Source: Squalus acanthias
Lineage: Eukaryota
Reading direction: 5' to 3'
Length of the DNA: 64,000 nt
NCBI GenBank assembly: GCA_030390025.1
Contig: CM059432.1
Coordinates: 14,696,001 to 14,760,000, forward strand
The notes under the pieces were generated by a model that worked only from the letters and a program-made list of their open reading frames with translations, ran no database searches and was not told where the DNA came from. A program made the translations under genes and the position numbers. Positions 1 through 64,000 of the stretch are shown piece after piece; position 1 is the stretch's first letter, and each line of letters begins with the position of its first letter.

Positions 1-112
1 CTACTGCAAATGTTCTTATGACATATTCAGCCAACAGTTCTGTCTCAATGAGAGTAACTTTAATGTCTCTGTAGATTTCAGTGTCATCTGGCCAATACTT
101 GCAGCACTTCAC
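1..112 (-). CDS. PTPRM: PTPRM-like coding exon, truncated by the window edge: [37 protein letters not shown]
   Basis: Minus strand ccaacag|GTG AAG TGC TGC AAG TAT TGG CCA. The KCxxYWP motif is present, and the phase-0 junction fits the 98-nt exon. Confidence 0.95.
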
Positions 113-548
113 CTGTTGGCATAGAGCAATATTAAGATAATCAGCAATTGCAGTTTTTTTTCTTTTTATATTTTTGACATTAAAAGACATATGCATGGGC
201 TAGAAATTCGTTATAGCCAAGGACTGGGCAGTGTTTAGACTAAAAATGGTTAAGTAGCGCCAGGTGAAAATTGTCTAGTGTGCACGCAAAATTCATCCTC
301 ACTCCTCATTAAAATGATTGCAGTCATGATTCTAGTCTAAAAACCCAAGCTTATTGGCGTTACAGTGAAAAGATGGATCAATATTGGGTATAGTCTAAAC
401 TCAAGTAATGATTGCCACGGGGTTTTTCACTACTTAAAGGGGCGGTTCATTGATGCTGCAGCACCCCATTCTCAGCACTGTTGGGTGTGCAGCTGTCTCA
501 ACAACCATAAGAAGGACAAGGAGAAGGAATACTTATTTACAAATCCTG

Positions 549-786
549 ATGGCAGATCGCCGCCCCAGGGAAAGAGCCTGGAGATTTTTCGATTAAGCTT
601 TGGAGGCATTGGTTTTAGTGGTGAAGAGAAGGCAGGTGGCCCTGTACCAACTGGCAGGAGGCTCTCGCCACAAGTCTGACAGACTATGTGGAGGGAGGTG
701 GCACACCACGTCATGGGAGCACTGTGCTCTCCAGGTCCTACACCCAGTGCAGGAGGAAGTTTAACAAGCTCACATGAATGATCAGG
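549..786 (+). pseudogene. Myb/SANT-like DNA-binding gene remnant of the Harbinger element
   Basis: Manual translation across stops and frameshifts gives MADRRPRERAWRFFD*ALEALVLVVKRRQ...MWREVAHHV...SRSYTQCRRKFNKLT*MIR, followed by a GTGAGT donor. This fits the RxxxF...W...QCRxKFNxL pattern of Harbinger Myb proteins. Confidence 0.75.
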
Positions 787-975
787 GTGAGTGAAAGCTT
801 CAACAAATGCTACATACCACCATCTGTACCACAAACTTCACACACTGCTCAATGCACCGCACCCCCAGCAATCTCTACCGAGCAACACTCACACCCACAT
901 CTCACACCTTGCACACAATGACAGCTATTCAACTATGGCAGGCACAGGGGTCATTAGTTATTAGAATTCATGTGA

Positions 976-3900
976 ACAGCCTGACATAGTCATACGCACA
1001 GAATCATACCTTTCAGCTAATGTCCCAAACTCCTCCATCACCATCCCTGGGTATGTCCTGTCCCACCGGCAGGGGTGGTGGCACAGTGGTATACAGTCGG
1101 GAAGGAGTGGCCCTGGGAGTCCTCAACATTGACTCCGGACCCCATGAAGTCTCATGGCTTCAGGTCAAGCATGGGCAAGGAAACCTCCTGCTGATTACCA
1201 CCTACCGCCCTCCCTCAGCTGATGAATCAGTACTCCTCCATGTTGAACACCATTTGGAAGAAGCACTGAGAGGAGCAAGGGCACAGAATGTACTCTGGGT
1301 GGGGGACTTCAATGTCCATCACCAAGAGTGGCTCGGTAGCACCACTACTGACCGAGCTGGCCGAGTCCTGAAGGACATGACTGCCAGTCTGGGCCTGCGA
1401 CAGGTGGTGAGTGAACCAACATGAGGGAAAAACCTACTTGACCTTGTCCTCACCAATCTACCTGTCGCAGATGCATCTGTCCATGACAGTATTGGCAGCA
1501 GTAACCACCACACAGTCATTGTGGAGACGAAGTCCCGACTTCACACTGAGGACACCCTCCATCGTGTTGTGTGGCACTACCACCGTGCTAAATGGTATAG
1601 ATTCAGAACAGATCTAGCAGCTCAAAACTGGCCATCCATGAGGCGCTGTGGGCCATCAGCAGCAGCAGAATTGTATTCCACCACAATCTGTAACCTCATG
1701 GCCCGGCATATCCCTGTAAGGTTTCCAAAATTTACAGATCCCCAAAACCTAAGGAAAAAGGACTTTGGAACTACCTCAGAGTGATAATATTGTATTTGAG
1801 CCTAACCTAAGAGACTGTAAGACCAAAAACCAAGTTTTGGCATTTTAAATCTATGTCTGGGCCTGTAAAGGAACAAGAGGTGGGTTCAACCTCTGTAAAA
1901 GCAGTTTTGGGTATTGCAGTTAATTGCAATGTCTGGGGAACTGGGATGATCCTCACTCAAAGCCCCAGCAGGCATTAACATTTTGACAATAGACGCTAGG
2001 AGAAGACAGTCCCACCCAAAACAACAGGTCCCATCAAACCGATTACAGGACCCATCAGGAAACATGCATAATACAGAGCACTCAGGACTAGGCTATAGAC
2101 CAGCCTAGAAACCCAAAACACGAAACCAATCACCAGCAATCAGTCAAGAAGATCGACAGGATGCAAACCATCCCAAAACCCATTTGACACTTACAGAGCA
2201 GTTACTGGTAGCAGGCCCACCAAATTCAGACAATGAACTGAACAGATTTGGATGGTAGATAAGGCCATATTCAATGAGTGAGATTGAAGGCCTGTTAAAA
2301 CCCAGTTAACGTGCTAGTAAATCGTTACCGATTTACGAGCCCGCCAAAATTAGACAATGAACCGAGTAGATTTGGCGGGTAGATAAGGCCACTTCAATTC
2401 TGTATAATTGAAGGCCCTCCAAGCACACACCAAGGAGAAGAGAGAGAAACACCTCAGTTCAAGGTCGTTGGTTCGAGCAGTCAGTCGCAACCGGTGGTCA
2501 TCAGAAGGAGAAGAGGCCAAGAAGAAGGCGGCCCGAGCTGGAAGCGAGTCGGCATCGCTCACCACTCAGACACACCTGAGCCCAGCTCGTGAAGATACCA
2601 CCTCGACGGACCTCCAACAACGGCCCCAACACAGTCACCCGAAGCAACAAGCAGCAACCAGTCACCGACGGCTCCATGAGGTCGACCGACACACAAAACA
2701 AGGCCTAAAGCCACCGCGGAAACCAAAGGCCTCACGAAACCAACAACTGCGCATTACCCCCAACTGACCGTGTAATAGCAGGCCACCGCGACCAACAAAG
2801 ACCAACTCCAGGGAAGAAAACCCGAAGAATCGCAAAGTTTCCACACTACAAACTACTCCTGACTTACCCCTGGGTAAGATTTTCCCCAAAGACTCTAAGC
2901 CCTACTGCTAAACTAAAAAAATTGGGTACTCACCAGATAAATCCAAAATGACATCCTACCGCATCAGCGGACTCGCGAAGACTGACCAGAGACCCAGGTG
3001 AAGTCCTCTACCACGTACGGGGTACGGCAGCCACTAACCGCCATAAACAGCGAACCCCAAAACCGCGATTTAGCCCAACTGTCAAAGGATTGGTGAGCAT
3101 TATCCCTGGTCCTTCAAAACATAACTTAGCTAGTAAAGTGGGGTTGGGAGGGGTGAAGTATTGTTCTACTGTCATTTCCCTCGCTTGTACCGAAGTGTTC
3201 CCCACCTTTAGAGTGTTAAGAGTGTTATTATTTGTGTCTTACCTTTTAATAAAGATTGAAGTTCTTTCATCAAACTCAGTTGTCTGCTGCACCTTTTGTA
3301 TCACAACCCCCAAATAAGTCCAAGGTCTAGAACCAAGGGAGTGGGAGCGATTCGAACCGCTCAGAAGTCAGAGGTGAAGCTGACACAAACCACCACCCGC
3401 TACATCCCTCACTCTACCATTACCACCAAGCCAGGGGACCAACCCTGGTTCAACAAGGAGTGTAGATGAGCATGCAGGAGCAGCACCAGGCATACCTAAA
3501 AATGCGGTGCCAACCTGGGGAAGCTGCAACTCAGGACTACATGCATGCTAAAAAGCGGAAGCAGCATGCTATAGACAGGGCTAAGCGATCCCACAATCAA
3601 CGGATCAGATCAAAGCTCTGCAGTCCTGCCACACCCAGTCGTGAATGGTGGTGGGCCATTAAACAACTAACGGGAGGAGGAGGCTCCAAGAATATCCCCA
3701 TCCTCAATGATGGTGGAGCCCAGCACGTGAGTGCAAAAGACAAGGCTGAAGCATTTACAACCAACTTCAGCCAGAATTGCTGAGTGGATGATCCATATCA
3801 GCCTACTCCCGAGGTCTCCACCATCACAGAAGCCAGTCTTCAGCCAATTCGATTCACTCCACGTGATATCAAGAAACGGCTGAGCGCACTGGATACAGCA

Positions 3901-5430
3901 AAGGCTATGGGCCCCGACAACATCCTGCTGAAGACTTGTGCTCCAAAAGTAGCCGCGCCTCTAGCCAAGCTGTTCCAGTACAGCTACAACACTGGCATCT
4001 ATCCGACAATGTGGAAAACTGCCCAGGTATGTCCTGTCCACAAAAAGCAGGACAAATCCAACCCGGCCAATTACTGCCCCATCAGTCTCAATCATCAGCA
4101 AAGTGATGGAAGGTGTCATCGACAGTGCTATCAAGCAGCACTTACTCACCAATAACCTGCTCACTGATGCCCAGTTTGGGTTCCGCCAAGACCACTCAGC
4201 TCCCAAGCTCATTACAGCCTTGGTCCCAAACATTGACAAAGGAGCTGAATTCCAGAGGTGAGGTGAGAGTGACTGCCCTTGACATCAAGGCAGCATTTGA
4301 CCGAGTCTGGCATCAAGGAGCCCTAGTAAAACTGAAGTCAATGGGAATAGGGGGAAAACGCTCCACTGGCTGGAGTCATACCTAGCACAAAGGAAGATGG
4401 TTGTGGTGGTTGAAGGTCAATCATCACAGCCCCAGGACATCGCTGCAGGAGTTCCTCAGGGCAGTGTCCTAGGCCCAACCATCTTCAGCTGCTTCATCAA
4501 TGACCTTCCCTCCAACATAAGGTCAGAAATGGGGATGTTCGTTGATGACTGCACAGTGTTTAGCACCATTCACAACTCCTCAGATAATGAAGCAGTCCAT
4601 GCCCGTATGCAACAAGACCTGGACGACGTTCAGGCTTGGGCTGATAAGTGGCAGGTAACATTTGCGCCTCAGAAGTGCCAGGCAATGACTATCTCCAACA
4701 AGCGAGAGTCTAACCACCTCCCCATGACATTCAATGGCATTACCATCACCGAATTCCCTACTATCAACATCCTGGGGGTCACCATTAACCAGAAACTTAA
4801 CTGGACCAGCCACATAAATACTGTGGCAACAAGAACAGGTCAGAGGCTAGGTATACTGCGGCGAGTATCCCACCTCCTGACTCCCCAAAGCCTTTCCACC
4901 ATCTACAAGGCACAAGTAAGGAGTGTGATGGAATACTCTCCACTTGCCTAGATGAGTGCAGCTCCGACAACACTCAAGAAGCTCGACACCATCCAGGACA
5001 AAGCAGCCTGCTTGATTGGCACCCCATCCACCACCTTAAACATTCACTCCCTCCACCATCGGCGCACCGTGGCTGCAGTGTGTACCATCTACAAGATGCA
5101 CTGCAGCAACTCGCCAAGGCTTCTTCGGCAGCACCTCCCAAACCCTCGACCTCTTCCACCTAGAAGGACAAGGGCAGCAGGCGCATGGAAACACCACCAC
5201 CTCCAAGTTACACGCCATCCTGACTTAGAAGTATATCGCTGATCCTTCATCGTCGCTGGGTCAAAATCCTGGAACTCCCTACCTAACAGCACTGTGATAG
5301 TACCATCATCACATGGACTGCAGCGGTTCAAGAAGGCAGCTCACCACCAACTTCTCAAGGGCAACTAGGGATGGGCAATAAATGCTGGCCTTGCCAGCGA
5401 CGCCCAGATCCCATAAACAAATTTAAAAAA
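976..5430 (+). mobile_element. 5'-truncated CR1-group LINE (APE endonuclease + RT, disrupted), split by a solo LTR
   Basis: Endonuclease motifs YRPP and GDFNVHH. RT motifs [21 protein letters not shown] and FVDDC. The 3' end has AATAAA and an A-rich tail. Candidate TSD ATGTGA at 970-975 and 5431-5436. The exact clade was not determined. Confidence 0.9.
1715..3404 (+). mobile_element. Solo LTR, 1690 bp (retrovirus or Gypsy type)
   Basis: Begins TGTA and ends TACA, with a 4-bp TSD TCCC (1711-1714 and 3405-3408). Removing it restores the LINE frame ARHIP|HSTITTKPGDQPWFN. AATAAA at 3248, TATA-like TGTATAATT at 2401, and an internal imperfect direct repeat at about 2222-2291 and 2347-2417. Confidence 0.88.
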
Positions 5431-5539
5431 ATGTGATATGTTTATAGATAAATTTATTAATGTTGTTTGGAGTATTTTGAGGTCTCTCTCATTTCACCTT
5501 TGCGCCCAGGAGGACGCTGTGATATGGCGTGAGACGAGG

Positions 5540-5690
5540 ATGGTCTGATGGGGATGTGGTGGCTGGAAGCGTGCTGGCACACAGGTCTGGCGCAGGATGA
5601 AGGCATCGTGGCTGCTACCAGGATAACGGGCATTGACATTGAGGATTTGCTGTCTGTGGTCACACACGAACTGCACATTAAGTGAGTGAA
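5540..5690 (-). pseudogene. Harbinger (HARBI1-like) DDE transposase fragment
   Basis: ORF 5494..5727 contains HSLNVQFVCDHRQQILNVNARYPGSSHDAFILRQ, the S.NVQ.VCD...PGS.HD motif of PIF/Harbinger transposases. Confidence 0.85.
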
Positions 5691-7077
5691 TGATTTTTAG
5701 CAAGTGTTGTACTTTGAAGCCTTTCAAAAATAATGAGGGAGTTTTGTACTTGCTAGAACACTCCCTGATACCAAAGAACCTTGAAATGAATAAGGAAAAT
5801 TCTTTCAGTAGCAGGAACTAGCACACAGCCATTGCGTCGCTGCAACCGGCTTTCTGCTGCTGTACGCCACCCAAAGCTGTCGTTGCTTTCTGCAGCTGGT
5901 AAGTACCTTGGCTGAAACAAAGTTGGGAGGTCGGGTGACCCGTGAGTGCTGCACACTCACTGACGTGAGTGCTGCACACTCACTGACATCACGAACTCCA
6001 TCATGGCGAGCTCCCTGGCCATCGAGGTTATCGGCAGCGCTACCGGCAGCATATGGCGAGCGACGCTGGAATCGGCATCAGCTGCCGTTACAGCTGTCAA
6101 CAGCACTTTAGCGCCATCTCCCGGCACAAGCCACATGAATTTCTCCCCCCCCCCCACCACCCCCCCCCCCGAAGTCCACGCAGACGAAGAAAGTAAATTT
6201 ATCTTCAGAAAAAAAACCAGCCCTGGGATAATGTTAGATTATTTTGTGACTGATTCTGCTTTCTTTATTTGCATAGACACAGCCTTAGGAGATGATTTTA
6301 CCCGTCACCGTGGCAATCTCCTTTGAGTTCTTTTATTGTCGCAGAACTTTATCTCTCGACTGGTTTAAGCTGCGATTCTCTAAGCTTTTGCAGATTTCTG
6401 AAATTGTGAAATTTTGTCCTGCTAATTTTCCACAAAAGCAGCTGTCAGAGATTTAGCAGTTCAGAATCTATATACTCCACCTGAATAGAGAATGCGTCCT
6501 GCTGCTATTTCGTAGAATCCTGATATTATTCAGAAGGAAGAATTGACCCATACATTTGTATTCCTGTGCTGTTCACTGAACTTCAATGATCTGAAAATTG
6601 ACAGTTTTCTGAGATTTCAATTGTTGGTACTTTAAGCTCTCATCATTAACCAGTGAAGTATATAAGTACCACATTATGTTGGAACTGATTTCATTTCTTA
6701 CAACATACCTTTCCCCATCTTCCTCCTTGAAGGGAGAGCAAAGTGAGGGATCTGAGCAAAGCAAACCCACCCCTTCTGCTCTCTTGGGAGAAGATATTCA
6801 ATTCCAAATAATATTCCCAGGGCTGGATGAATCCTATTAGCAAAAGGTTTGTTCTCAATGAGAGATTTCTATCATAAGATTGAGCGGGTCTTCATTCCAG
6901 CATTGCTATTGGTCAAACTCTGCTTTCCTTTTTACTGAAAGGTCAAGATCATTAGAGCAGCACACCACAGGTTTAAGCTTGGTTCAAGGTGCTACCAAAG
7001 TTGAACTTTTAAAAGAATCCTGTCTACGTTTTGTCTTGACTACATTTCAGGCACCAACTGAGCCATTAAGCTCCCAA

Positions 7078-7471
7078 GAGAGGGGATCTCATTGAAGCAT
7101 ACAAAATTATTACAGGGCTTGATAGGGTGGATGCTGGGAGAATGTTTCCCTTGGCTGGGGAGTCTAGAACCAGGGGCCACAGCCTCAGGATAAAGGGTAG
7201 GGCATTCAGGACTGACATGAGAAGAAATTTCTTCACACAGAGGATGGTGAATCTTTAGAATTCTCTACCCCAGAGGGTTGTGGAGGCTCAGTCATTGGGT
7301 ATATTCAAAACAGAAGTCGATAGATTTCTGACTGGTAAGGGCATCAAGAGATATGGCGGTAGGGCCGGTGAATGGAGATGAGGTAGCAGATCAGCCATGA
7401 TCTCATTGAATGGCGGAGCAGGCTCGAAGGGCCGAATGGCCTACTCCTGCTCCTATTTCTTATGTTATGTT
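7078..7471 (+). mobile_element. CR1/HER1-type LINE 3' fragment
   Basis: Encodes the RGDLIEAYK...RGHSLRI C-terminus and carries the 3' tail GGAGCAGGCTCGAAGGGCCGAATGGCCTACTCCTGCTCC + TTCTTATG. Confidence 0.85.
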
Positions 7472-9280
7472 CTACACTGCTGGGTGCATCTCAAGTGTTA
7501 GATGTTCTTAGATCATGACATGTTCTCTATTAATATCTTGGTATCTAGCTTCCTGGAGCAGTGCCGCTGTAACAGCAGGTTGAAAGAAGTTAACTGCACA
7601 AAGTAGGCTCTAGGCCAACCTGCCCATGACAGAAAAAGATACCCCGGTTGTCTCACAAGTGGGTTCTCTTTTATCTGATGATTATCATGGCCCCCTCAGC
7701 TCCTCCTGGAAGGATGTTCAGCCACTGATTGTCTGCCATCTGGCACAACAGAGCAAATGCCAGTGCATATGGAAAAATTGTAGGTGCAATGGTCCTGAAT
7801 TTTTGATACCTGCTGCCAGCAGGTAAGGTACCTTAATTCAGGCACAGACTTTGAAAAAGGTAGGCAAGTGCACCACCTTTTACATTGTCCTGTTTCTGGG
7901 TCACCCATCTTGCCTATGGTGCGCCGTCTTCCTTAGGTGTGTCTCAATTGACTTTTAATCAGATTGACAGTCAGATTTAGCGAAGTCACGCTGAGAAAAT
8001 GAAAAGTGGGCATTGCCCTGGTGCCCTACATTCCTTGGTTCCTGTTATAATTGGCATTACTAACTCTCTGTACTGCATTATGATTTCCTTTTTTCTCCTG
8101 CTGATATTGGGTTGGATTTTGCTGTGGCAACTCCTGTTGCTCTGTTTGATCCTTTACAACAATTGGCGAGATTGTAGCGTGGGAGCAGACATTTTACGTA
8201 GAACTTCTCCCGCTGGATGTCAAGGTCATGCTCAATATCATAAATGGGGACCAGCTTATTAGGAGCCGGTTTCCCCCCATTAATCATTTCAGCGGGCAAA
8301 GCAAGACGACGTCACAAAAGGAAAAGTGTACAAAGCACCTCTTCGACTCTCGGAAACACTGCAAACTACCTCGAACTGCTCACTCTTGAGCATAAAACGG
8401 AACAATAAAACAGCGACTGACTGAGCAAGACTGATAAGGTACCTCCCTTTATTACATGTAGGTTTAAAATCACAATTCAATGCACTTACCCTTTTAAACC
8501 CTGCGGGCTGACGCACTGCTGCCAGCAGAGCAGTCAGCAAACTCTTTGCCTGGCTGCTGCCATTTAAAAGCAGCAAATTGCCGTCAGCATATTGATTACC
8601 ATAAAAGATTTCATTAAGGTATCATTAGAATGCTGCTTGCACTGATCCAGCCAATACGATGCTCTCATTAATTAGGCGATTACATTTTAATTTTTAAACA
8701 AATTACAGCCACGAAAATACAAAATGAAAACCCATGCTCGATTACGGTTTCTAAATGGCTTTGCTGTCGCTCAGACTCTCCTGCCAAAAGATTGGCCACT
8801 TTCACTGCTAGTTCTCATTATCTTGCTCTATAATTGGCGAATTTGCCCATCAATCAGTACTACAGCAGTAATAGAAGTACATTTAGAGTTAGGCTATATC
8901 TATAAAAAAAAAACACACACAAGCTTCCAATTTAAATTTTTTTTAAAAACAATGTACTCAGGTTAAAAAAAAAGAACCTGCTTGAAATCTGAACTTCAAA
9001 AACCCCCCAGAAAATGTTGGAGAGGCACAGCAGGTTAAAACAGCCTCTGAAAGAAAGACAGGCTAATATTTTTTAATCTGTCGGGGAATCATAGAAATTA
9101 CAGCTCAAAAAGAGGCAATTTGACTATCGTGTCAGTGCCTGTGCATCTTTTCAACTGGAGCTATCTACTGTAATCCGCTTTCCCAACCCTTTCGGAAAAT
9201 GCACAGATTATCAAGAAAGCATTTCCCTGTTACAGACACAATGAAAAGAAGTCAAGAGCAATTTCTCTCATCACATGATT

Positions 9281-9692
9281 GACTCCAGAGAATTGAGCAC
9301 ATAAATCTAGGCTGACACTCCGGTGCAGTGCTGAGGGAGTGCGGCACTGGCGGAGGTGCCGTCTTTCGGATGAGAGGTTAAACCGAGGCCCCGTCTGCTC
9401 TCTCAGGTGGACGTAAAAGATCCCATGGCCACTATTTCGAAGACGAGCGGGGGAGTTATCCCCGGTGTCCTGGGGCCAATATTTATGCCTCAATCAACAT
9501 AACAAAAACAGATTATCTGGTCATTATCACATTGCTGTTTGTGGGAGCTTGCTGAGCGCAAATTAGCTGCCGCGTTTCCTACATTACAACAGTGACTACA
9601 CTTCCAAAATACTTCATTGTTTGTAAAGCATTTTGGGATGTCCTGAGGTCGTGAAAGGTGCTATATAAATGCAAGTTTATTCTTACTTTTCT
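9281..9692 (+). mobile_element. DeuSINE (SacSINE1-like), head truncated
   Basis: Deu-domain core GGTGCCGTCTTTCGGATGAGAGGTTAAACCGAGGCCCCGTCTG and tail GGTGCTATATAAATGCAAG. Several other copies occur in the window. Confidence 0.85.
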
Positions 9693-10589
9693 TCTCTCAA
9701 CAAAAAATACAAAACTCAGAGGAATAATTTCTTTAAAGGGCTGTTTCCATGGGGCGGTCCAAGTGAGGAGAGGCACTGACCGTGTTGGTAGAGGCATTGG
9801 TCGGTCCATGATTCTCAAAACATTAATTTAAAGATCAGGGTGTGTCAATCCATGATTTCCTGACCGGTGCTCCTTGCTGGGCGAGTCAGGGAGTCAGCCC
9901 TTCATATAACGTGTGAAAAATTGAGACTGCGTAGACTGGCAAGTTGCAGAGTCAGACTGCAATTCCTGGCACACTGAGTTCTCAGTCTCTGGTGTACTAT
10001 GAGTTGGTGAAGTGTGTCTTCTGAGGCCCTGGGTCTTGTGCCTGAAGAAATGGACGCAGATTTGAGTGCAGCTGTGTATCAGGTCCCAATAACTATCCAA
10101 TGTCGGTGATCTCCCCCTGACACATTCAAATGTAGAAATTAAAAATACAAAAGAGATTGATAAACCCTGCCAGGAAATACACCTTTTCCCTTCCAACTTT
10201 TTATTAGCCAGAAGAGATGGATTTAGATTAAAAAATATCTGTCAGAAAATGTACGGGGCCAGCAGAACTTAACATTCGTAAAGGTCAATCCCTCAACATA
10301 TATTAGAATAACTAAACCGCATATAAGGAATTGCAGTGTTTTGAAAGAAAAAGCAGAAATGCGTAATACTATTTAAAATGCTGCTTTCAAACGGTACATT
10401 TTACATGCAGATTAAACTCACTGAGGAGCCTGTCAGCCATTGGACTGAAGGAAAAGAAAATTGCTTGAAATTCAGAATTTCTTTTCCAAGCAGAAAGTAA
10501 GGAATCAGTTTAAAAGTTCCACAATCAATGTTTCACTGACACTGCTGTAAAAAAAGAGCAAATTATTTTCAACAATTCCTCAGAATGAC

Positions 10590-10920
10590 ATAGAATCTGC
10601 AGTACAGATACGGGCCATTCGGCTCAATTGGTGTTTATAGTCCACACGCGCCTCCTCCCCACTCTGATTACCTCTTCCCGTTCTGCCGCCACATCCCGCT
10701 CTTCCCTTCTCCCTCATGTATGCACCAAGCCTCCTCGTAAATACTTCAGTGATATCTGCTTCAACCACTCCATATGGGAGGGGTTCCAGATTCTCACCAC
10801 TCCCTGTGTAAAGACATTCCTCCGCAATTCTTTATCTGGTCTGGTAGTGACCATCTTATATTTATGCTCCCTTATTCTGGACTCACCCACAAGTGAGAAC
10901 AATTTCTCCTCATCCACACT
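10590..10920 (-). mobile_element. CR1 LINE 3' fragment
   Basis: ORF 10714..10929 reads EKLFSLVGESRIREHKYK...FTQGVVRIWN. Confidence 0.8.
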
Positions 10921-11277
10921 ATTGCGCAAGTTGGCTGCCCCGCTTCCTACACTACAACAGTGACTACTGCAATATTGGCAATAGAATTTAAGGTGTTCCT
11001 CAATCCTTAATAGTGGGGTGAATGCATGTTGTGGTTTTGGTGCTGACCCATAGAAATCAGGAAAGAATCAGGTTGATCACCTGCCCATGCTGAGTTGGGC
11101 AATCTTAGCCAGGGCAGCGATATGACCCCTGTAACTGGTCTCAGTGCCCCCAGACTAGGGATGGGAAAAATAAGCCAGCTTTCCGTTAAATTGATCTCGG
11201 TCTCGTGATCCCTGATGGAAACTGGACAAGTATGGTGTCAGCAGAGGTCAGGATAGGCTCAGCTGTGACATCCTTCA

Positions 11278-11570
11278 ACAGTCTCAGGATACGGGGTAGG
11301 ACATTTAGGACTGAGATGAGGAGCAATGTCTTCACTCAGAGGGTGGTGAACCTGTGGAATTCTCTACCACAGAAGACTGTGGAGGCCAAGTCACTGAATA
11401 TATTTAAGGAGGAGATAGATAGATTTCTAGACATAAAAGGCATCAAGGGGTATGGGGAGAGAGCGGGAATATGGTATTGAGATAGAGGATCAGCCATGAT
11501 CATATTGAATGGCGGAGCAGGCTCGAAGGGCCAAATGGCCGACTCCTGCTCCTATTTTTCTATGTTTCTA
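11278..11570 (+). mobile_element. CR1/HER1 LINE 3' fragment
   Basis: Peptide SLRIRGRTFRTEMRSNVFTQRVVNLWNSLP followed by a HER1-type tail. Confidence 0.85.
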
Positions 11571-11856
11571 ACAACAACAACAGCAACTTGCATTTATGTA
11601 GCACCTATAATGTAAAATAAAGTCCCAAGGGGCTTCACAGCGGTATAATATTAAAAACATGGATGCCAATCCAAAGAAGGACATATTAGGAAAGGTGATC
11701 AAAATCTTGGTTGAAGAAGTGGGTTTAATGATTGTCTTATAGGAAGAGGAGCTGCTAACCTTCTTTCACCTTGTACCAACTCAACTGTGAAATATTATTT
11801 GGGTTTCTTTAGAAATAATGCGTGAAAGTGCTGACATGTTTTTTCAAAAAATTAAT

Positions 11857-13420
11857 GGCCCGTATTTTCCGATCGGAGGCTTCCTGTGTGCGGAGGCCTC
11901 CGATCTGGAAAAAATCTGCGCCCTTACCAGAGGGCTCCGGAGGTCCGGACACTTCCACTCCTGGGCCTCTGCTCTACGAAATGCGCAGGGTCCAGGTATC
12001 CCAGAGGCGCATGCGGTTCGCAAGCGTCCCTGGGATCACGTGGGCCACGGGGAACCAATGGGAGAAGGGAATCCCCCTTCATACTTTTGACAGGTTAGAT
12101 CACTGAATGGGGATCACTGAAAAAACACATCAAAACATTAAATAAATTTTTTAAAAATCACATTTTTAAAATTAGTTAAAATGACATTAAATTAAATATT
12201 TTAAACAAAAATTTAATTTTTAAAAAAAAAATTAAAGATTTTTACAGGCTAAAAATTAACTTACCTTTTTTAAAAGTATTTTTAAATTATAAATGAAAAT
12301 TTTTTTATTTTTTACTTTTTTAAACTCTTAGGGGGAAAAATTCAGTTGGTTGCGCCTCCCGTTAGCGCCTTAAGAGGGCGCTAATGGGGTGCAAAGCAAC
12401 TAGTGCCCAGGCGTGGCGATGTTTGTGCTGCTCGCGAAATTAACTAGACATTTTGCGGCGGCGCTAAACAGTACCGCCACGATCTCATGCGCCGGCAGAT
12501 CGTGACGTCAGTCGAGTGCGCAACGCCCCGGTAGCGCCCCGGAGCGGATATTGAGTGGCGCCCCCTGCCTTATCGCCTGCCGCTAGCAATGACAGGTTGA
12601 GGGGAGCGTTTTGCAGTCAGGAAGGGACTGGGGGAGTGCTATTTAAAGGTGACATTTTTGAACCACGCATTCTGAGAGAGAGAGACTTCTGGAGAGATTC
12701 AACGCTGTGTGAAGGAGTTTTGGGTACTGAGCAGCACTTTGCAGGTTCATTTTGATTTGCCCTTCCTTGTATCGATTTAGAAGAGACTGTGGGGGCTGCA
12801 CTCTGAGCTCTTTCCCTGGTTCTCCCCATTGTTCTTTCCAGCAGATTTGATGTGCAGGTCTCTCCAGGCCGAGATTCAAGGCTGCAATGAGCAGGATGTG
12901 GCTGGAGAGCAAGATCAACCCTCCCCTTTAAGAACTGGCTGGGGCCATTGTGTCTGTGTTCCATTGCTGACTGACATCACATGAGCTTCGCCAGCGCTCT
13001 GAGTTAGCGCCTCGCTCCTCGGCCTTTACGCCTTAAGACAGGTGTGAAGCGCCTGATTTAGCGCTCCAATCACCTCCAGGGGCGATAAAAGTCAAATTTG
13101 CAGTCGGAGGCGATAATTAGTGCCAGGCGCTAATCTTTGCGCCCGGCCGATAATTGCGCCCCAAACGGGGCAATACTGAATTTTTCCCCCTTATGCTGGT
13201 AAAAGCAGGCCTTATGCCTGCTTTTACCAGGCATAAGATTTTTAAGGGATTTCAGCGGGCGGAGGTTCTCAGAACACTCCACCCGCAGAGGCCCTTCCCC
13301 AGGGCAGGCGTGCGATCGGAAATGCCGGTTTACAGCGCATGCCTAAAACCGGCACTTGCGAGGTCCCTACGGGTGTGTACACAGCTCGTACACACGCATA
13401 GGGATTGGAAAATACGGGCC
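11857..13420. mobile_element. Harbinger-type MITE (outer element)
   Basis: Perfect 14-bp TIR GGCCCGTATTTTCC / GGAAAATACGGGCC with 3-bp TSD AAT. A second, truncated copy starts at 45328. Confidence 0.9.
12331..13190. mobile_element. Harbinger-type MITE nested in the outer MITE
   Basis: Perfect 16-bp TIR GGGGGAAAAATTCAGT / ACTGAATTTTTCCCCC with TSD TTA on both sides. The interior is GC-rich and related to 37018-37696. Confidence 0.92.
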
Positions 13421-13926
13421 AATATATTAATAAAAATTTCAGAAATATACGGAAAACATCTAACAAAAAAGTGCACTAAGATAACATTACAAAAAAGCCC
13501 TTCCAAGGGCTATTTAAGAGCACCTGTTTGCGCGGACCCTTCCTTAACCCCCTTAACAAAAGGGCATATAATGAAAAAAGATAAAACCCAATACAAATAC
13601 CACTGAATTGTGGCAGGTGTGTATGTAAATATTTTTTTGCATGATATCTGGGGCCGTAATCAGATTTACGCAGGAAACAGGAGCAAGAACTTTGCCTCAT
13701 ACGGAATGGAAAGTGTGGAATTGCAGGCCAGAATGAAATTGGTGCAGAGTGTCCTCTCCCACTTCAGTGTTCCTTCTGTGCCAGTTGTGCACTTGGTCTC
13801 CTGGACCACGGAATTGCCACTATTTCCCTTCCTTTTACCTATTCCACCTTACAGATCTGGCCCAAGTCATCATGGCCTTGAATGTAATATGACTATACAA
13901 ACACAATACAATTCCTGTGACCATTA

Positions 13927-14467
13927 ACAATAAAAACAGAAAATGCTGGAAATACTCAGCAGGTCAGGAAGCACCTGTGGAGAGAGGGAAACAGAGTTAA
14001 CGTTTCAGGTCGATGACCCTTCGTCAGAACTGGAAAAAGTTGGAGATGGAACAGGTTTTTAAGCAAGTGTAGGGGCAGGGAGAGGGGGGAGGGGAGGAAA
14101 GAACAAAAGGGAAGGTCTGTGATAGGCTGGAAGGCAGGAGAGTTTGAAAGACAAAAGGGATGATGGTGCAGGGCAAAAGGAGATGGTAATGGGACAAGTT
14201 AAGAAACAAAAGATGACTCTAGATGAAGTGCAAATGGCAATGGCAGAATGATCGACAGCTGCCATGTGAGAGAGAGAAAAGAAAAATTGAAAAACATTTT
14301 TTTTGTTGGTAAACCTTGGTTCCCCATTGCCTCAAATGTAATATTCTGATACCTGAAACGTTAACTCGTGTTTCTCTCTCTCTGCAGATGCTGCCTGACC
14401 TGCTGAGTATTTCCAGCATTTTCTGTTTTTATTTCAGATTTCCAGCATCCGCAATATTTTGCTTTTG
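13927..14467. mobile_element. Penelope-like element fragment with inverted pseudo-LTR ends
   Basis: 13927-14010 is an inverted copy of about 14350-14432. A 14-bp flanking duplication TCCTGTGACCATTA lies at 13913-13926 and 14468-14481. It carries a hammerhead motif. Confidence 0.8.
13995..14031 (-). ncRNA. Minimal type I hammerhead ribozyme (Penelope type)
   Basis: Minus strand AGUU-CUGACGA-A-GGGUC auc GACCU-GAAAC-GUU^AACU. It has stem I AGUU/AACU, the conserved core, stem II and a palindromic AACGUU stem III. Confidence 0.8.
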
Positions 14468-15288
14468 TCCTGTGACCATTACATCAACTTAGATCTTAAC
14501 CCACGGGTTACCACCTCCATTAAAATTGTGGACAAAGAAATTGCAATTGAGCAAATATTCACGCAGCGTACTTTCAAGATCCGTGTATTTTAAAATATTT
14601 GTGCAATTCTGATAGATTTGATGCAAGAAACGACACCATAAAGTACGCAACTCATGTTTGAGCCTTCAGCACCGAGCTTATCACACAACTCAGATAATTC
14701 CTCATTTGGATTTTTCCCTGTCTGTAATCACTCTATTGAAAGAAAAAATACTAATGGCGTCCCTGCAGCTTTAAATCTGTTGGGCTGCATGGAATTTTAT
14801 TCTGCCATGCAAGATTCATCTATATTGACTGATGAGCTTTGATCAAAAAATGAAAATTCACGTTTCAAATATTTTCAATGTCACTGCCACATCAGGGAGT
14901 TGTCAGACAGGCTCAGTTGGGGGACCAGCCAGGATCTCACTGCATTGCCGCTGCACTGAAATTAAAGCCTCGATTTTGATCGGACCTGCAGCAGTGCGGC
15001 ATCTCACAGGTAACAGACGTGGGCTGGCAAAATTGGTGCACTCGATTTGTGGGGTGCTCGAATTTCTGATTGGCAATTCAGTGCAAAAAGTGAGGCTTTG
15101 CTACCTGCTTGCAAGACCTCATTTTGACACACAAATTCCAGGGCGACTGAAGTAATCCGAGGAATGGAGTTCGGAGGAGGCTTGTAGGACTTCAGGGGGT
15201 TACAGAGATAAGGAAAAGCAAGGCGCTAGAGGGATTTAAATACAGGTATTAGAATATTAAATTTGACGCACTGGGGAACCAAGAGCCA

Positions 15289-16437
15289 CATAATAGGCTT
15301 ACCAGCAAAGTTGAAGCCGATGGAATAAAAGGGACAGTGGCAGTACGGAGACAAAATTGGCTAAGTGACAGGAAACAGAGAGTAGTAGTGAACGGTTGTT
15401 TTTTGGACTAGAGGAAGGTACACAGTGGTGTTCCCCAGGGGTCGGTTCTAGGACCACTGCTTTTCTTGATATATATTCATGACTTGGACTTGGGAGTACA
15501 AGATAAATTTCAAAATTTGCAGGTGACACAAAACTTGGAGGTATAGTGAACAGTGAGGAGGATAGTGATAGACTTCAAGAAGACATAGACAGACTGGTGG
15601 AATGGGTGGACACGTGGCAGATGAAATTTAACGCAGAAAAGTGCGAAGTGATACATTTTGGTAGGAAGAACGAGGAAAGACAATATAAACTAAAGGGTAC
15701 AATCCTAAAGGGGGGGTGCATGAACAGAGAGACCTGGGGGTATATGTGCACAAATCGTTGAAGATGGCAGGGCAGGTTGAGAAAGCGGTTAAAAAAGCTT
15801 ATGGGATACTGGGCTTCATAAATAGAGGCATAGAGTACAAAAGCAAGGAAGTTATGATGAACCTTTATAAAACACTGGTTTGGCCTCAACTGGAGTATTG
15901 TGTCCAATTCTGGGCACCGCACTTTAGGAAGGATGTGAATGCCTTAGAGAGGGTGCAGAAAAGATTTATGAGAATGATTCCAGGGATGAGGGACTTCAGT
16001 TACGTGGATAGACTGGAGAAGCTGGGGTTGTTCTTCTTGGAGCAGAGGAAGTTGAGAGGAGATTTGATAGAGGCATTCAAAATCATGAGGGATCTAGATA
16101 GACTAGATCAAGAGAAACTGTTCCGATTGGTGGAAGGGTCGAGAACCAGAGGACACAGGTTTAAGGTGATGGGCAAAAGAACCAAAGGCGATATGAGGAA
16201 AAACTTTTTTACGCAGCGAGTGGTTAGGATCTGGAATGCACTGCCTGAAAGACTGGTGGAGGCAGACTCAATTGCGGCTTTCAAAAGGAAATTGGATAAG
16301 TACCTGAGGGAAAAAAATTTGCAGGGCTACGGGGAAAGGGCAGGGGAGTTGGACTAGCTGAAGTCCTCATGCAGAGAGCTGGCACGGGCTCGATGGGCAG
16401 AATGACCTCTTTCTGTGCTGCAACCATTCTATGATTC
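15289..16437 (+). mobile_element. CR1 LINE 3' half (RT C-terminus), inserted in the L2
   Basis: Motifs [26 protein letters not shown] and [11 protein letters not shown], ending in an ATTCTATG tail. Confidence 0.92.
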
Positions 16438-16744
16438 AATGTAGATCAGCAATGACAAGAGTGATGGGAGAACAGGACATGGCGGGGTATCGGATGTGAG
16501 CAGCAGAGATTTGAATGAGCTGACGTTTACGGAGCATGGCGGATGGGGCAATGCCAGGGCAGCACTGGAGTAATCAAATCTACAGGCGACAATGGCATCA
16601 ATGAAGGTTTCACTGGAAGATGGGCTAAGGTCCAGGTGATGTTACTGGGGTGGAAGTAGGTTCTGAGGTTGGAGGCTCAGGTCATGGTTAAATGGAGCGC
16701 CAAAGCTGCAAACAGTTTGATTTAGTCTGAGGTGGTGGGAGGGG

Positions 16745-16864
16745 TCTGCCCCACCTGTGACAGAGACTGTAGGTCCCGCATTGGACTCATCAGTCACCTG
16801 AGAACTCATTTTTAGTGTGGAAGCAAGTCATCCTCAGATCCGAGGGACTGCCCAAGAAGAAGAG
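16745..16864 (+). mobile_element. RTE-type LINE 3' end fragment
   Basis: Encodes CPTCDRDCRSRIGLISHLRTHF* (C2H2-like end of RTE ORFs), then a short UTR and an (AAG)n tail. Confidence 0.75.
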
Positions 16865-17091
16865 TAGAAGGTGGGAGGGGAAGGTGTTCGTGGTGAGGGT
16901 ACAGAGTTTGTGGCGGGGTCGAGGAGGATTACCTCAGTCTTCACCATGTTTAGCTGGAGGAAAATATAGCTCATCCACGACTGAATGTTGGACAAGCAGT
17001 CCGACAGCATAGTGGAGGGTTTCAGAGAGGTGGTGGAGTGAGAGAGAGAGAGGTGGGAGTTATCAGCGTACATGTGGGAGCTGACGCCTTG

Positions 17092-17244
17092 TGGGTAATT
17101 TTAACCTCAGCCACCCGGGGAGAAACTGACAGGATTGGATGATTGCTCATTTTACACACTGCCCGATTTCACTTTCTGTTGAAGTAAAACAGCCAATCCG
17201 ATCCCGTCAGTTTCCCGCCAGGCGGTTAAGGTTAAAATTACCCC
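17092..17244. mobile_element. Short MITE
   Basis: TIR GGGTAATTTTAACCT / AGGTTAAAATTACCC with a partly palindromic interior. The TSD is unclear. Confidence 0.7.
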
Positions 17245-19739
17245 TCAAGACAATGAATGATATTGTCAATGGACAGCATGTAGATGAAGAAGAGGAGGGG
17301 CCAAGGATGGCCCAAGGAGATGACAGTGCAGCGGGGTAGGAAGAAAAGCCAATACAACAGATACTCAGGCTACGATTGGATAATAAAAGTGGAACCAAGT
17401 AAGGGTTATCCAACTGAACTGGAAAAGACACGAGAGGTGCTGGAGGCGGATGATGTGATCGACTGCATCACAGAGAGGTCAAGGAAGATGAGAAAGGACT
17501 TTACACCATGGTCACGGTCACAGAGAATGTCATTCATCACTTTGGGGTTAGGGCCATTTTGGCACTGTGGGAGGGGTGCAAACCTGATTCGAGTTGCAGT
17601 AGAGGAAAGCATGGATCAGAAACAACATACTCAAGGGCCATGGAGAGGAAAGGGAGGTTGTAGATGATATGGTACTATAGTAAGGGCAGAGGGTCTGGGG
17701 CGGTTTTTTATTGATGAATTGGGGTGATGCTGGCTATTTTGAAAGGAGGGTGACCGTGCTTGAGGACAGCGAACCAGTTACAATGGTGTGGGGGCCAGGA
17801 AGGGAAGTGAGTGATCAATTTATTGGGGATGGGGTTGAGGGAGCCTCATAGAATCATAGAAATTTACAGCACAGAAGGAGGCCATTCAACCCATCATGTC
17901 TGTGCCGGCCAAAAAAGAGCTATCCCACTTTCCAGCTCTTGGTCCATAGCCTAGTAGGTTACAGCCCTTCTCATGGACCAGAGGAGCTTGGTGAGACTGG
18001 GTGGAGACGCTAGAGAAACTAGAGAGAGACAACAGTTCAGCACACCAGTTGGGGCAAGACTGGGGGAGGTTTGGCTTAGTGGGCAAGGGGAAGTGTGGCA
18101 AGGAGGCAGCTAAAGGGGTGGTCTTTTATCTTGGCGATTAAGAAATCTACGTGCTCCTCGCACTTGTTGTTAGAGGTGAGGGTGGAAGGAGTGGGTGAGA
18201 GGGGTTTAAAGGAGGCTGGTAATAGAGAAAAAGGAGTTTTGGGTTATCTATTCTCAGCTCATCATAACTCTAACTCATTCTTTTCTCAGACGCTGAATCT
18301 GTGGAACCGCTTACCTCCCTCAGTCTTTCCATCCTCCTACCACTCAAACCTGGCATCCCCTTAACCACTGATCCAAAATGGCTCGGGCCTCACACCGGCA
18401 CCGACAGGCAGACAGAACGGCTACTCCGCAACTTTGTGCCTATTTTGGATGTCACTTGAAAATCGCCCCCATTCTGCCTTCACAAACTAGTGGCCCTGGC
18501 AATAACACACCCAATTCCAAAGACACGTCACCCTTGCGCGTGGCGTACGTTCAATATCTTTACTACATAAGGAGTAAAACTATGGTAACTGCAGATTTGT
18601 TTATGTCAGTGTCATCATACGCAAGCACACTCAGAGTCACAAGACATCCGAGTAATTATACAAGCAATAAAAGTCTACTAAGTCTTTATTCGACATTAGG
18701 CACCTGGTACCTTAGGTTACAATGGGCCTGAAGCAAAGTGATGATTCGGTAGGTAATAATACAATAGCTTTTCCTGAGTCATGCCATTTCACCGTCTGAA
18801 CAAACAGCCATCTACTGATGAGCCGTCCATTAAACTAAATATATTTTACTGCTAAACATATTGAAAAATCATTAAGTAAAATTGCCACTCGAGGTTTTGC
18901 AGTTTACAGCAATAGGAGTGTTGGCAGAGGCAGCAGATGGGTCTTTGTTAACAGCACATTAGAGGTTTTAGTCCCAGCACAAGTGGGGCAGATGTGAGCA
19001 GCTGTGTGATATGCTGTTGGATAAATGGTTTATGGCATCTCGTGTGGGTTCATGAGATGAAAACAGTCAAAACACAGCTTTCGTGTGACTTCAATAGCAG
19101 GAGTAGGCAGGGCCGGCGGTCCTGGGAAACCCACCGACCACAATCCCTCGCTGGTAGCGTACAAGCAGGGAGCAGTGTCCATATTCATGAGGAACATTTT
19201 GAAAATGACGGGCAGTGACAGATGAGCCAAAGTCCACCCTGAGGCTCCTGAATCATCGGCAGCAGGTGCTCCCTCACCTGAGGGAATTGCGTGCCAGAGC
19301 ACTGCTTCATTTAAAACGTTTAAAAATTGCTTTGGGAGTGAAGATGGGGCAGAGGAGCGGGAAGGTAACTCACAAGATACAATCTAGATGTCAAAAGATG
19401 GTCAGATTCTCTTAATAGGAAAGACGTTGCTAGTTTTTGGTCTGGACTGGCCTGGCGGTGTGGTTGTTGCCATTTTGTTTTCACTGGTGTTGCGATTTGA
19501 TTAATATGCTAGATCATGTTGGGTGTTTAAAAGCATTTTTTTTTTAAAAAACTAATGTGTTTCTTGCAAACACGTACTAAACAACAAGGTAAACAAATAA
19601 ATAAATAGCTGTGTGTACGTGCAGATTTCCTGACACGGTATTCCTTATTTCTGCATCTTCACTGGATTGAAATCGAGGTTCACTGTAGCATTTCCTACGC
19701 TAGTTCTTTCTCAGGATCTTTAAAGCTTAGAAATCCTAT

Positions 19740-19918
19740 GGGGTGATTCTCCGTTGGGGAATCTCCCATTCGTCAGATGAAACTTTGATGGAAGAGCCAC
19801 GGAAACCCCGGAAAAATGGCGTAAACGCCGCTTGCGCTGTTTCCCCCCCCTCCCCCACAACTCTTCTGCTGAAGTTATGGTGAACAAGTGGAAGAATTCC
19901 CCAGGCAAATTCACCCCC
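19740..19918. mobile_element. Short MITE-like element
   Basis: Ends GGGGTGATT and AATTCACCCC, with inner inverted GGGGAATC / GAATTCCCC. Confidence 0.5.
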
Positions 19919-20194
19919 TTATCTCACTCAGTCTTCCCTTCCATGTAGAGTCTTCTTCAGGCCTTTAGAATCGAGGCTTGGTGTCACCTTGTCATTTACT
20001 CCTCGATTTATCTCATGTTGGCCCCGAAATTCCACAGGCGCCGATTCTGCCGGGATCAGGTCTGCCTATGCCCGCCAACACTGACCCCCTGCCAGAGTTT
20101 GCGGGGTCAGTGCGAGAGCACCTCATTTGCACGGGGACAGTGGGTGAAAGTGCCACTCGGTACCTTGCTTTCATGCCTACCTGGCCCATGATGG

Positions 20195-20914
20195 TTGAAA
20201 TTCAACGGCATTACCATCGCCGAATCCCCCACCATCTACATCCTGGGGGTCACCATTGACCAGAAACTTAACTGGACCAGCCACATAAATACTGTGACAA
20301 CAAGAGCAGGTCAGAGGCTGGGTATCCTGCAGCAAGTGTCTCACCTCCTGACTCCCCAAAGCCTTTCCACCATCTACAAGGCACAAGTAAGGAGTGTGAT
20401 GGAATACTCTCCACTTGCCTGGATGAGTGCAGCTCCAACAACACTCAAGAAGCTCAACACCATCCAGGACAAAGCAGCCCGCTTGATTGGCACCCCATCC
20501 ACCACCTTAAACATTCACTCCCTCCACCACCGGCGTACCGTGGCTGCAGTGTGTACCATCTACAAGACGAACTGCAGCAACTCGCCAAGGCTTCTTCGGC
20601 AGCACCTCCCAAACCCGCGACCTCTTCCACCTAGAAGGACAAGGGCAGCAGACACATGGGAACTCCACCACTTCCAAGTTCCCCTCCAAGTCACAAACCA
20701 CCTGACTTGGAAATATATCGCTGATCCTTCATCGTCGCTGGGTCAAAATCCTGGAAGTCCCTCCCTAACAGCACTGTGGGAGTACCTTCACCACACGGAC
20801 TGCAGCGGTTCAAGAAGGCGGCTCACCACCACCTTCTCAAGGGCAAATAGGGGATGGGCAATAAATGATGGCCTTGCCAGCGACGTCCACATCCCATAAA
20901 TGAATTAAAAAAAA
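20195..20914 (+). mobile_element. 3' fragment of the same CR1-group LINE family as 976-5430
   Basis: Near-identical to 4728-5430 (FNGITIAESPTI...YKAQVRSVMEYSPLAW) and has the same A-rich end. Confidence 0.92.
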
Positions 20915-21240
20915 TACTGACAGCTGCCTGCCCATGAGGGGTATTGCCCAGGCCTCTCCCCTGACCCCACCTTTACTTTGATTGACCCTCTGGGCAAGGG
21001 GCTGATTCAGGGGGAAAAAAATGTAAAGTTCCTTTTTAGAGGATCCAGGACGCCGGGTTAGGAAGGATGAAAACAACCAGCCAGGACTCCCGCTCCCGAT
21101 TCCTATCCAATGACTCCTGCACATGTGGATATTGAGAGATAAATGGATCAGACTCGAGTGCGATGCACTCTGTGGTCAAACATTCATGGGCTAGGTTCAG
21201 GCATGAAGAACGGTTCCTTGTCAATATGGAAGGGTGACTA

Positions 21241-21591
<351 letters not shown>

Positions 21592-22456
21592 TCAGAGCGA
21601 CCAAAATAGCAACTAAGACAGCGAGCTGGCTGACCAGGTTCCAATCTCCGATGGGATTAGGCTTTCATTGGGAAAAATTCCAGAGGTAAAGCGTGTTGTT
21701 TTAAGCAATTTATTTTTAAAATCTTGGACTTCAATGAAAATGGAGATGCAGTTAAAGACTTATTATTTTACAGCACCATATATATTAAGGATTTCCTTTA
21801 TATTGCAGTAAATATCACAAGGATTAAGGAATATGCTTGACTGCTTTTTAACTTAAAGGGCAAGAGTTTCTCCATCCAAACATAACATAGCATCGAAACA
21901 TAAAATATTCAAACCAAAAAAGAAATAGAAAGATGTTCCTCTTCTGCCCTCCTCTCCTGAATGTGTTAACTCCGTTGGTGGGCTATGATTCTAAGGGTGG
22001 GCCTGGTCCTCTGGCATATCACCCAAGTGGGCACCATTCATATATGAGCTTTGACAATGGAGGTAATTTTACTTTCCAACGCAGACGTAAAACGGGTGAC
22101 CGAGACATTTTCCACAGGATATCACAAATGGAGCAAGCATCACGGCCCGATATTATGGGAGGCCATCGTTTTATCAGCTCCATCATGTCTGCTTCAATGG
22201 CCATCCATCATAATTTGTCCCACAGTTCTATCACTTTCTGTATTAAATCAAAGTTCAACCTGACATCCCTGCTTCACCTTAAATGTTTATCTTGCGGCCC
22301 CCAGCCATTTATCACGGTGAACAAATCACCTGGATAAACCTGGTCAATCTCCTTCACCCTGCTGAAAATGCCAGACATTGCAGTGACTCCCTTCCTAACA
22401 GAGACATCACCTAAAACAACTGCTCTCTGACATTTTCCTCACTATAACATGCTTTC

Positions 22457-24513
22457 TGTAAGGCTCCCAAACACACTCGTGGAGCGTGTTAGAAATCAGG
22501 GGTGTCCAAAATGTATATGGTTCTGCGGATAAAATTGTGACGCGAATAATGCTATGTTTACATGATGGTATTAGAACTGGAAACAAAAAGTCTCTTCAGA
22601 CTAGTATTAGAATAATTAGATAGATGCTTAGAATCTGCTTGTGTTTTGGTTCCCTGCGGATGTTATAGCATTCTGCAGTGTGACGGTCATAAATAATCTT
22701 GTTTCCAAGCTAACTATCTGATGTTTTCAAGTTGGGATTTCAACTTGTTTCTGTATCTCTAATTGGACCAACTAAGGCTCAATGCCTACGTTTCTTCTAT
22801 TATTACCAATAACCATGATATAATGCTAAGGTAGGAATTGGAGTTAGCTTAACAAAACTGCTTGTGAAAGATAATTAAAAGTTAATTAGTATAAAAGACA
22901 TAGAATAAAAGGAATTTAGGGGAGTTAAGGGGCTGGATTTTGTCTTGGGGTCAGGTTGGGGTCGTGTCATCCGCATTTCGTGGTTCCCCCCCGACTCCAG
23001 ATTAATGTGGATGAATGATGCAATTTTCACTTAATTGGGCAATTGAGTTCCAGCATGTGGGAACCCATGAACTAATTAGTGTTTTCAGTCTGAAAGTCAC
23101 CTCTGATGATGTCATCATTGCTGACTGCCTAGTCTCAGAGACTGTTGGTGAGAGAGGACCTGCCTGGCTTGCTTTTGATGTGAGTGGACCTGGATGGGGG
23201 GAAAGAAAGAAAGAAAAAGAGAAAGAGAGAAAGAGAGAGAGAGAAGAGAGAGAAATTTTTTTTTGCAACCAAGTCCTCCCAGGCAGTCTCTGAAGACATT
23301 CAATGCAGCAGCATCAGAGGCGACTTTCAGACCTAATACTACTACTACCTTCATCACATCTCCGTTGTAATAGTGGACCTGCAGCCGATAGTCAGCTATC
23401 CACTTGTGCTCCCGCCAGGTTTCACTGGAGTGTTTCACACCAGGCGTGCTTCACGTCAGAAAAGGGTTAAACTAGCTACAACGTTTCAAAATGGCATTAC
23501 AGAGCCAATTTAGAGCTTGTTAAGGGCTTTAATGGCCTCTCCCGCCTCTTGGAGGCGGGACGGAGTCGGGAACCCCGCGACTGATTTTGTCAAAATTGCG
23601 TGGAGGCGGGATGGAGTCGGGATGGGGTCGGGACCCCCGACCCCGCAAATTTAACCCCCCACACGCCTCCAAACCCGACTCCATGGGTCATTCAAAATCC
23701 AGCCCAGGGTATCCATCTCAGGATGGAGCAGTTTGCTAGATGAAAATGAGATGACGACTGGCTGAAGTGGGGCAGCTCTGGCTTACGCCTCATGATTGAA
23801 AGGGTACAAGGCCAGGCCTAGTTCCAATTGTACCAGGGAGGATTGGGACCAGGGAGAGAAGATACAAATTCCAAAGGAAGAACCTTCAGAAAGATTAAAC
23901 AATAAGACAAATTGGATGAGATCATGAGACCCCTTTTGGGGAGAGCTTTCATCCAAGAATTGAGACAAAGAACTCGATGCCCAATTGGGTGCTGAGGTTT
24001 TAGGGGAACCTCTAGCGGTTAGATGGTCTTGTCAATAATTTGGCCTCAGGCCCACTCCTAAAAAGAGAATAAAAGTAACACCCTGAGTGCTTGTCCACGC
24101 AGACGGTAGAGGGAAGAGCCAAGCAGAAGTTGGGCTGGTCGAACGCTCTTTCGAGAGTGATCCCATGCTCACCAACTCGGAGGTTCTAGACGAGAGGAAG
24201 AGAGGCCGCAAACCAGAGAACTGTTCACGCTTGCCAGCTGTCTGTCCAATCGGGACCGGTACCAGCTGCTTGTCATGGTCGTATGTTTTTGCTGTATAAC
24301 TAGCATTTTATATTCTGTCTTAAATTTTGATTAAACACAATATACCCACCATATTGGTTTGCAGTCGATCCGGATTATTTGAAAGACTAGAGATAAGCTA
24401 CTGATTGGCCTAATCTCTATAAGAGAGGATCGATTGTATCATTGCATTAACGGCAGAATTATTCAACAGTTTAGACTCTGGGACCAATGAATGACTGAGG
24501 AAACCTCGGCTAC
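22457..24513 (+). mobile_element. Probable second solo LTR, interrupted by a MITE (boundaries uncertain)
   Basis: Starts TGTAAGG like the 1715 LTR (alternative start TGTT at 22487). It is non-coding, with AATAAA at about 24069 and ATTAAA at about 24330. A terminal hairpin CTGAGG-AAA-CCTCGG precedes CTAC (alternative end AACA at 24468). No clean TSD was found. Confidence 0.45.
22930..23705. mobile_element. Harbinger-type MITE with internal (GA/GAAA)n tract
   Basis: TIR GGGCTGGATTTTG / CAAAATCCAGCCC with flanks AAG and AGG. It is homologous along its length to 32391-33226. Confidence 0.85.
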
Positions 24514-25444
24514 TTACTGGCCACAAAATGTTCCTGGAGGTTCCACACTGCTCAGACTTGCCTACATCCAGTGCCCCTCAACCTATATTTCCCTCAATAA
24601 AGACTTGGCCCCAACAACTTTCAATGCTACCAAAATGCACCTGGAAGTGCCGTGTAATTTATAACATAGCGCAATCCAAGGAAATACTTGAAATTTTCTG
24701 AATTCCAAAGGAGAAAAATTCTGAAAGGACCATTTCCTTCTCTCCCCACAATATTCGACCATTGTGTGCATGTTCAGTGCCTCTCCAGAGCTCTCATTAG
24801 CGGTCTCTCTTTTCACTTTCACTGTTTGATTCCAAAACTGATTACACTGAAGTAACTTTAATCTTTGGTGCCTTGCTTTCAATTGAAGCAAACTACTTAT
24901 TGAAATATTAATGTTTTACTTTCTGCCCAGAATTGATGGAAATGGATGGATTTGAAAGTGTTTTCCCTTTAAAGTTGCTCTTCATAAGTATTAAAAAAAT
25001 AACATGTTAATCAGTTCCACCCAGGCTGTCTGTGAAATTACTTTCATCGTGTTATCTTTAACATGTTCTTTGATTTTTTTTAAATTGATTGATTCAGTTT
25101 CTTTGTCATGTTTTCTCTGCATTCCTTCATTAATATTCATTTCCTGTGTTATTTAAACATAAGATAGACATTAAAGCGATCTCTGTTCCTTTGTTTCATA
25201 CAATGACAGCCATTCCTGTTCTTGTTTATGCTGCAGAGCTGCTTTCCTTGGAAGCATCTCCACACCATGCAAGGTCACTGCCAATCTGAAATGTTCCTTT
25301 TTATGCTGGGAGCTGGATTTTAGAAGCGGGTGCCAGCAACGAGATGCCTTGGCAGATGCTTAATTGGGAGAAACCATGGCTCGATATTTCCTTTGCTGTT
25401 GCTGAAAACTCAATGAATATCATAATAAGCAAGGCTCCACAGAC

Positions 25445-25892
25445 GTGGCTGTCAGCGGCGGCATAGCGGTAGCACTCCTGCCTGAGTCGCAAGGTTGTGG
25501 GTTCAAGCCCCACCCTGGGACTGAAGCTTGACTGACACTCCGCCGCAATACTGAGGCAGCACTGTACTGTTGGAGGTGCCGTCTTTCAAGATGCGATGTT
25601 AAACCGATGTTCCATCTGCCCTCTTGGGTGGACGTAAAAGATCCACCTATTCGAAGAAGAAGATGCGAGTTCTCCCTGTTGTCCTGCTCAACATTTATCC
25701 CTCAACCGACACCAGTAGAAACAGTTTAATTAGTCACTGCTGTTAGTGGCAGCTTGCTGTGCCCCAAAAATGGTTGCCACATTTCCCTATATCACAACAG
25801 TGACCACACTTCAAAAAAAGTAATTCATTGGTTGTGAAGCATGTTGGTCACCCTGAGGTGAAAGGCACCGTTTAATTGCAAGTTCTTTCTTT
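25445..25892 (+). mobile_element. DeuSINE, near full length and diverged
   Basis: tRNA-like head (GGCATAGCGGTAGC A-box-like, GGTTCAAGCCC B-box), Deu core and TGCAAGTTCTTTCTTT tail. Confidence 0.85.
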
Positions 25893-26599
25893 AAGAAGGT
25901 GTGGAAACTAAAATTTAAAAAAAGGACGGATTATTGGTGTCCATTTTACATTCACAAACTCCGCACAGCTTGTTGTTAAAGCAGGATAGGTGAGGACCTC
26001 AGGTAGGCGCACACCTCCCCACCTGCATTTTGCAAAAGTGGATAAAATGCTGCATTCGTCCGCACTATATGCGAAAAAGATCAACTTGTGCAAGAAATGT
26101 CAGCGGGCTGGAGCTCAGGGCTGGAGCTCAGGCTGTATCAGCATATCGCAGAGAAACAGTAATTGTACTGAGGGGAATGACAGAAGCCCAGGATTTCATG
26201 AAGTATAATCTCGGATGTTGAGGACACGTCTTGTACTCGGAGCTCAGCAGGTGAACGTTGTCCTTTTTATCGTTAATTATTTCAAGCACTGCAAGCGTGT
26301 CGAAGTTAGAAAAAAAAAAAAATCCTCTCTGTAACATTTGCTTTCACTTCCCAGCTCCAGATTTGTTCCCGCAATAGTTGACTTTACATATGCAAATTGG
26401 CCACATTTGTATTATGAAGTGCTGGCAGTTTTACCGTAATTAAGAACTATTATGTTTAAATTACTTTCAGGGAACAAATTATGCCACAGCGCATTACTTG
26501 TTAAATGTCACGCAAGCCTGATTTCATGCATTTCCTGGGAAACATAACTACAATCTACAGTAAATTACACTAATGACTGCCATATGTGCTCCTGTCCAA

Positions 26600-26977
26600 T
26601 AAGAAAGACAGACTTGCATTTATATAGCGCCTTTCACGACCTTAGGACAGCCCAAAGAGCTTTACAGCCAATTAAATACTTCTGAAGTGTAGTCACTGTT
26701 GTAATGCAGGAAACGCGGCAGCCAAATTTCGCACAGCAAGGTCCCACAAACAGCAATGTGATAATGATCAGATAATCTGTTTTTGTTATGTTGATTGAGG
26801 GATAGATATTGGCCCCAGGACACCGGGGATAACTCTCTTGCTCTTCTTCGAAATAGTGCCGTGGGATCTTTCACGTCCACCTGAGAGAGAGCAGACGGGG
26901 CCTCGGTTTAACGTCTCATCTGAAAGACGGCACCTCCGACAGTGCAGCACTCCCTCAGCACTGCACTGGAGTGTCAA
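26600..26977 (-). mobile_element. DeuSINE, head truncated
   Basis: Reverse complement of the Deu core and tail seen at 9281-9692. Confidence 0.88.
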
Positions 26978-27399
26978 TAAGGATAAGCGAGTGACTTCTG
27001 AGCTGCTCCATGACTTTGTTCAAAACAAGCTAATGCTGCATTTACATTGCATCACTTCTGCTAGTGGCAGTCCCTGACTCTGCTGGTCAATATTTTGTCT
27101 GATTACGCTTCTGTGAAGTGTTTGGTGACGTTTTACTACATGAAGGCACTATGTAAATGCAAGTTGTTGTTGTGATGGTAACAAGGCAGCTCTGCTGCTG
27201 CGGCACATTCTGCCCCTCCAGAGGGTTTTACTCCGAGTCACCATGCTTTGAGTTGCAGCTCGTAATGGCCATTCAGTGGTTTCCATACTTCTGGCATATA
27301 CACACAGTGTCCAGCCATGATTGTGATTTTCAAGTAACTGCTGTTGCTTATCTGATGCCATACTGTGCAACTTGCCCCACAATTAGAAGGGACAGAGTA

Positions 27400-27690
27400 T
27401 TTTTTTATTCATTTATGGGATGTGGGGGTCGCTGGCAAGGCCAGCATTTATTGCCCATCCTTAATTGCCCTTGAGAAGGTGGTGGTGAGCCGCTTTCTTG
27501 AACCGCTGCAGTCCATGTGGTGAAGGTATTCCCACAGTGCTGTTAGGGAGGGAGTGCCAAGATTTTGACCCAGTGACGATAAAGGAACGGTGATATATTT
27601 CCATGTCAGGGTGGCGTGTGACTTGGAGGGGAACTTGCAAGTGATGGTGTTCCATGCGCCTGCTGCCCTTGTCCTTCTAGGTGGTAGAAA
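27400..27690 (-). mobile_element. 3' end of the 976-5430 LINE family
   Basis: Reverse complement of about 5155-5430. Confidence 0.85.
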
Positions 27691-28779
27691 TCTGTTTATC
27701 TTGCTGCCATTATAGAATAATGGCAGGAAGATAAACAGAACTACTTTGATTTACAGTCCACCTAACTGGACCAAATCTTGGTCAGAATCGTAAAGGTGCT
27801 GCTCTCTTCAATTCATGGCCATGGCAATGCTTTGCTCAGGGCCTAGATGAGAGACAAGTGTATAGAGAATTAGAAAATGGAATAGCAGTTTTGTGAAGCA
27901 CATTATTGACTTTCTACAGTCAGCTTGCTGCTAAAAGGCTGTGAAAATCTGCCAGGTGTTGGCCTCTGTTGCTAATTTCCTCAGGTGTCTGTTTGGGTCA
28001 GAACCCCCACCTGTCCCAAGTGGGGTCTCCCTACCTCAGTGATGGTGTGGCAGGGGGAGGAAACTCCAAAGGCCAGAGGTTTCCTCAGCCACACCCAATA
28101 ATGTGCCAGAACATTTCTGAAAAACAAGTAATGCAATCAGAGGTTCTCCTGCAGAACATGCTAGAAGTAAAGGGAATTAAGGGTTACGGGGAGCGGGCAG
28201 GAATTTGGACATGAGTCTAGGTTCGGATCGGTCATGGCCCTGTGGGTAGCGTAGTGGGCCCAGGGGCCGTGTAGCCTGATCCTGCTCCTTTTTCGTGTGT
28301 CCAATTCTGTTAGGTTCAGGAGATGGTTCTGTGATAGTAGATTGGCGGTTAGGATCAGATCAGCCATGATCTTATTGAATGGCGGAGCAGGCTCGAGGGG
28401 CCAATTGGCCTACTCCTGCTCCTATTTCTTATGTTCTTATGCTCTGCCTGACAAGACATGTGGCACACCACTGGGTCCTTCACTGTCATTTGGTTTTGTT
28501 GTGATCAAAATGGAGGAGGAAGAGACAATTCGGAAGTGCTGACAGAAAATCTCCCCCCCCCCTTCCCCCCCACACCATTCTAAATCGGCAGCACAAAAAT
28601 AAGATCTTGATGGAGACATGGTGGGACTCCAGCTTGGCAGCAAACCTGGGCCAAGGGGAATGTTGAGCGAGACAACCCAAAACCATATTTGTTGTTAACA
28701 TTCACTGCCAACAGGGAGGTTTCTATCTCTGGGCCAGTTCACACTGTGAGGCTGAAACATGCAGAATTGTTTTATTACA

Positions 28780-31700
28780 GATAGATACTGTTCTCTACAG
28801 CCGCGAAAGAGAGTCCCGAAGGCTGTGTTGCCTGCCCGGTGCCAGGGTTAAGGATATCTCCTCGCGGCTGGAGAAGAACTTGGAGTGGGAGGGGGAGGAT
28901 CCAGTTGTCGTGGTCCATGTAGGAACCAACGACATAGGTAGAACTAAGAATGAGGTTCTGCTGAGGGAGTTTGAAGAGCGAGGGTCTAAATTAATAAGCA
29001 GAACCACAAGGGTAATAATCTCTGGATTACTACCTGAGCCACGTGCAAATTGGCATAGGGTCAAGCAGATCAGAGAGTTAAATGCATGGCTCAAAGAGTG
29101 GTGTGGGAAAATGGGGTTTCAATTCATGGGGCACTGGCACCAGTACTGGGGAAAGAGGGAGCTGTTCCGTTGGACGGGCTCCATTTAAACTGGGCTCGGG
29201 CCAGCGTCCTGGTGAATCAAATAACTAGGGCTATAGATAGGGCTTTAAACTAACAAAAGGGGGGGGGGGATCAGGTGAGGGGAAATTTAGAAATCTAAAG
29301 TGAAAGGTCAAGGCAATAGAGCAGTGTAGCGATTTGGGTAAAAATAAGCAGAGTGTGACAGGAAGGGACAGAGAGTTTAATGGTAGCAGTGCAGCAGAGA
29401 ATAAGGTTAAAGCAGGGAATAATGGTAAAAAATTTAAATTAAAAGCTCTTTATCTGAACGAAGCATTCGTAACAAGATAGATGAACTAGTGGCACAAATA
29501 GAGATAAATGGGTTTGATCTAATAGCCATTACAGAGACATGGTTGCATGGTGGCCAAGGTTGGGAACTAAATGTTCCAGGGTACTTGACGTTTCGAAAAG
29601 ACAGGCAGAATGGAAAAGGATGGGGAGTATCCCTGATAATGAAGGATGACATAAGGACAGTAGCGAGAAAGGATCTCGGCTCGGAAGATCAGGAAGTAGA
29701 ATCAGTATGGGTGGAGATAAGGAATAATAAGGGGCAGAAAACACTGGTAGAAGTAGTATATAGGCCCCCTAACAGTAGCTAGACTGTTGCACAGAATATT
29801 AATCAAAAAACAGTAGGAGCTTGCAACAAAGGTAATGCAATAATCTTGGGGGACTTTAATCTTCATATAGACTGGACAAATCAAATTGGCAAAGGTAGTC
29901 TGGAGGATGAGTTCATGGAATGCATTCAGGACAGTTTCCTAGAACAATATGTTATGGAACCAACCAGGGAACAGGTTATTTTAGATCTTGTATTGTGCAA
30001 TGAGACAGGGTTAATTAGCAATCTCATAGTAAAGGATCCTCTGGGGCAGAGTGATCATAATATGATAGAATTTCACCTTAATTTTGAGAGTGACTTGCCT
30101 CAGTCTGAAACTAGAATCTTAAACTTAAATAAAGCCAATTATATCGGTATGAGGGGCGAGTTGGCGAAGGTAGATTGGAAAAATAGATTAAAAGGTATGG
30201 CGGTAGATAAGCAGTGGCTAGCATTTAAAGAAATATTTCATAATTCTCAACAAAAATACATTCCATTGAGAAACAAAAACTCCACGGGAAAAGTGATCCA
30301 ACCGTGGCTAACTACAGAAGTTAAGGATAGCATTAGATTGAAAGAAGAAGCTTATAATGTTGCAAAGAATAATAGTAAGCCTAAGGATTGGGAGCGGTTC
30401 AGAAACCAGCAAAGGTTGACCAAAAAATTGATAAAAAGGGACAAAATAGAATGAGAGAAAACTAGCGAGAAATATAAAAGCAGATTGTAAGAGTTTCTAC
30501 AAGTATGTAAAAAGGAAAAGAGTAGCAAAAGTAAACATTGGTCCCTTAGAGGCTGAGACAGGAGAAATTATTATGGGGAATAAGGAAATGGTAGAAACGT
30601 TGAACAAATATTTTGTATCTGTCTTCACTGTAGAAGACACAAAAAGCATACCAAAAATGGTGGGGAACCAAGGGTCTAATGAGGGTGAGGAACTTAACGT
30701 AATTAATATAAGTAGAGAAAAAGTACTAGAGAAAGTAATGGGACTAAAAGCCGACAAATCCCCTGGATCTAACGGCCTACATCCTAGGGTTCTAAAAGAG
30801 GTGGCTGAAGAGATAGTGGATGCATTGGTTTTGATCTTCCAAAATTCCCTAGATTCTAGAATGGTCCCAGCGGATTGGAAGGTCGCAAATGTAACACCGC
30901 TATTCAAGAAAGGAGGGAGAGAAAAAACAGGGAACTATAGGCCAGTTAGTCTGACATCAGTTGTTGGGAAAATGCTGGAATCCATTGTTAAGGAAGTGGT
31001 ATCAAGTCATTTAGAAAATCATAAGGCAGAGTCAACATGGTTTTATGAAAGGGAAATCGTGTTTGACAAATTTATTAGAGTTTTTTGAGGATGTAACTAG
31101 CAGGGTAGATAAAGGGAAACCAGTGGATGTAGCATATATGGATTTCCAAAAGGCATTCAATAAGGTGCCACATAAAAGGTTATTACACAAGATTAGAGCT
31201 CATGGGGTTGGGGGTAATATAGTAGCATGGATAGAGGATTGGTTAACAGACAGAAAACAGAAAGTAGGGATAAACTGATCTTTTTCAGGTTGGCAGGCTG
31301 TACCTAGTGGGGTGCCGCAAGGATCAGTGCTGGGGCCTCAGCTATTTACAATCTATATTAATGACCTAGATGAAGGGACCGAGTGTAATGTATCCAAGTT
31401 TGCTGATGATACAAAGCTAGGTGAGACAGTAAGCTGTGAGGAGAATACAAAAAGTCTGCAAAGGGATTTCGATGGACTAAGTGAGTGGGCAGTAAGGTAG
31501 CAGATGGAGTATAATGTAGGGAAATGTGAGGTTATTCACTTTGGTAGGAAGAATAGAAAAACAGAATATTTTTTAAATGGTGAGTAACTTTCAAATGTTG
31601 GTGTTCAGAGAGATTTGGGTGTCCTCGTGCAAGAAACACAGAAAGCTAGCATGCAGGTACAGCAAGCAATAAGGAAGGCAAATGGCATGTTGGCCTTTAT

Positions 31701-32330
31701 TGCAAGGGAGTTGGAGTGTAAGAGTAAGGAAGTCTTGCTACAATTGCACAGGGTCTTGGTGAGACCACACCGAGAGTACTGTGCACAGTTTTGGTCTCTT
31801 CATCTAAGGAAGGATATACTTGCCTTGGAGGTGGTGCAACGAAGGCTCACTAGATTGATTCCTGGGATGAGAGGGTTGTCCTATGATGAGAGATTGAGTA
31901 GAAGTGGCCTATACTCTCTGGAGTTTAGAAGAATGAGAGGTGATCTCATTGAAACATACAAGATTCTGAAGGGGATTGACAGGGTAGATGCTGAGAGGTT
32001 GTTTTCCCTGGCTGGAGTGTCTAGAACTAGGGGGCATAGTCTCAGGATAAGGGGTAGGCTATTTAAGACTGAGATGAGGAGGAATTTCTTCACTCAGAGT
32101 GTTGTGAATCTTTGGAATTCTCTTCCCCAGAGGGCTGTGAATGCAGAGTCATTGAGTATATTCAAGGCTAAGATAGATAGATTTTTGGACTCTAGGGGAA
32201 TCAAGGGATCTGGAGATCGAGCGGGAAAGTGGAGTTGAGGTCGATGATCAGCCACGATCTTATGGAATGGAGGAGCAGGCTCGAGGGGCTGTATGGCCTA
32301 CTCCTGCTCTTATTTCTTATGTTCTTATTA
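28780..32330 (+). mobile_element. Long CR1/HER1-type LINE: partial ORF1 (SGNH esterase) and full-length but disrupted ORF2
   Basis: ORF1 motif CLPGARVKD...VVVHVGTNDIG. ORF2 endonuclease motifs AITETWL, YRPP and GDFN. RT motifs [22 protein letters not shown] and FADDTKL. TTCTTATG tail. Several stops and frameshifts. Confidence 0.95.
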
Positions 32331-32390
32331 TTATTATATTAACGCTAAACACTGTAAAAACAATTAAAATGAAAAGTCTTTGGATACTTT

Positions 32391-32684
32391 GGGCTGGATT
32401 TTGATACTGGGGCGGGTTGGGGTCGTGTCATCCGCATTTCGTGTTATCCACCCGACTGCAATTGGATGTGGGAGATTGATGCAATTTTCACCTAATTGGG
32501 CAATTGAGTTCCAGCATGTGGGAATCCATGAACCAATTAGTGGTTTCAGTCTGAAAGTCGCCTCTGATGATGTCATCATTACTGTTGCATTGCAGGTCAG
32601 AGACTGCCTGGCCTTTGCTGTGAGAGGACCTGGATGCAAAATGAGCAGCAGCTCTAAGGTGTGTGTGTGAGAGAGTGAGTGAGT

Positions 32685-32722
<38 letters not shown>

Positions 32723-32835
32723 GAGAGTGAGAGAGTGAGAGAGTGAGAGAGTGAGAGAGTGAGAGAGTGAGTGAGTGAGAGAGTGAGAGAGTGAGTGAGT
32801 GAGTGAGTGAGTGAGTGAGTGAGTGAGTGAGTGAG

Positions 32836-32870
<35 letters not shown>

Positions 32871-33226
32871 GATTTGCTCCACCACTCCCAGATGCCCAGC
32901 CAGCCACTCACTGATAGTCAACGCAGCCACTGATAGTCTGCTCCCGCCAGGTTTCACAGTCGTGTTTCAGAACTGGCGTGCTTCACGTAGAACAAGGGTT
33001 AAAATCACAAAGGCCTTTCAAAATGGCATTATAGAGCCAATTTAGTGCTTGTTAAGGGCCTTAACAGCCTATCCTGTCTCTTGCAGGCGGGACCAGCAGA
33101 CACGATTTCATCAAAATTGCGTGGAGGCGGGATGGAGGCGGACTTGTGCCCGCCCGCCACTTTTCGCAATTTTAACCCCCCACACGCCTCCAAACCCGCC
33201 TCCACGGGTCAATGAAAATCCAGCTC
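32391..33226. mobile_element. Harbinger-type MITE containing a compound microsatellite
   Basis: TIR GGGCTGGATTTT / AAAATCCAGCTC with TSD TTT. Same family as 22930-23705. Confidence 0.88.
32659..32870. repeat. Compound microsatellite (GT)n-(GA)n-(GAGAGAGT)n-(GAGT)n-(GATT)n
   Basis: Directly visible. It accounts for the low-complexity SLTH/SINQ ORFs in the track. Confidence 0.97.
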
Positions 33227-34959
33227 TTTAGTTCTGCTCACCCTTTCACTCCAATACTCTCTTCTCCCCTCTAACTAGGGGGTCACATTCGCAGGATATG
33301 GGGGTCGGCAGTAGATTTTTGGAGTCTAGAAGAATCAAGGAATATGGGGATAGGGCAGGAAAGTGGAGTTAAGGTCGAAGATCAGCCATGATCTTATTGA
33401 ATGGTGGAGCAGGGTCGAGGGGCCGAATGGCCTACTCCTGCTCCTATCTTCTATGTTTTTATGCAGGGTCGAGGGGCCGTACGGTCCACTCCTGCTCCTG
33501 CTTATTATGTTCTTAGTTATATTGCTTTAACTTTATGTTCACTGTTTTTCTAACTAATGTATAAATCTATAATCATAGGCACCACTATGCGTGAAATACT
33601 GGGCAAGGAATTGTTCCCCCAAAGTCTGTGCCTATGCCAGCAATATTCTAACCCCTTTGCTATTTTTCTAAAGTTGAATTGCTCACTTTCCTTGTTCCTT
33701 CGGCCTCCTTTGCCCCTGCCACACATTTTGCAGCAGGGGGAACATTTCAAACCAACAGGTCATTTGATTGGCTAGCAATCTGAGCACCTACAATGAATGA
33801 AAATGATCTAAAGACGCTTCATGATATGGCCACTGTATTGTTCATGCCTAAGGCGCTACATACAAGTCCTCCTTTAAGACGCTCCTTTAAACCTACCTCT
33901 TTGACCAAGCTTTTGGTCACCTGTCCTAATTTCTCCTTATAAGGCTCAGTGCCAAATTTTGTTTGCTTATACGCTCCTGTGGAGCGCCTTGGGACATTTT
34001 ACTATGTTAAAGGTGCTATATAAATGCAAGCACTTGTTGTTGAACTCATCAGCAGGACCAGGTGAGTAAACCCATCTGTGGTGGGCTATGGGTTAATTCA
34101 TATTATGGAGGGTATTGTTATCTGCAGGAAAAGTGTCCCATAAGACATTTTACCATGTTTCAATCCATTGATAATACGATGAGGTCCTGTAGTTGATCAA
34201 GTGTGATGTTACAAAATAATTTTACATTACAGTTTAAACTAAAATATGAGAACTGCACTACTGTAGGCCAAGGCACAACCCTAGAGGCTGACATACCATT
34301 GCGAAAGCAGAACAGGGTGTTCCTGATCTTCCCGCAAGTGAACATTTTCCATTCTGGTAACAAACCTTTGATTAGCTGCAGAAATACAACATTATGTTGT
34401 GTTCAAATGTGAGAAGAATGTGAAACAGAAGGGGATTGGGAACTGTGAATACTGCCAGAGGAATCCTATTGACTGGAGTGCAAAATTAACTGACATAGAA
34501 AAGCCATTTCTTTCAGCTTCAGAATATGATCTCAGAGGGGTGGAGTTACCTCACTATCTGGGGAGGCTCAGTTCGCAGAAGAACCAGACTCAGAACCACT
34601 ATTCATTCTCAAGGCATCGCTGGCAAGGCTGGCATTCATTGCCAGTCCCTCGTTGCCCAGGTTTGATACAACTGAGTGGCTCATTAGTTCACTTCCGAGG
34701 ACAATTAAGAGTCAACCACATTGTTGCGGGATTGGAGTTTCCTTCCCTAAAGAATGTTAGTGAGCCAGTTGGGTTTTTATGACAATCCGACAGCTTCATG
34801 GTCACTTTTACTGGGGGGAGGGAAAATCCCCAGGTTGGCTGATGTGTCTTCCAAATCTTACAGAGATGGCCCGGGAACAGTTTGGCTCTCGCCAGCTTCT
34901 CACCCGGGTGGGAGTGGGGACACTTGCCATGAGGAAACCCAAAGAAAAGCAAGGAGGGA

Positions 34960-35260
34960 AAATGAATATTAGGGCCATAAATATAAGGTAGTCACTAATA
35001 AATCCAATAAGGAATTAAAGGGAAACTTCATTACCCAGAGAGTGGTTAGAATGTGGAACTCGCTTCCACAAGGAGTAGTTGAGGCGAAAGCACAGATGCT
35101 TTTAAAGGGAGGCTAGATAAGTACGAGGGAGAATGGAATACACGTTTATGTTGATGGAGGAGATGAAGTAAATAGAGAAGGCTCGTGTGGAGTATAAACA
35201 CCGCTGGCTGTATAGACTGGTTGGCTGAATGGCCTGTTTCTGTGCTGTAAATTCTATGTA
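34960..35260 (+). mobile_element. CR1 LINE 3' fragment
   Basis: Coding remnant GHKYKVVTNKSNKE...QRVVRMWNSLP and an ATTCTATG tail. Confidence 0.8.
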
Positions 35261-35301
35261 AATAAAGTGCTATATAAAAGAAGGAAGTGATGTTTTAATG
35301 C

Positions 35302-36425
35302 ATGGGCCTCGATAGTAATCCATGGGGCGGGGCGGGGGGCGGGGGGCGGGGGGGGGGTATGGGAGAGGTTAAAGAGTTTAATATGGGGAACGCGACCGCA
35401 ACACGCCACATATTCGCCGCCACCTTTTTTTACAGTGAGACACTTAATTAACATATTTAAATCGGGCTCCCACAGTGCAATTGGGAGCCAGGTTTAAAAT
35501 TTACTGTTGCTGCACAGGTTTCCCAGGGGTTGGAAAACTCAGAAGTGAAAGGGAGGCGGGAGCTGCTGGCTCCACAAGGTAAGTGCCTCTTTCAGCACTC
35601 CTTGTGGGCCAGGAGGAGCAGGAGTGATCCGTCCCGGCCCCGCAAGGAAACCTTCGGACTCCCTGGCTCAGTTGCTCGCACACTTGCCTTCTGAGTCAGG
35701 AGGTTGTGGGTTCAAGTCCCACTCCAGAGACTTGAGCACAAAAATCTAGGCTGACACCCCAGTGCAGTACTGTGGGAGTGCTGCACTGTCAGAGGTATCG
35801 TCTTTCGATGAGACATTAAACCAAGGCCCGTCTGCTTTCTCAAATGGACATAAAAGATCCCAGGGCACTATTTCGGAGAAGAGCAGGGGAGTTATCCCCG
35901 GTGTCCTGGCCAATATTTATCCCTCAATCAACATAACAAAAACAGATTATCTGGTAATGATCACATTGCTGTGTGTGGGACCTTGCTGTGTGCAAATTGG
36001 CTGCCACATTTCCTACATTACCATAGTGACCACACTTAAAAAAAGTACTTCATTCGCTGTAAAGCGTTTTGGGATGTCCGGTGGTCGTAAAAGGCACTAT
36101 ATAAATGCAAGTATTTCTATCTTTCCCCCCTCCCGACCAGGGGCCCCTTGTCCCAACCCTGATCACAGGCCTCTCCGACCTCCCGATAACCGGGGACTGT
36201 CCCCAAGGGTCTCCAGCTGCAGCCTCCTGCCGCTGGTGTTTTTTCAGGCCTACAGGCCAGGCTGTCCACAAGGCCGGCAGCCGGGCAGGAAATGGAGCTA
36301 AAAAATGTTAATGAGGCCCTGCCATTAAGGTCGGCAGGACCTCCGCATCCCCGGCCTTGTCGGGTTCTCCGGCCGTTTCCAGCCTCGCCCGCACCCTTCC
36401 CGCCTCCCCGTAAACGTAGGGGCCA
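35302..36425. mobile_element. GC-rich MITE-like element interrupted by a DeuSINE
   Basis: Ends GGGCCTC and GGGGCC. GGGGCGGG-rich left and CCCGCC-rich right subterminal regions. TIR and TSD are imperfect. Confidence 0.5.
35664..36125 (+). mobile_element. DeuSINE, full length
   Basis: A-box TGGCTCAGTTG, B-box GGTTCAAGTCC, Deu core and GGCACTATATAAATGCAAG tail. Confidence 0.9.
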
Positions 36426-37017
36426 CGCAATCCATTGTTAAAATCTGTATTTTGCACCAGTGGTAAGTGTTTGGAACGTTTTGGCCAAAAACCTTCGAAA
36501 AAGATTTACGAGTGACATTCGTGATGATAAACCTACAAATGGAAAGTGTGCATCATGGTAATTTCTGGAACATATCTGGCACCTGATGAGAGTTACTCAA
36601 AGAGGAAGGAAAGTCTAGCGGGAGTTCTTTTTGCTCCAATTACTCCCTGCTTTTTATTAGTGTGGTTTCCTAGCGTCAAAAGAAATTTCTGCATTTATAT
36701 AATTTTTTTCTATTAGAAGAGGGGAGTGCTTATTGTAAAAAGTCCTCCCACAGACTTTCACTTAGCTTTTATGAGCATGGTTCTGAACAAAAACAGACTA
36801 CAACTCAATCAGCTCCACATTGAACCACATCTGGAAACCAGATCAGTGGTGCATAGGGATTGCTGTACTTGAGGGGCTTTTAATAACCTACTGGCAAGGC
36901 CAGGCAGAGCCGGCAGACTAACCAGCCTTTACCGCAATCAACTTTATTATTAATGATTAAATTACCGGCATAGACCTGTTGAGCCGAATGGCCTGTTTCA
37001 TATGCTGTATATACTAT

Positions 37018-37696
37018 GGCCTAAAAGTTCGGTTGCTTTGCGCCTCCCGTTAGCACCCTAAGAGGGGCGCAAAGCAACTAGTTCCCGGGCGCGGCGCCGC
37101 CAACGCCTCCTGGGAAATTCAGCGGGAGGTTAGCGGCGGCGGTGGCAACCGCTGGCGCCCGGCCGCCGGTGATGACGTAATCGCCGTGTGCAGCGCCCCG
37201 CTCGTGCCCCAGCCGCAATCTTCGGTAGCACCCCCTGACTTACCGCCGGACGCTATGTCCGATGGGGTTAGGGGAGGCCTACCTGCGGCCGGGGCGGCGC
37301 TAATTAAAGGCGAGGTGCCGGACGGCCATTTCTGTTGCTAGCCGCCTGCCAGCACCTGCCTCTGTTGTCGTCCCCAGCCTCCTGACCAGCCCCCCTGCGG
37401 AGTGCCGGCTGCGCTCCGTGAGCCCAGCACTTCTCGAGTGCCGGGCTCTTTTGCCGGCACTCCGATCCCTGGTGGCCCAGCTGGGCCCCGGGTCGTGCTG
37501 CGCAAGGCCCCTCCCCTTTAAGAAGGGGAGGAAGGCCTGCAGTACCACGGCACGTAGCGCCTCGATATTCACTCGCAGCGCCCCAAGAGGGAGGCGGGCG
37601 CTTCCAGTAAAACCCTGCTTCCCTCTTGGGGCGCTACCGATGAATTTCGGCCGCGGGGGCGCTAATTTTATTGGGGCACGACTCAATTTTTCCCCC
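37018..37696. mobile_element. Harbinger-type MITE related to 12331-13190, inserted in a CR1 tail
   Basis: TSD TAT on both sides. Ends GGCCTAAAAGTT and AATTTTTCCCCC. It shares TTGCGCCTCCCGTTAGC...GCAAAGCAACTAGT with the 12331 element. Confidence 0.82.
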
Positions 37697-38024
37697 TATG
37701 TATGTAATTCTATGTAACTTGGGGCAATTCAACAGATATCTCAGTTAACGCTGTTTGATTCTTTTATCTGATTTTCAACCAAATAGCGCAATAAACAGAT
37801 ACTGAGATTAAAGAGAGATGAATCTAGACTTAAAAATGAAAAGAAAGGACATTAATACCCACTTTATATTACAACAGTGCCTCGGGAGGGAGAGAATACC
37901 ACATCACATGCTGGTGTTAACTTCAGTCTCTGGGGGTTCAGCACTGTTCATAGGCACCACTTGGTGCTTTACGTGCTAACTTGACTCAAGGACATTCTTG
38001 TGTCTGGGTCAGACGGTTGTGGTT

Positions 38025-38275
38025 TTCAGGAGCTTGAGCCCCTCACTCTAGGTTGACATTGCAGTGCCGTACTGAGGGAGTGCTGCATTGTCAGAGACGC
38101 TGTCTTAAAATGAGACCCTTGTCTGCCTGTTCTGGTGTTACAGAATAATGTGAATTCCACTATCCAAAGAAGAGCTGGGCGATCTCCTGGTATCCTGGTC
38201 AACATTCCTCCCGCAACCGATACCACTAAAAACAGATTCACTGGTCGTTCATCCCTTTAGTGTCCGTGGGACGTT
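38025..38275 (+). mobile_element. Degraded DeuSINE fragment
   Basis: GTACTGAGGGAGTGCTGCATTGTCAGAG and CACTAAAAACAGATT blocks match the other copies. Confidence 0.7.
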
Positions 38276-39767
38276 TAGGGTCAATTTTTACTTGGGGGGG
38301 GGGTGCTGCCCGTTCTGGCGGTGAAGAGGCCGTCGTGATTTAGACGGCCCTGGCCGCATTCAAATTTGCCAGGTGAGTTGCGGACTTTAACCTGGGGGAA
38401 TGTCGGCCGGTTGAGATGCCGGCGGAGGCCCACGGGTAGATGCTGGGGGGCGTCTGTGATACCAAGCTGGGGCGGGGCCAGGCCAGGCCAGGCCGGCAGG
38501 GGCCCAAGGGATGTTGTTGTGCGCAGATTGGCTGGTGCGTTTGCCGACATAACAACAGTAAATGCAACTCAAAAGTAATCTGTTTTTCATGACCTTGTCA
38601 CAAAGATAACCACACATGAGGAAGACCCTCACAATCATCATTCTATAAACCCACAGCACAGCATCTAACTGCCTTTTGAAAGATTCTACAGTTTGATGAC
38701 TCCTGCACACTACCCACAAGATCACTGATCACTCTTTGTATGAAAAAGTGCTGACATCTGTTCTGAACTTGCCTTTTTACTAGGTTGTGCCTATGTCACC
38801 TACACCCTACAATTGTGATTCAATTGAAAACAGTGCTGTAGATTAAACTTTTCTATTGTGCTTAGTACCTTGTAGATCGCTATAATGCCTCCCTTCCTGC
38901 GACTATGCAGGCATGAACCTGCATCCACATGTTCCATAGTGCTTTCTTTTTAGAGCTTTCTATTTATTTAACAGCTGTTTCAGAAGCACATCGATTGAGC
39001 CAATAAAACATCTGCTTGCTGAGGCAGGTAGACTCTCAGGATCTGTGCTAATGAGATGCGTCTGTTGTCTCAATAAAACACCATCATTAACTATGTCTGA
39101 ACAGTAAGATACATCTCACGGGTCTCCCCATGGGGTTGCCAATGGCAAAGTAATCTGTAGAAGCAGCACTCATCTATGGTATGCCCGAGAGACATCAAAA
39201 TAGCTTTTCCTGCTGTTAACCCGAGTCAGAAATAAGTCTACGGTGACGTTAAGGACCGTGCTTGTTTTGTGGTTTACTTGTGGCTCTCTTCATCCACCTG
39301 GTGCAGTGTTAAGCTGCGGTTCTGTGCCTATGATTACATAGACTGAGTGTTTCCAAGCTTGTTTGTGTTTCCACTGTGTTTAAATCATTGGGCGGATTCC
39401 CTGATCCGGTATGCTGGGAGAGCAGGTGTGCAACTGACGGAGGGGGGACCGAGGGACTGGGAATTGGGAGTGGAGGCTCAGGGCCAATTTCATTCAGGCC
39501 TACAATTCCCCGCTCCTCTATTATTAGTGAGCTGAAGTGTTGGCATCCATTTCATGCGTGAGCCTCATTAAGATTCAGATTTGATGTGAAAATATTTGAA
39601 ATGAACTTGACTCGCTGGGATTTATGCCAGCTTTGGTCTTTGCTTCTTGGTGAGCTCGTTTGGAACGGGCACCAGGGAAGTCCCAGTGGTGAAGGAGCTG
39701 AGAAATAGCCGTTGAAAGGGTTTTATTGCAATGTTTGCATTATCTATTTGGTACGGTGTTCTTGGTG

Positions 39768-40881
39768 GGAAATTATAATGAAAATATCGATATGGGGGAA
39801 AAAAAATTGTTGGCCATTCAAAGGAGGTTGATATCAAAGCACTTCAATTTCAAGGTAGACTGGCACAAGATGAAAGAAGTCATGCCAGGCTGATTAGCAG
39901 ATCCCTACCTGCCAATTGCACAGGGCACGTGCTTCAGCTTGCTCCAGGCCAACAGAACAGAGCTTAATCACCAGCGGAAAAGACCCCTGCAGAAAATTTT
40001 CAACATAGTGACTGCACTACTTGATGGTTGGCAAGATCACCAGTGCCCTCAATTGTTATGCTTATGGCTCATTCCTAGCTACTGGTGCAATATCAGGTAC
40101 TGTTGGGATCAGAACGTTGATTGATGTCTTGACCAGCATAGCCAGCACTGTAATCTCTTTTCCCACTGAACACCATGGCACGCATGCCCAATGTTACTAC
40201 TTTGATGCATATATGCCTTTCTCCAATTGCGAGGGGAGAGGTGTCGCTGATGGCTGTCATGTTTCCAACCTGAAGCCCTTGAGTGTGGCAAGGCTTTTGT
40301 TTCATTTTGCTGTGTGCCTTGCTTAAGTACAGGTATGCACGCGATGCAATGAAAGAGCTATAAGGTTGTATGAAAGCTTGGCATGGGTGAGTGGTAAATG
40401 CAGAACAGATTGACAGGCAATAGTTTGCAGCATGTACCTGGTAAATGGTACTGTTGGTTAGTCTTAGCTTGCCAGATCTCTTAAAGCATGCCATCATGTT
40501 CTGGTTATCGGTTTTCAGGTACTGTAGACAGTGTTTAGTCTGGCCACCTGTCTGGCATGGTGTAGTGCTGTCCTCTGGGGAAAGTTCCCCAAGGGCAAGC
40601 CTCCTCACACCCACTTCATGCATCAATATATTCACTTTGCCAATGATCAAAGAGGGGATCAGGGGCTGCACTCTTCTGCCACGTGCCCTTGTGCAAGTGG
40701 CAAGTAGGGATCAGCTAATCAGCCTGGCATGACTTCTTTCATCTTGTACCAGCCTACCATGAAATTGAAGTGCTTTGAAATCAACCTACCTTGAGGAGTG
40801 GGCAAAAATGGCCAACAATTTTTTCCCCCCCAATATCGATATTTTCATTACAATTTCAGTAGTATGGAAAAATTATCCCCC
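39768..40881. mobile_element. Decayed Harbinger derivative with long (~160 bp) inverted arms
   Basis: 39768-39930 is the reverse complement of about 40680-40857. The interior ORF 40021..40326 (KITSALNCYAYGSF...ISFP...GVADGCHV) resembles a Harbinger transposase N-terminus. The minus strand has a weak Myb-like remnant (ILMHEVGVRRLAL...ACFKR). Confidence 0.7.
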
Positions 40882-41289
40882 GATTTCCTTTGCTCCACCA
40901 TTAAAGGCCGTGCCTTCAGCTGCCTAGGCCCTAAGCTCTGTAATTCTCTCTACCTCTCTTTCCTCCTTTAAGTCGCTCCTGAAAATCTACCTCTCTGACC
41001 AAGCTTTTTATGTGGCTCGGTTTGTTTGGCAACACTTCTGTGCAGCGCCTTGGGATGTTTATACAGCATTAAAGGCGCTATATAAATGCAAGCTGTTGTT
41101 GTTAACATGGATTTGTCTTTGTGTTCCTCTATATCTGCCACCACTTGAATTTATATACAACAACAACTTGTATTTATAGAATGCCTTTAACGTAGTAAAA
41201 CGTCCCAAGGCAATGCTTCGAAGGAGTATTAAAAGACAAAAAATTCGACACCGAGCCACATAAGGATATTTTTCATCCATATAACACCT

Positions 41290-41640
41290 CATTATGGCTT
41301 CAGGACATCCAAAAGTGCATCACAACAACCAATAAATTACTTTTGAAGGACAGTCACTGTTCTTATGTAGAGCCCACAAACAGCAAAATAGATGAGTTTG
41401 TTTTTGGCATGGCTGGTTGAGGGAGGATAACAGGAGAACTCCCTCCTCTTCCTTGAACAGTACACTGGGGATCGGTTTTCATCCATACCAGGGCCTTCGT
41501 TTAACAACTCATCTAAAAGATGGCACCTCCAACACTGTCGCACTTCCTCAGTATTGCACTGGAGTGTCTGCTCGAGTCCTGGAGTAGGGCTTGAACACAA
41601 CCCTTTTCTGACCCAGAAGGTGGGCGGCTACCATCTGAGC
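41290..41640 (-). mobile_element. Degraded DeuSINE
   Basis: Reverse complement Deu core (TTTAACAACTCATCTAAAAGATGGCACCTCC) and B-box (GGGCTTGAAC). Confidence 0.75.
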
Positions 41641-41699
41641 TCCCCCTTTATGACCTGAATACAGCCCTGAGCTTTTGAAATCTCCTGTGCGTTCCAAAT

Positions 41700-42150
41700 G
41701 GGCAACACGGTGGCATAGTGGTTAGCACTGGTGCCTCACAGCGCCAGGGACCCGGGTTCGAATCTGGCCCTCGGGTGACTGTCTGTGTGGAGTTTGCACA
41801 TTCTCCCCGTGTCTGCGTGGGTTTCCTCCGGGTGCTCCGGTTTCCTCCCACAGTCCAAAAATGTGCGGGTTAGGTTGATTTGGCTATGATAAATTGACCC
41901 TTAGTGTTAGGGGGGGATTAAATATGTGGGGTTACGGGGATAGGATAGGAAGGGATATGTTAGGGGGAATTAAATACGTGGGGTTACGGGGATGGGGTGG
42001 GATGTGTGTCGGTGCAGGCTCGATGGGGATTCTGTGTGAGAAAGCAGGGACAGGGTACTGGATTTGGATGATCAGCCATGATCGTATTGAATGGTGGAGC
42101 AGGCTCGACGGGCCGAATGGCCTACTCCTGCTCCTAGTTTCTATGTTTCT
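41700..42150 (+). mobile_element. HE1-type V-SINE, full length
   Basis: tRNA head TGGCATAGTGGTTAGC and GGTTCGAATC. V-domain GTGGAGTTTGCACATTCTCCCCGTGTCTGCGTGGGTTTCCTCCGGGTGCTCCGG. HER1/CR1-derived 3' tail. Confidence 0.92.
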
Positions 42151-43004
42151 AATAAAATGATTACATTGTCAGTATCATGTGGATCAGATGAAGAGAGGTG
42201 CAAATGTCATGTTAATGTCTCTTGTTCCCAACAGAAAAAAAAAACATCTTGGTCACAGATTAAATTACAACTTCACCTTGCCATCGCTTTGCTATCCAGC
42301 ACTCGGCAGAAAGGCAGCCCACAGGGGCTTTAATAAATCCTAGCATATCGTGGAAATGGCAACACACTAATGAACAGGTAATTATGTAACTCCCCAGTCT
42401 ATTAAAACCAGATTGCAAGTCTATTACAGCTGATTACATTTGCCAATTTGAGCTGTATTCATTTACATTTGTGCATCAACACTTTGTGTTATAAGGAACT
42501 CGAGAAGAATTTCGAAACAATTAGGTATCATTGAGCTTAACTCCGGGGAAATTCTGCACAGTTGTTTCAAGTGACATTTGTCAGCGAGGATAACAAATTA
42601 ATGTAACCTGCTTCGAATAACTTTCAAGGCCAGCAGGGCTGTCACTTTAGTCTTCTATTCAGACGCTGATGTTGTGACCATATTGTCTGTGCTGTTTTTT
42701 TTTTGTCATTATTCTTTTCCCTCACATTTTTGTGACCTTTTATGTGACAGAAATCTCAAAGTGCACGTTGTCAACTAGGAATTTGAAGTGCAAAAAAAAA
42801 AAAAGAAAATATTGAAGTACAAAGAAAAATACGCAGCAGGTGGTGGAGAGTCCTAAAGAAACATTGATTTTCCTCTCCTCTTTCAGATGCTGATCGACTG
42901 GCATTACCAGCATTTTCTACTTTCATTTTAAATTTCCAGCATTCACAGTTTTTTTTTAGCTCCACCCTTTAATGCTGCCAGTGAAGAAATATGTCAGCAC
43001 CCGG

Positions 43005-43395
43005 AATTGGATTTATTACAGAAGGGCGTTGTGACAATGCTTCGAGTTAATGCACTGTGGCAGCACTCACATTTACTAGAGTGTCGCAGCATCACTCTGT
43101 CAGACTTATTTACAGAGTAACACTGTGACTGGACTGGGATTTATTATAGAGGGATGCTATGGATGTACTCTGATTTATAAAGTGAGACATTAATGCATGA
43201 ACTTAGATTTATCGCACTGACGCTGTGGTTCGACTCGGATCTATTACAGAGTGATGCTGTGGTTGCACTCGGATTATTAGAGTAACACAACGGCTGAACT
43301 GTGATTTATTACCGAGTAATGCTGTGGTTGAACTTGGATTTATTGCAGAGTGACACTATGGATTGACACAGTTAGTACAGAGTGATGCTGTGCCC
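43005..43395. repeat. Degenerate ~34-bp minisatellite, about 10 units (consensus GGATTTATTACAGAGTGATGCTGTGGTTGAACTC)
   Basis: GATTTATTACAGAGT...CTGTGG recurs at roughly 33-35 bp spacing. Confidence 0.8.
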
Positions 43396-45327
43396 GATAT
43401 CCTTACAGTTTTCCATCTGCTTGCTGAGCACAACAAAAGTGGCACACAATATAGTGCCGGTTGTGTCACCATGGTGCCATTATTTTCTCTCCTTTTTCCC
43501 GCCCTCCATGAGTTTGGTGGCTATTACTAGATTACAGTTCTGTATCGATCATTGTCTCCCTCATATGTCACTCCCCATCTCCGTTCCCTTATGTCAGAGG
43601 GGCGTACATTTGAGTATACCTCGCACTCAACTCAGTCATCAATTGCCAGAGCTGCCTTGAACACGTCAAGCATTAATGTGCCTTACTCTCCTCAGCCCAA
43701 AACCACTATTACTCCATGATCATCCTGGAGGGTAGGGAACCACCTTATGCTCCTTTTTACCAATTAGCTCCCGACGTCACTCTCCTCCATCCCATCATCC
43801 TCACTTCAAACACCAAATGTGAGGAGCTCCCATTTTTGGCCCTAAGATTGAGACCATTCATGTAGTTGTCTCTACCACTTCCTCCCCCTCCGTTAGCTCC
43901 CAGTATCCAACAACCTTCTGTCTCCCAGCCTCTCTTGCCCTGAACCCTTGTCTTTCTGCATCTCTCCCCTTGCCCATCTTCTGCTCTCTCAATCACCTCC
44001 CCACACACTTCCTGGCACCCACAATGATTATCAATTTTCCGTCCCCGTACCTTTCCCTTTCAAAACCGTCACTACTCAATCTTCAACAAAAACACCTGTG
44101 ACCAATCTGTTCGCTCCACTAATGTCCAACCTCCTTTCCTCTCTAAGGTTCTCAAAGATCTCATAGGCTCCCGCGTCCACTTCTCCTGCAACTTCTTGTT
44201 CGATTCCGTCCAGTCCAGCAGTGACTTCATCCCCCTCCCTGACCACTGTCAGGGTGAAGCAAGAGGACCCAGCACATCTTACTGCTTAATGCTGCATTTG
44301 TCTTACACCCCTGTCAAAAGGGTTAGCCCGGAGTTCAGTGGCAATGCTCCAAAACAAATGTGAGAGCATCAACTTTAAAAAACAAAACTTGCATTTATAT
44401 AGCACCTTTCACGACCACCGGACATCTCAAAGCGCTTTACAGCCAATGAAGTACTTTTGAAGTGCAGTCACTGTTGTAATGTGGGAAATGCGGCAGGCAA
44501 TTTGCGCACAGCAAGCTCCCACATACAGCAATATGATAATGACCAGATAATCTGTTTTTGTTAAGTTGATTGAGGGATAAATATTGGCCTGGACACCGGG
44601 GCTAACTCCCCTGCTCTTCTTTGAAAGAGTGCCGTGGGATCTTTTACGTCCACCTGAGAGAACAGACGGGGCCTCGGTTTAACGTCTCATCCAAAAAAAC
44701 GGCACCTCCGACAGTGCAGCACTCCCTCAGCCTAGATTTATGTGCTCAAGCCCCTGGAGTGAGGCTTGAACCCATAACTTTCTGACTCAGAGGCAAGGGT
44801 GCTACCCACTTTTTTAAAAAATATATTATTTATTGAACATTAAAAACATTTACAACATCGTGATCATTCCATTGTATCATACAAATCCATTCCGCCGCTC
44901 TGCACAGCCATTCCTCCACCACATATTAAACATCAAAACCTGAAGTTTATTTTGTCTCCCATAACACATACTAATCTATTGTACTTTAAAAATTGACCAG
45001 TAATCATGGCTCCGAAAAAGGGAAGTGGGCCTGATAATCCCATCATTTAATCTCCAGCCCTTCCCTCCTCTCATGCTCCTTCCCAACTTTTCGGGCAGCT
45101 GTTGCTTTCTCCTGCAGCTCGCTCTTTTTCACCTCCTGTTTGAACCTTTCCTGCAGTTTCAGCCTCTTCTTTACATTAGGTTTGGGCCGAGGAGCTGCCC
45201 CTTACTATCCTTTCCCTTTCCACACGATGTCACCCCATCCCCCACTTCCATGTCGCTGTCCCCCTCTGACTCCTCACACTCGAGCTCTTCTGTAACCTCC
45301 CGTCCCTGCTCCCCATCAGATACACTG

Positions 45328-45805
45328 GGCCCGTATTTTCCGATCGGAGGCTTCCTGCGTGCGGAGGCCTCCGATCTGGAAAAAATCTACGGACTTACCC
45401 GAGGGCTCCCGAGGTGCGTGTACTTCCGCTCCTCGGCCTCTCCAACTCGAAATGTGCAGGGCCCACGTATCCCAGAGGCGCAGGCGGTTCGCAAATATCC
45501 CTGGGATCACGTGGGCCATGGGAAGCCAATAGGAATAGGAGAAGGGAATCTCCCTTCATACACTTGACAGATAGACCTGTCAAATATATGAATGGAGATC
45601 ACCCCAAAAACACAGTAAAACATTAAATACATTTTTTTTTTAAATCACATTTTTAAAATGAGTTCAAATTACAATAAATTAAATATTTTAAACAAAAACT
45701 GAATTTTTTTGAAAAGAATACTTAAAGTTTTTTTACAGGGCTAAAAATAAATTTACCGTTTTTAAAGTGTTTTTAAATGATAAATGAGTGAATTTTTAAA
45801 AAAAA
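45328..45805. mobile_element. Truncated copy of the 11857-13420 MITE family
   Basis: Starts GGCCCGTATTTTCCGATCGGAGGC and aligns with 11857-12310. The right TIR is missing. Confidence 0.88.
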
Positions 45806-46160
45806 ACTCGAGAGTCCAGACTAGAGTCGTCGTTGTCTTGTTCACAGATGTGATTTCCAGTTTTAAAAAAAAGTAAAAAGCTTAACTGCAGACTGCAGCA
45901 TTTGACACGTTGGACCCCCTGTGACCCCACCTCATTGTCTTAGCTGTACTCTGCTGTGTCTTTGATGTAATGCCTCCCTGACGGATTGTATCTCTGCAGA
46001 CACATTGTTCTCTGTCTATATATGCTTTGTAACTGATTTGTATTCCCTCACTTTACCTGACGAAGGAGCAGCGCTCCGAAAGCTCGTAATTTCAAATAAA
46101 ACTGTTGGACTATAACCTGGTGTTGTGCGACTTCTCATTTTTGTCCACCCCAGTCCAACA
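45806..46160 (+). mobile_element. Penelope-like terminal fragment (second family)
   Basis: A hammerhead motif is followed by AAATAAAACTGTTGGACTATAACCTGGTGTTG...CCAGTCCAACACCGGC. The left boundary is approximate. Confidence 0.7.
46053..46089 (+). ncRNA. Minimal type I hammerhead ribozyme (Penelope type)
   Basis: UUAC-CUGACGA-A-GGAGC agc GCUCC-GAAAGCUC^GUAA. Stem I is UUAC/GUAA, stem II is a perfect 5 bp, and stem III is the palindrome AGCU. Confidence 0.8.
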
Positions 46161-46704
46161 CCGGCATCTCTGCATCATCTTCAGAATATAGCAGAGATAC
46201 CTCCAAGAACTTATCTCCAACCTTCAAACTCAGTAAAAGTCTTTCCACCTCCTCTCGGCCACTGACCGTTACCTCGAACCCAACATTCGGCTTTGGTCGA
46301 CAAGCAAAGCAGCTTCACTCACCGCAGTCCTCATGTACTGTCTCGATAATATCCCAAGCTCGTATATCCTTATCCTCGCACTGTTTTATTTTCCAAACCT
46401 CCTGGGGTCTCGGCCCAAATCTTTTGGGCCTTTTTTTCTCCCTTCCTCCAACATTTTCTCCCCTGATTAAATTCATCCTGGGAACATTGTCCTCTGAGGG
46501 GCCCGGCACTCCGGGCCCCTCAGCAGCCATCTGACTGCTGTTTAAGGACCAAAAAGGCCCTAATACCTGAAAAAAAAACCTACCACTAACTTTTTACAAA
46601 CTCACTCCAACTCCCTGCAGTAATCAAGCACCCAGCAGCACCTGCTCACTCCTGGCCCCTTCCACCTGGAGAGTGCTACCCACTGAGCCACAGCTGACAC
46701 TAAG

Positions 46705-47450
46705 AAAGAAAAAACAGAGTATTTTCTAAATGGTGAGAAGCTAGGAACTCTGGAGGAGCAGAGAGATGTAGGGCTCCAAGTACAGAAATCACTAAAAGCT
46801 AGCGAACAGGTACAAAAATAATTTAAAGGGCTAGTAAATTTTGGCTTTTATCTCAAGGGAGCTGGAATCCAAAGTGGTTGATGTTATGTTACAGTTGTAT
46901 AAAGCTCGGGTTAGATCCCATCTAGAGTACTGCGTTCAGTTCTGGACATCGCACCTCAGGAAGGATATAACGGGGGAGGAATAGCGCAGATTCACCAGAA
47001 TGATACTGGGCTAAAAGGGTTAAATTAGGAGGACAGGTTGCATGGGCTAGGCTCGTATTACCTTGAGTATAGACGATTAAGGGGTGAACTAATTGAGGTG
47101 TTTAAGATGATTAAAGGAGTTAGGGCCGATAGAGAGAAACTCTTTCCTCTGGTGGGGGAGTCCCGAATAAGGGGGCATAACCTTAAAATTAGAGCTAGGC
47201 TGTTCAGGGATGATGGCAGGAAGCACTTCTTCACACAAAAGGTAGTGGAAATCTGGAACTCTCTCCCCCAAAAAGCTGTTGAGACTGGGGGTCAATTGAA
47301 AATTTGTCAAAACTGAGATTGATAGATTTTTGTTAGGTAAGGGTATTAAGGGTTATGGAATCAAGGCGGGCAGATGGATTTAAGATACAGATCAGTCATG
47401 ATCTAATTGAGTGGTGGAACAGGCTCGAGGGGCCTCCTCCTGTCTTATAA
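46705..47450 (+). mobile_element. CR1 LINE 3' fragment
   Basis: Motifs [20 protein letters not shown] and FFTQKVVEIWNSLP. It ends about 60 bp from the 37-nt exon donor. Confidence 0.88.
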
Positions 47451-47507
47451 TTGTATTCACAAATGGTGGAAGATATATTCCTTAAATAGGTTTATACACA
47501 TGCTTAC

Positions 47508-47544
47508 CTTGTGTGGCGATGTAGTGGTTTGGTCTGTGATAGCC
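47508..47544 (-). CDS. PTPRM: PTPRM-like coding exon (37 nt): GYHRPNHYIATQ(G)
   Basis: Minus strand ttttttctctcttcag|GGC TAT CAC AGA CCA AAC CAC TAC ATC GCC ACA CAA G|gtaagc. It is in frame with both neighbours and is too short to appear in the ORF track. Confidence 0.95.
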
Positions 47545-47739
47545 CTGAAGAGAGAAAAAAAAGCATTTAAATCCCTAAACGACATAATACAGAAATAGAA
47601 AATTCCCCTCAAGAGAGCTTTTATTTGTCCTAGTTTAGTGAAGTGGTTTAAAGAGGGTCAAATAATTGAAACAATTAACTACTCGAAGATTGTGATAATG
47701 CTTCTCTACCAATGAAAATATACAAGGCAACTACACAGA

Positions 47740-48100
47740 ATTACAGCGAACATACAGCATAGAAACAGGCCATTCGGTCCAACAAGTCCATGTTGGTGTT
47801 TATGATCTACTCATGCCTCCTCCCATCCATCCTCATCTAACTCTATCAGCATTACCTTAATTCCCTTCTCCCTCATATGTTTATCTCACTTCCCCTTAAA
47901 TGCGTTTATACTCTTCGCCTCAACTGCTCGCTGTGGTGGCGAGTTCCACATTCTCACCACTCTCTGGTTAAAGAAGTTTCTCCTGAATTCCCTATTTGAT
48001 TTCTTGGTGACTATCTTATATGGATGGCCTCTAGTTTTGCTCTTCCTCACAAGTGGAAACACTCTCTTCTCTGTGTCTACTCTATCAAAACCTTTCACAA
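47740..48100 (-). mobile_element. CR1 LINE 3' fragment
   Basis: ORF 47886..48098 reads KGFDRVDTEK...RGHPYKI...QRVVRMWNS. Confidence 0.85.
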
Positions 48101-48714
48101 TTAATTTTTTTTTTAACCTATTTTTAGTTTATTCAGCAGGCTGAAAATCAGATACTGTCTCAAACACAAACCTCATCAGCATGCAGGTTGAGTGAATGGA
48201 AATGTACGGGGAACTGGGAGAATATTTAGAGTAACAAAGAATTTTTTTAAAAGTAGATTGTTTCCAAATATACTACCTGTATTAAAATTCTGTTTGAAGT
48301 GTCAGCATAAGGACCTCTTTTTAAATACTAAACCAATACAAAAATTAACACAGTTTATTATTTTAAATTAAAAAAAAGAAAGTGCTGGGGCTTCACTAAA
48401 GATTGATCGATATCTGAAAGATAGGTTAGTGCTTTGGTTGTGACTCTTCATCAGGTTTCTAATGCCTGATTCCACCCAAAATGTTGACCTAGCTTTTCTT
48501 TTTTAGATGCTGGTCGAGCGGATACGCATTTTATAGCATTTTCTGTTTTTATCTGATGTGTATTTCCATAATTTGTTTTTATTCATTTCGACTGAATATA
48601 TCAAATTCTGTTTTGATTACCGAGGCTCCAGGATTTATACAGGTGTTTTACTGATTTTATTCCATAAATCCTTGCATTTACAATTAGGGTCTTTGTTTTA
48701 TCGTGACATTGGTT

Positions 48715-49143
48715 TTGAACTGTTACATCTCTAACTTTTTCCAGTTCTGACGGAAGGTCATCGACCCGAAACGGGTGTGATTTTAACCCTACTCGCTCAG
48801 CAGAAACCTGGCGGGTGGGCAGTTAAAATCGCCCTGGCTCTCACCTGTCCGAGAGCCGCCATGATTGCAACATCTGCAATTTTTAACCCGTTCCCCTGAG
48901 CAGGCAGCAGGACACGTGCCCACAGCCAACAGGGCCCTTCTTTACATATGCATGTTGTGGCCCAATGACATTATTGAGACCCCACTGTAATTTTAACTCA
49001 GGCCTGAGCGGGGAATCCAGCTGGCGTTAAAATCGGGGCCAACTTTGTTTCTCTCTCCACAGATGCTGCCTGACCTGTTGAGTATTTCCAGCATTTTCTG
49101 TTTTTATTTCAGATTTCCAGCATCCGCAGTATTTTGCTTTTGT
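48715..49143 (+). mobile_element. Penelope-like fragment (same family as 13927) with its hammerhead broken by a MITE at 48773-49040
   Basis: Reads AGTTCTGACGGAAGGTCATCGACCCGAAAC|insert|AACTTTGTTTCTCTCTCCACAGATGCTGCCTGACC. The insert ends are GGGTGTGATTTTAAC and GTTAAAATCGGGGCC. Confidence 0.8.
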
Positions 49144-49294
49144 AATAGTATCCTGACTACTACGCTGACTGGGACTTTCCAATTCCACACAGACTGGAAA
49201 TCAAACCTGAATCCTTCTAATTCTTTATTGCTTCGTAGCCTCTTGGGTCTTGTTTATTTTTATAAAGGCCAAAAATGTAAGGCCATTTAGTTCT

Positions 49295-49865
49295 ATAGAA
49301 GCTAGTTAGGCCACAGCTGGAATACTGTGTGCAGTTCTGGTCGCCACACTATAGGAGGGATGTGATTGCATTGGAGAGGGTGCAGAGGAGATTCACCAGG
49401 ATGTTACCTGGGCTGGAGCGCTTCAGCTATGAAGAGAGACTGGACAGGCTGGGGTTGTTTTCCTTAGAGCAGAGAAGGCTGAGGGGGGACCTGATTGAGG
49501 TGTACAAAATTATGAGGGCACAGATAGGGTAGATAGAAAGGAACTTTTCCCCTTAGTAGAGGGGTCAATAACCAGGGGGCATAGTTTCAAGGTAAGGGGC
49601 AGGAGGTTTAGAGGGGATTTGAGGAAAAACTTTCTCACCCAGAGGGTGGTTGGAATCTGGAACTCAGTGCCTGAAAGGGTGGTAGAGGCAGGAACCCTCA
49701 CAACATTCAAGAAGCATTTAGATGAGCACTTGAAATGTCACAGCATACAAGGCTACGGACCAAGTGCTGGAAAATGGGATCAGAATAGACAGGGCTTGAT
49801 GGCCGGCGCGGACACGATGGGCCGAAGGGCCTCTTTCTGTGCTGTATAACTCTATGACTCTATGA
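49295..49865 (+). mobile_element. CR1 LINE 3' fragment (subfamily of 61103-64000)
   Basis: Peptide [28 protein letters not shown] and a CTCTATGA tail. Confidence 0.9.
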
Positions 49866-50499
49866 GAAGCCCATAGCAGTCATGCGTACAATAACTATCT
49901 TTTTTAACAGTACAACTGCCATCAGAACAACAACAACTTGTATTTATATAGCGCCTTTAACATAGTAAAACATCCCAAGGCGCTGCACAGGAGTATTTTA
50001 AGACAAAAAACAGCAAGGGTTAATGCCTGGAATCCTCACACACTATAGTCTTTAAATTCTTTCCATATAAAACATTAATTATTTAAACAAACAACTCTGT
50101 ACTATATAGAGCTGAAAATCAACTCCGCTTAACTGGGTACTGTTAAGTGTTTAAAATTGAGGTAAGCATATTCCAAAGCCTAATAATTACTATTCCGAAG
50201 ATAGGGCAGTTGCAAAGCAGCTTATCCACAGAAGAAACAACTAAAACTGCACTCCTTGTTTGATTCGTGTTGTAGATATTTGCTTCTTCAAATTTATTTG
50301 TGTGTTCACTAAGTTTGGTTAAGGGATGTCATTGCTGTGGAATGAAATTTTTCCACTTGTTTTTAACCCAGTATCAGCTTCAAGCACTCCCAGAGTAGGT
50401 ACAGCATGGATTAAATGCAAAATAAAGGCCCATCTACTGTGCTCCAACCGCAGGTACGAATTCCTTTGGTCAGAATGTGACTATATTTGTGAATATTTC

Positions 50500-50815
50500 A
50501 TTATAGAATCATAGAATAGTACAGCACAGGAGGTCATTCAGCCCATCGAGTCTGCGCCGGCTCTTTCGGAGAGCAATCCAGTTAGTCCCACTCCCCTGCT
50601 CTTTCCCCATATCCCGACAATGTTTTCCTCCTTCAAGTATTTCTCCAATTCCCTTTTGAAGGCTACTATTGAATCTGTTTCCACCACCCTATCAGGCAGT
50701 GCATTCCAAATCCTAACCACTCGTTGCGTGAAAACGTTTTTTCCTCATGTCGCCTTGGGTTCTTTTGCCCATCACCTTAAATCGATGCCCTCTCGGTATT
50801 CAGCCATCGGAAACA
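50500..50815 (-). mobile_element. CR1 LINE 3' fragment
   Basis: Peptide VRIWNALPDRVVETDS and an ATTCTATG tail on the minus strand. Confidence 0.85.
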
Positions 50816-51396
50816 ACTATGTTCTTTTAGAAAGTGGATATGATTCCATGAGAAATAGTGGACCGGAAATCTTCACAAATGCATTTACAATCTTACACAA
50901 GGCAATCACAGGTATTCTTTGCCCCATGCGGCTCAAACATAACCCGAAAAGCACCCCCTGCAGGATAATAATTCAATCCACAGCTCAGACTAAAGGGATG
51001 AAAGTATCCGCTCTCTGCCAGTTATAAGTGAACATGAATTTGCGACAGTCAGTTCCTAATGGGCACAAGCCCACTGAACAAAACTGCCCATAATCAGCGT
51101 TTAAATTGACAGCCTCACTTTGTGAAGTCGCAGAATGACTGGTGCGGGAAATGCAAATGTCACGCTCGCATAGTAGGGCATGCTGTTCAGAGATTGCCTA
51201 TTTGTTAGGACAAAGTGGAAGGAGCTTTAATCTGTCTCTGTTCTGTGTTCTACCTGACCTGAAAGTATTTGTTACTGGCAGCTGGTACCAAAAGTGGAAA
51301 AGAGTTCTCTATTCACCAACACTGACCCTTGATCAGCTAAAAAAAACCACAATGAAAGCCACATTCGGGTTTATATTGAGTGATTTAGTTACTTAC

Positions 51397-51473
51397 TTCC
51401 ACATAGTTTGCGTTAATGTAATCAGAATTTGAGTCTCCTTCCAACGGCTGCAGTCTGACCCGAGAATGATCAT
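51397..51473 (-). CDS. PTPRM: PTPRM-like coding exon (77 nt): (Y)DHSRVRLQPLEGDSNSDYINANYVE
   Basis: Minus strand tctttcag|AT GAT CAT TCT CGG ... TAT GTG GAA|gtaagt. The phase-1 junction with the previous exon completes TAT (Tyr). PTP motifs DxxRVxL and DYINA are present. Confidence 0.95.
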
Positions 51474-51659
51474 CTGAAAGAGAAAACAGTCAACGCTGAT
51501 CAATGAACAAATATCAAAAGAAGGAGAGAAGTCTAGAGTGCCTGCTTTTTGGCTCAAAATAAAAGGCGGAGGGGGCCCCGGCCTCAATTTTAACTCCAGG
51601 TGGATTCCCCGCTCAGGCCTGAGTTAAAATCGCCCCCTCCCAAATTTCAGACTGGCCTG

Positions 51660-54000
51660 ATCCTCACCACTACTCTTTGTCTCCTGTCACTTAGCCAATT
51701 CGGTATCCATGCTGCCGCTGTCCCTTTTATTCCATGGGCTTCAACTTTGCTGGCAAGCCTATTATGTGGCACTTTGTCGAACGCCTTTTGGAAATCCATG
51801 TACACCACGTCAACCGCATTGCCCTCATCAACCCTCTCTGTTGCCTCATCAAAGAACTCAATCAAGTTAGTTCAACACGATTTGTCTTCAACAAATCCGT
51901 GCTGGCTTTACTTAATTATTCCACACTTGTCCAAGTGACTGTTAATTTTGTCCCTGATTACTGTTTCTAAAAGCTTCCCCACTACCGAGGTCAAACTGAC
52001 TGGCCGGTAGTTGCTGGGTTTATCTTTACACCTTTTTTTGAACAATGGTGTAACATTTGCAATTCTTCAGTCCTCTGGCACCACCCCCATATCTAAGGAG
52101 GATTGGAAGATTATGGCCAGTACCTCCATAATTTCCTCCCTCAATTCCCACATTACAACAGTGACTCCACTTCAAAAATACTTAATTGGCTGTAAAATGC
52201 TTTGAGACGTCTGGTGGTCGTGAAAGGCGCTATATAAATGCAAGTCTTTCTTTTCTTTCAATTCTCTCAGCATCCTAGGATGCATCCCATCTGCTCCTGG
52301 TGATTCATCTACTTTAAGTACACCCAGCCTTTCGAAATACCTCCTCTTTATCAATTTTTATCCAATCAAGCATCTCCACTACCTCCTCCTTCACTATGTC
52401 TATGGCAGCATCCTCTCCCTTGGTGAAGACAGATGCAAAGTACTCGTTTAGTACCTCAGCCATACCCTCTGCCTCCATGCATAGGTCTCCTTTTTGGTCC
52501 CTAATCGGCCCCACTCCTCCTCTTACTACCCTTTTACTATTTACATGCTTATAGAAGACTTTTGGATTACCTTTTATGTTGGCTGCCATTCTAATCTCAT
52601 ACCCTCTCTTTGCCCCGTCTTATTTTCTTTTTCACTGCTCCTCTGACCTTTCTATATATCGCCTGATTCTCAGATGTATTTGCAACCTGACATCTGTCAT
52701 ATGCACTCTTTTTCTGCTTCATCATATTCTCTATCTCTTTCGTCATCCAGGGAGCCCTGACTTTAGTTGCCCCGCCTTTCCCCCTAGTGGGAATGTACCT
52801 CAACTGTACCTGAAATATTTCCTCTTTTAAGGCAGCCCATTGTTCCATTACAGTTTGGCCTGCCAATCTTTGATACCAGTTTACCCGGGCCAGATCTGTT
52901 CTCATCCCACTGAAATTGGCCTTCCCCTAGTTAAACATTTTTACTCTGGATTGCTCCCTGTCCTTTTCCATAGCTAATCTAAACCTTATGATACTATGAT
53001 CACTGTTCTCTAAATGTTCACCTACTGACACTTGCTCCACTTGACCTACCTCATTCCCCAGTACCAGATCCAGACGGGCCGGGAACATACTGATCAAGAA
53101 AGTTCTCCTGAACACACTTCAGAAATTCTTCCCCTTCTCTGACCTTAACACTATTACTATCCCAGTCTATATTAGGATAGTTGAAGTTCCCCATTATTAC
53201 TACTCTATAGTTCTTGCACCTCTCTGTAATTTCTCTGCAACTTTGCAGCTCCATATCTTTCCCACTATTTGGTGGTATACAGAATACACCTAGTAGTGTA
53301 ATGGCACCTCTATTATTTCTTAACTCTAACCATATAGATTCTGTCCTTGACCCCTCCAGGACATCCTCCCTCTCCAGCACTGTAACATTCTCCTTGACCA
53401 ATACTGCCACACCATCTTCTATCTTTCCTACCCTATCTTTCCTGAACACTTTATAACCAGGAATATTTAATACCCAATCCTGCCCTTTTTTGAGCCAGGT
53501 CTCAGTTATTGCCACAACATCATATTCCCATGTGGCTATTTGTGCCTGCAGCTCACTTACCTTGTTTACTACACTTTGTGCGTTCATATACATACACTGT
53601 AAACCCATCTTAGACCATCCTGTGTTCTCTCTTAGCTTGACCCCACCTAATACCTTACTATTTCTTACTTTAGTGCTCTCTGCCTCTCCCAATCCTTTGA
53701 GCACTTTATTTCCCTTTTCTCATGTTACATCCTGGTGCCCAACCCCCTGCCAAATTAGTTTAAACCCTCCCCAACAGCACTAGCAAACCTCCCCGTGAGG
53801 ATATTTGTTCTGGCCCTGTTGAGGTGCAACCCGTCCGGCCTGTACAGGTCCCACCTCCCCCAGAACCGGTCCCAATGCCCCAGGAATCTAAAGCCCTCCC
53901 TCTTGCATCATCTCTCCAGCCACGCATTCATCTGCGCTATCCTCCTATTTCTATACTCACTAGCGCGTGGCACCAGGACTAATCCAGAGATTACTGCCTT
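51660..54000 (-). mobile_element. CR1 LINE: ORF1 esterase end, endonuclease and part of RT; 3' end missing; DeuSINE tail inserted at about 52148-52258
   Basis: Motifs AITETWLK, GNFNYPNIDW and VYMDFQKAFDKVPH. The SINE tail is flanked by a TCAATTC duplication. Confidence 0.9.
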
Positions 54001-54194
54001 TGATATGGAGATCGGGCGGGAAAGCGGAGTTGAGGTCGAAGATGATCTAATTGAATGGTGGAGCAGGCTCGAGGGGCCCTATGGCCTACTCCTGCTCGGA
54101 ATTCTTATGTCCTTATACTGCAACATGCACCTGCTCCACAAATTCCATCTTTCCATTGCAGATGACTACTGGAGGGCTATGGCCAGAACAGCAC

Positions 54195-54910
54195 ATGGAA
54201 ACATAGAAACATTGAAAAATAGGAGCAGGAGTAGGCCATTCGGCCCTTCGAGCCTGCTCCGCCATTCAACATGATCATGGCTGATCCTCTATCTCAATAC
54301 CATATTCTCGCTCTCTCCCCATACCCCTTGACGTCTTTTGCGTCTAGAAATCTATCTATCTCCTTCTTAAATATATTCAGTGACTTGGCCTCCACAGCCT
54401 TCTGTGGTAGAGAATTCCACAGGTTCACCACCCTCTGAATGAAGAAATTTCTCCTCATCTCAGTCCTAAATGTCCTACCCCGTATCCTGAGACTGTGACC
54501 CCTCGTTCTAGAGACCCCAGCCAGGGAAAACATCCTCCCTGCATCCTGTCTGTCTAGCCCTGTCAGAATTTTAGACGTTTCAATGAGATTCCCTCTCATT
54601 CTTCTAAACTCTAGTGAATACAGGCCTAGTCGACCCAATCTCTCCTCATACGACAGCCCTGCCATCCCAGGAATCAGTTTGGTGAATCTTCGCTGCAAGT
54701 ATATCCTTTCTTAGGTAAGGAGACCAAAACTGCACTCCAGATGTGGTCTCACCAAGGCCCTGTATAACTGTAGTAAGACATCCTTGCTCCTGTACTCAAA
54801 TCCTCTTGCAATGAAGGCCAACATACCATTTGCCTTCCTAACTGCTTGCTGCACCTGCATGTTTGCTTTCAGTGACTGGTGTACAAGGACACCCAGGTCC
54901 CTTTGTACCT
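54195..54910 (-). mobile_element. CR1/HER1 LINE 3' fragment
   Basis: ORFs 54294..54698 and 54711..54938, with a HER1-type tail. Confidence 0.9.
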
Positions 54911-54911
54911 T

Positions 54912-55400
54912 CACCACACATTCTGGCCATGTCCCCACATCCAGTCATTCTGGATAAAAGTCCAGCAGATTACTAGGGACGTGCTTGGTCTCATTATCCC
55001 AGAGAACCCAGCTCAGTGCTTGTTTGGCCTGCCTAAGGAGAGACTAGCACAACAATCGTTAATAACTGCAAGAAGATGCAGCCCTCTTTGTGTCTGAATG
55101 CAGCCCCACCCGCGAGAAAGATGTGACTGGAATACATTTGGGACACCTACCAATCATAATGAATTACGTTTGGTCTCCACCTAGTACTGTGGAAATGCCA
55201 GGCAGCCTGGGGCCCAATCCTGAAGACCCACCCAACGCAAACTACCTCCTCGACGCAATAACCAACCACAGTGAATTGGCTGCCCATTATATGCCATGCT
55301 CGATTTCCCCTTCCACTGACGTCAATGGATGGGGAAATCGGGTGTGGTATAAAATGGGTGCCTATTTGATATCGCCCTTCTTACCCCATCGCCCAAAGTG
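54912..55400 (+). mobile_element. L1-clade LINE ORF2 C-terminal fragment
   Basis: HTFWPCPHIQSFWIKV...IPENPAQCLFG matches the H.FW.C....FW zinc-binding end of L1 ORF2. Confidence 0.7.
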
Positions 55401-55404
55401 AAAA

Positions 55405-56400
55405 TTGCCTCAACTATTCACAGTATTTATTAACGACTTAGATGATGGAATAGAAAGCCACATATCCAAATTTGCCGATGACACAAAGATAGGCAGCATT
55501 GTAAGCAGTGTAGATGAAAGCATAAAATTACAAAGGGATATTGATAGATTAAGTGAATGGGCAAAACTGTGGCAAATGGATTTCAATGTAGGCAAATATG
55601 AGGTCACCACTTTGGACCTAAAAAGGGATAGAACAGGGTACTTTCTAAATGGTGAAAAGCTAAAAACAGTGGAGGCCCAAAGAAACTTGGGAGTCCAGGT
55701 ACATAGATCAATAAAATGTCATGAACAGGTACAGAAAATAATCAAAAAGGCTAATGGAATGCTGGCCTTTATATCTAGAGGACTAGAATACAAGGGGGTA
55801 GAGGTTATGCTGCAGCTGTACAAAACCCTGGTTAGGCCACACCTGGAGTACTGTGAGCAGTTCTGGGTACCACACCTTAGGAAGGATATATTGGCCTTGG
55901 AGGGAGTGCAGCGTAGGTTTACCAGAATGATACCCGGACTTCAAGGGTTAATTTACGAGGAGAGATTACACAAATTAGGGTTGCATTCCCTAGAATTTAG
56001 AAGGTTAAGGGGTGATCTGATTGAAGTTTTCAAGATATTAAGGGGAACAGATAGGGTAGATAGAGAGAAACTATTTCCGCTGGTTGGGGAGTCTAGGACT
56101 AAGCGGGCATAGTCTAAAAATTAGAGCCAGTCCTTTCAGGAGTGAAATTAGGAATCACTTCCACACACAAAGAGTGGTAGAAGTTTGGAACTCTCTTCTA
56201 CAAACGGCAATTGATGCTAGATCAATTGTTAATTTTAAAATCGGAGATTGATAGCTTTTTGTCAACTAAAGGTATTAAGGGATATGGCCCAAAGGCGGGT
56301 ATATGGAGTTAGATTGCAGATCAGCCATGATCTCACTGAATGGCGGAGCAGGCTCGAGGGGCTGAATGGCCTACTCCTGTTCCTGCTCCTATGTTCCTAT
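55405..56400 (+). mobile_element. CR1 LINE 3' portion
   Basis: A 235-aa ORF with INDLD, FADDTKI and HLEYCEQFW, followed by the tail stem-loop. Confidence 0.92.
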
Positions 56401-56896
56401 CATTTTGTGGTCTCTGTCCCTCAGGAACGCTACCACTTCTATTTCTTATACATTTTCTGGTTCATTTATGAACACCAGGTCAAGATGAGAATTGCCTCGT
56501 GTGGCTTCCTTGACACAATGGGTCAAGAAACATTAATGTACTGCATCTACCAACTCTGACTCCAAGCTACTTGTATGTTTCCAGTTTATATTAGGTTGAT
56601 TGAAGTCTGCCATTAAAGTAATTTTCCTCTTTTTATATATCCTTCCAATCTCTTCAAAGAACAAACTGTCCTTCCTCCTTATTCTGACCAGATGGCCTAC
56701 AGCATAACCCTTGGATTTTTTTACATGAGAAATGTCCAACCAAAATAGTTCATTTTGTAGCTTTCTACCTCCCACAGGATCAACTTCATTTACCTCCCAG
56801 GTGCCCCCGACATACACTACATCCTTTTCTGTCCATTCTATCTTTTCTAAACACTCTTTACCCCCGAATACTATATTCATTTCCATCTTCAGCACT

Positions 56897-57185
56897 TGAT
56901 CTCAGCCGGGAAGGTGCCTGGGTGTTGGCTTCGATGCACCTGGGCTAGATCGAGGAGAATTCTGCCTGGGTTCATTCTCCTGATTACTAGCCAGTGACTC
57001 CTGCTGGCAAGGTGAGGGTGTGGACGTTGGATGAGAACAGAATCGGGCTTGACGTTGGTCAAATTGTCTGCCAGCCCTCACCGAAGAAGAAGAGCCAGTT
57101 GGTGAAGGTACCAGACATCTGCCAGCATCCACGGAGCTGTAACCCCCACCACCAAGAAAGGAGGAAAGGGAGGGGAAACAAAAGA
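56897..57185 (+). repeat. Old interspersed SINE-like repeat, with other diverged copies at about 11070-11280 and 21045-21285
   Basis: Shared blocks ATCTCAGCC/ATCTTAGCC, CCAGTGACTCCTGCTGG and GGAACTGTA occur in the same order across the loci. The family was not identified. Confidence 0.55.
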
Positions 57186-59424
57186 TTTGGGAATTGCTGA
57201 TTCCTGGCATTTTCATGCAGAACTATTAGGGACGCGGCAATATCATGAGTGTCTGCTATAAGCAGGGGACGTTATTGTTCCTGCACAAACTAGAATGCCA
57301 CTGAACGCTGCTGCAAAACTCTGAATTCCATTTGCATATAGACAACATTGCTAATAGGAAAATAAGCAATTTAAATTTGGGATTTCTGTCTGCATCTGAA
57401 ACAGAGAAGTGGAGTGAGGCTTCACTAACTAATTCACATGACAAATGCAGAAAGCACAAAGGGCGCTATCTTGCAATGACATGCGCCAACCTATATTATC
57501 ACAGCGATAGCCTTCAAAATTCTAAAAGCTCTTTATATCAGATGAAATAATGGTTATGCAATTGCATCAGTTGTCCTACCTTAGTCTCAGATTTAAACAA
57601 ATGTGCTTGATACCCTTGATACAAGGTATTGTATTGTTAGCTATTAAGTATGGAAGTGGAATGAACAATTGTAGGTGAAATTTAATCTGGAAAAGTGTAA
57701 AATATTGCACGTAGAAAGGGGAAATGGTCTGCACAAATACTCTGCAAATAGTGCTGTAATAATTAAACGTGTAGTTGAAAGTGATCTGGGGATCTTGGTT
57801 GCCACGATACTCATTGTGGAACTCATATTGGTCCTCATTGTGCCCAATTTCTGGGCGGAAAATGGGGTAAAAATGACCACTGTGGAGACAGGGCTACAAC
57901 ACTGAATTTTCCCAATTACATCATATGGCTTGAGAATGAATTCCGTTGCACACCTTCTCAATTTCAGTGATATTATTCACTCTCTTAAGCAGTCTGAGCA
58001 TCTTACTTTATGTGAGTTGACTCACACTGCCAACAATCTACTTGTATGATAGCATAACCCAGGGCTGTAACAATAGCATGCCTTTGTGAACTGGACGGGA
58101 TATTTGTGACTTTAGCACATGTATTTCTTCAATCTCTCTCTGTAGGATGATTGAGTTATCAGTAGGTGAGAATGAGTCATTAAGCTGCTTTATTACACAG
58201 TAAGATGAATGTGCAAAGTAACAGTTGTGATCATATTCAATTGATTAAATCATTAAAACGTATCTGCACATAATGATACAAAAGAAAGAACATGTCACAT
58301 TTCCCCACATCAGTGGGTTGTCTTACTAACAGATTTAGAATACCTCCTCTGCATTTTGTCCTGCAGTCTAGGGGAGAACTTCCTCTTCCTGCAGACTCTA
58401 AGCTTGCCTATTGCAGCCTGACTGCCTGTGTAGCATCCTGTTACTCACAATGCCTCTCTCTTCCTCCCTCCGTTTTTTACCTCTCTCTTCACAGACAGAG
58501 ATCAAAGGGTTTTCAACACAATAGCTTGTAAATGAATCCCAATGAATCGATCTCATCAGGATCAGCTCTGTTGAGTCCCCTCTCTTCATTACCGGCCCTG
58601 TAGAGTACCAGTCTTGTCAAGCTCTCTCTCGTCAGTACCAGTCCTCTATGGTATATACATGAGATAAATACATAATTTTCATTTGCATGGCATGTGTAGG
58701 TAACAAAAGCATTGATAAGAGTGTCACTGGTGGTGGGAGTGAGATAAGGGCGGAATTAGGCAAAAATAAACACTCAAAACCTTGTCACGGAGTTAGCTGG
58801 ATTGGGAACTGAAGCGATAAGTGTGCATTTCGTTCAGTGCCGTCAGCGTGATAAACCAATTATTCAAGGTCCAGAATCCACACCAGTTCCTTGCAGGTGG
58901 GTCATTCTCTGGAATTCGACAAGATGCTGCACGATGGGTGATGGCCGTGGATGGACGGTGGTTAGTTGTCACTGGTCCACAGGAAGACGGGGGTGGGGCG
59001 GAAATAATTATAGAACCAATAATTGTTCTCTTTTAATAGGACCCTTCCACTTGCTGTATTGAAGCTAGGACAACTCTGCTTCGGAATAACATCACCACCC
59101 ACCCCCCACCCCCGCTTTCTTTTTCTGTAAAGAAGAAGAAGCTGCTCTGGGTCCCAGCTCAGTTGGCATCTCACAGCTGGGTGGCAATGAATGTAGGGCC
59201 AGAGGCAAATGCAGCAATAACAGATACTGAGCTGTAAATACCCCCCAGACATCTATAGAAAGTACCAATGCAACGGACAAGAGAAGAATTATTAAAAAAG
59301 CTTACAAAAGCAGTAAGTGAGGAGCAACTCAAACTAAGATCAGTCAGCAATGCCACAGCCACGTATAAAATAATGCAGCCTTTAATTAGAGTTGGGATCA
59401 CCTTCCAAGAGGAGCAGTACTCAC

Positions 59425-59512
59425 AAGCAATGATATTCCCATATCTATTCTTCATTCTGTTTTCATCTTTCTTGGCAGAATCCCATGGAGCAGACTGTCC
59501 TTCATAAAAACT
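59425..59512 (-). CDS. PTPRM: PTPRM-like coding exon (88 nt), start of D1 phosphatase domain: [29 protein letters not shown]
   Basis: Minus strand reads ttccag|AGT TTT TAT GAA ... ATT GCT T|gtgagt. It contains the KNRY motif. The peptide matches recalled vertebrate PTPRM ([29 protein letters not shown]) better than PTPRK or PTPRT. Confidence 0.95.
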
Positions 59513-59784
59513 CTGGAACAGACAAATGAACTGAATGTTATAATTAGTGACAGTATTCACAAAGGACGTGTGATTATAAGAGGCACTGGGGAGAGAAGTA
59601 AATAGATAGGCAACAATAATAGTACCGTGCTCCAATAGTGCATGGACAGCATTGTGCATACAAAGGAATTACAAAAACAAAGTCAACTTCTTGTCAAGCA
59701 AGAGCGAATCTGTTAACTCCCTCCTCTCTGCTGGAATCACCCTCCTTAGTGACTTTCGTTTTCATTATGATGGCAATTTAACTT

Positions 59785-60160
59785 ACAGAATCACAGAATA
59801 GTACAGCACAGAAAGAGGCCATTCGACCCATCGAGTCTGCGCCCACTCTTTTGAAGAGCAATCCAGTTAGTCCCACTCCCCCGCTCTTTCCCCATATCCC
59901 TGCAATTTTTTCTCCTTCAAGTATTTATCCAATTCCCTTTTGAAAGCTTCTATTGACTCTGCATCCACCACCGTCAGGCACTGCATTCCAAATCACAACC
60001 ACTCGCCGCGTAAAAAAGTTTTTCCTCATGTCGCCTCTGGTTCTTTTGTCAATCACCTTAAATCTGTGCCCTCTGGTTATCGACCCTTCAGCCATTGGAA
60101 ACAGTTTCTCTTTTGTTACTCTATCTAAACCCTTCATGATTTTAAACGCCTCTGTCAAAA
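59785..60160 (-). mobile_element. CR1 LINE 3' fragment
   Basis: Peptide EAFKIMKGLDRVTKEKLFPMAEGSITRGHRFKV. Confidence 0.88.
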
Positions 60161-60174
60161 CTTCTGTTCTATTA

Positions 60175-60602
60175 TAGAAACATAGAAACATAGAATCTAG
60201 GAGCAGGAGTAGGCCATTCGGCCCGTCGAGCCTGCTCCGCCATTCAATACGATCATGGCTGATCATCCAAATCCAGTACCCTGTCCCTGCTTTAATCCCC
60301 ACAGTACACATATCCCACCCTACCCCCGTAACCCACGTATTTAATTCCCCCTAACATATCCCATCCCCATAACCCCACATATTTAATCCCCCCTAACACT
60401 AAGGGTCAATTTATCATAGCCAAATCAACCTAACCCACACATTTTTGGACTGTGGGAGGAAACCGGAGCACCCGGAGGAAACCCACGCAGACACGGGGAG
60501 AATGTGCAAACTCCACACAGACAGTCACCTGAGGTCAGATTCGAACCCGGATCTCTGGCGCTGTGAGGCACCAGTGCTAACCACTATGCCACCGTGTTGC
60601 CC
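60175..60602 (-). mobile_element. HE1-type V-SINE, full length
   Basis: Reverse complement of 41700-42150, with high similarity and a TTCTATGT tail. Confidence 0.92.
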
Positions 60603-61102
60603 TTATGGTTACGTATTCTTTGAATCTAATGCAGTTGTATTATGGGGCCGATTTTACAACTCTGTGCTGCTGGTGAGGAGACTGCCCTTGTTGCTCATGA
60701 TTTTCTGCCCAGCCATTTTAATGGAAGGAACATCATGGGCAGTATGCCTGTGACTTCTTATACAGGCCGCCAGTGAGTGATGTTCCCTGCCGTTAGTACA
60801 GATTCGGACAACTGTGTGGGGGTAATTTTAACTTTGTGGGTGATAGTGTAAAATGGGCAATATTGAAATCGCCGCCAATGGAAAGGAAAATTGGGTGTTT
60901 TTTTAGTTATTCATTCACGGGATGTGGGCGTCCCTGGCAAGGCCGGCATTCATCTACTTGAACCGCTGCAGTCCGTGTGGTGAAAGTACTCCCACAGCGC
61001 TGACTTTGTCGGAATGGTTTGTTACAACTGAGTGGCTTGCTAGGCTATTTCAGAGGGCAGTTAAGAATCAATCACATTTCTGTGGATCTGGAGTCACATA
61101 CA

Positions 61103-64000
61103 ATCATAGAAAGTTACAGCACGGAAGGAGGACATTTCGGCCCATCGTGTCCGCGCCAGCCAACAAAGAGCTATCCAGCCTAATCCCACTTCCTAGCTCT
61201 TGGTCCATAGCCCTGCAGGTTAGCGCATCCCAAGTGCACATCCAAGTACTTTTTAAATGTGGTTAGGGTTCCTGCCTCTACCACCCTTGCAGGCAGTGAG
61301 TTCCAGACCTCCACAACCCTCTGGGTGAAGAAATTTCCCCTCAAATCCCCTCTAAACCTTCCACCAATTACTTTAAATCTGTGCCCCCTGGTTTTTGACC
61401 CCTCTGCTAAGGGAAATAGGTCCTCTGTATCCACTTTATCTAGGCCCCTCATAATTTTATACACCTCAATAAGGTCTCCCCTCAGCCTCCTCTGTTCCAA
61501 GGAAAACAGACACAGCCTATCCAGTCTTTCCTCATAGCTAAGATTCTCTACACCTGCAACATCCTTGTAAATCTCCTCTGTACCCTCTCTAGTGCAATCA
61601 CATCTTTCCTGTAATGTGGTGACCAGAACTGCACGCAATACTCTAGCTGAGGCCTAACTAGTGTTTTATACAGTTGAAGCATAACCCCCCTGCTCTTGTA
61701 TTCTATGCCACGGCTAATAAAGGCAAGCATTCCATATGCCTTCTTAACCACCTTATCTACCTGGCCTGCTACCTTCAGGGATCTGTGGACATGCATTCCA
61801 AGGTCCCTTTGTTCCTCTACACTACTCAATGTCCTACCATTTAATGTGTATTCCCTTTCCGTGTTAGCCCTCCCCAAATGCATTACCTCACACTTCTCTG
61901 GATTGAATTCCATTTGCCACTGTTCTGCCCACCTGACCAATTTATTGATATCTTCCTGCAGTCTACAGCTTCCTTCTTCAGTATCAACCACACAGCCGAT
62001 TTTAGTATCATCTGCAAACTTCTTAATCATACCCCCTATATTCAAGTCAAGATCATTGATATATACAACAAAAAGCAAGGGACCTAGTACTGAGCTCTGC
62101 AGAACCCCACTGGAAACAGCCTTCCAGTCACAAAAACACCCATCAACCATTACCCTCTGCTTCCTGTCTCCGAGCCATTTTTGAATCCAACTTGACACTT
62201 TGCCCTGGATCCCTTGGGCTTTTAACTTCGTGACCAGTCTGCCATGTGGAACCTTATCAAAAGCCTTGCTAAAGTCCATATACACTACATCAAACGCACT
62301 ACCCTCATCTACCCTCCTTGTTACCTCCTCAAAAAATTCAATCAAGTTTGTCAGACACGACCTTGCCTTAACAAATCCGTGCTGACTATCCTTGACTAAT
62401 CCGTGTCTTTCTAAATGAAGATTTATCCTGTCCTTCAGAATTCTTTCCAATAATTTTCCCACCACCGAGGTTAGGCTGACTGGCCTGTAATTATTCGGTC
62501 TATCCTTTTCTCCCTATTTAAACAAGGGTACCACATTAGCAGTCCTCCAGTCCTCCGGCACCACACCTGAAGCCAGAGAGGATTGAAAAATAATAGTCAG
62601 GGCCTTTGCTATTTCCTCTTTTGCTTCGTTTAACAGCCTGGGATACATTTCATCCGGGCCTGGGGATTTATCCACTTTTAAAGCTGCTAAACCCTTTAAT
62701 ACTTCCTCTCTCACTATGTTTATTTCATCTAATATTTCAGACTCCTCCCCCGATAGCAATGTCTGCTTCGCCCCTCTCCTTTGTGAAAACAGATGCAAAG
62801 TATTCATTAAGAACCCTACCAACGTCTCCCGCCTCCACACACAGATTACCCCCATGATCTCTAATAGGCCCTACCCTTTCTTTAGTTATCCTCTTACTCT
62901 TAATATATTTATAAAACATCTTTGAGTTTTCCTTGATTTTACTTGCCAAGAATTTTTCATGCTCTCTCTTTGCTTTCCTAATATCCTTTTTAATTGCACC
63001 CCTGCACTTTCTGTACTCGAAAGATTCTGCAGTATTTAGCCCTCGCTATCTGTCATACGCCTCCCTTTTTTTCATTATCCTACCCTGTATGTCTCTAGAC
63101 ATCCAGGGGGCTCTAGATTTGTTAGTCACTCCTTTTTTCTTTAAGGGCACATGTTTGGTCTGAACCCTCCGTATCTCCTCCTTGAATGCCTCCCACTGCT
63201 CTGACACTGATTTACCTTCAAGTAGCTGTTTCCAGTCCACTATGGCTAAATCCCCTCTGAGCTTAGCAAAATTTGCTTTTCTCCAATTTAGAATTTTTAT
63301 TCTTGGTCTATCCTTGTCCTTTTCCATAACTACCTTAAATCTAACAGAATTCTGGTCACTAACACCAAAATGCTCCCCCACTGATACGCCTTCTACCTGC
63401 CCAGCTTCATTCCCTAAAACTAAGTCCAGAACCACCCCCTCCCTTGTTGGGCTTGCTACATACTGGCTAAAAAGGTTCTCCTGGATGCATTTTAGGAATT
63501 CCGCACCTTCTATACCCTTCACACTAATTTTATCCCAGTTAATATTGGGGTAGTTGAAATCCCCTACTATTACTGCCCTATAGTTTTTGCACTTCTCAGA
63601 AATTTGTCAACATATTTGTTCTTCTATCTCCCTTTCACTGTTTGGGGGTCTGTAGTACACTCCCAGCAGTGTGATCGCTCCTTTTTTGTTTTTCAATTCG
63701 ACCCATATGGCCTCGTTTGATGATCCCTCCAACATATCATCCCTCCTCACAGCTGTAATAGTTTCTTTAATCAGTACCGCGACCCCCCCTCCCTTTTTAC
63801 CTCCCTCTCTATCCCGTCTGAAAATCCTGTAACTAGGAATGTTGAGCTGCCATACCTGCCCCTCTTTCAGCCACGTCTCTGTAATAGCTATAATATCATA
63901 GTCCCAAGTATCTACCTGTGCCCTCAGTTCATCTGCCTTGTTTGCTATACTCCTTGCATTGAAGTATATACCATTTAGTACAGGCAAACCTCGTTGTTGA
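61103..64000 (-). mobile_element. Relatively young CR1 LINE; ORF2 nearly complete but broken; continues beyond the window
   Basis: Consecutive ORFs give NARSIANK, AITETWL, YYRPPN, KSPGPDEMYPR, DFSKAFDKVPH, FADDTKI and LEYCVQFW, followed by the 3' tail. Confidence 0.95.

Follow-up and report, generated by a model that had tools for sequence, protein, structure and literature searches.

Non-autonomous LINEs that carry an ORF1 are known from several lineages, and HAL1 (half-L1), HeT-A and Ag-Sponge are named as such in excerpts of PMC5786205 and PMC5753468. The element described here is built as these are, with a 5' UTR, an ORF1 and a 3' tail but no ORF2, and would likewise belong to a family amplified in trans. 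Their origins differ, as HAL1 derives from L1, HeT-A from Jockey and Ag-Sponge from CR1, and the excerpts list none derived from Tx1. For HAL1 they describe no fixed target inside another repeat, in contrast to the present element, which is not HAL1 proper, as the ORF1 of HAL1 is of the L1 type. A second related group consists of Tx1-clade elements in other repeats. Excerpts of PMC4494074 describe Tx1L in Tx1D of Xenopus, Tx1-Mar and SINEU-3 in Mariner-N4_AMi, and Tx1-9_AMi in Harbinger elements; SINEU-3 shares the Tx1-Mar target in 313 of 347 copies. As appears to be the case here, Tx1L, Tx1-Mar and Tx1-9_AMi represent Tx1-clade machinery acting at a fixed position of another abundant repeat. 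Their targets, as described there, are DNA transposons or LTR elements, whereas the target here is a SINE promoter, and the SINEU passengers are non-coding, snRNA-headed SINEs, whereas the element bears an ORF1. In target use it resembles SINEU-3 or Tx1L, and in build HAL1.

Site-specific non-LTR elements also occupy multicopy small-RNA loci, a likeness to the present case, and excerpts of PMC3706591 and PMC4494074 place Keno in U2, Mutsu in 5S and Dewa in the spacer of tRNA-Leu arrays. The reported position of Dewa is the array spacer and not tRNA sequence, whereas the element lies in an A box. Keno, Mutsu and Dewa are known as autonomous elements. Several Dada families insert in the A box of tRNA genes, with a TSD at nucleotides 8–13 (excerpts of PMC8869645 and PMC3706591). 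As described there, Dada are DNA transposons with short TSDs in true tRNA genes, whereas the element is a polyadenylated retroposon with a TSD of 12–16 bp that starts one base further on than that of Dada. Measured against these excerpts, what appears new is the combination; the ingredients are known separately, from HAL1, from Tx1 elements inside other transposons and from Dada at the A boxes of tRNA genes. A search of titles and abstracts returned no ORF1-only Tx1 family and no Tx1 element in a shark SINE; Repbase and Dfam lay outside this search and may hold an existing entry.

The locus was analysed within a window of 64,000 nucleotides, the whole stretch of DNA studied, to which all positions refer. 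Public contigs and reads were aligned to the window at 82% likeness in four of the 21 listed runs: X3 and X15 from organism A, X8 from organism D and X21 from organism H. From X21 no more than 28 reads aligned, of which two fell in the 5' UTR and may derive from a single fragment; this run was left out. X15, which may be RNA, was used for structure alone. We worked from the best 24 of 106,077 pieces, the best 24 of 2,355 loose-end rows and the best 15 of 367 joint rows. Pieces were ranked longest first, which favours those that run into the SINE, and the meaning of the from_end column was inferred from X15 records 3 and 6.

On the minus strand, a tRNA-type SINE starts at 46700, is interrupted after its A box and resumes at 44810, after an insert of 1,862 bp that splits the SINE head between the A and B boxes and lies in the same orientation. 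The insert is flanked by the TSD AGTGGGTAGCAC (minus strand; 5' copy at 46684–46673, 3' copy at 44810–44799), which is exact at 12 of 12 positions and matches at 14 of 15, with one mismatch, when extended. For an exact 12-mer to arise by chance no further than 30 nt to either side of the opposite junction, the probability is approximately 4e-6. The A box (TGGCTCAGTGG) occupies 46690–46680 on the minus strand, and the TSD begins at its base 7. The 5' end of the SINE head, including the first six A-box bases, is thereby the minus-strand stretch 46685–46700, behind which contigs exit into diverse flanks at 46701 (191 in X3 and 296 in X8). The whole A box stays in the upstream half of the SINE, while the B box (44772–44763, minus strand) lies in the downstream half, now 1.9 kb away. 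Among the contigs, empty copies of the SINE have loose ends that begin at 46669, and their match to the upstream junction extends that far, so the true TSD may be 15–16 bp long. The TSD, the AATAAA signal and the short A run are marks of target-primed reverse transcription. The original prediction of a 1.86-kb polyadenylated insert with a 12-bp TSD that overlaps the A box, in SINE orientation, was accurate in each of these points.

The remainder of the host SINE (44385–44798, minus strand) comprises the B box, body and tail. Its body, measured over 44385–44810, matches other SINE copies in the window at 83–90%, and the two other window copies that keep the same part of the head are both empty. 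A 19-bp deletion at 44731 distinguishes the host SINE body from other copies. Rfam gave a weak tRNA match for an intact SINE copy, in the T arm only (E 5.3), and ARAGORN found no tRNA. The SINE may have a Deu domain, as in DeuSINEs. In length and build it fits SacSINE1 as described in an excerpt of PMC5499810, a comparison by description.

The insert had been read as one element. This held for the 5' UTR, the N-terminal part of ORF1 and the 3' end, but the count included 851 bp of foreign sequence (45328–46178), two unrelated nested repeats that stand in place of the middle of ORF1; the element's own sequence is 1,011 bp. Its own parts all read on the minus strand. The 5' UTR (46531–46672), multi-copy in X3 and X8, carries a T9 run from 46578 and a T5 run from 46555. 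The N-terminal part of ORF1 (46179–46530) begins with an ATG at 46530 and runs for approximately 116 codons with one in-frame stop, at codon 72. The stretch assigned to the C-terminal part (45043–45327) is acidic and then basic, with a frame change near 45175 and a stop at 45045–45043. It is followed by a frame of 37 codons (44933–45046) and a 3' UTR (44811–44932) with AATAAA at 44834–44829 and a decayed A tail. Only A5–6 is left of this tail in the window copy; the tails of other copies read more A at 44816, in 14 contigs of X3 and 61 of X8. The poly(A) tail and a TSD of 12–16 bp, which is of L1/Tx1 size, are in keeping with the Tx1 clade. The window copy has no long frame between the end of ORF1 and the tail, and, as predicted, the insert holds no endonuclease or RT remnant with tool support. 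No second copy of the element was found within the 64-kb window.

The first nested repeat (45800–46178, plus strand), a candidate Penelope-like terminal repeat, has its own end at 46178, where loose ends run into diverse flanks. Its summed depth was 1.5–2.8 million, compared with 0.03–0.17 million in neighbouring sequence, and its last 140 bp exceeded the adjoining part of ORF1 in summed depth by a factor of approximately 9 (X8) to 96 (X3). At 46057–46081 the repeat contains a CTGANGA-stem-GAAA core, its stem 5 bp long, which resembles the minimal hammerheads of Penelope elements described in an excerpt of PMC4209133. Rfam did not recognise this core, and a loose hammerhead pattern matched 7 times against 5.0 expected, which is not above chance; because of these two results the Penelope-like identity is treated as a lead. 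Residues after codon 116 were considered as ORF1 and rejected, as they lie in the repeat ending at 46178. Within this repeat, 45836–46048 is deep in organism A (X3) and approximately a hundredfold shallower in organism D (X8), and may mark a lineage-specific subfamily. The second nested repeat (45328–45797, no strand assigned) is MITE-like and has one end only. It is 82% alike over 471 bp to a repeat at 11857–12304 that is unrelated to the element, and at 45328, before which the contigs leave it, 180 contigs in X3 and 364 in X8 exit into diverse flanks. This AT-rich repeat ends in a short palindromic arm (45336–45383), and both window copies lack the other end, each being cut by a different repeat.

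The N-terminus of ORF1 was searched as a read-through with the stop as X. Among 1.84 billion proteins, phmmer returned four matches at E up to 0.001. P0005, a mollusc CCHC-type protein, matched at a phmmer E of 2e-4 and in BLASTP at 37% over 62 aa, and hhalign of the N-terminus against P0005 and three relatives gave 96%. P0002–P0004 were rejected as ORF1 homologs, being unrelated repeat proteins. A word-seeded protein search from P0005 found only three further mollusc proteins; three of these four proteins matched zf-CCHC at E up to 1 (best 1.5e-5), and in the Atlas P0005 sits among zf-CCHC clusters with ZCCHC3-like RNA-binding domains. The homology covers the first RNA-binding domain of CCHC-type ORF1 proteins, and the alignment with P0005 stops where the nested block starts. 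Approximately 140 conserved residues of the homologs, which comprise the second RNA-binding domain and the zinc knuckles, are absent from the window copy. Pfam returned nothing for the four window peptides or the read-through N-terminus, and the N-terminus drew no match in either of two word-seeded protein searches. AlphaFold on the four-row homolog alignment reached a pLDDT of 35, and a PDB sequence search gave no match better than E 0.012.

From one of these four weak hits, the window peptide would be an ORF1 of the CCHC/ZCCHC3-like type, and CCHC ORF1s also occur in other LINE groups. An excerpt of PMC5203782 treats RRM/CCHC ORF1s of non-mammalian animals as consistent with the Tx1 clade. 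The original prediction of a Tx1/L1 ORF1 peptide is partly supported, for this ORF1 type and not for the Transposase_22 type characteristic of HAL1 proper, for which Pfam gave no match in the window peptides or the homologs. Of its two ORF1-like parts, the N-terminal one is the homolog of P0005, while 45043–45327, which has no database match, is a putative C-terminal part assigned by position and composition. Because the element has no ORF2, and with it no RT or endonuclease by which membership of a clade could be placed, we infer its Tx1 label from an ORF1 type ascribed to Tx1.

The ORF1 stop at 45045–45043 overlaps the ATG of the 37-codon frame (ATGA). Such an overlap resembles coupled translation of ORF1 and ORF2. 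The frame is possibly an ORF2 remnant in which the two extremities of a Tx1 ORF2 have been joined near 45000, a reading drawn from the ATGA overlap; the best Atlas score for the frame, 0.80, was at chance level.

Contigs established that the element is a multi-copy family in two organisms. Its non-nested parts were covered by 12–111 contigs per listed site in X3 and X8, with median summed depths of 19,726 (3' part) and 29,138 (5' part) in X3 and 218,444 and 167,188, respectively, in X8. Summed depth gives no copy number, and these values are read only as many copies without a strong 5' fall-off; listed single records mostly had depths of 13–58 in X3 (one of 152) and 27–39 in X8. Divergence from the window was 5–15% in the 15 pieces listed for the element's own sequence. 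At 46317, every contig in all three contig runs had a letter other than that of the codon-72 stop, so this stop is private to the window copy and the contigs represent other copies.

The loss of ORF2 is likewise common to the family, because diverged single contigs bridge the end of ORF1 and the 3' UTR. Record 4 of X15 spans this junction in one piece (44999–45136), and, by the inferred reading of from_end, single contigs cover 44971–45063 in X3 and 44962–45072 in X8. ORF2 is thereby absent from the family, as in HAL1-type elements, and not only from one copy (X3, X8 and X15), and the deletion junction predicted near 45000 is shared by copies in two organisms. The middle of ORF1 is itself unseen, and the family probably keeps it, since no direct joint of 45328 to 46178 was among the best 15 of 367 joint rows and the 41 letters by which X3 record 13 extends beyond 46177 are absent from the window. 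No single piece among the best 24 of 106,077 linked the 5' and 3' parts.

The flanks of other copies had been set beforehand as a test of the prediction, and all five pieces that reach an end of the element, among the best 24 of 106,077, continue into the TSD or the SINE. At the 5' end, records 6 (X15), 16 (X3) and 23 (X8) cross the TSD to 46695–46697, and record 21 (X8) ends within it; at the 3' end, record 3 (X15) extends 31 nt into the SINE body. Record 23 most likely comes from another locus, because 355 further letters do not fit the upstream flank of the window. Contigs with 5' UTR variants reach 46701–46703, the first base of the SINE, in both X3 and X8, and those in which the tail varies extend to 44780 (X3) and 44763 (X8). 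In a listing that favours pieces running into the SINE, several other copies in two organisms therefore occupy the same SINE site. An excerpt of PMC4494074 speaks of target specificity when a single type of sequence accounts for more than 20% of the flanks.

We consider it probable that the insert is a Tx1-type retroposon that is ORF1-only, as HAL1 is, and that a site-specific partner mobilised it in trans. It would have arisen from a Tx1-type LINE as a non-autonomous non-LTR retroposon that kept the 5' UTR, ORF1 and a short polyadenylated 3' end, lost ORF2 and spread to many copies in shark-like genomes. Its Pol II RNA would borrow the ORF2p of an autonomous Tx1-type partner, whose endonuclease would nick the A box on its antisense strand, at the C/A or the A/G step of GGCTCAGTGG. 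From this nick the poly(A) would be reverse transcribed first, and a second cut 12–16 nt downstream would make the TSD. Excerpts of PMC4494074 state that the ORF2 endonuclease sets target choice and that non-autonomous elements adopt the target of their partner, and one of PMC5786205 gives co-assembly of their own ORF1p with partner proteins as the presumed mode of ORF1-only elements. As the two promoter boxes are separated by each insertion, the SINE copy that receives it should fall silent; the window copy would afterwards have been invaded by both nested repeats, and the middle of its ORF1 would have been lost. Of the predicted non-autonomous, ORF1-only family at the tRNA A box of a SINE, multiple copies, a shared loss of ORF2 and several copies at the site were recovered, and an autonomous partner was not found. 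A stronger version is possible but doubtful, in which an old, abundant ORF1-only Tx1-type family of several cartilaginous fishes is a dedicated parasite of the SINE promoter. A partner endonuclease would read the A box and nearly all copies would lie there, each of them disabling one Pol III promoter of the predominant SINE in the genome.

Shared flanks on both sides would be predicted equally if one SINE with its insert had been amplified as a composite, the insert hitchhiking, or if the SINE head were the element's own 5' end, so that few insertion events took place. We regard this as unlikely. Tx1 families with small-RNA heads do exist (excerpt of PMC4494074), and among the pieces listed no single one shows independent TSDs. 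Against it, tails differ among copies (44814–44823). Pol III would also be unable to make the element's RNA from the host promoter, because the B box lies 1.9 kb from the A box and the T9 and T5 runs of the 5' UTR would stop it, and movement of SINE and insert as one unit is therefore less likely. The internal poly(A) signal, moreover, would end any read-through RNA short of the tail that the L2 partner of the SINE requires, as reasoned from an excerpt of PMC5499810.

It is also improbable that the family merely leans to this site, with most copies elsewhere and the SINE struck through its abundance. SINE depth was 16–38 times that of the element, only five pieces were informative and these were picked longest first, and SINEU-1 and -2 offer a precedent for such weak preference, at 23% and 13% (excerpt of PMC4494074). 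However, none of the five listed end-reaching pieces stops at the junction with leftover letters, all of them passing from element to flank at one and the same position, and the best 24 of 2,355 loose-end rows include none located at an end of the element itself. A partner endonuclease that evolved for the A boxes of real tRNA genes, with SINE heads as by-catch now holding most copies, is very unlikely. Such a target would accord with the preference of Tx1-clade elements for multicopy RNA genes and with the use of tRNA A boxes by Dada DNA transposons, as far as the excerpts on these describe it, but every junction seen runs into SINE-specific sequence, up to the SINE's first base; tRNA flanks could not align to the window. 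An ordinary Tx1 copy with a private ORF2 deletion and a chance landing in the A box is scarcely credible, for although the window copy is clearly damaged, with an in-frame stop, a changed frame, a missing middle of ORF1 and a pair of nested repeats, the diverged contigs of X3, X8 and X15 that bridge the ORF1-to-3' UTR junction, with 33 contigs in X3 and 42 in X8 at 45017, contradict it unless all are duplications of the window locus.

If the reading of a HAL1-like element moved in trans holds, the few known non-autonomous LINEs with ORF1 only would gain a Tx1-type member, and the known Tx1 targets a SINE Pol III promoter, and a non-LTR element would have converged on the tRNA A-box region used by Dada DNA transposons. 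With many dated copies in several species, it could be tested whether an ORF1-only passenger acquires target specificity in trans and whether insertions lower SINE activity. No general principle is changed, as site-specific Tx1 elements nested in other repeats are established. If the more doubtful reading of a dedicated promoter parasite were true, one transposon family would cull the source genes of another, perhaps one SINE copy in 15–40 by a crude depth ratio, and the case would indicate a natural site-specific integrase for which hundreds of thousands of harmless landing sites exist.

The window as a whole is rich in CR1- and L2-type LINE fragments, and its repeats resemble those of a shark. 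To the right of the SINE lies a CR1 fragment, for which a continuation on the left side lacked significance, as 176 and 78 of 200 shuffles scored as well. A short repeat occurs in inverted pairs at 13929–14010, 14351–14468 and 48990–49143, with a hammerhead-like core at 14003–14027, and is perhaps a second Penelope-like family. A minus-strand frame at 59171–59668 contains an exon at approximately 59.4 kb that reads like the start of the catalytic domain of a receptor-type tyrosine phosphatase, and we assume the gene to be a receptor tyrosine phosphatase. In the 5' UTR of the element, a T9-CAG stretch (46567–46578, minus strand) resembles a splice acceptor and precedes the ATG of ORF1 by 37 nt. 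The element and the phosphatase-like exon share their orientation, and host read-through transcripts could be spliced into the element.
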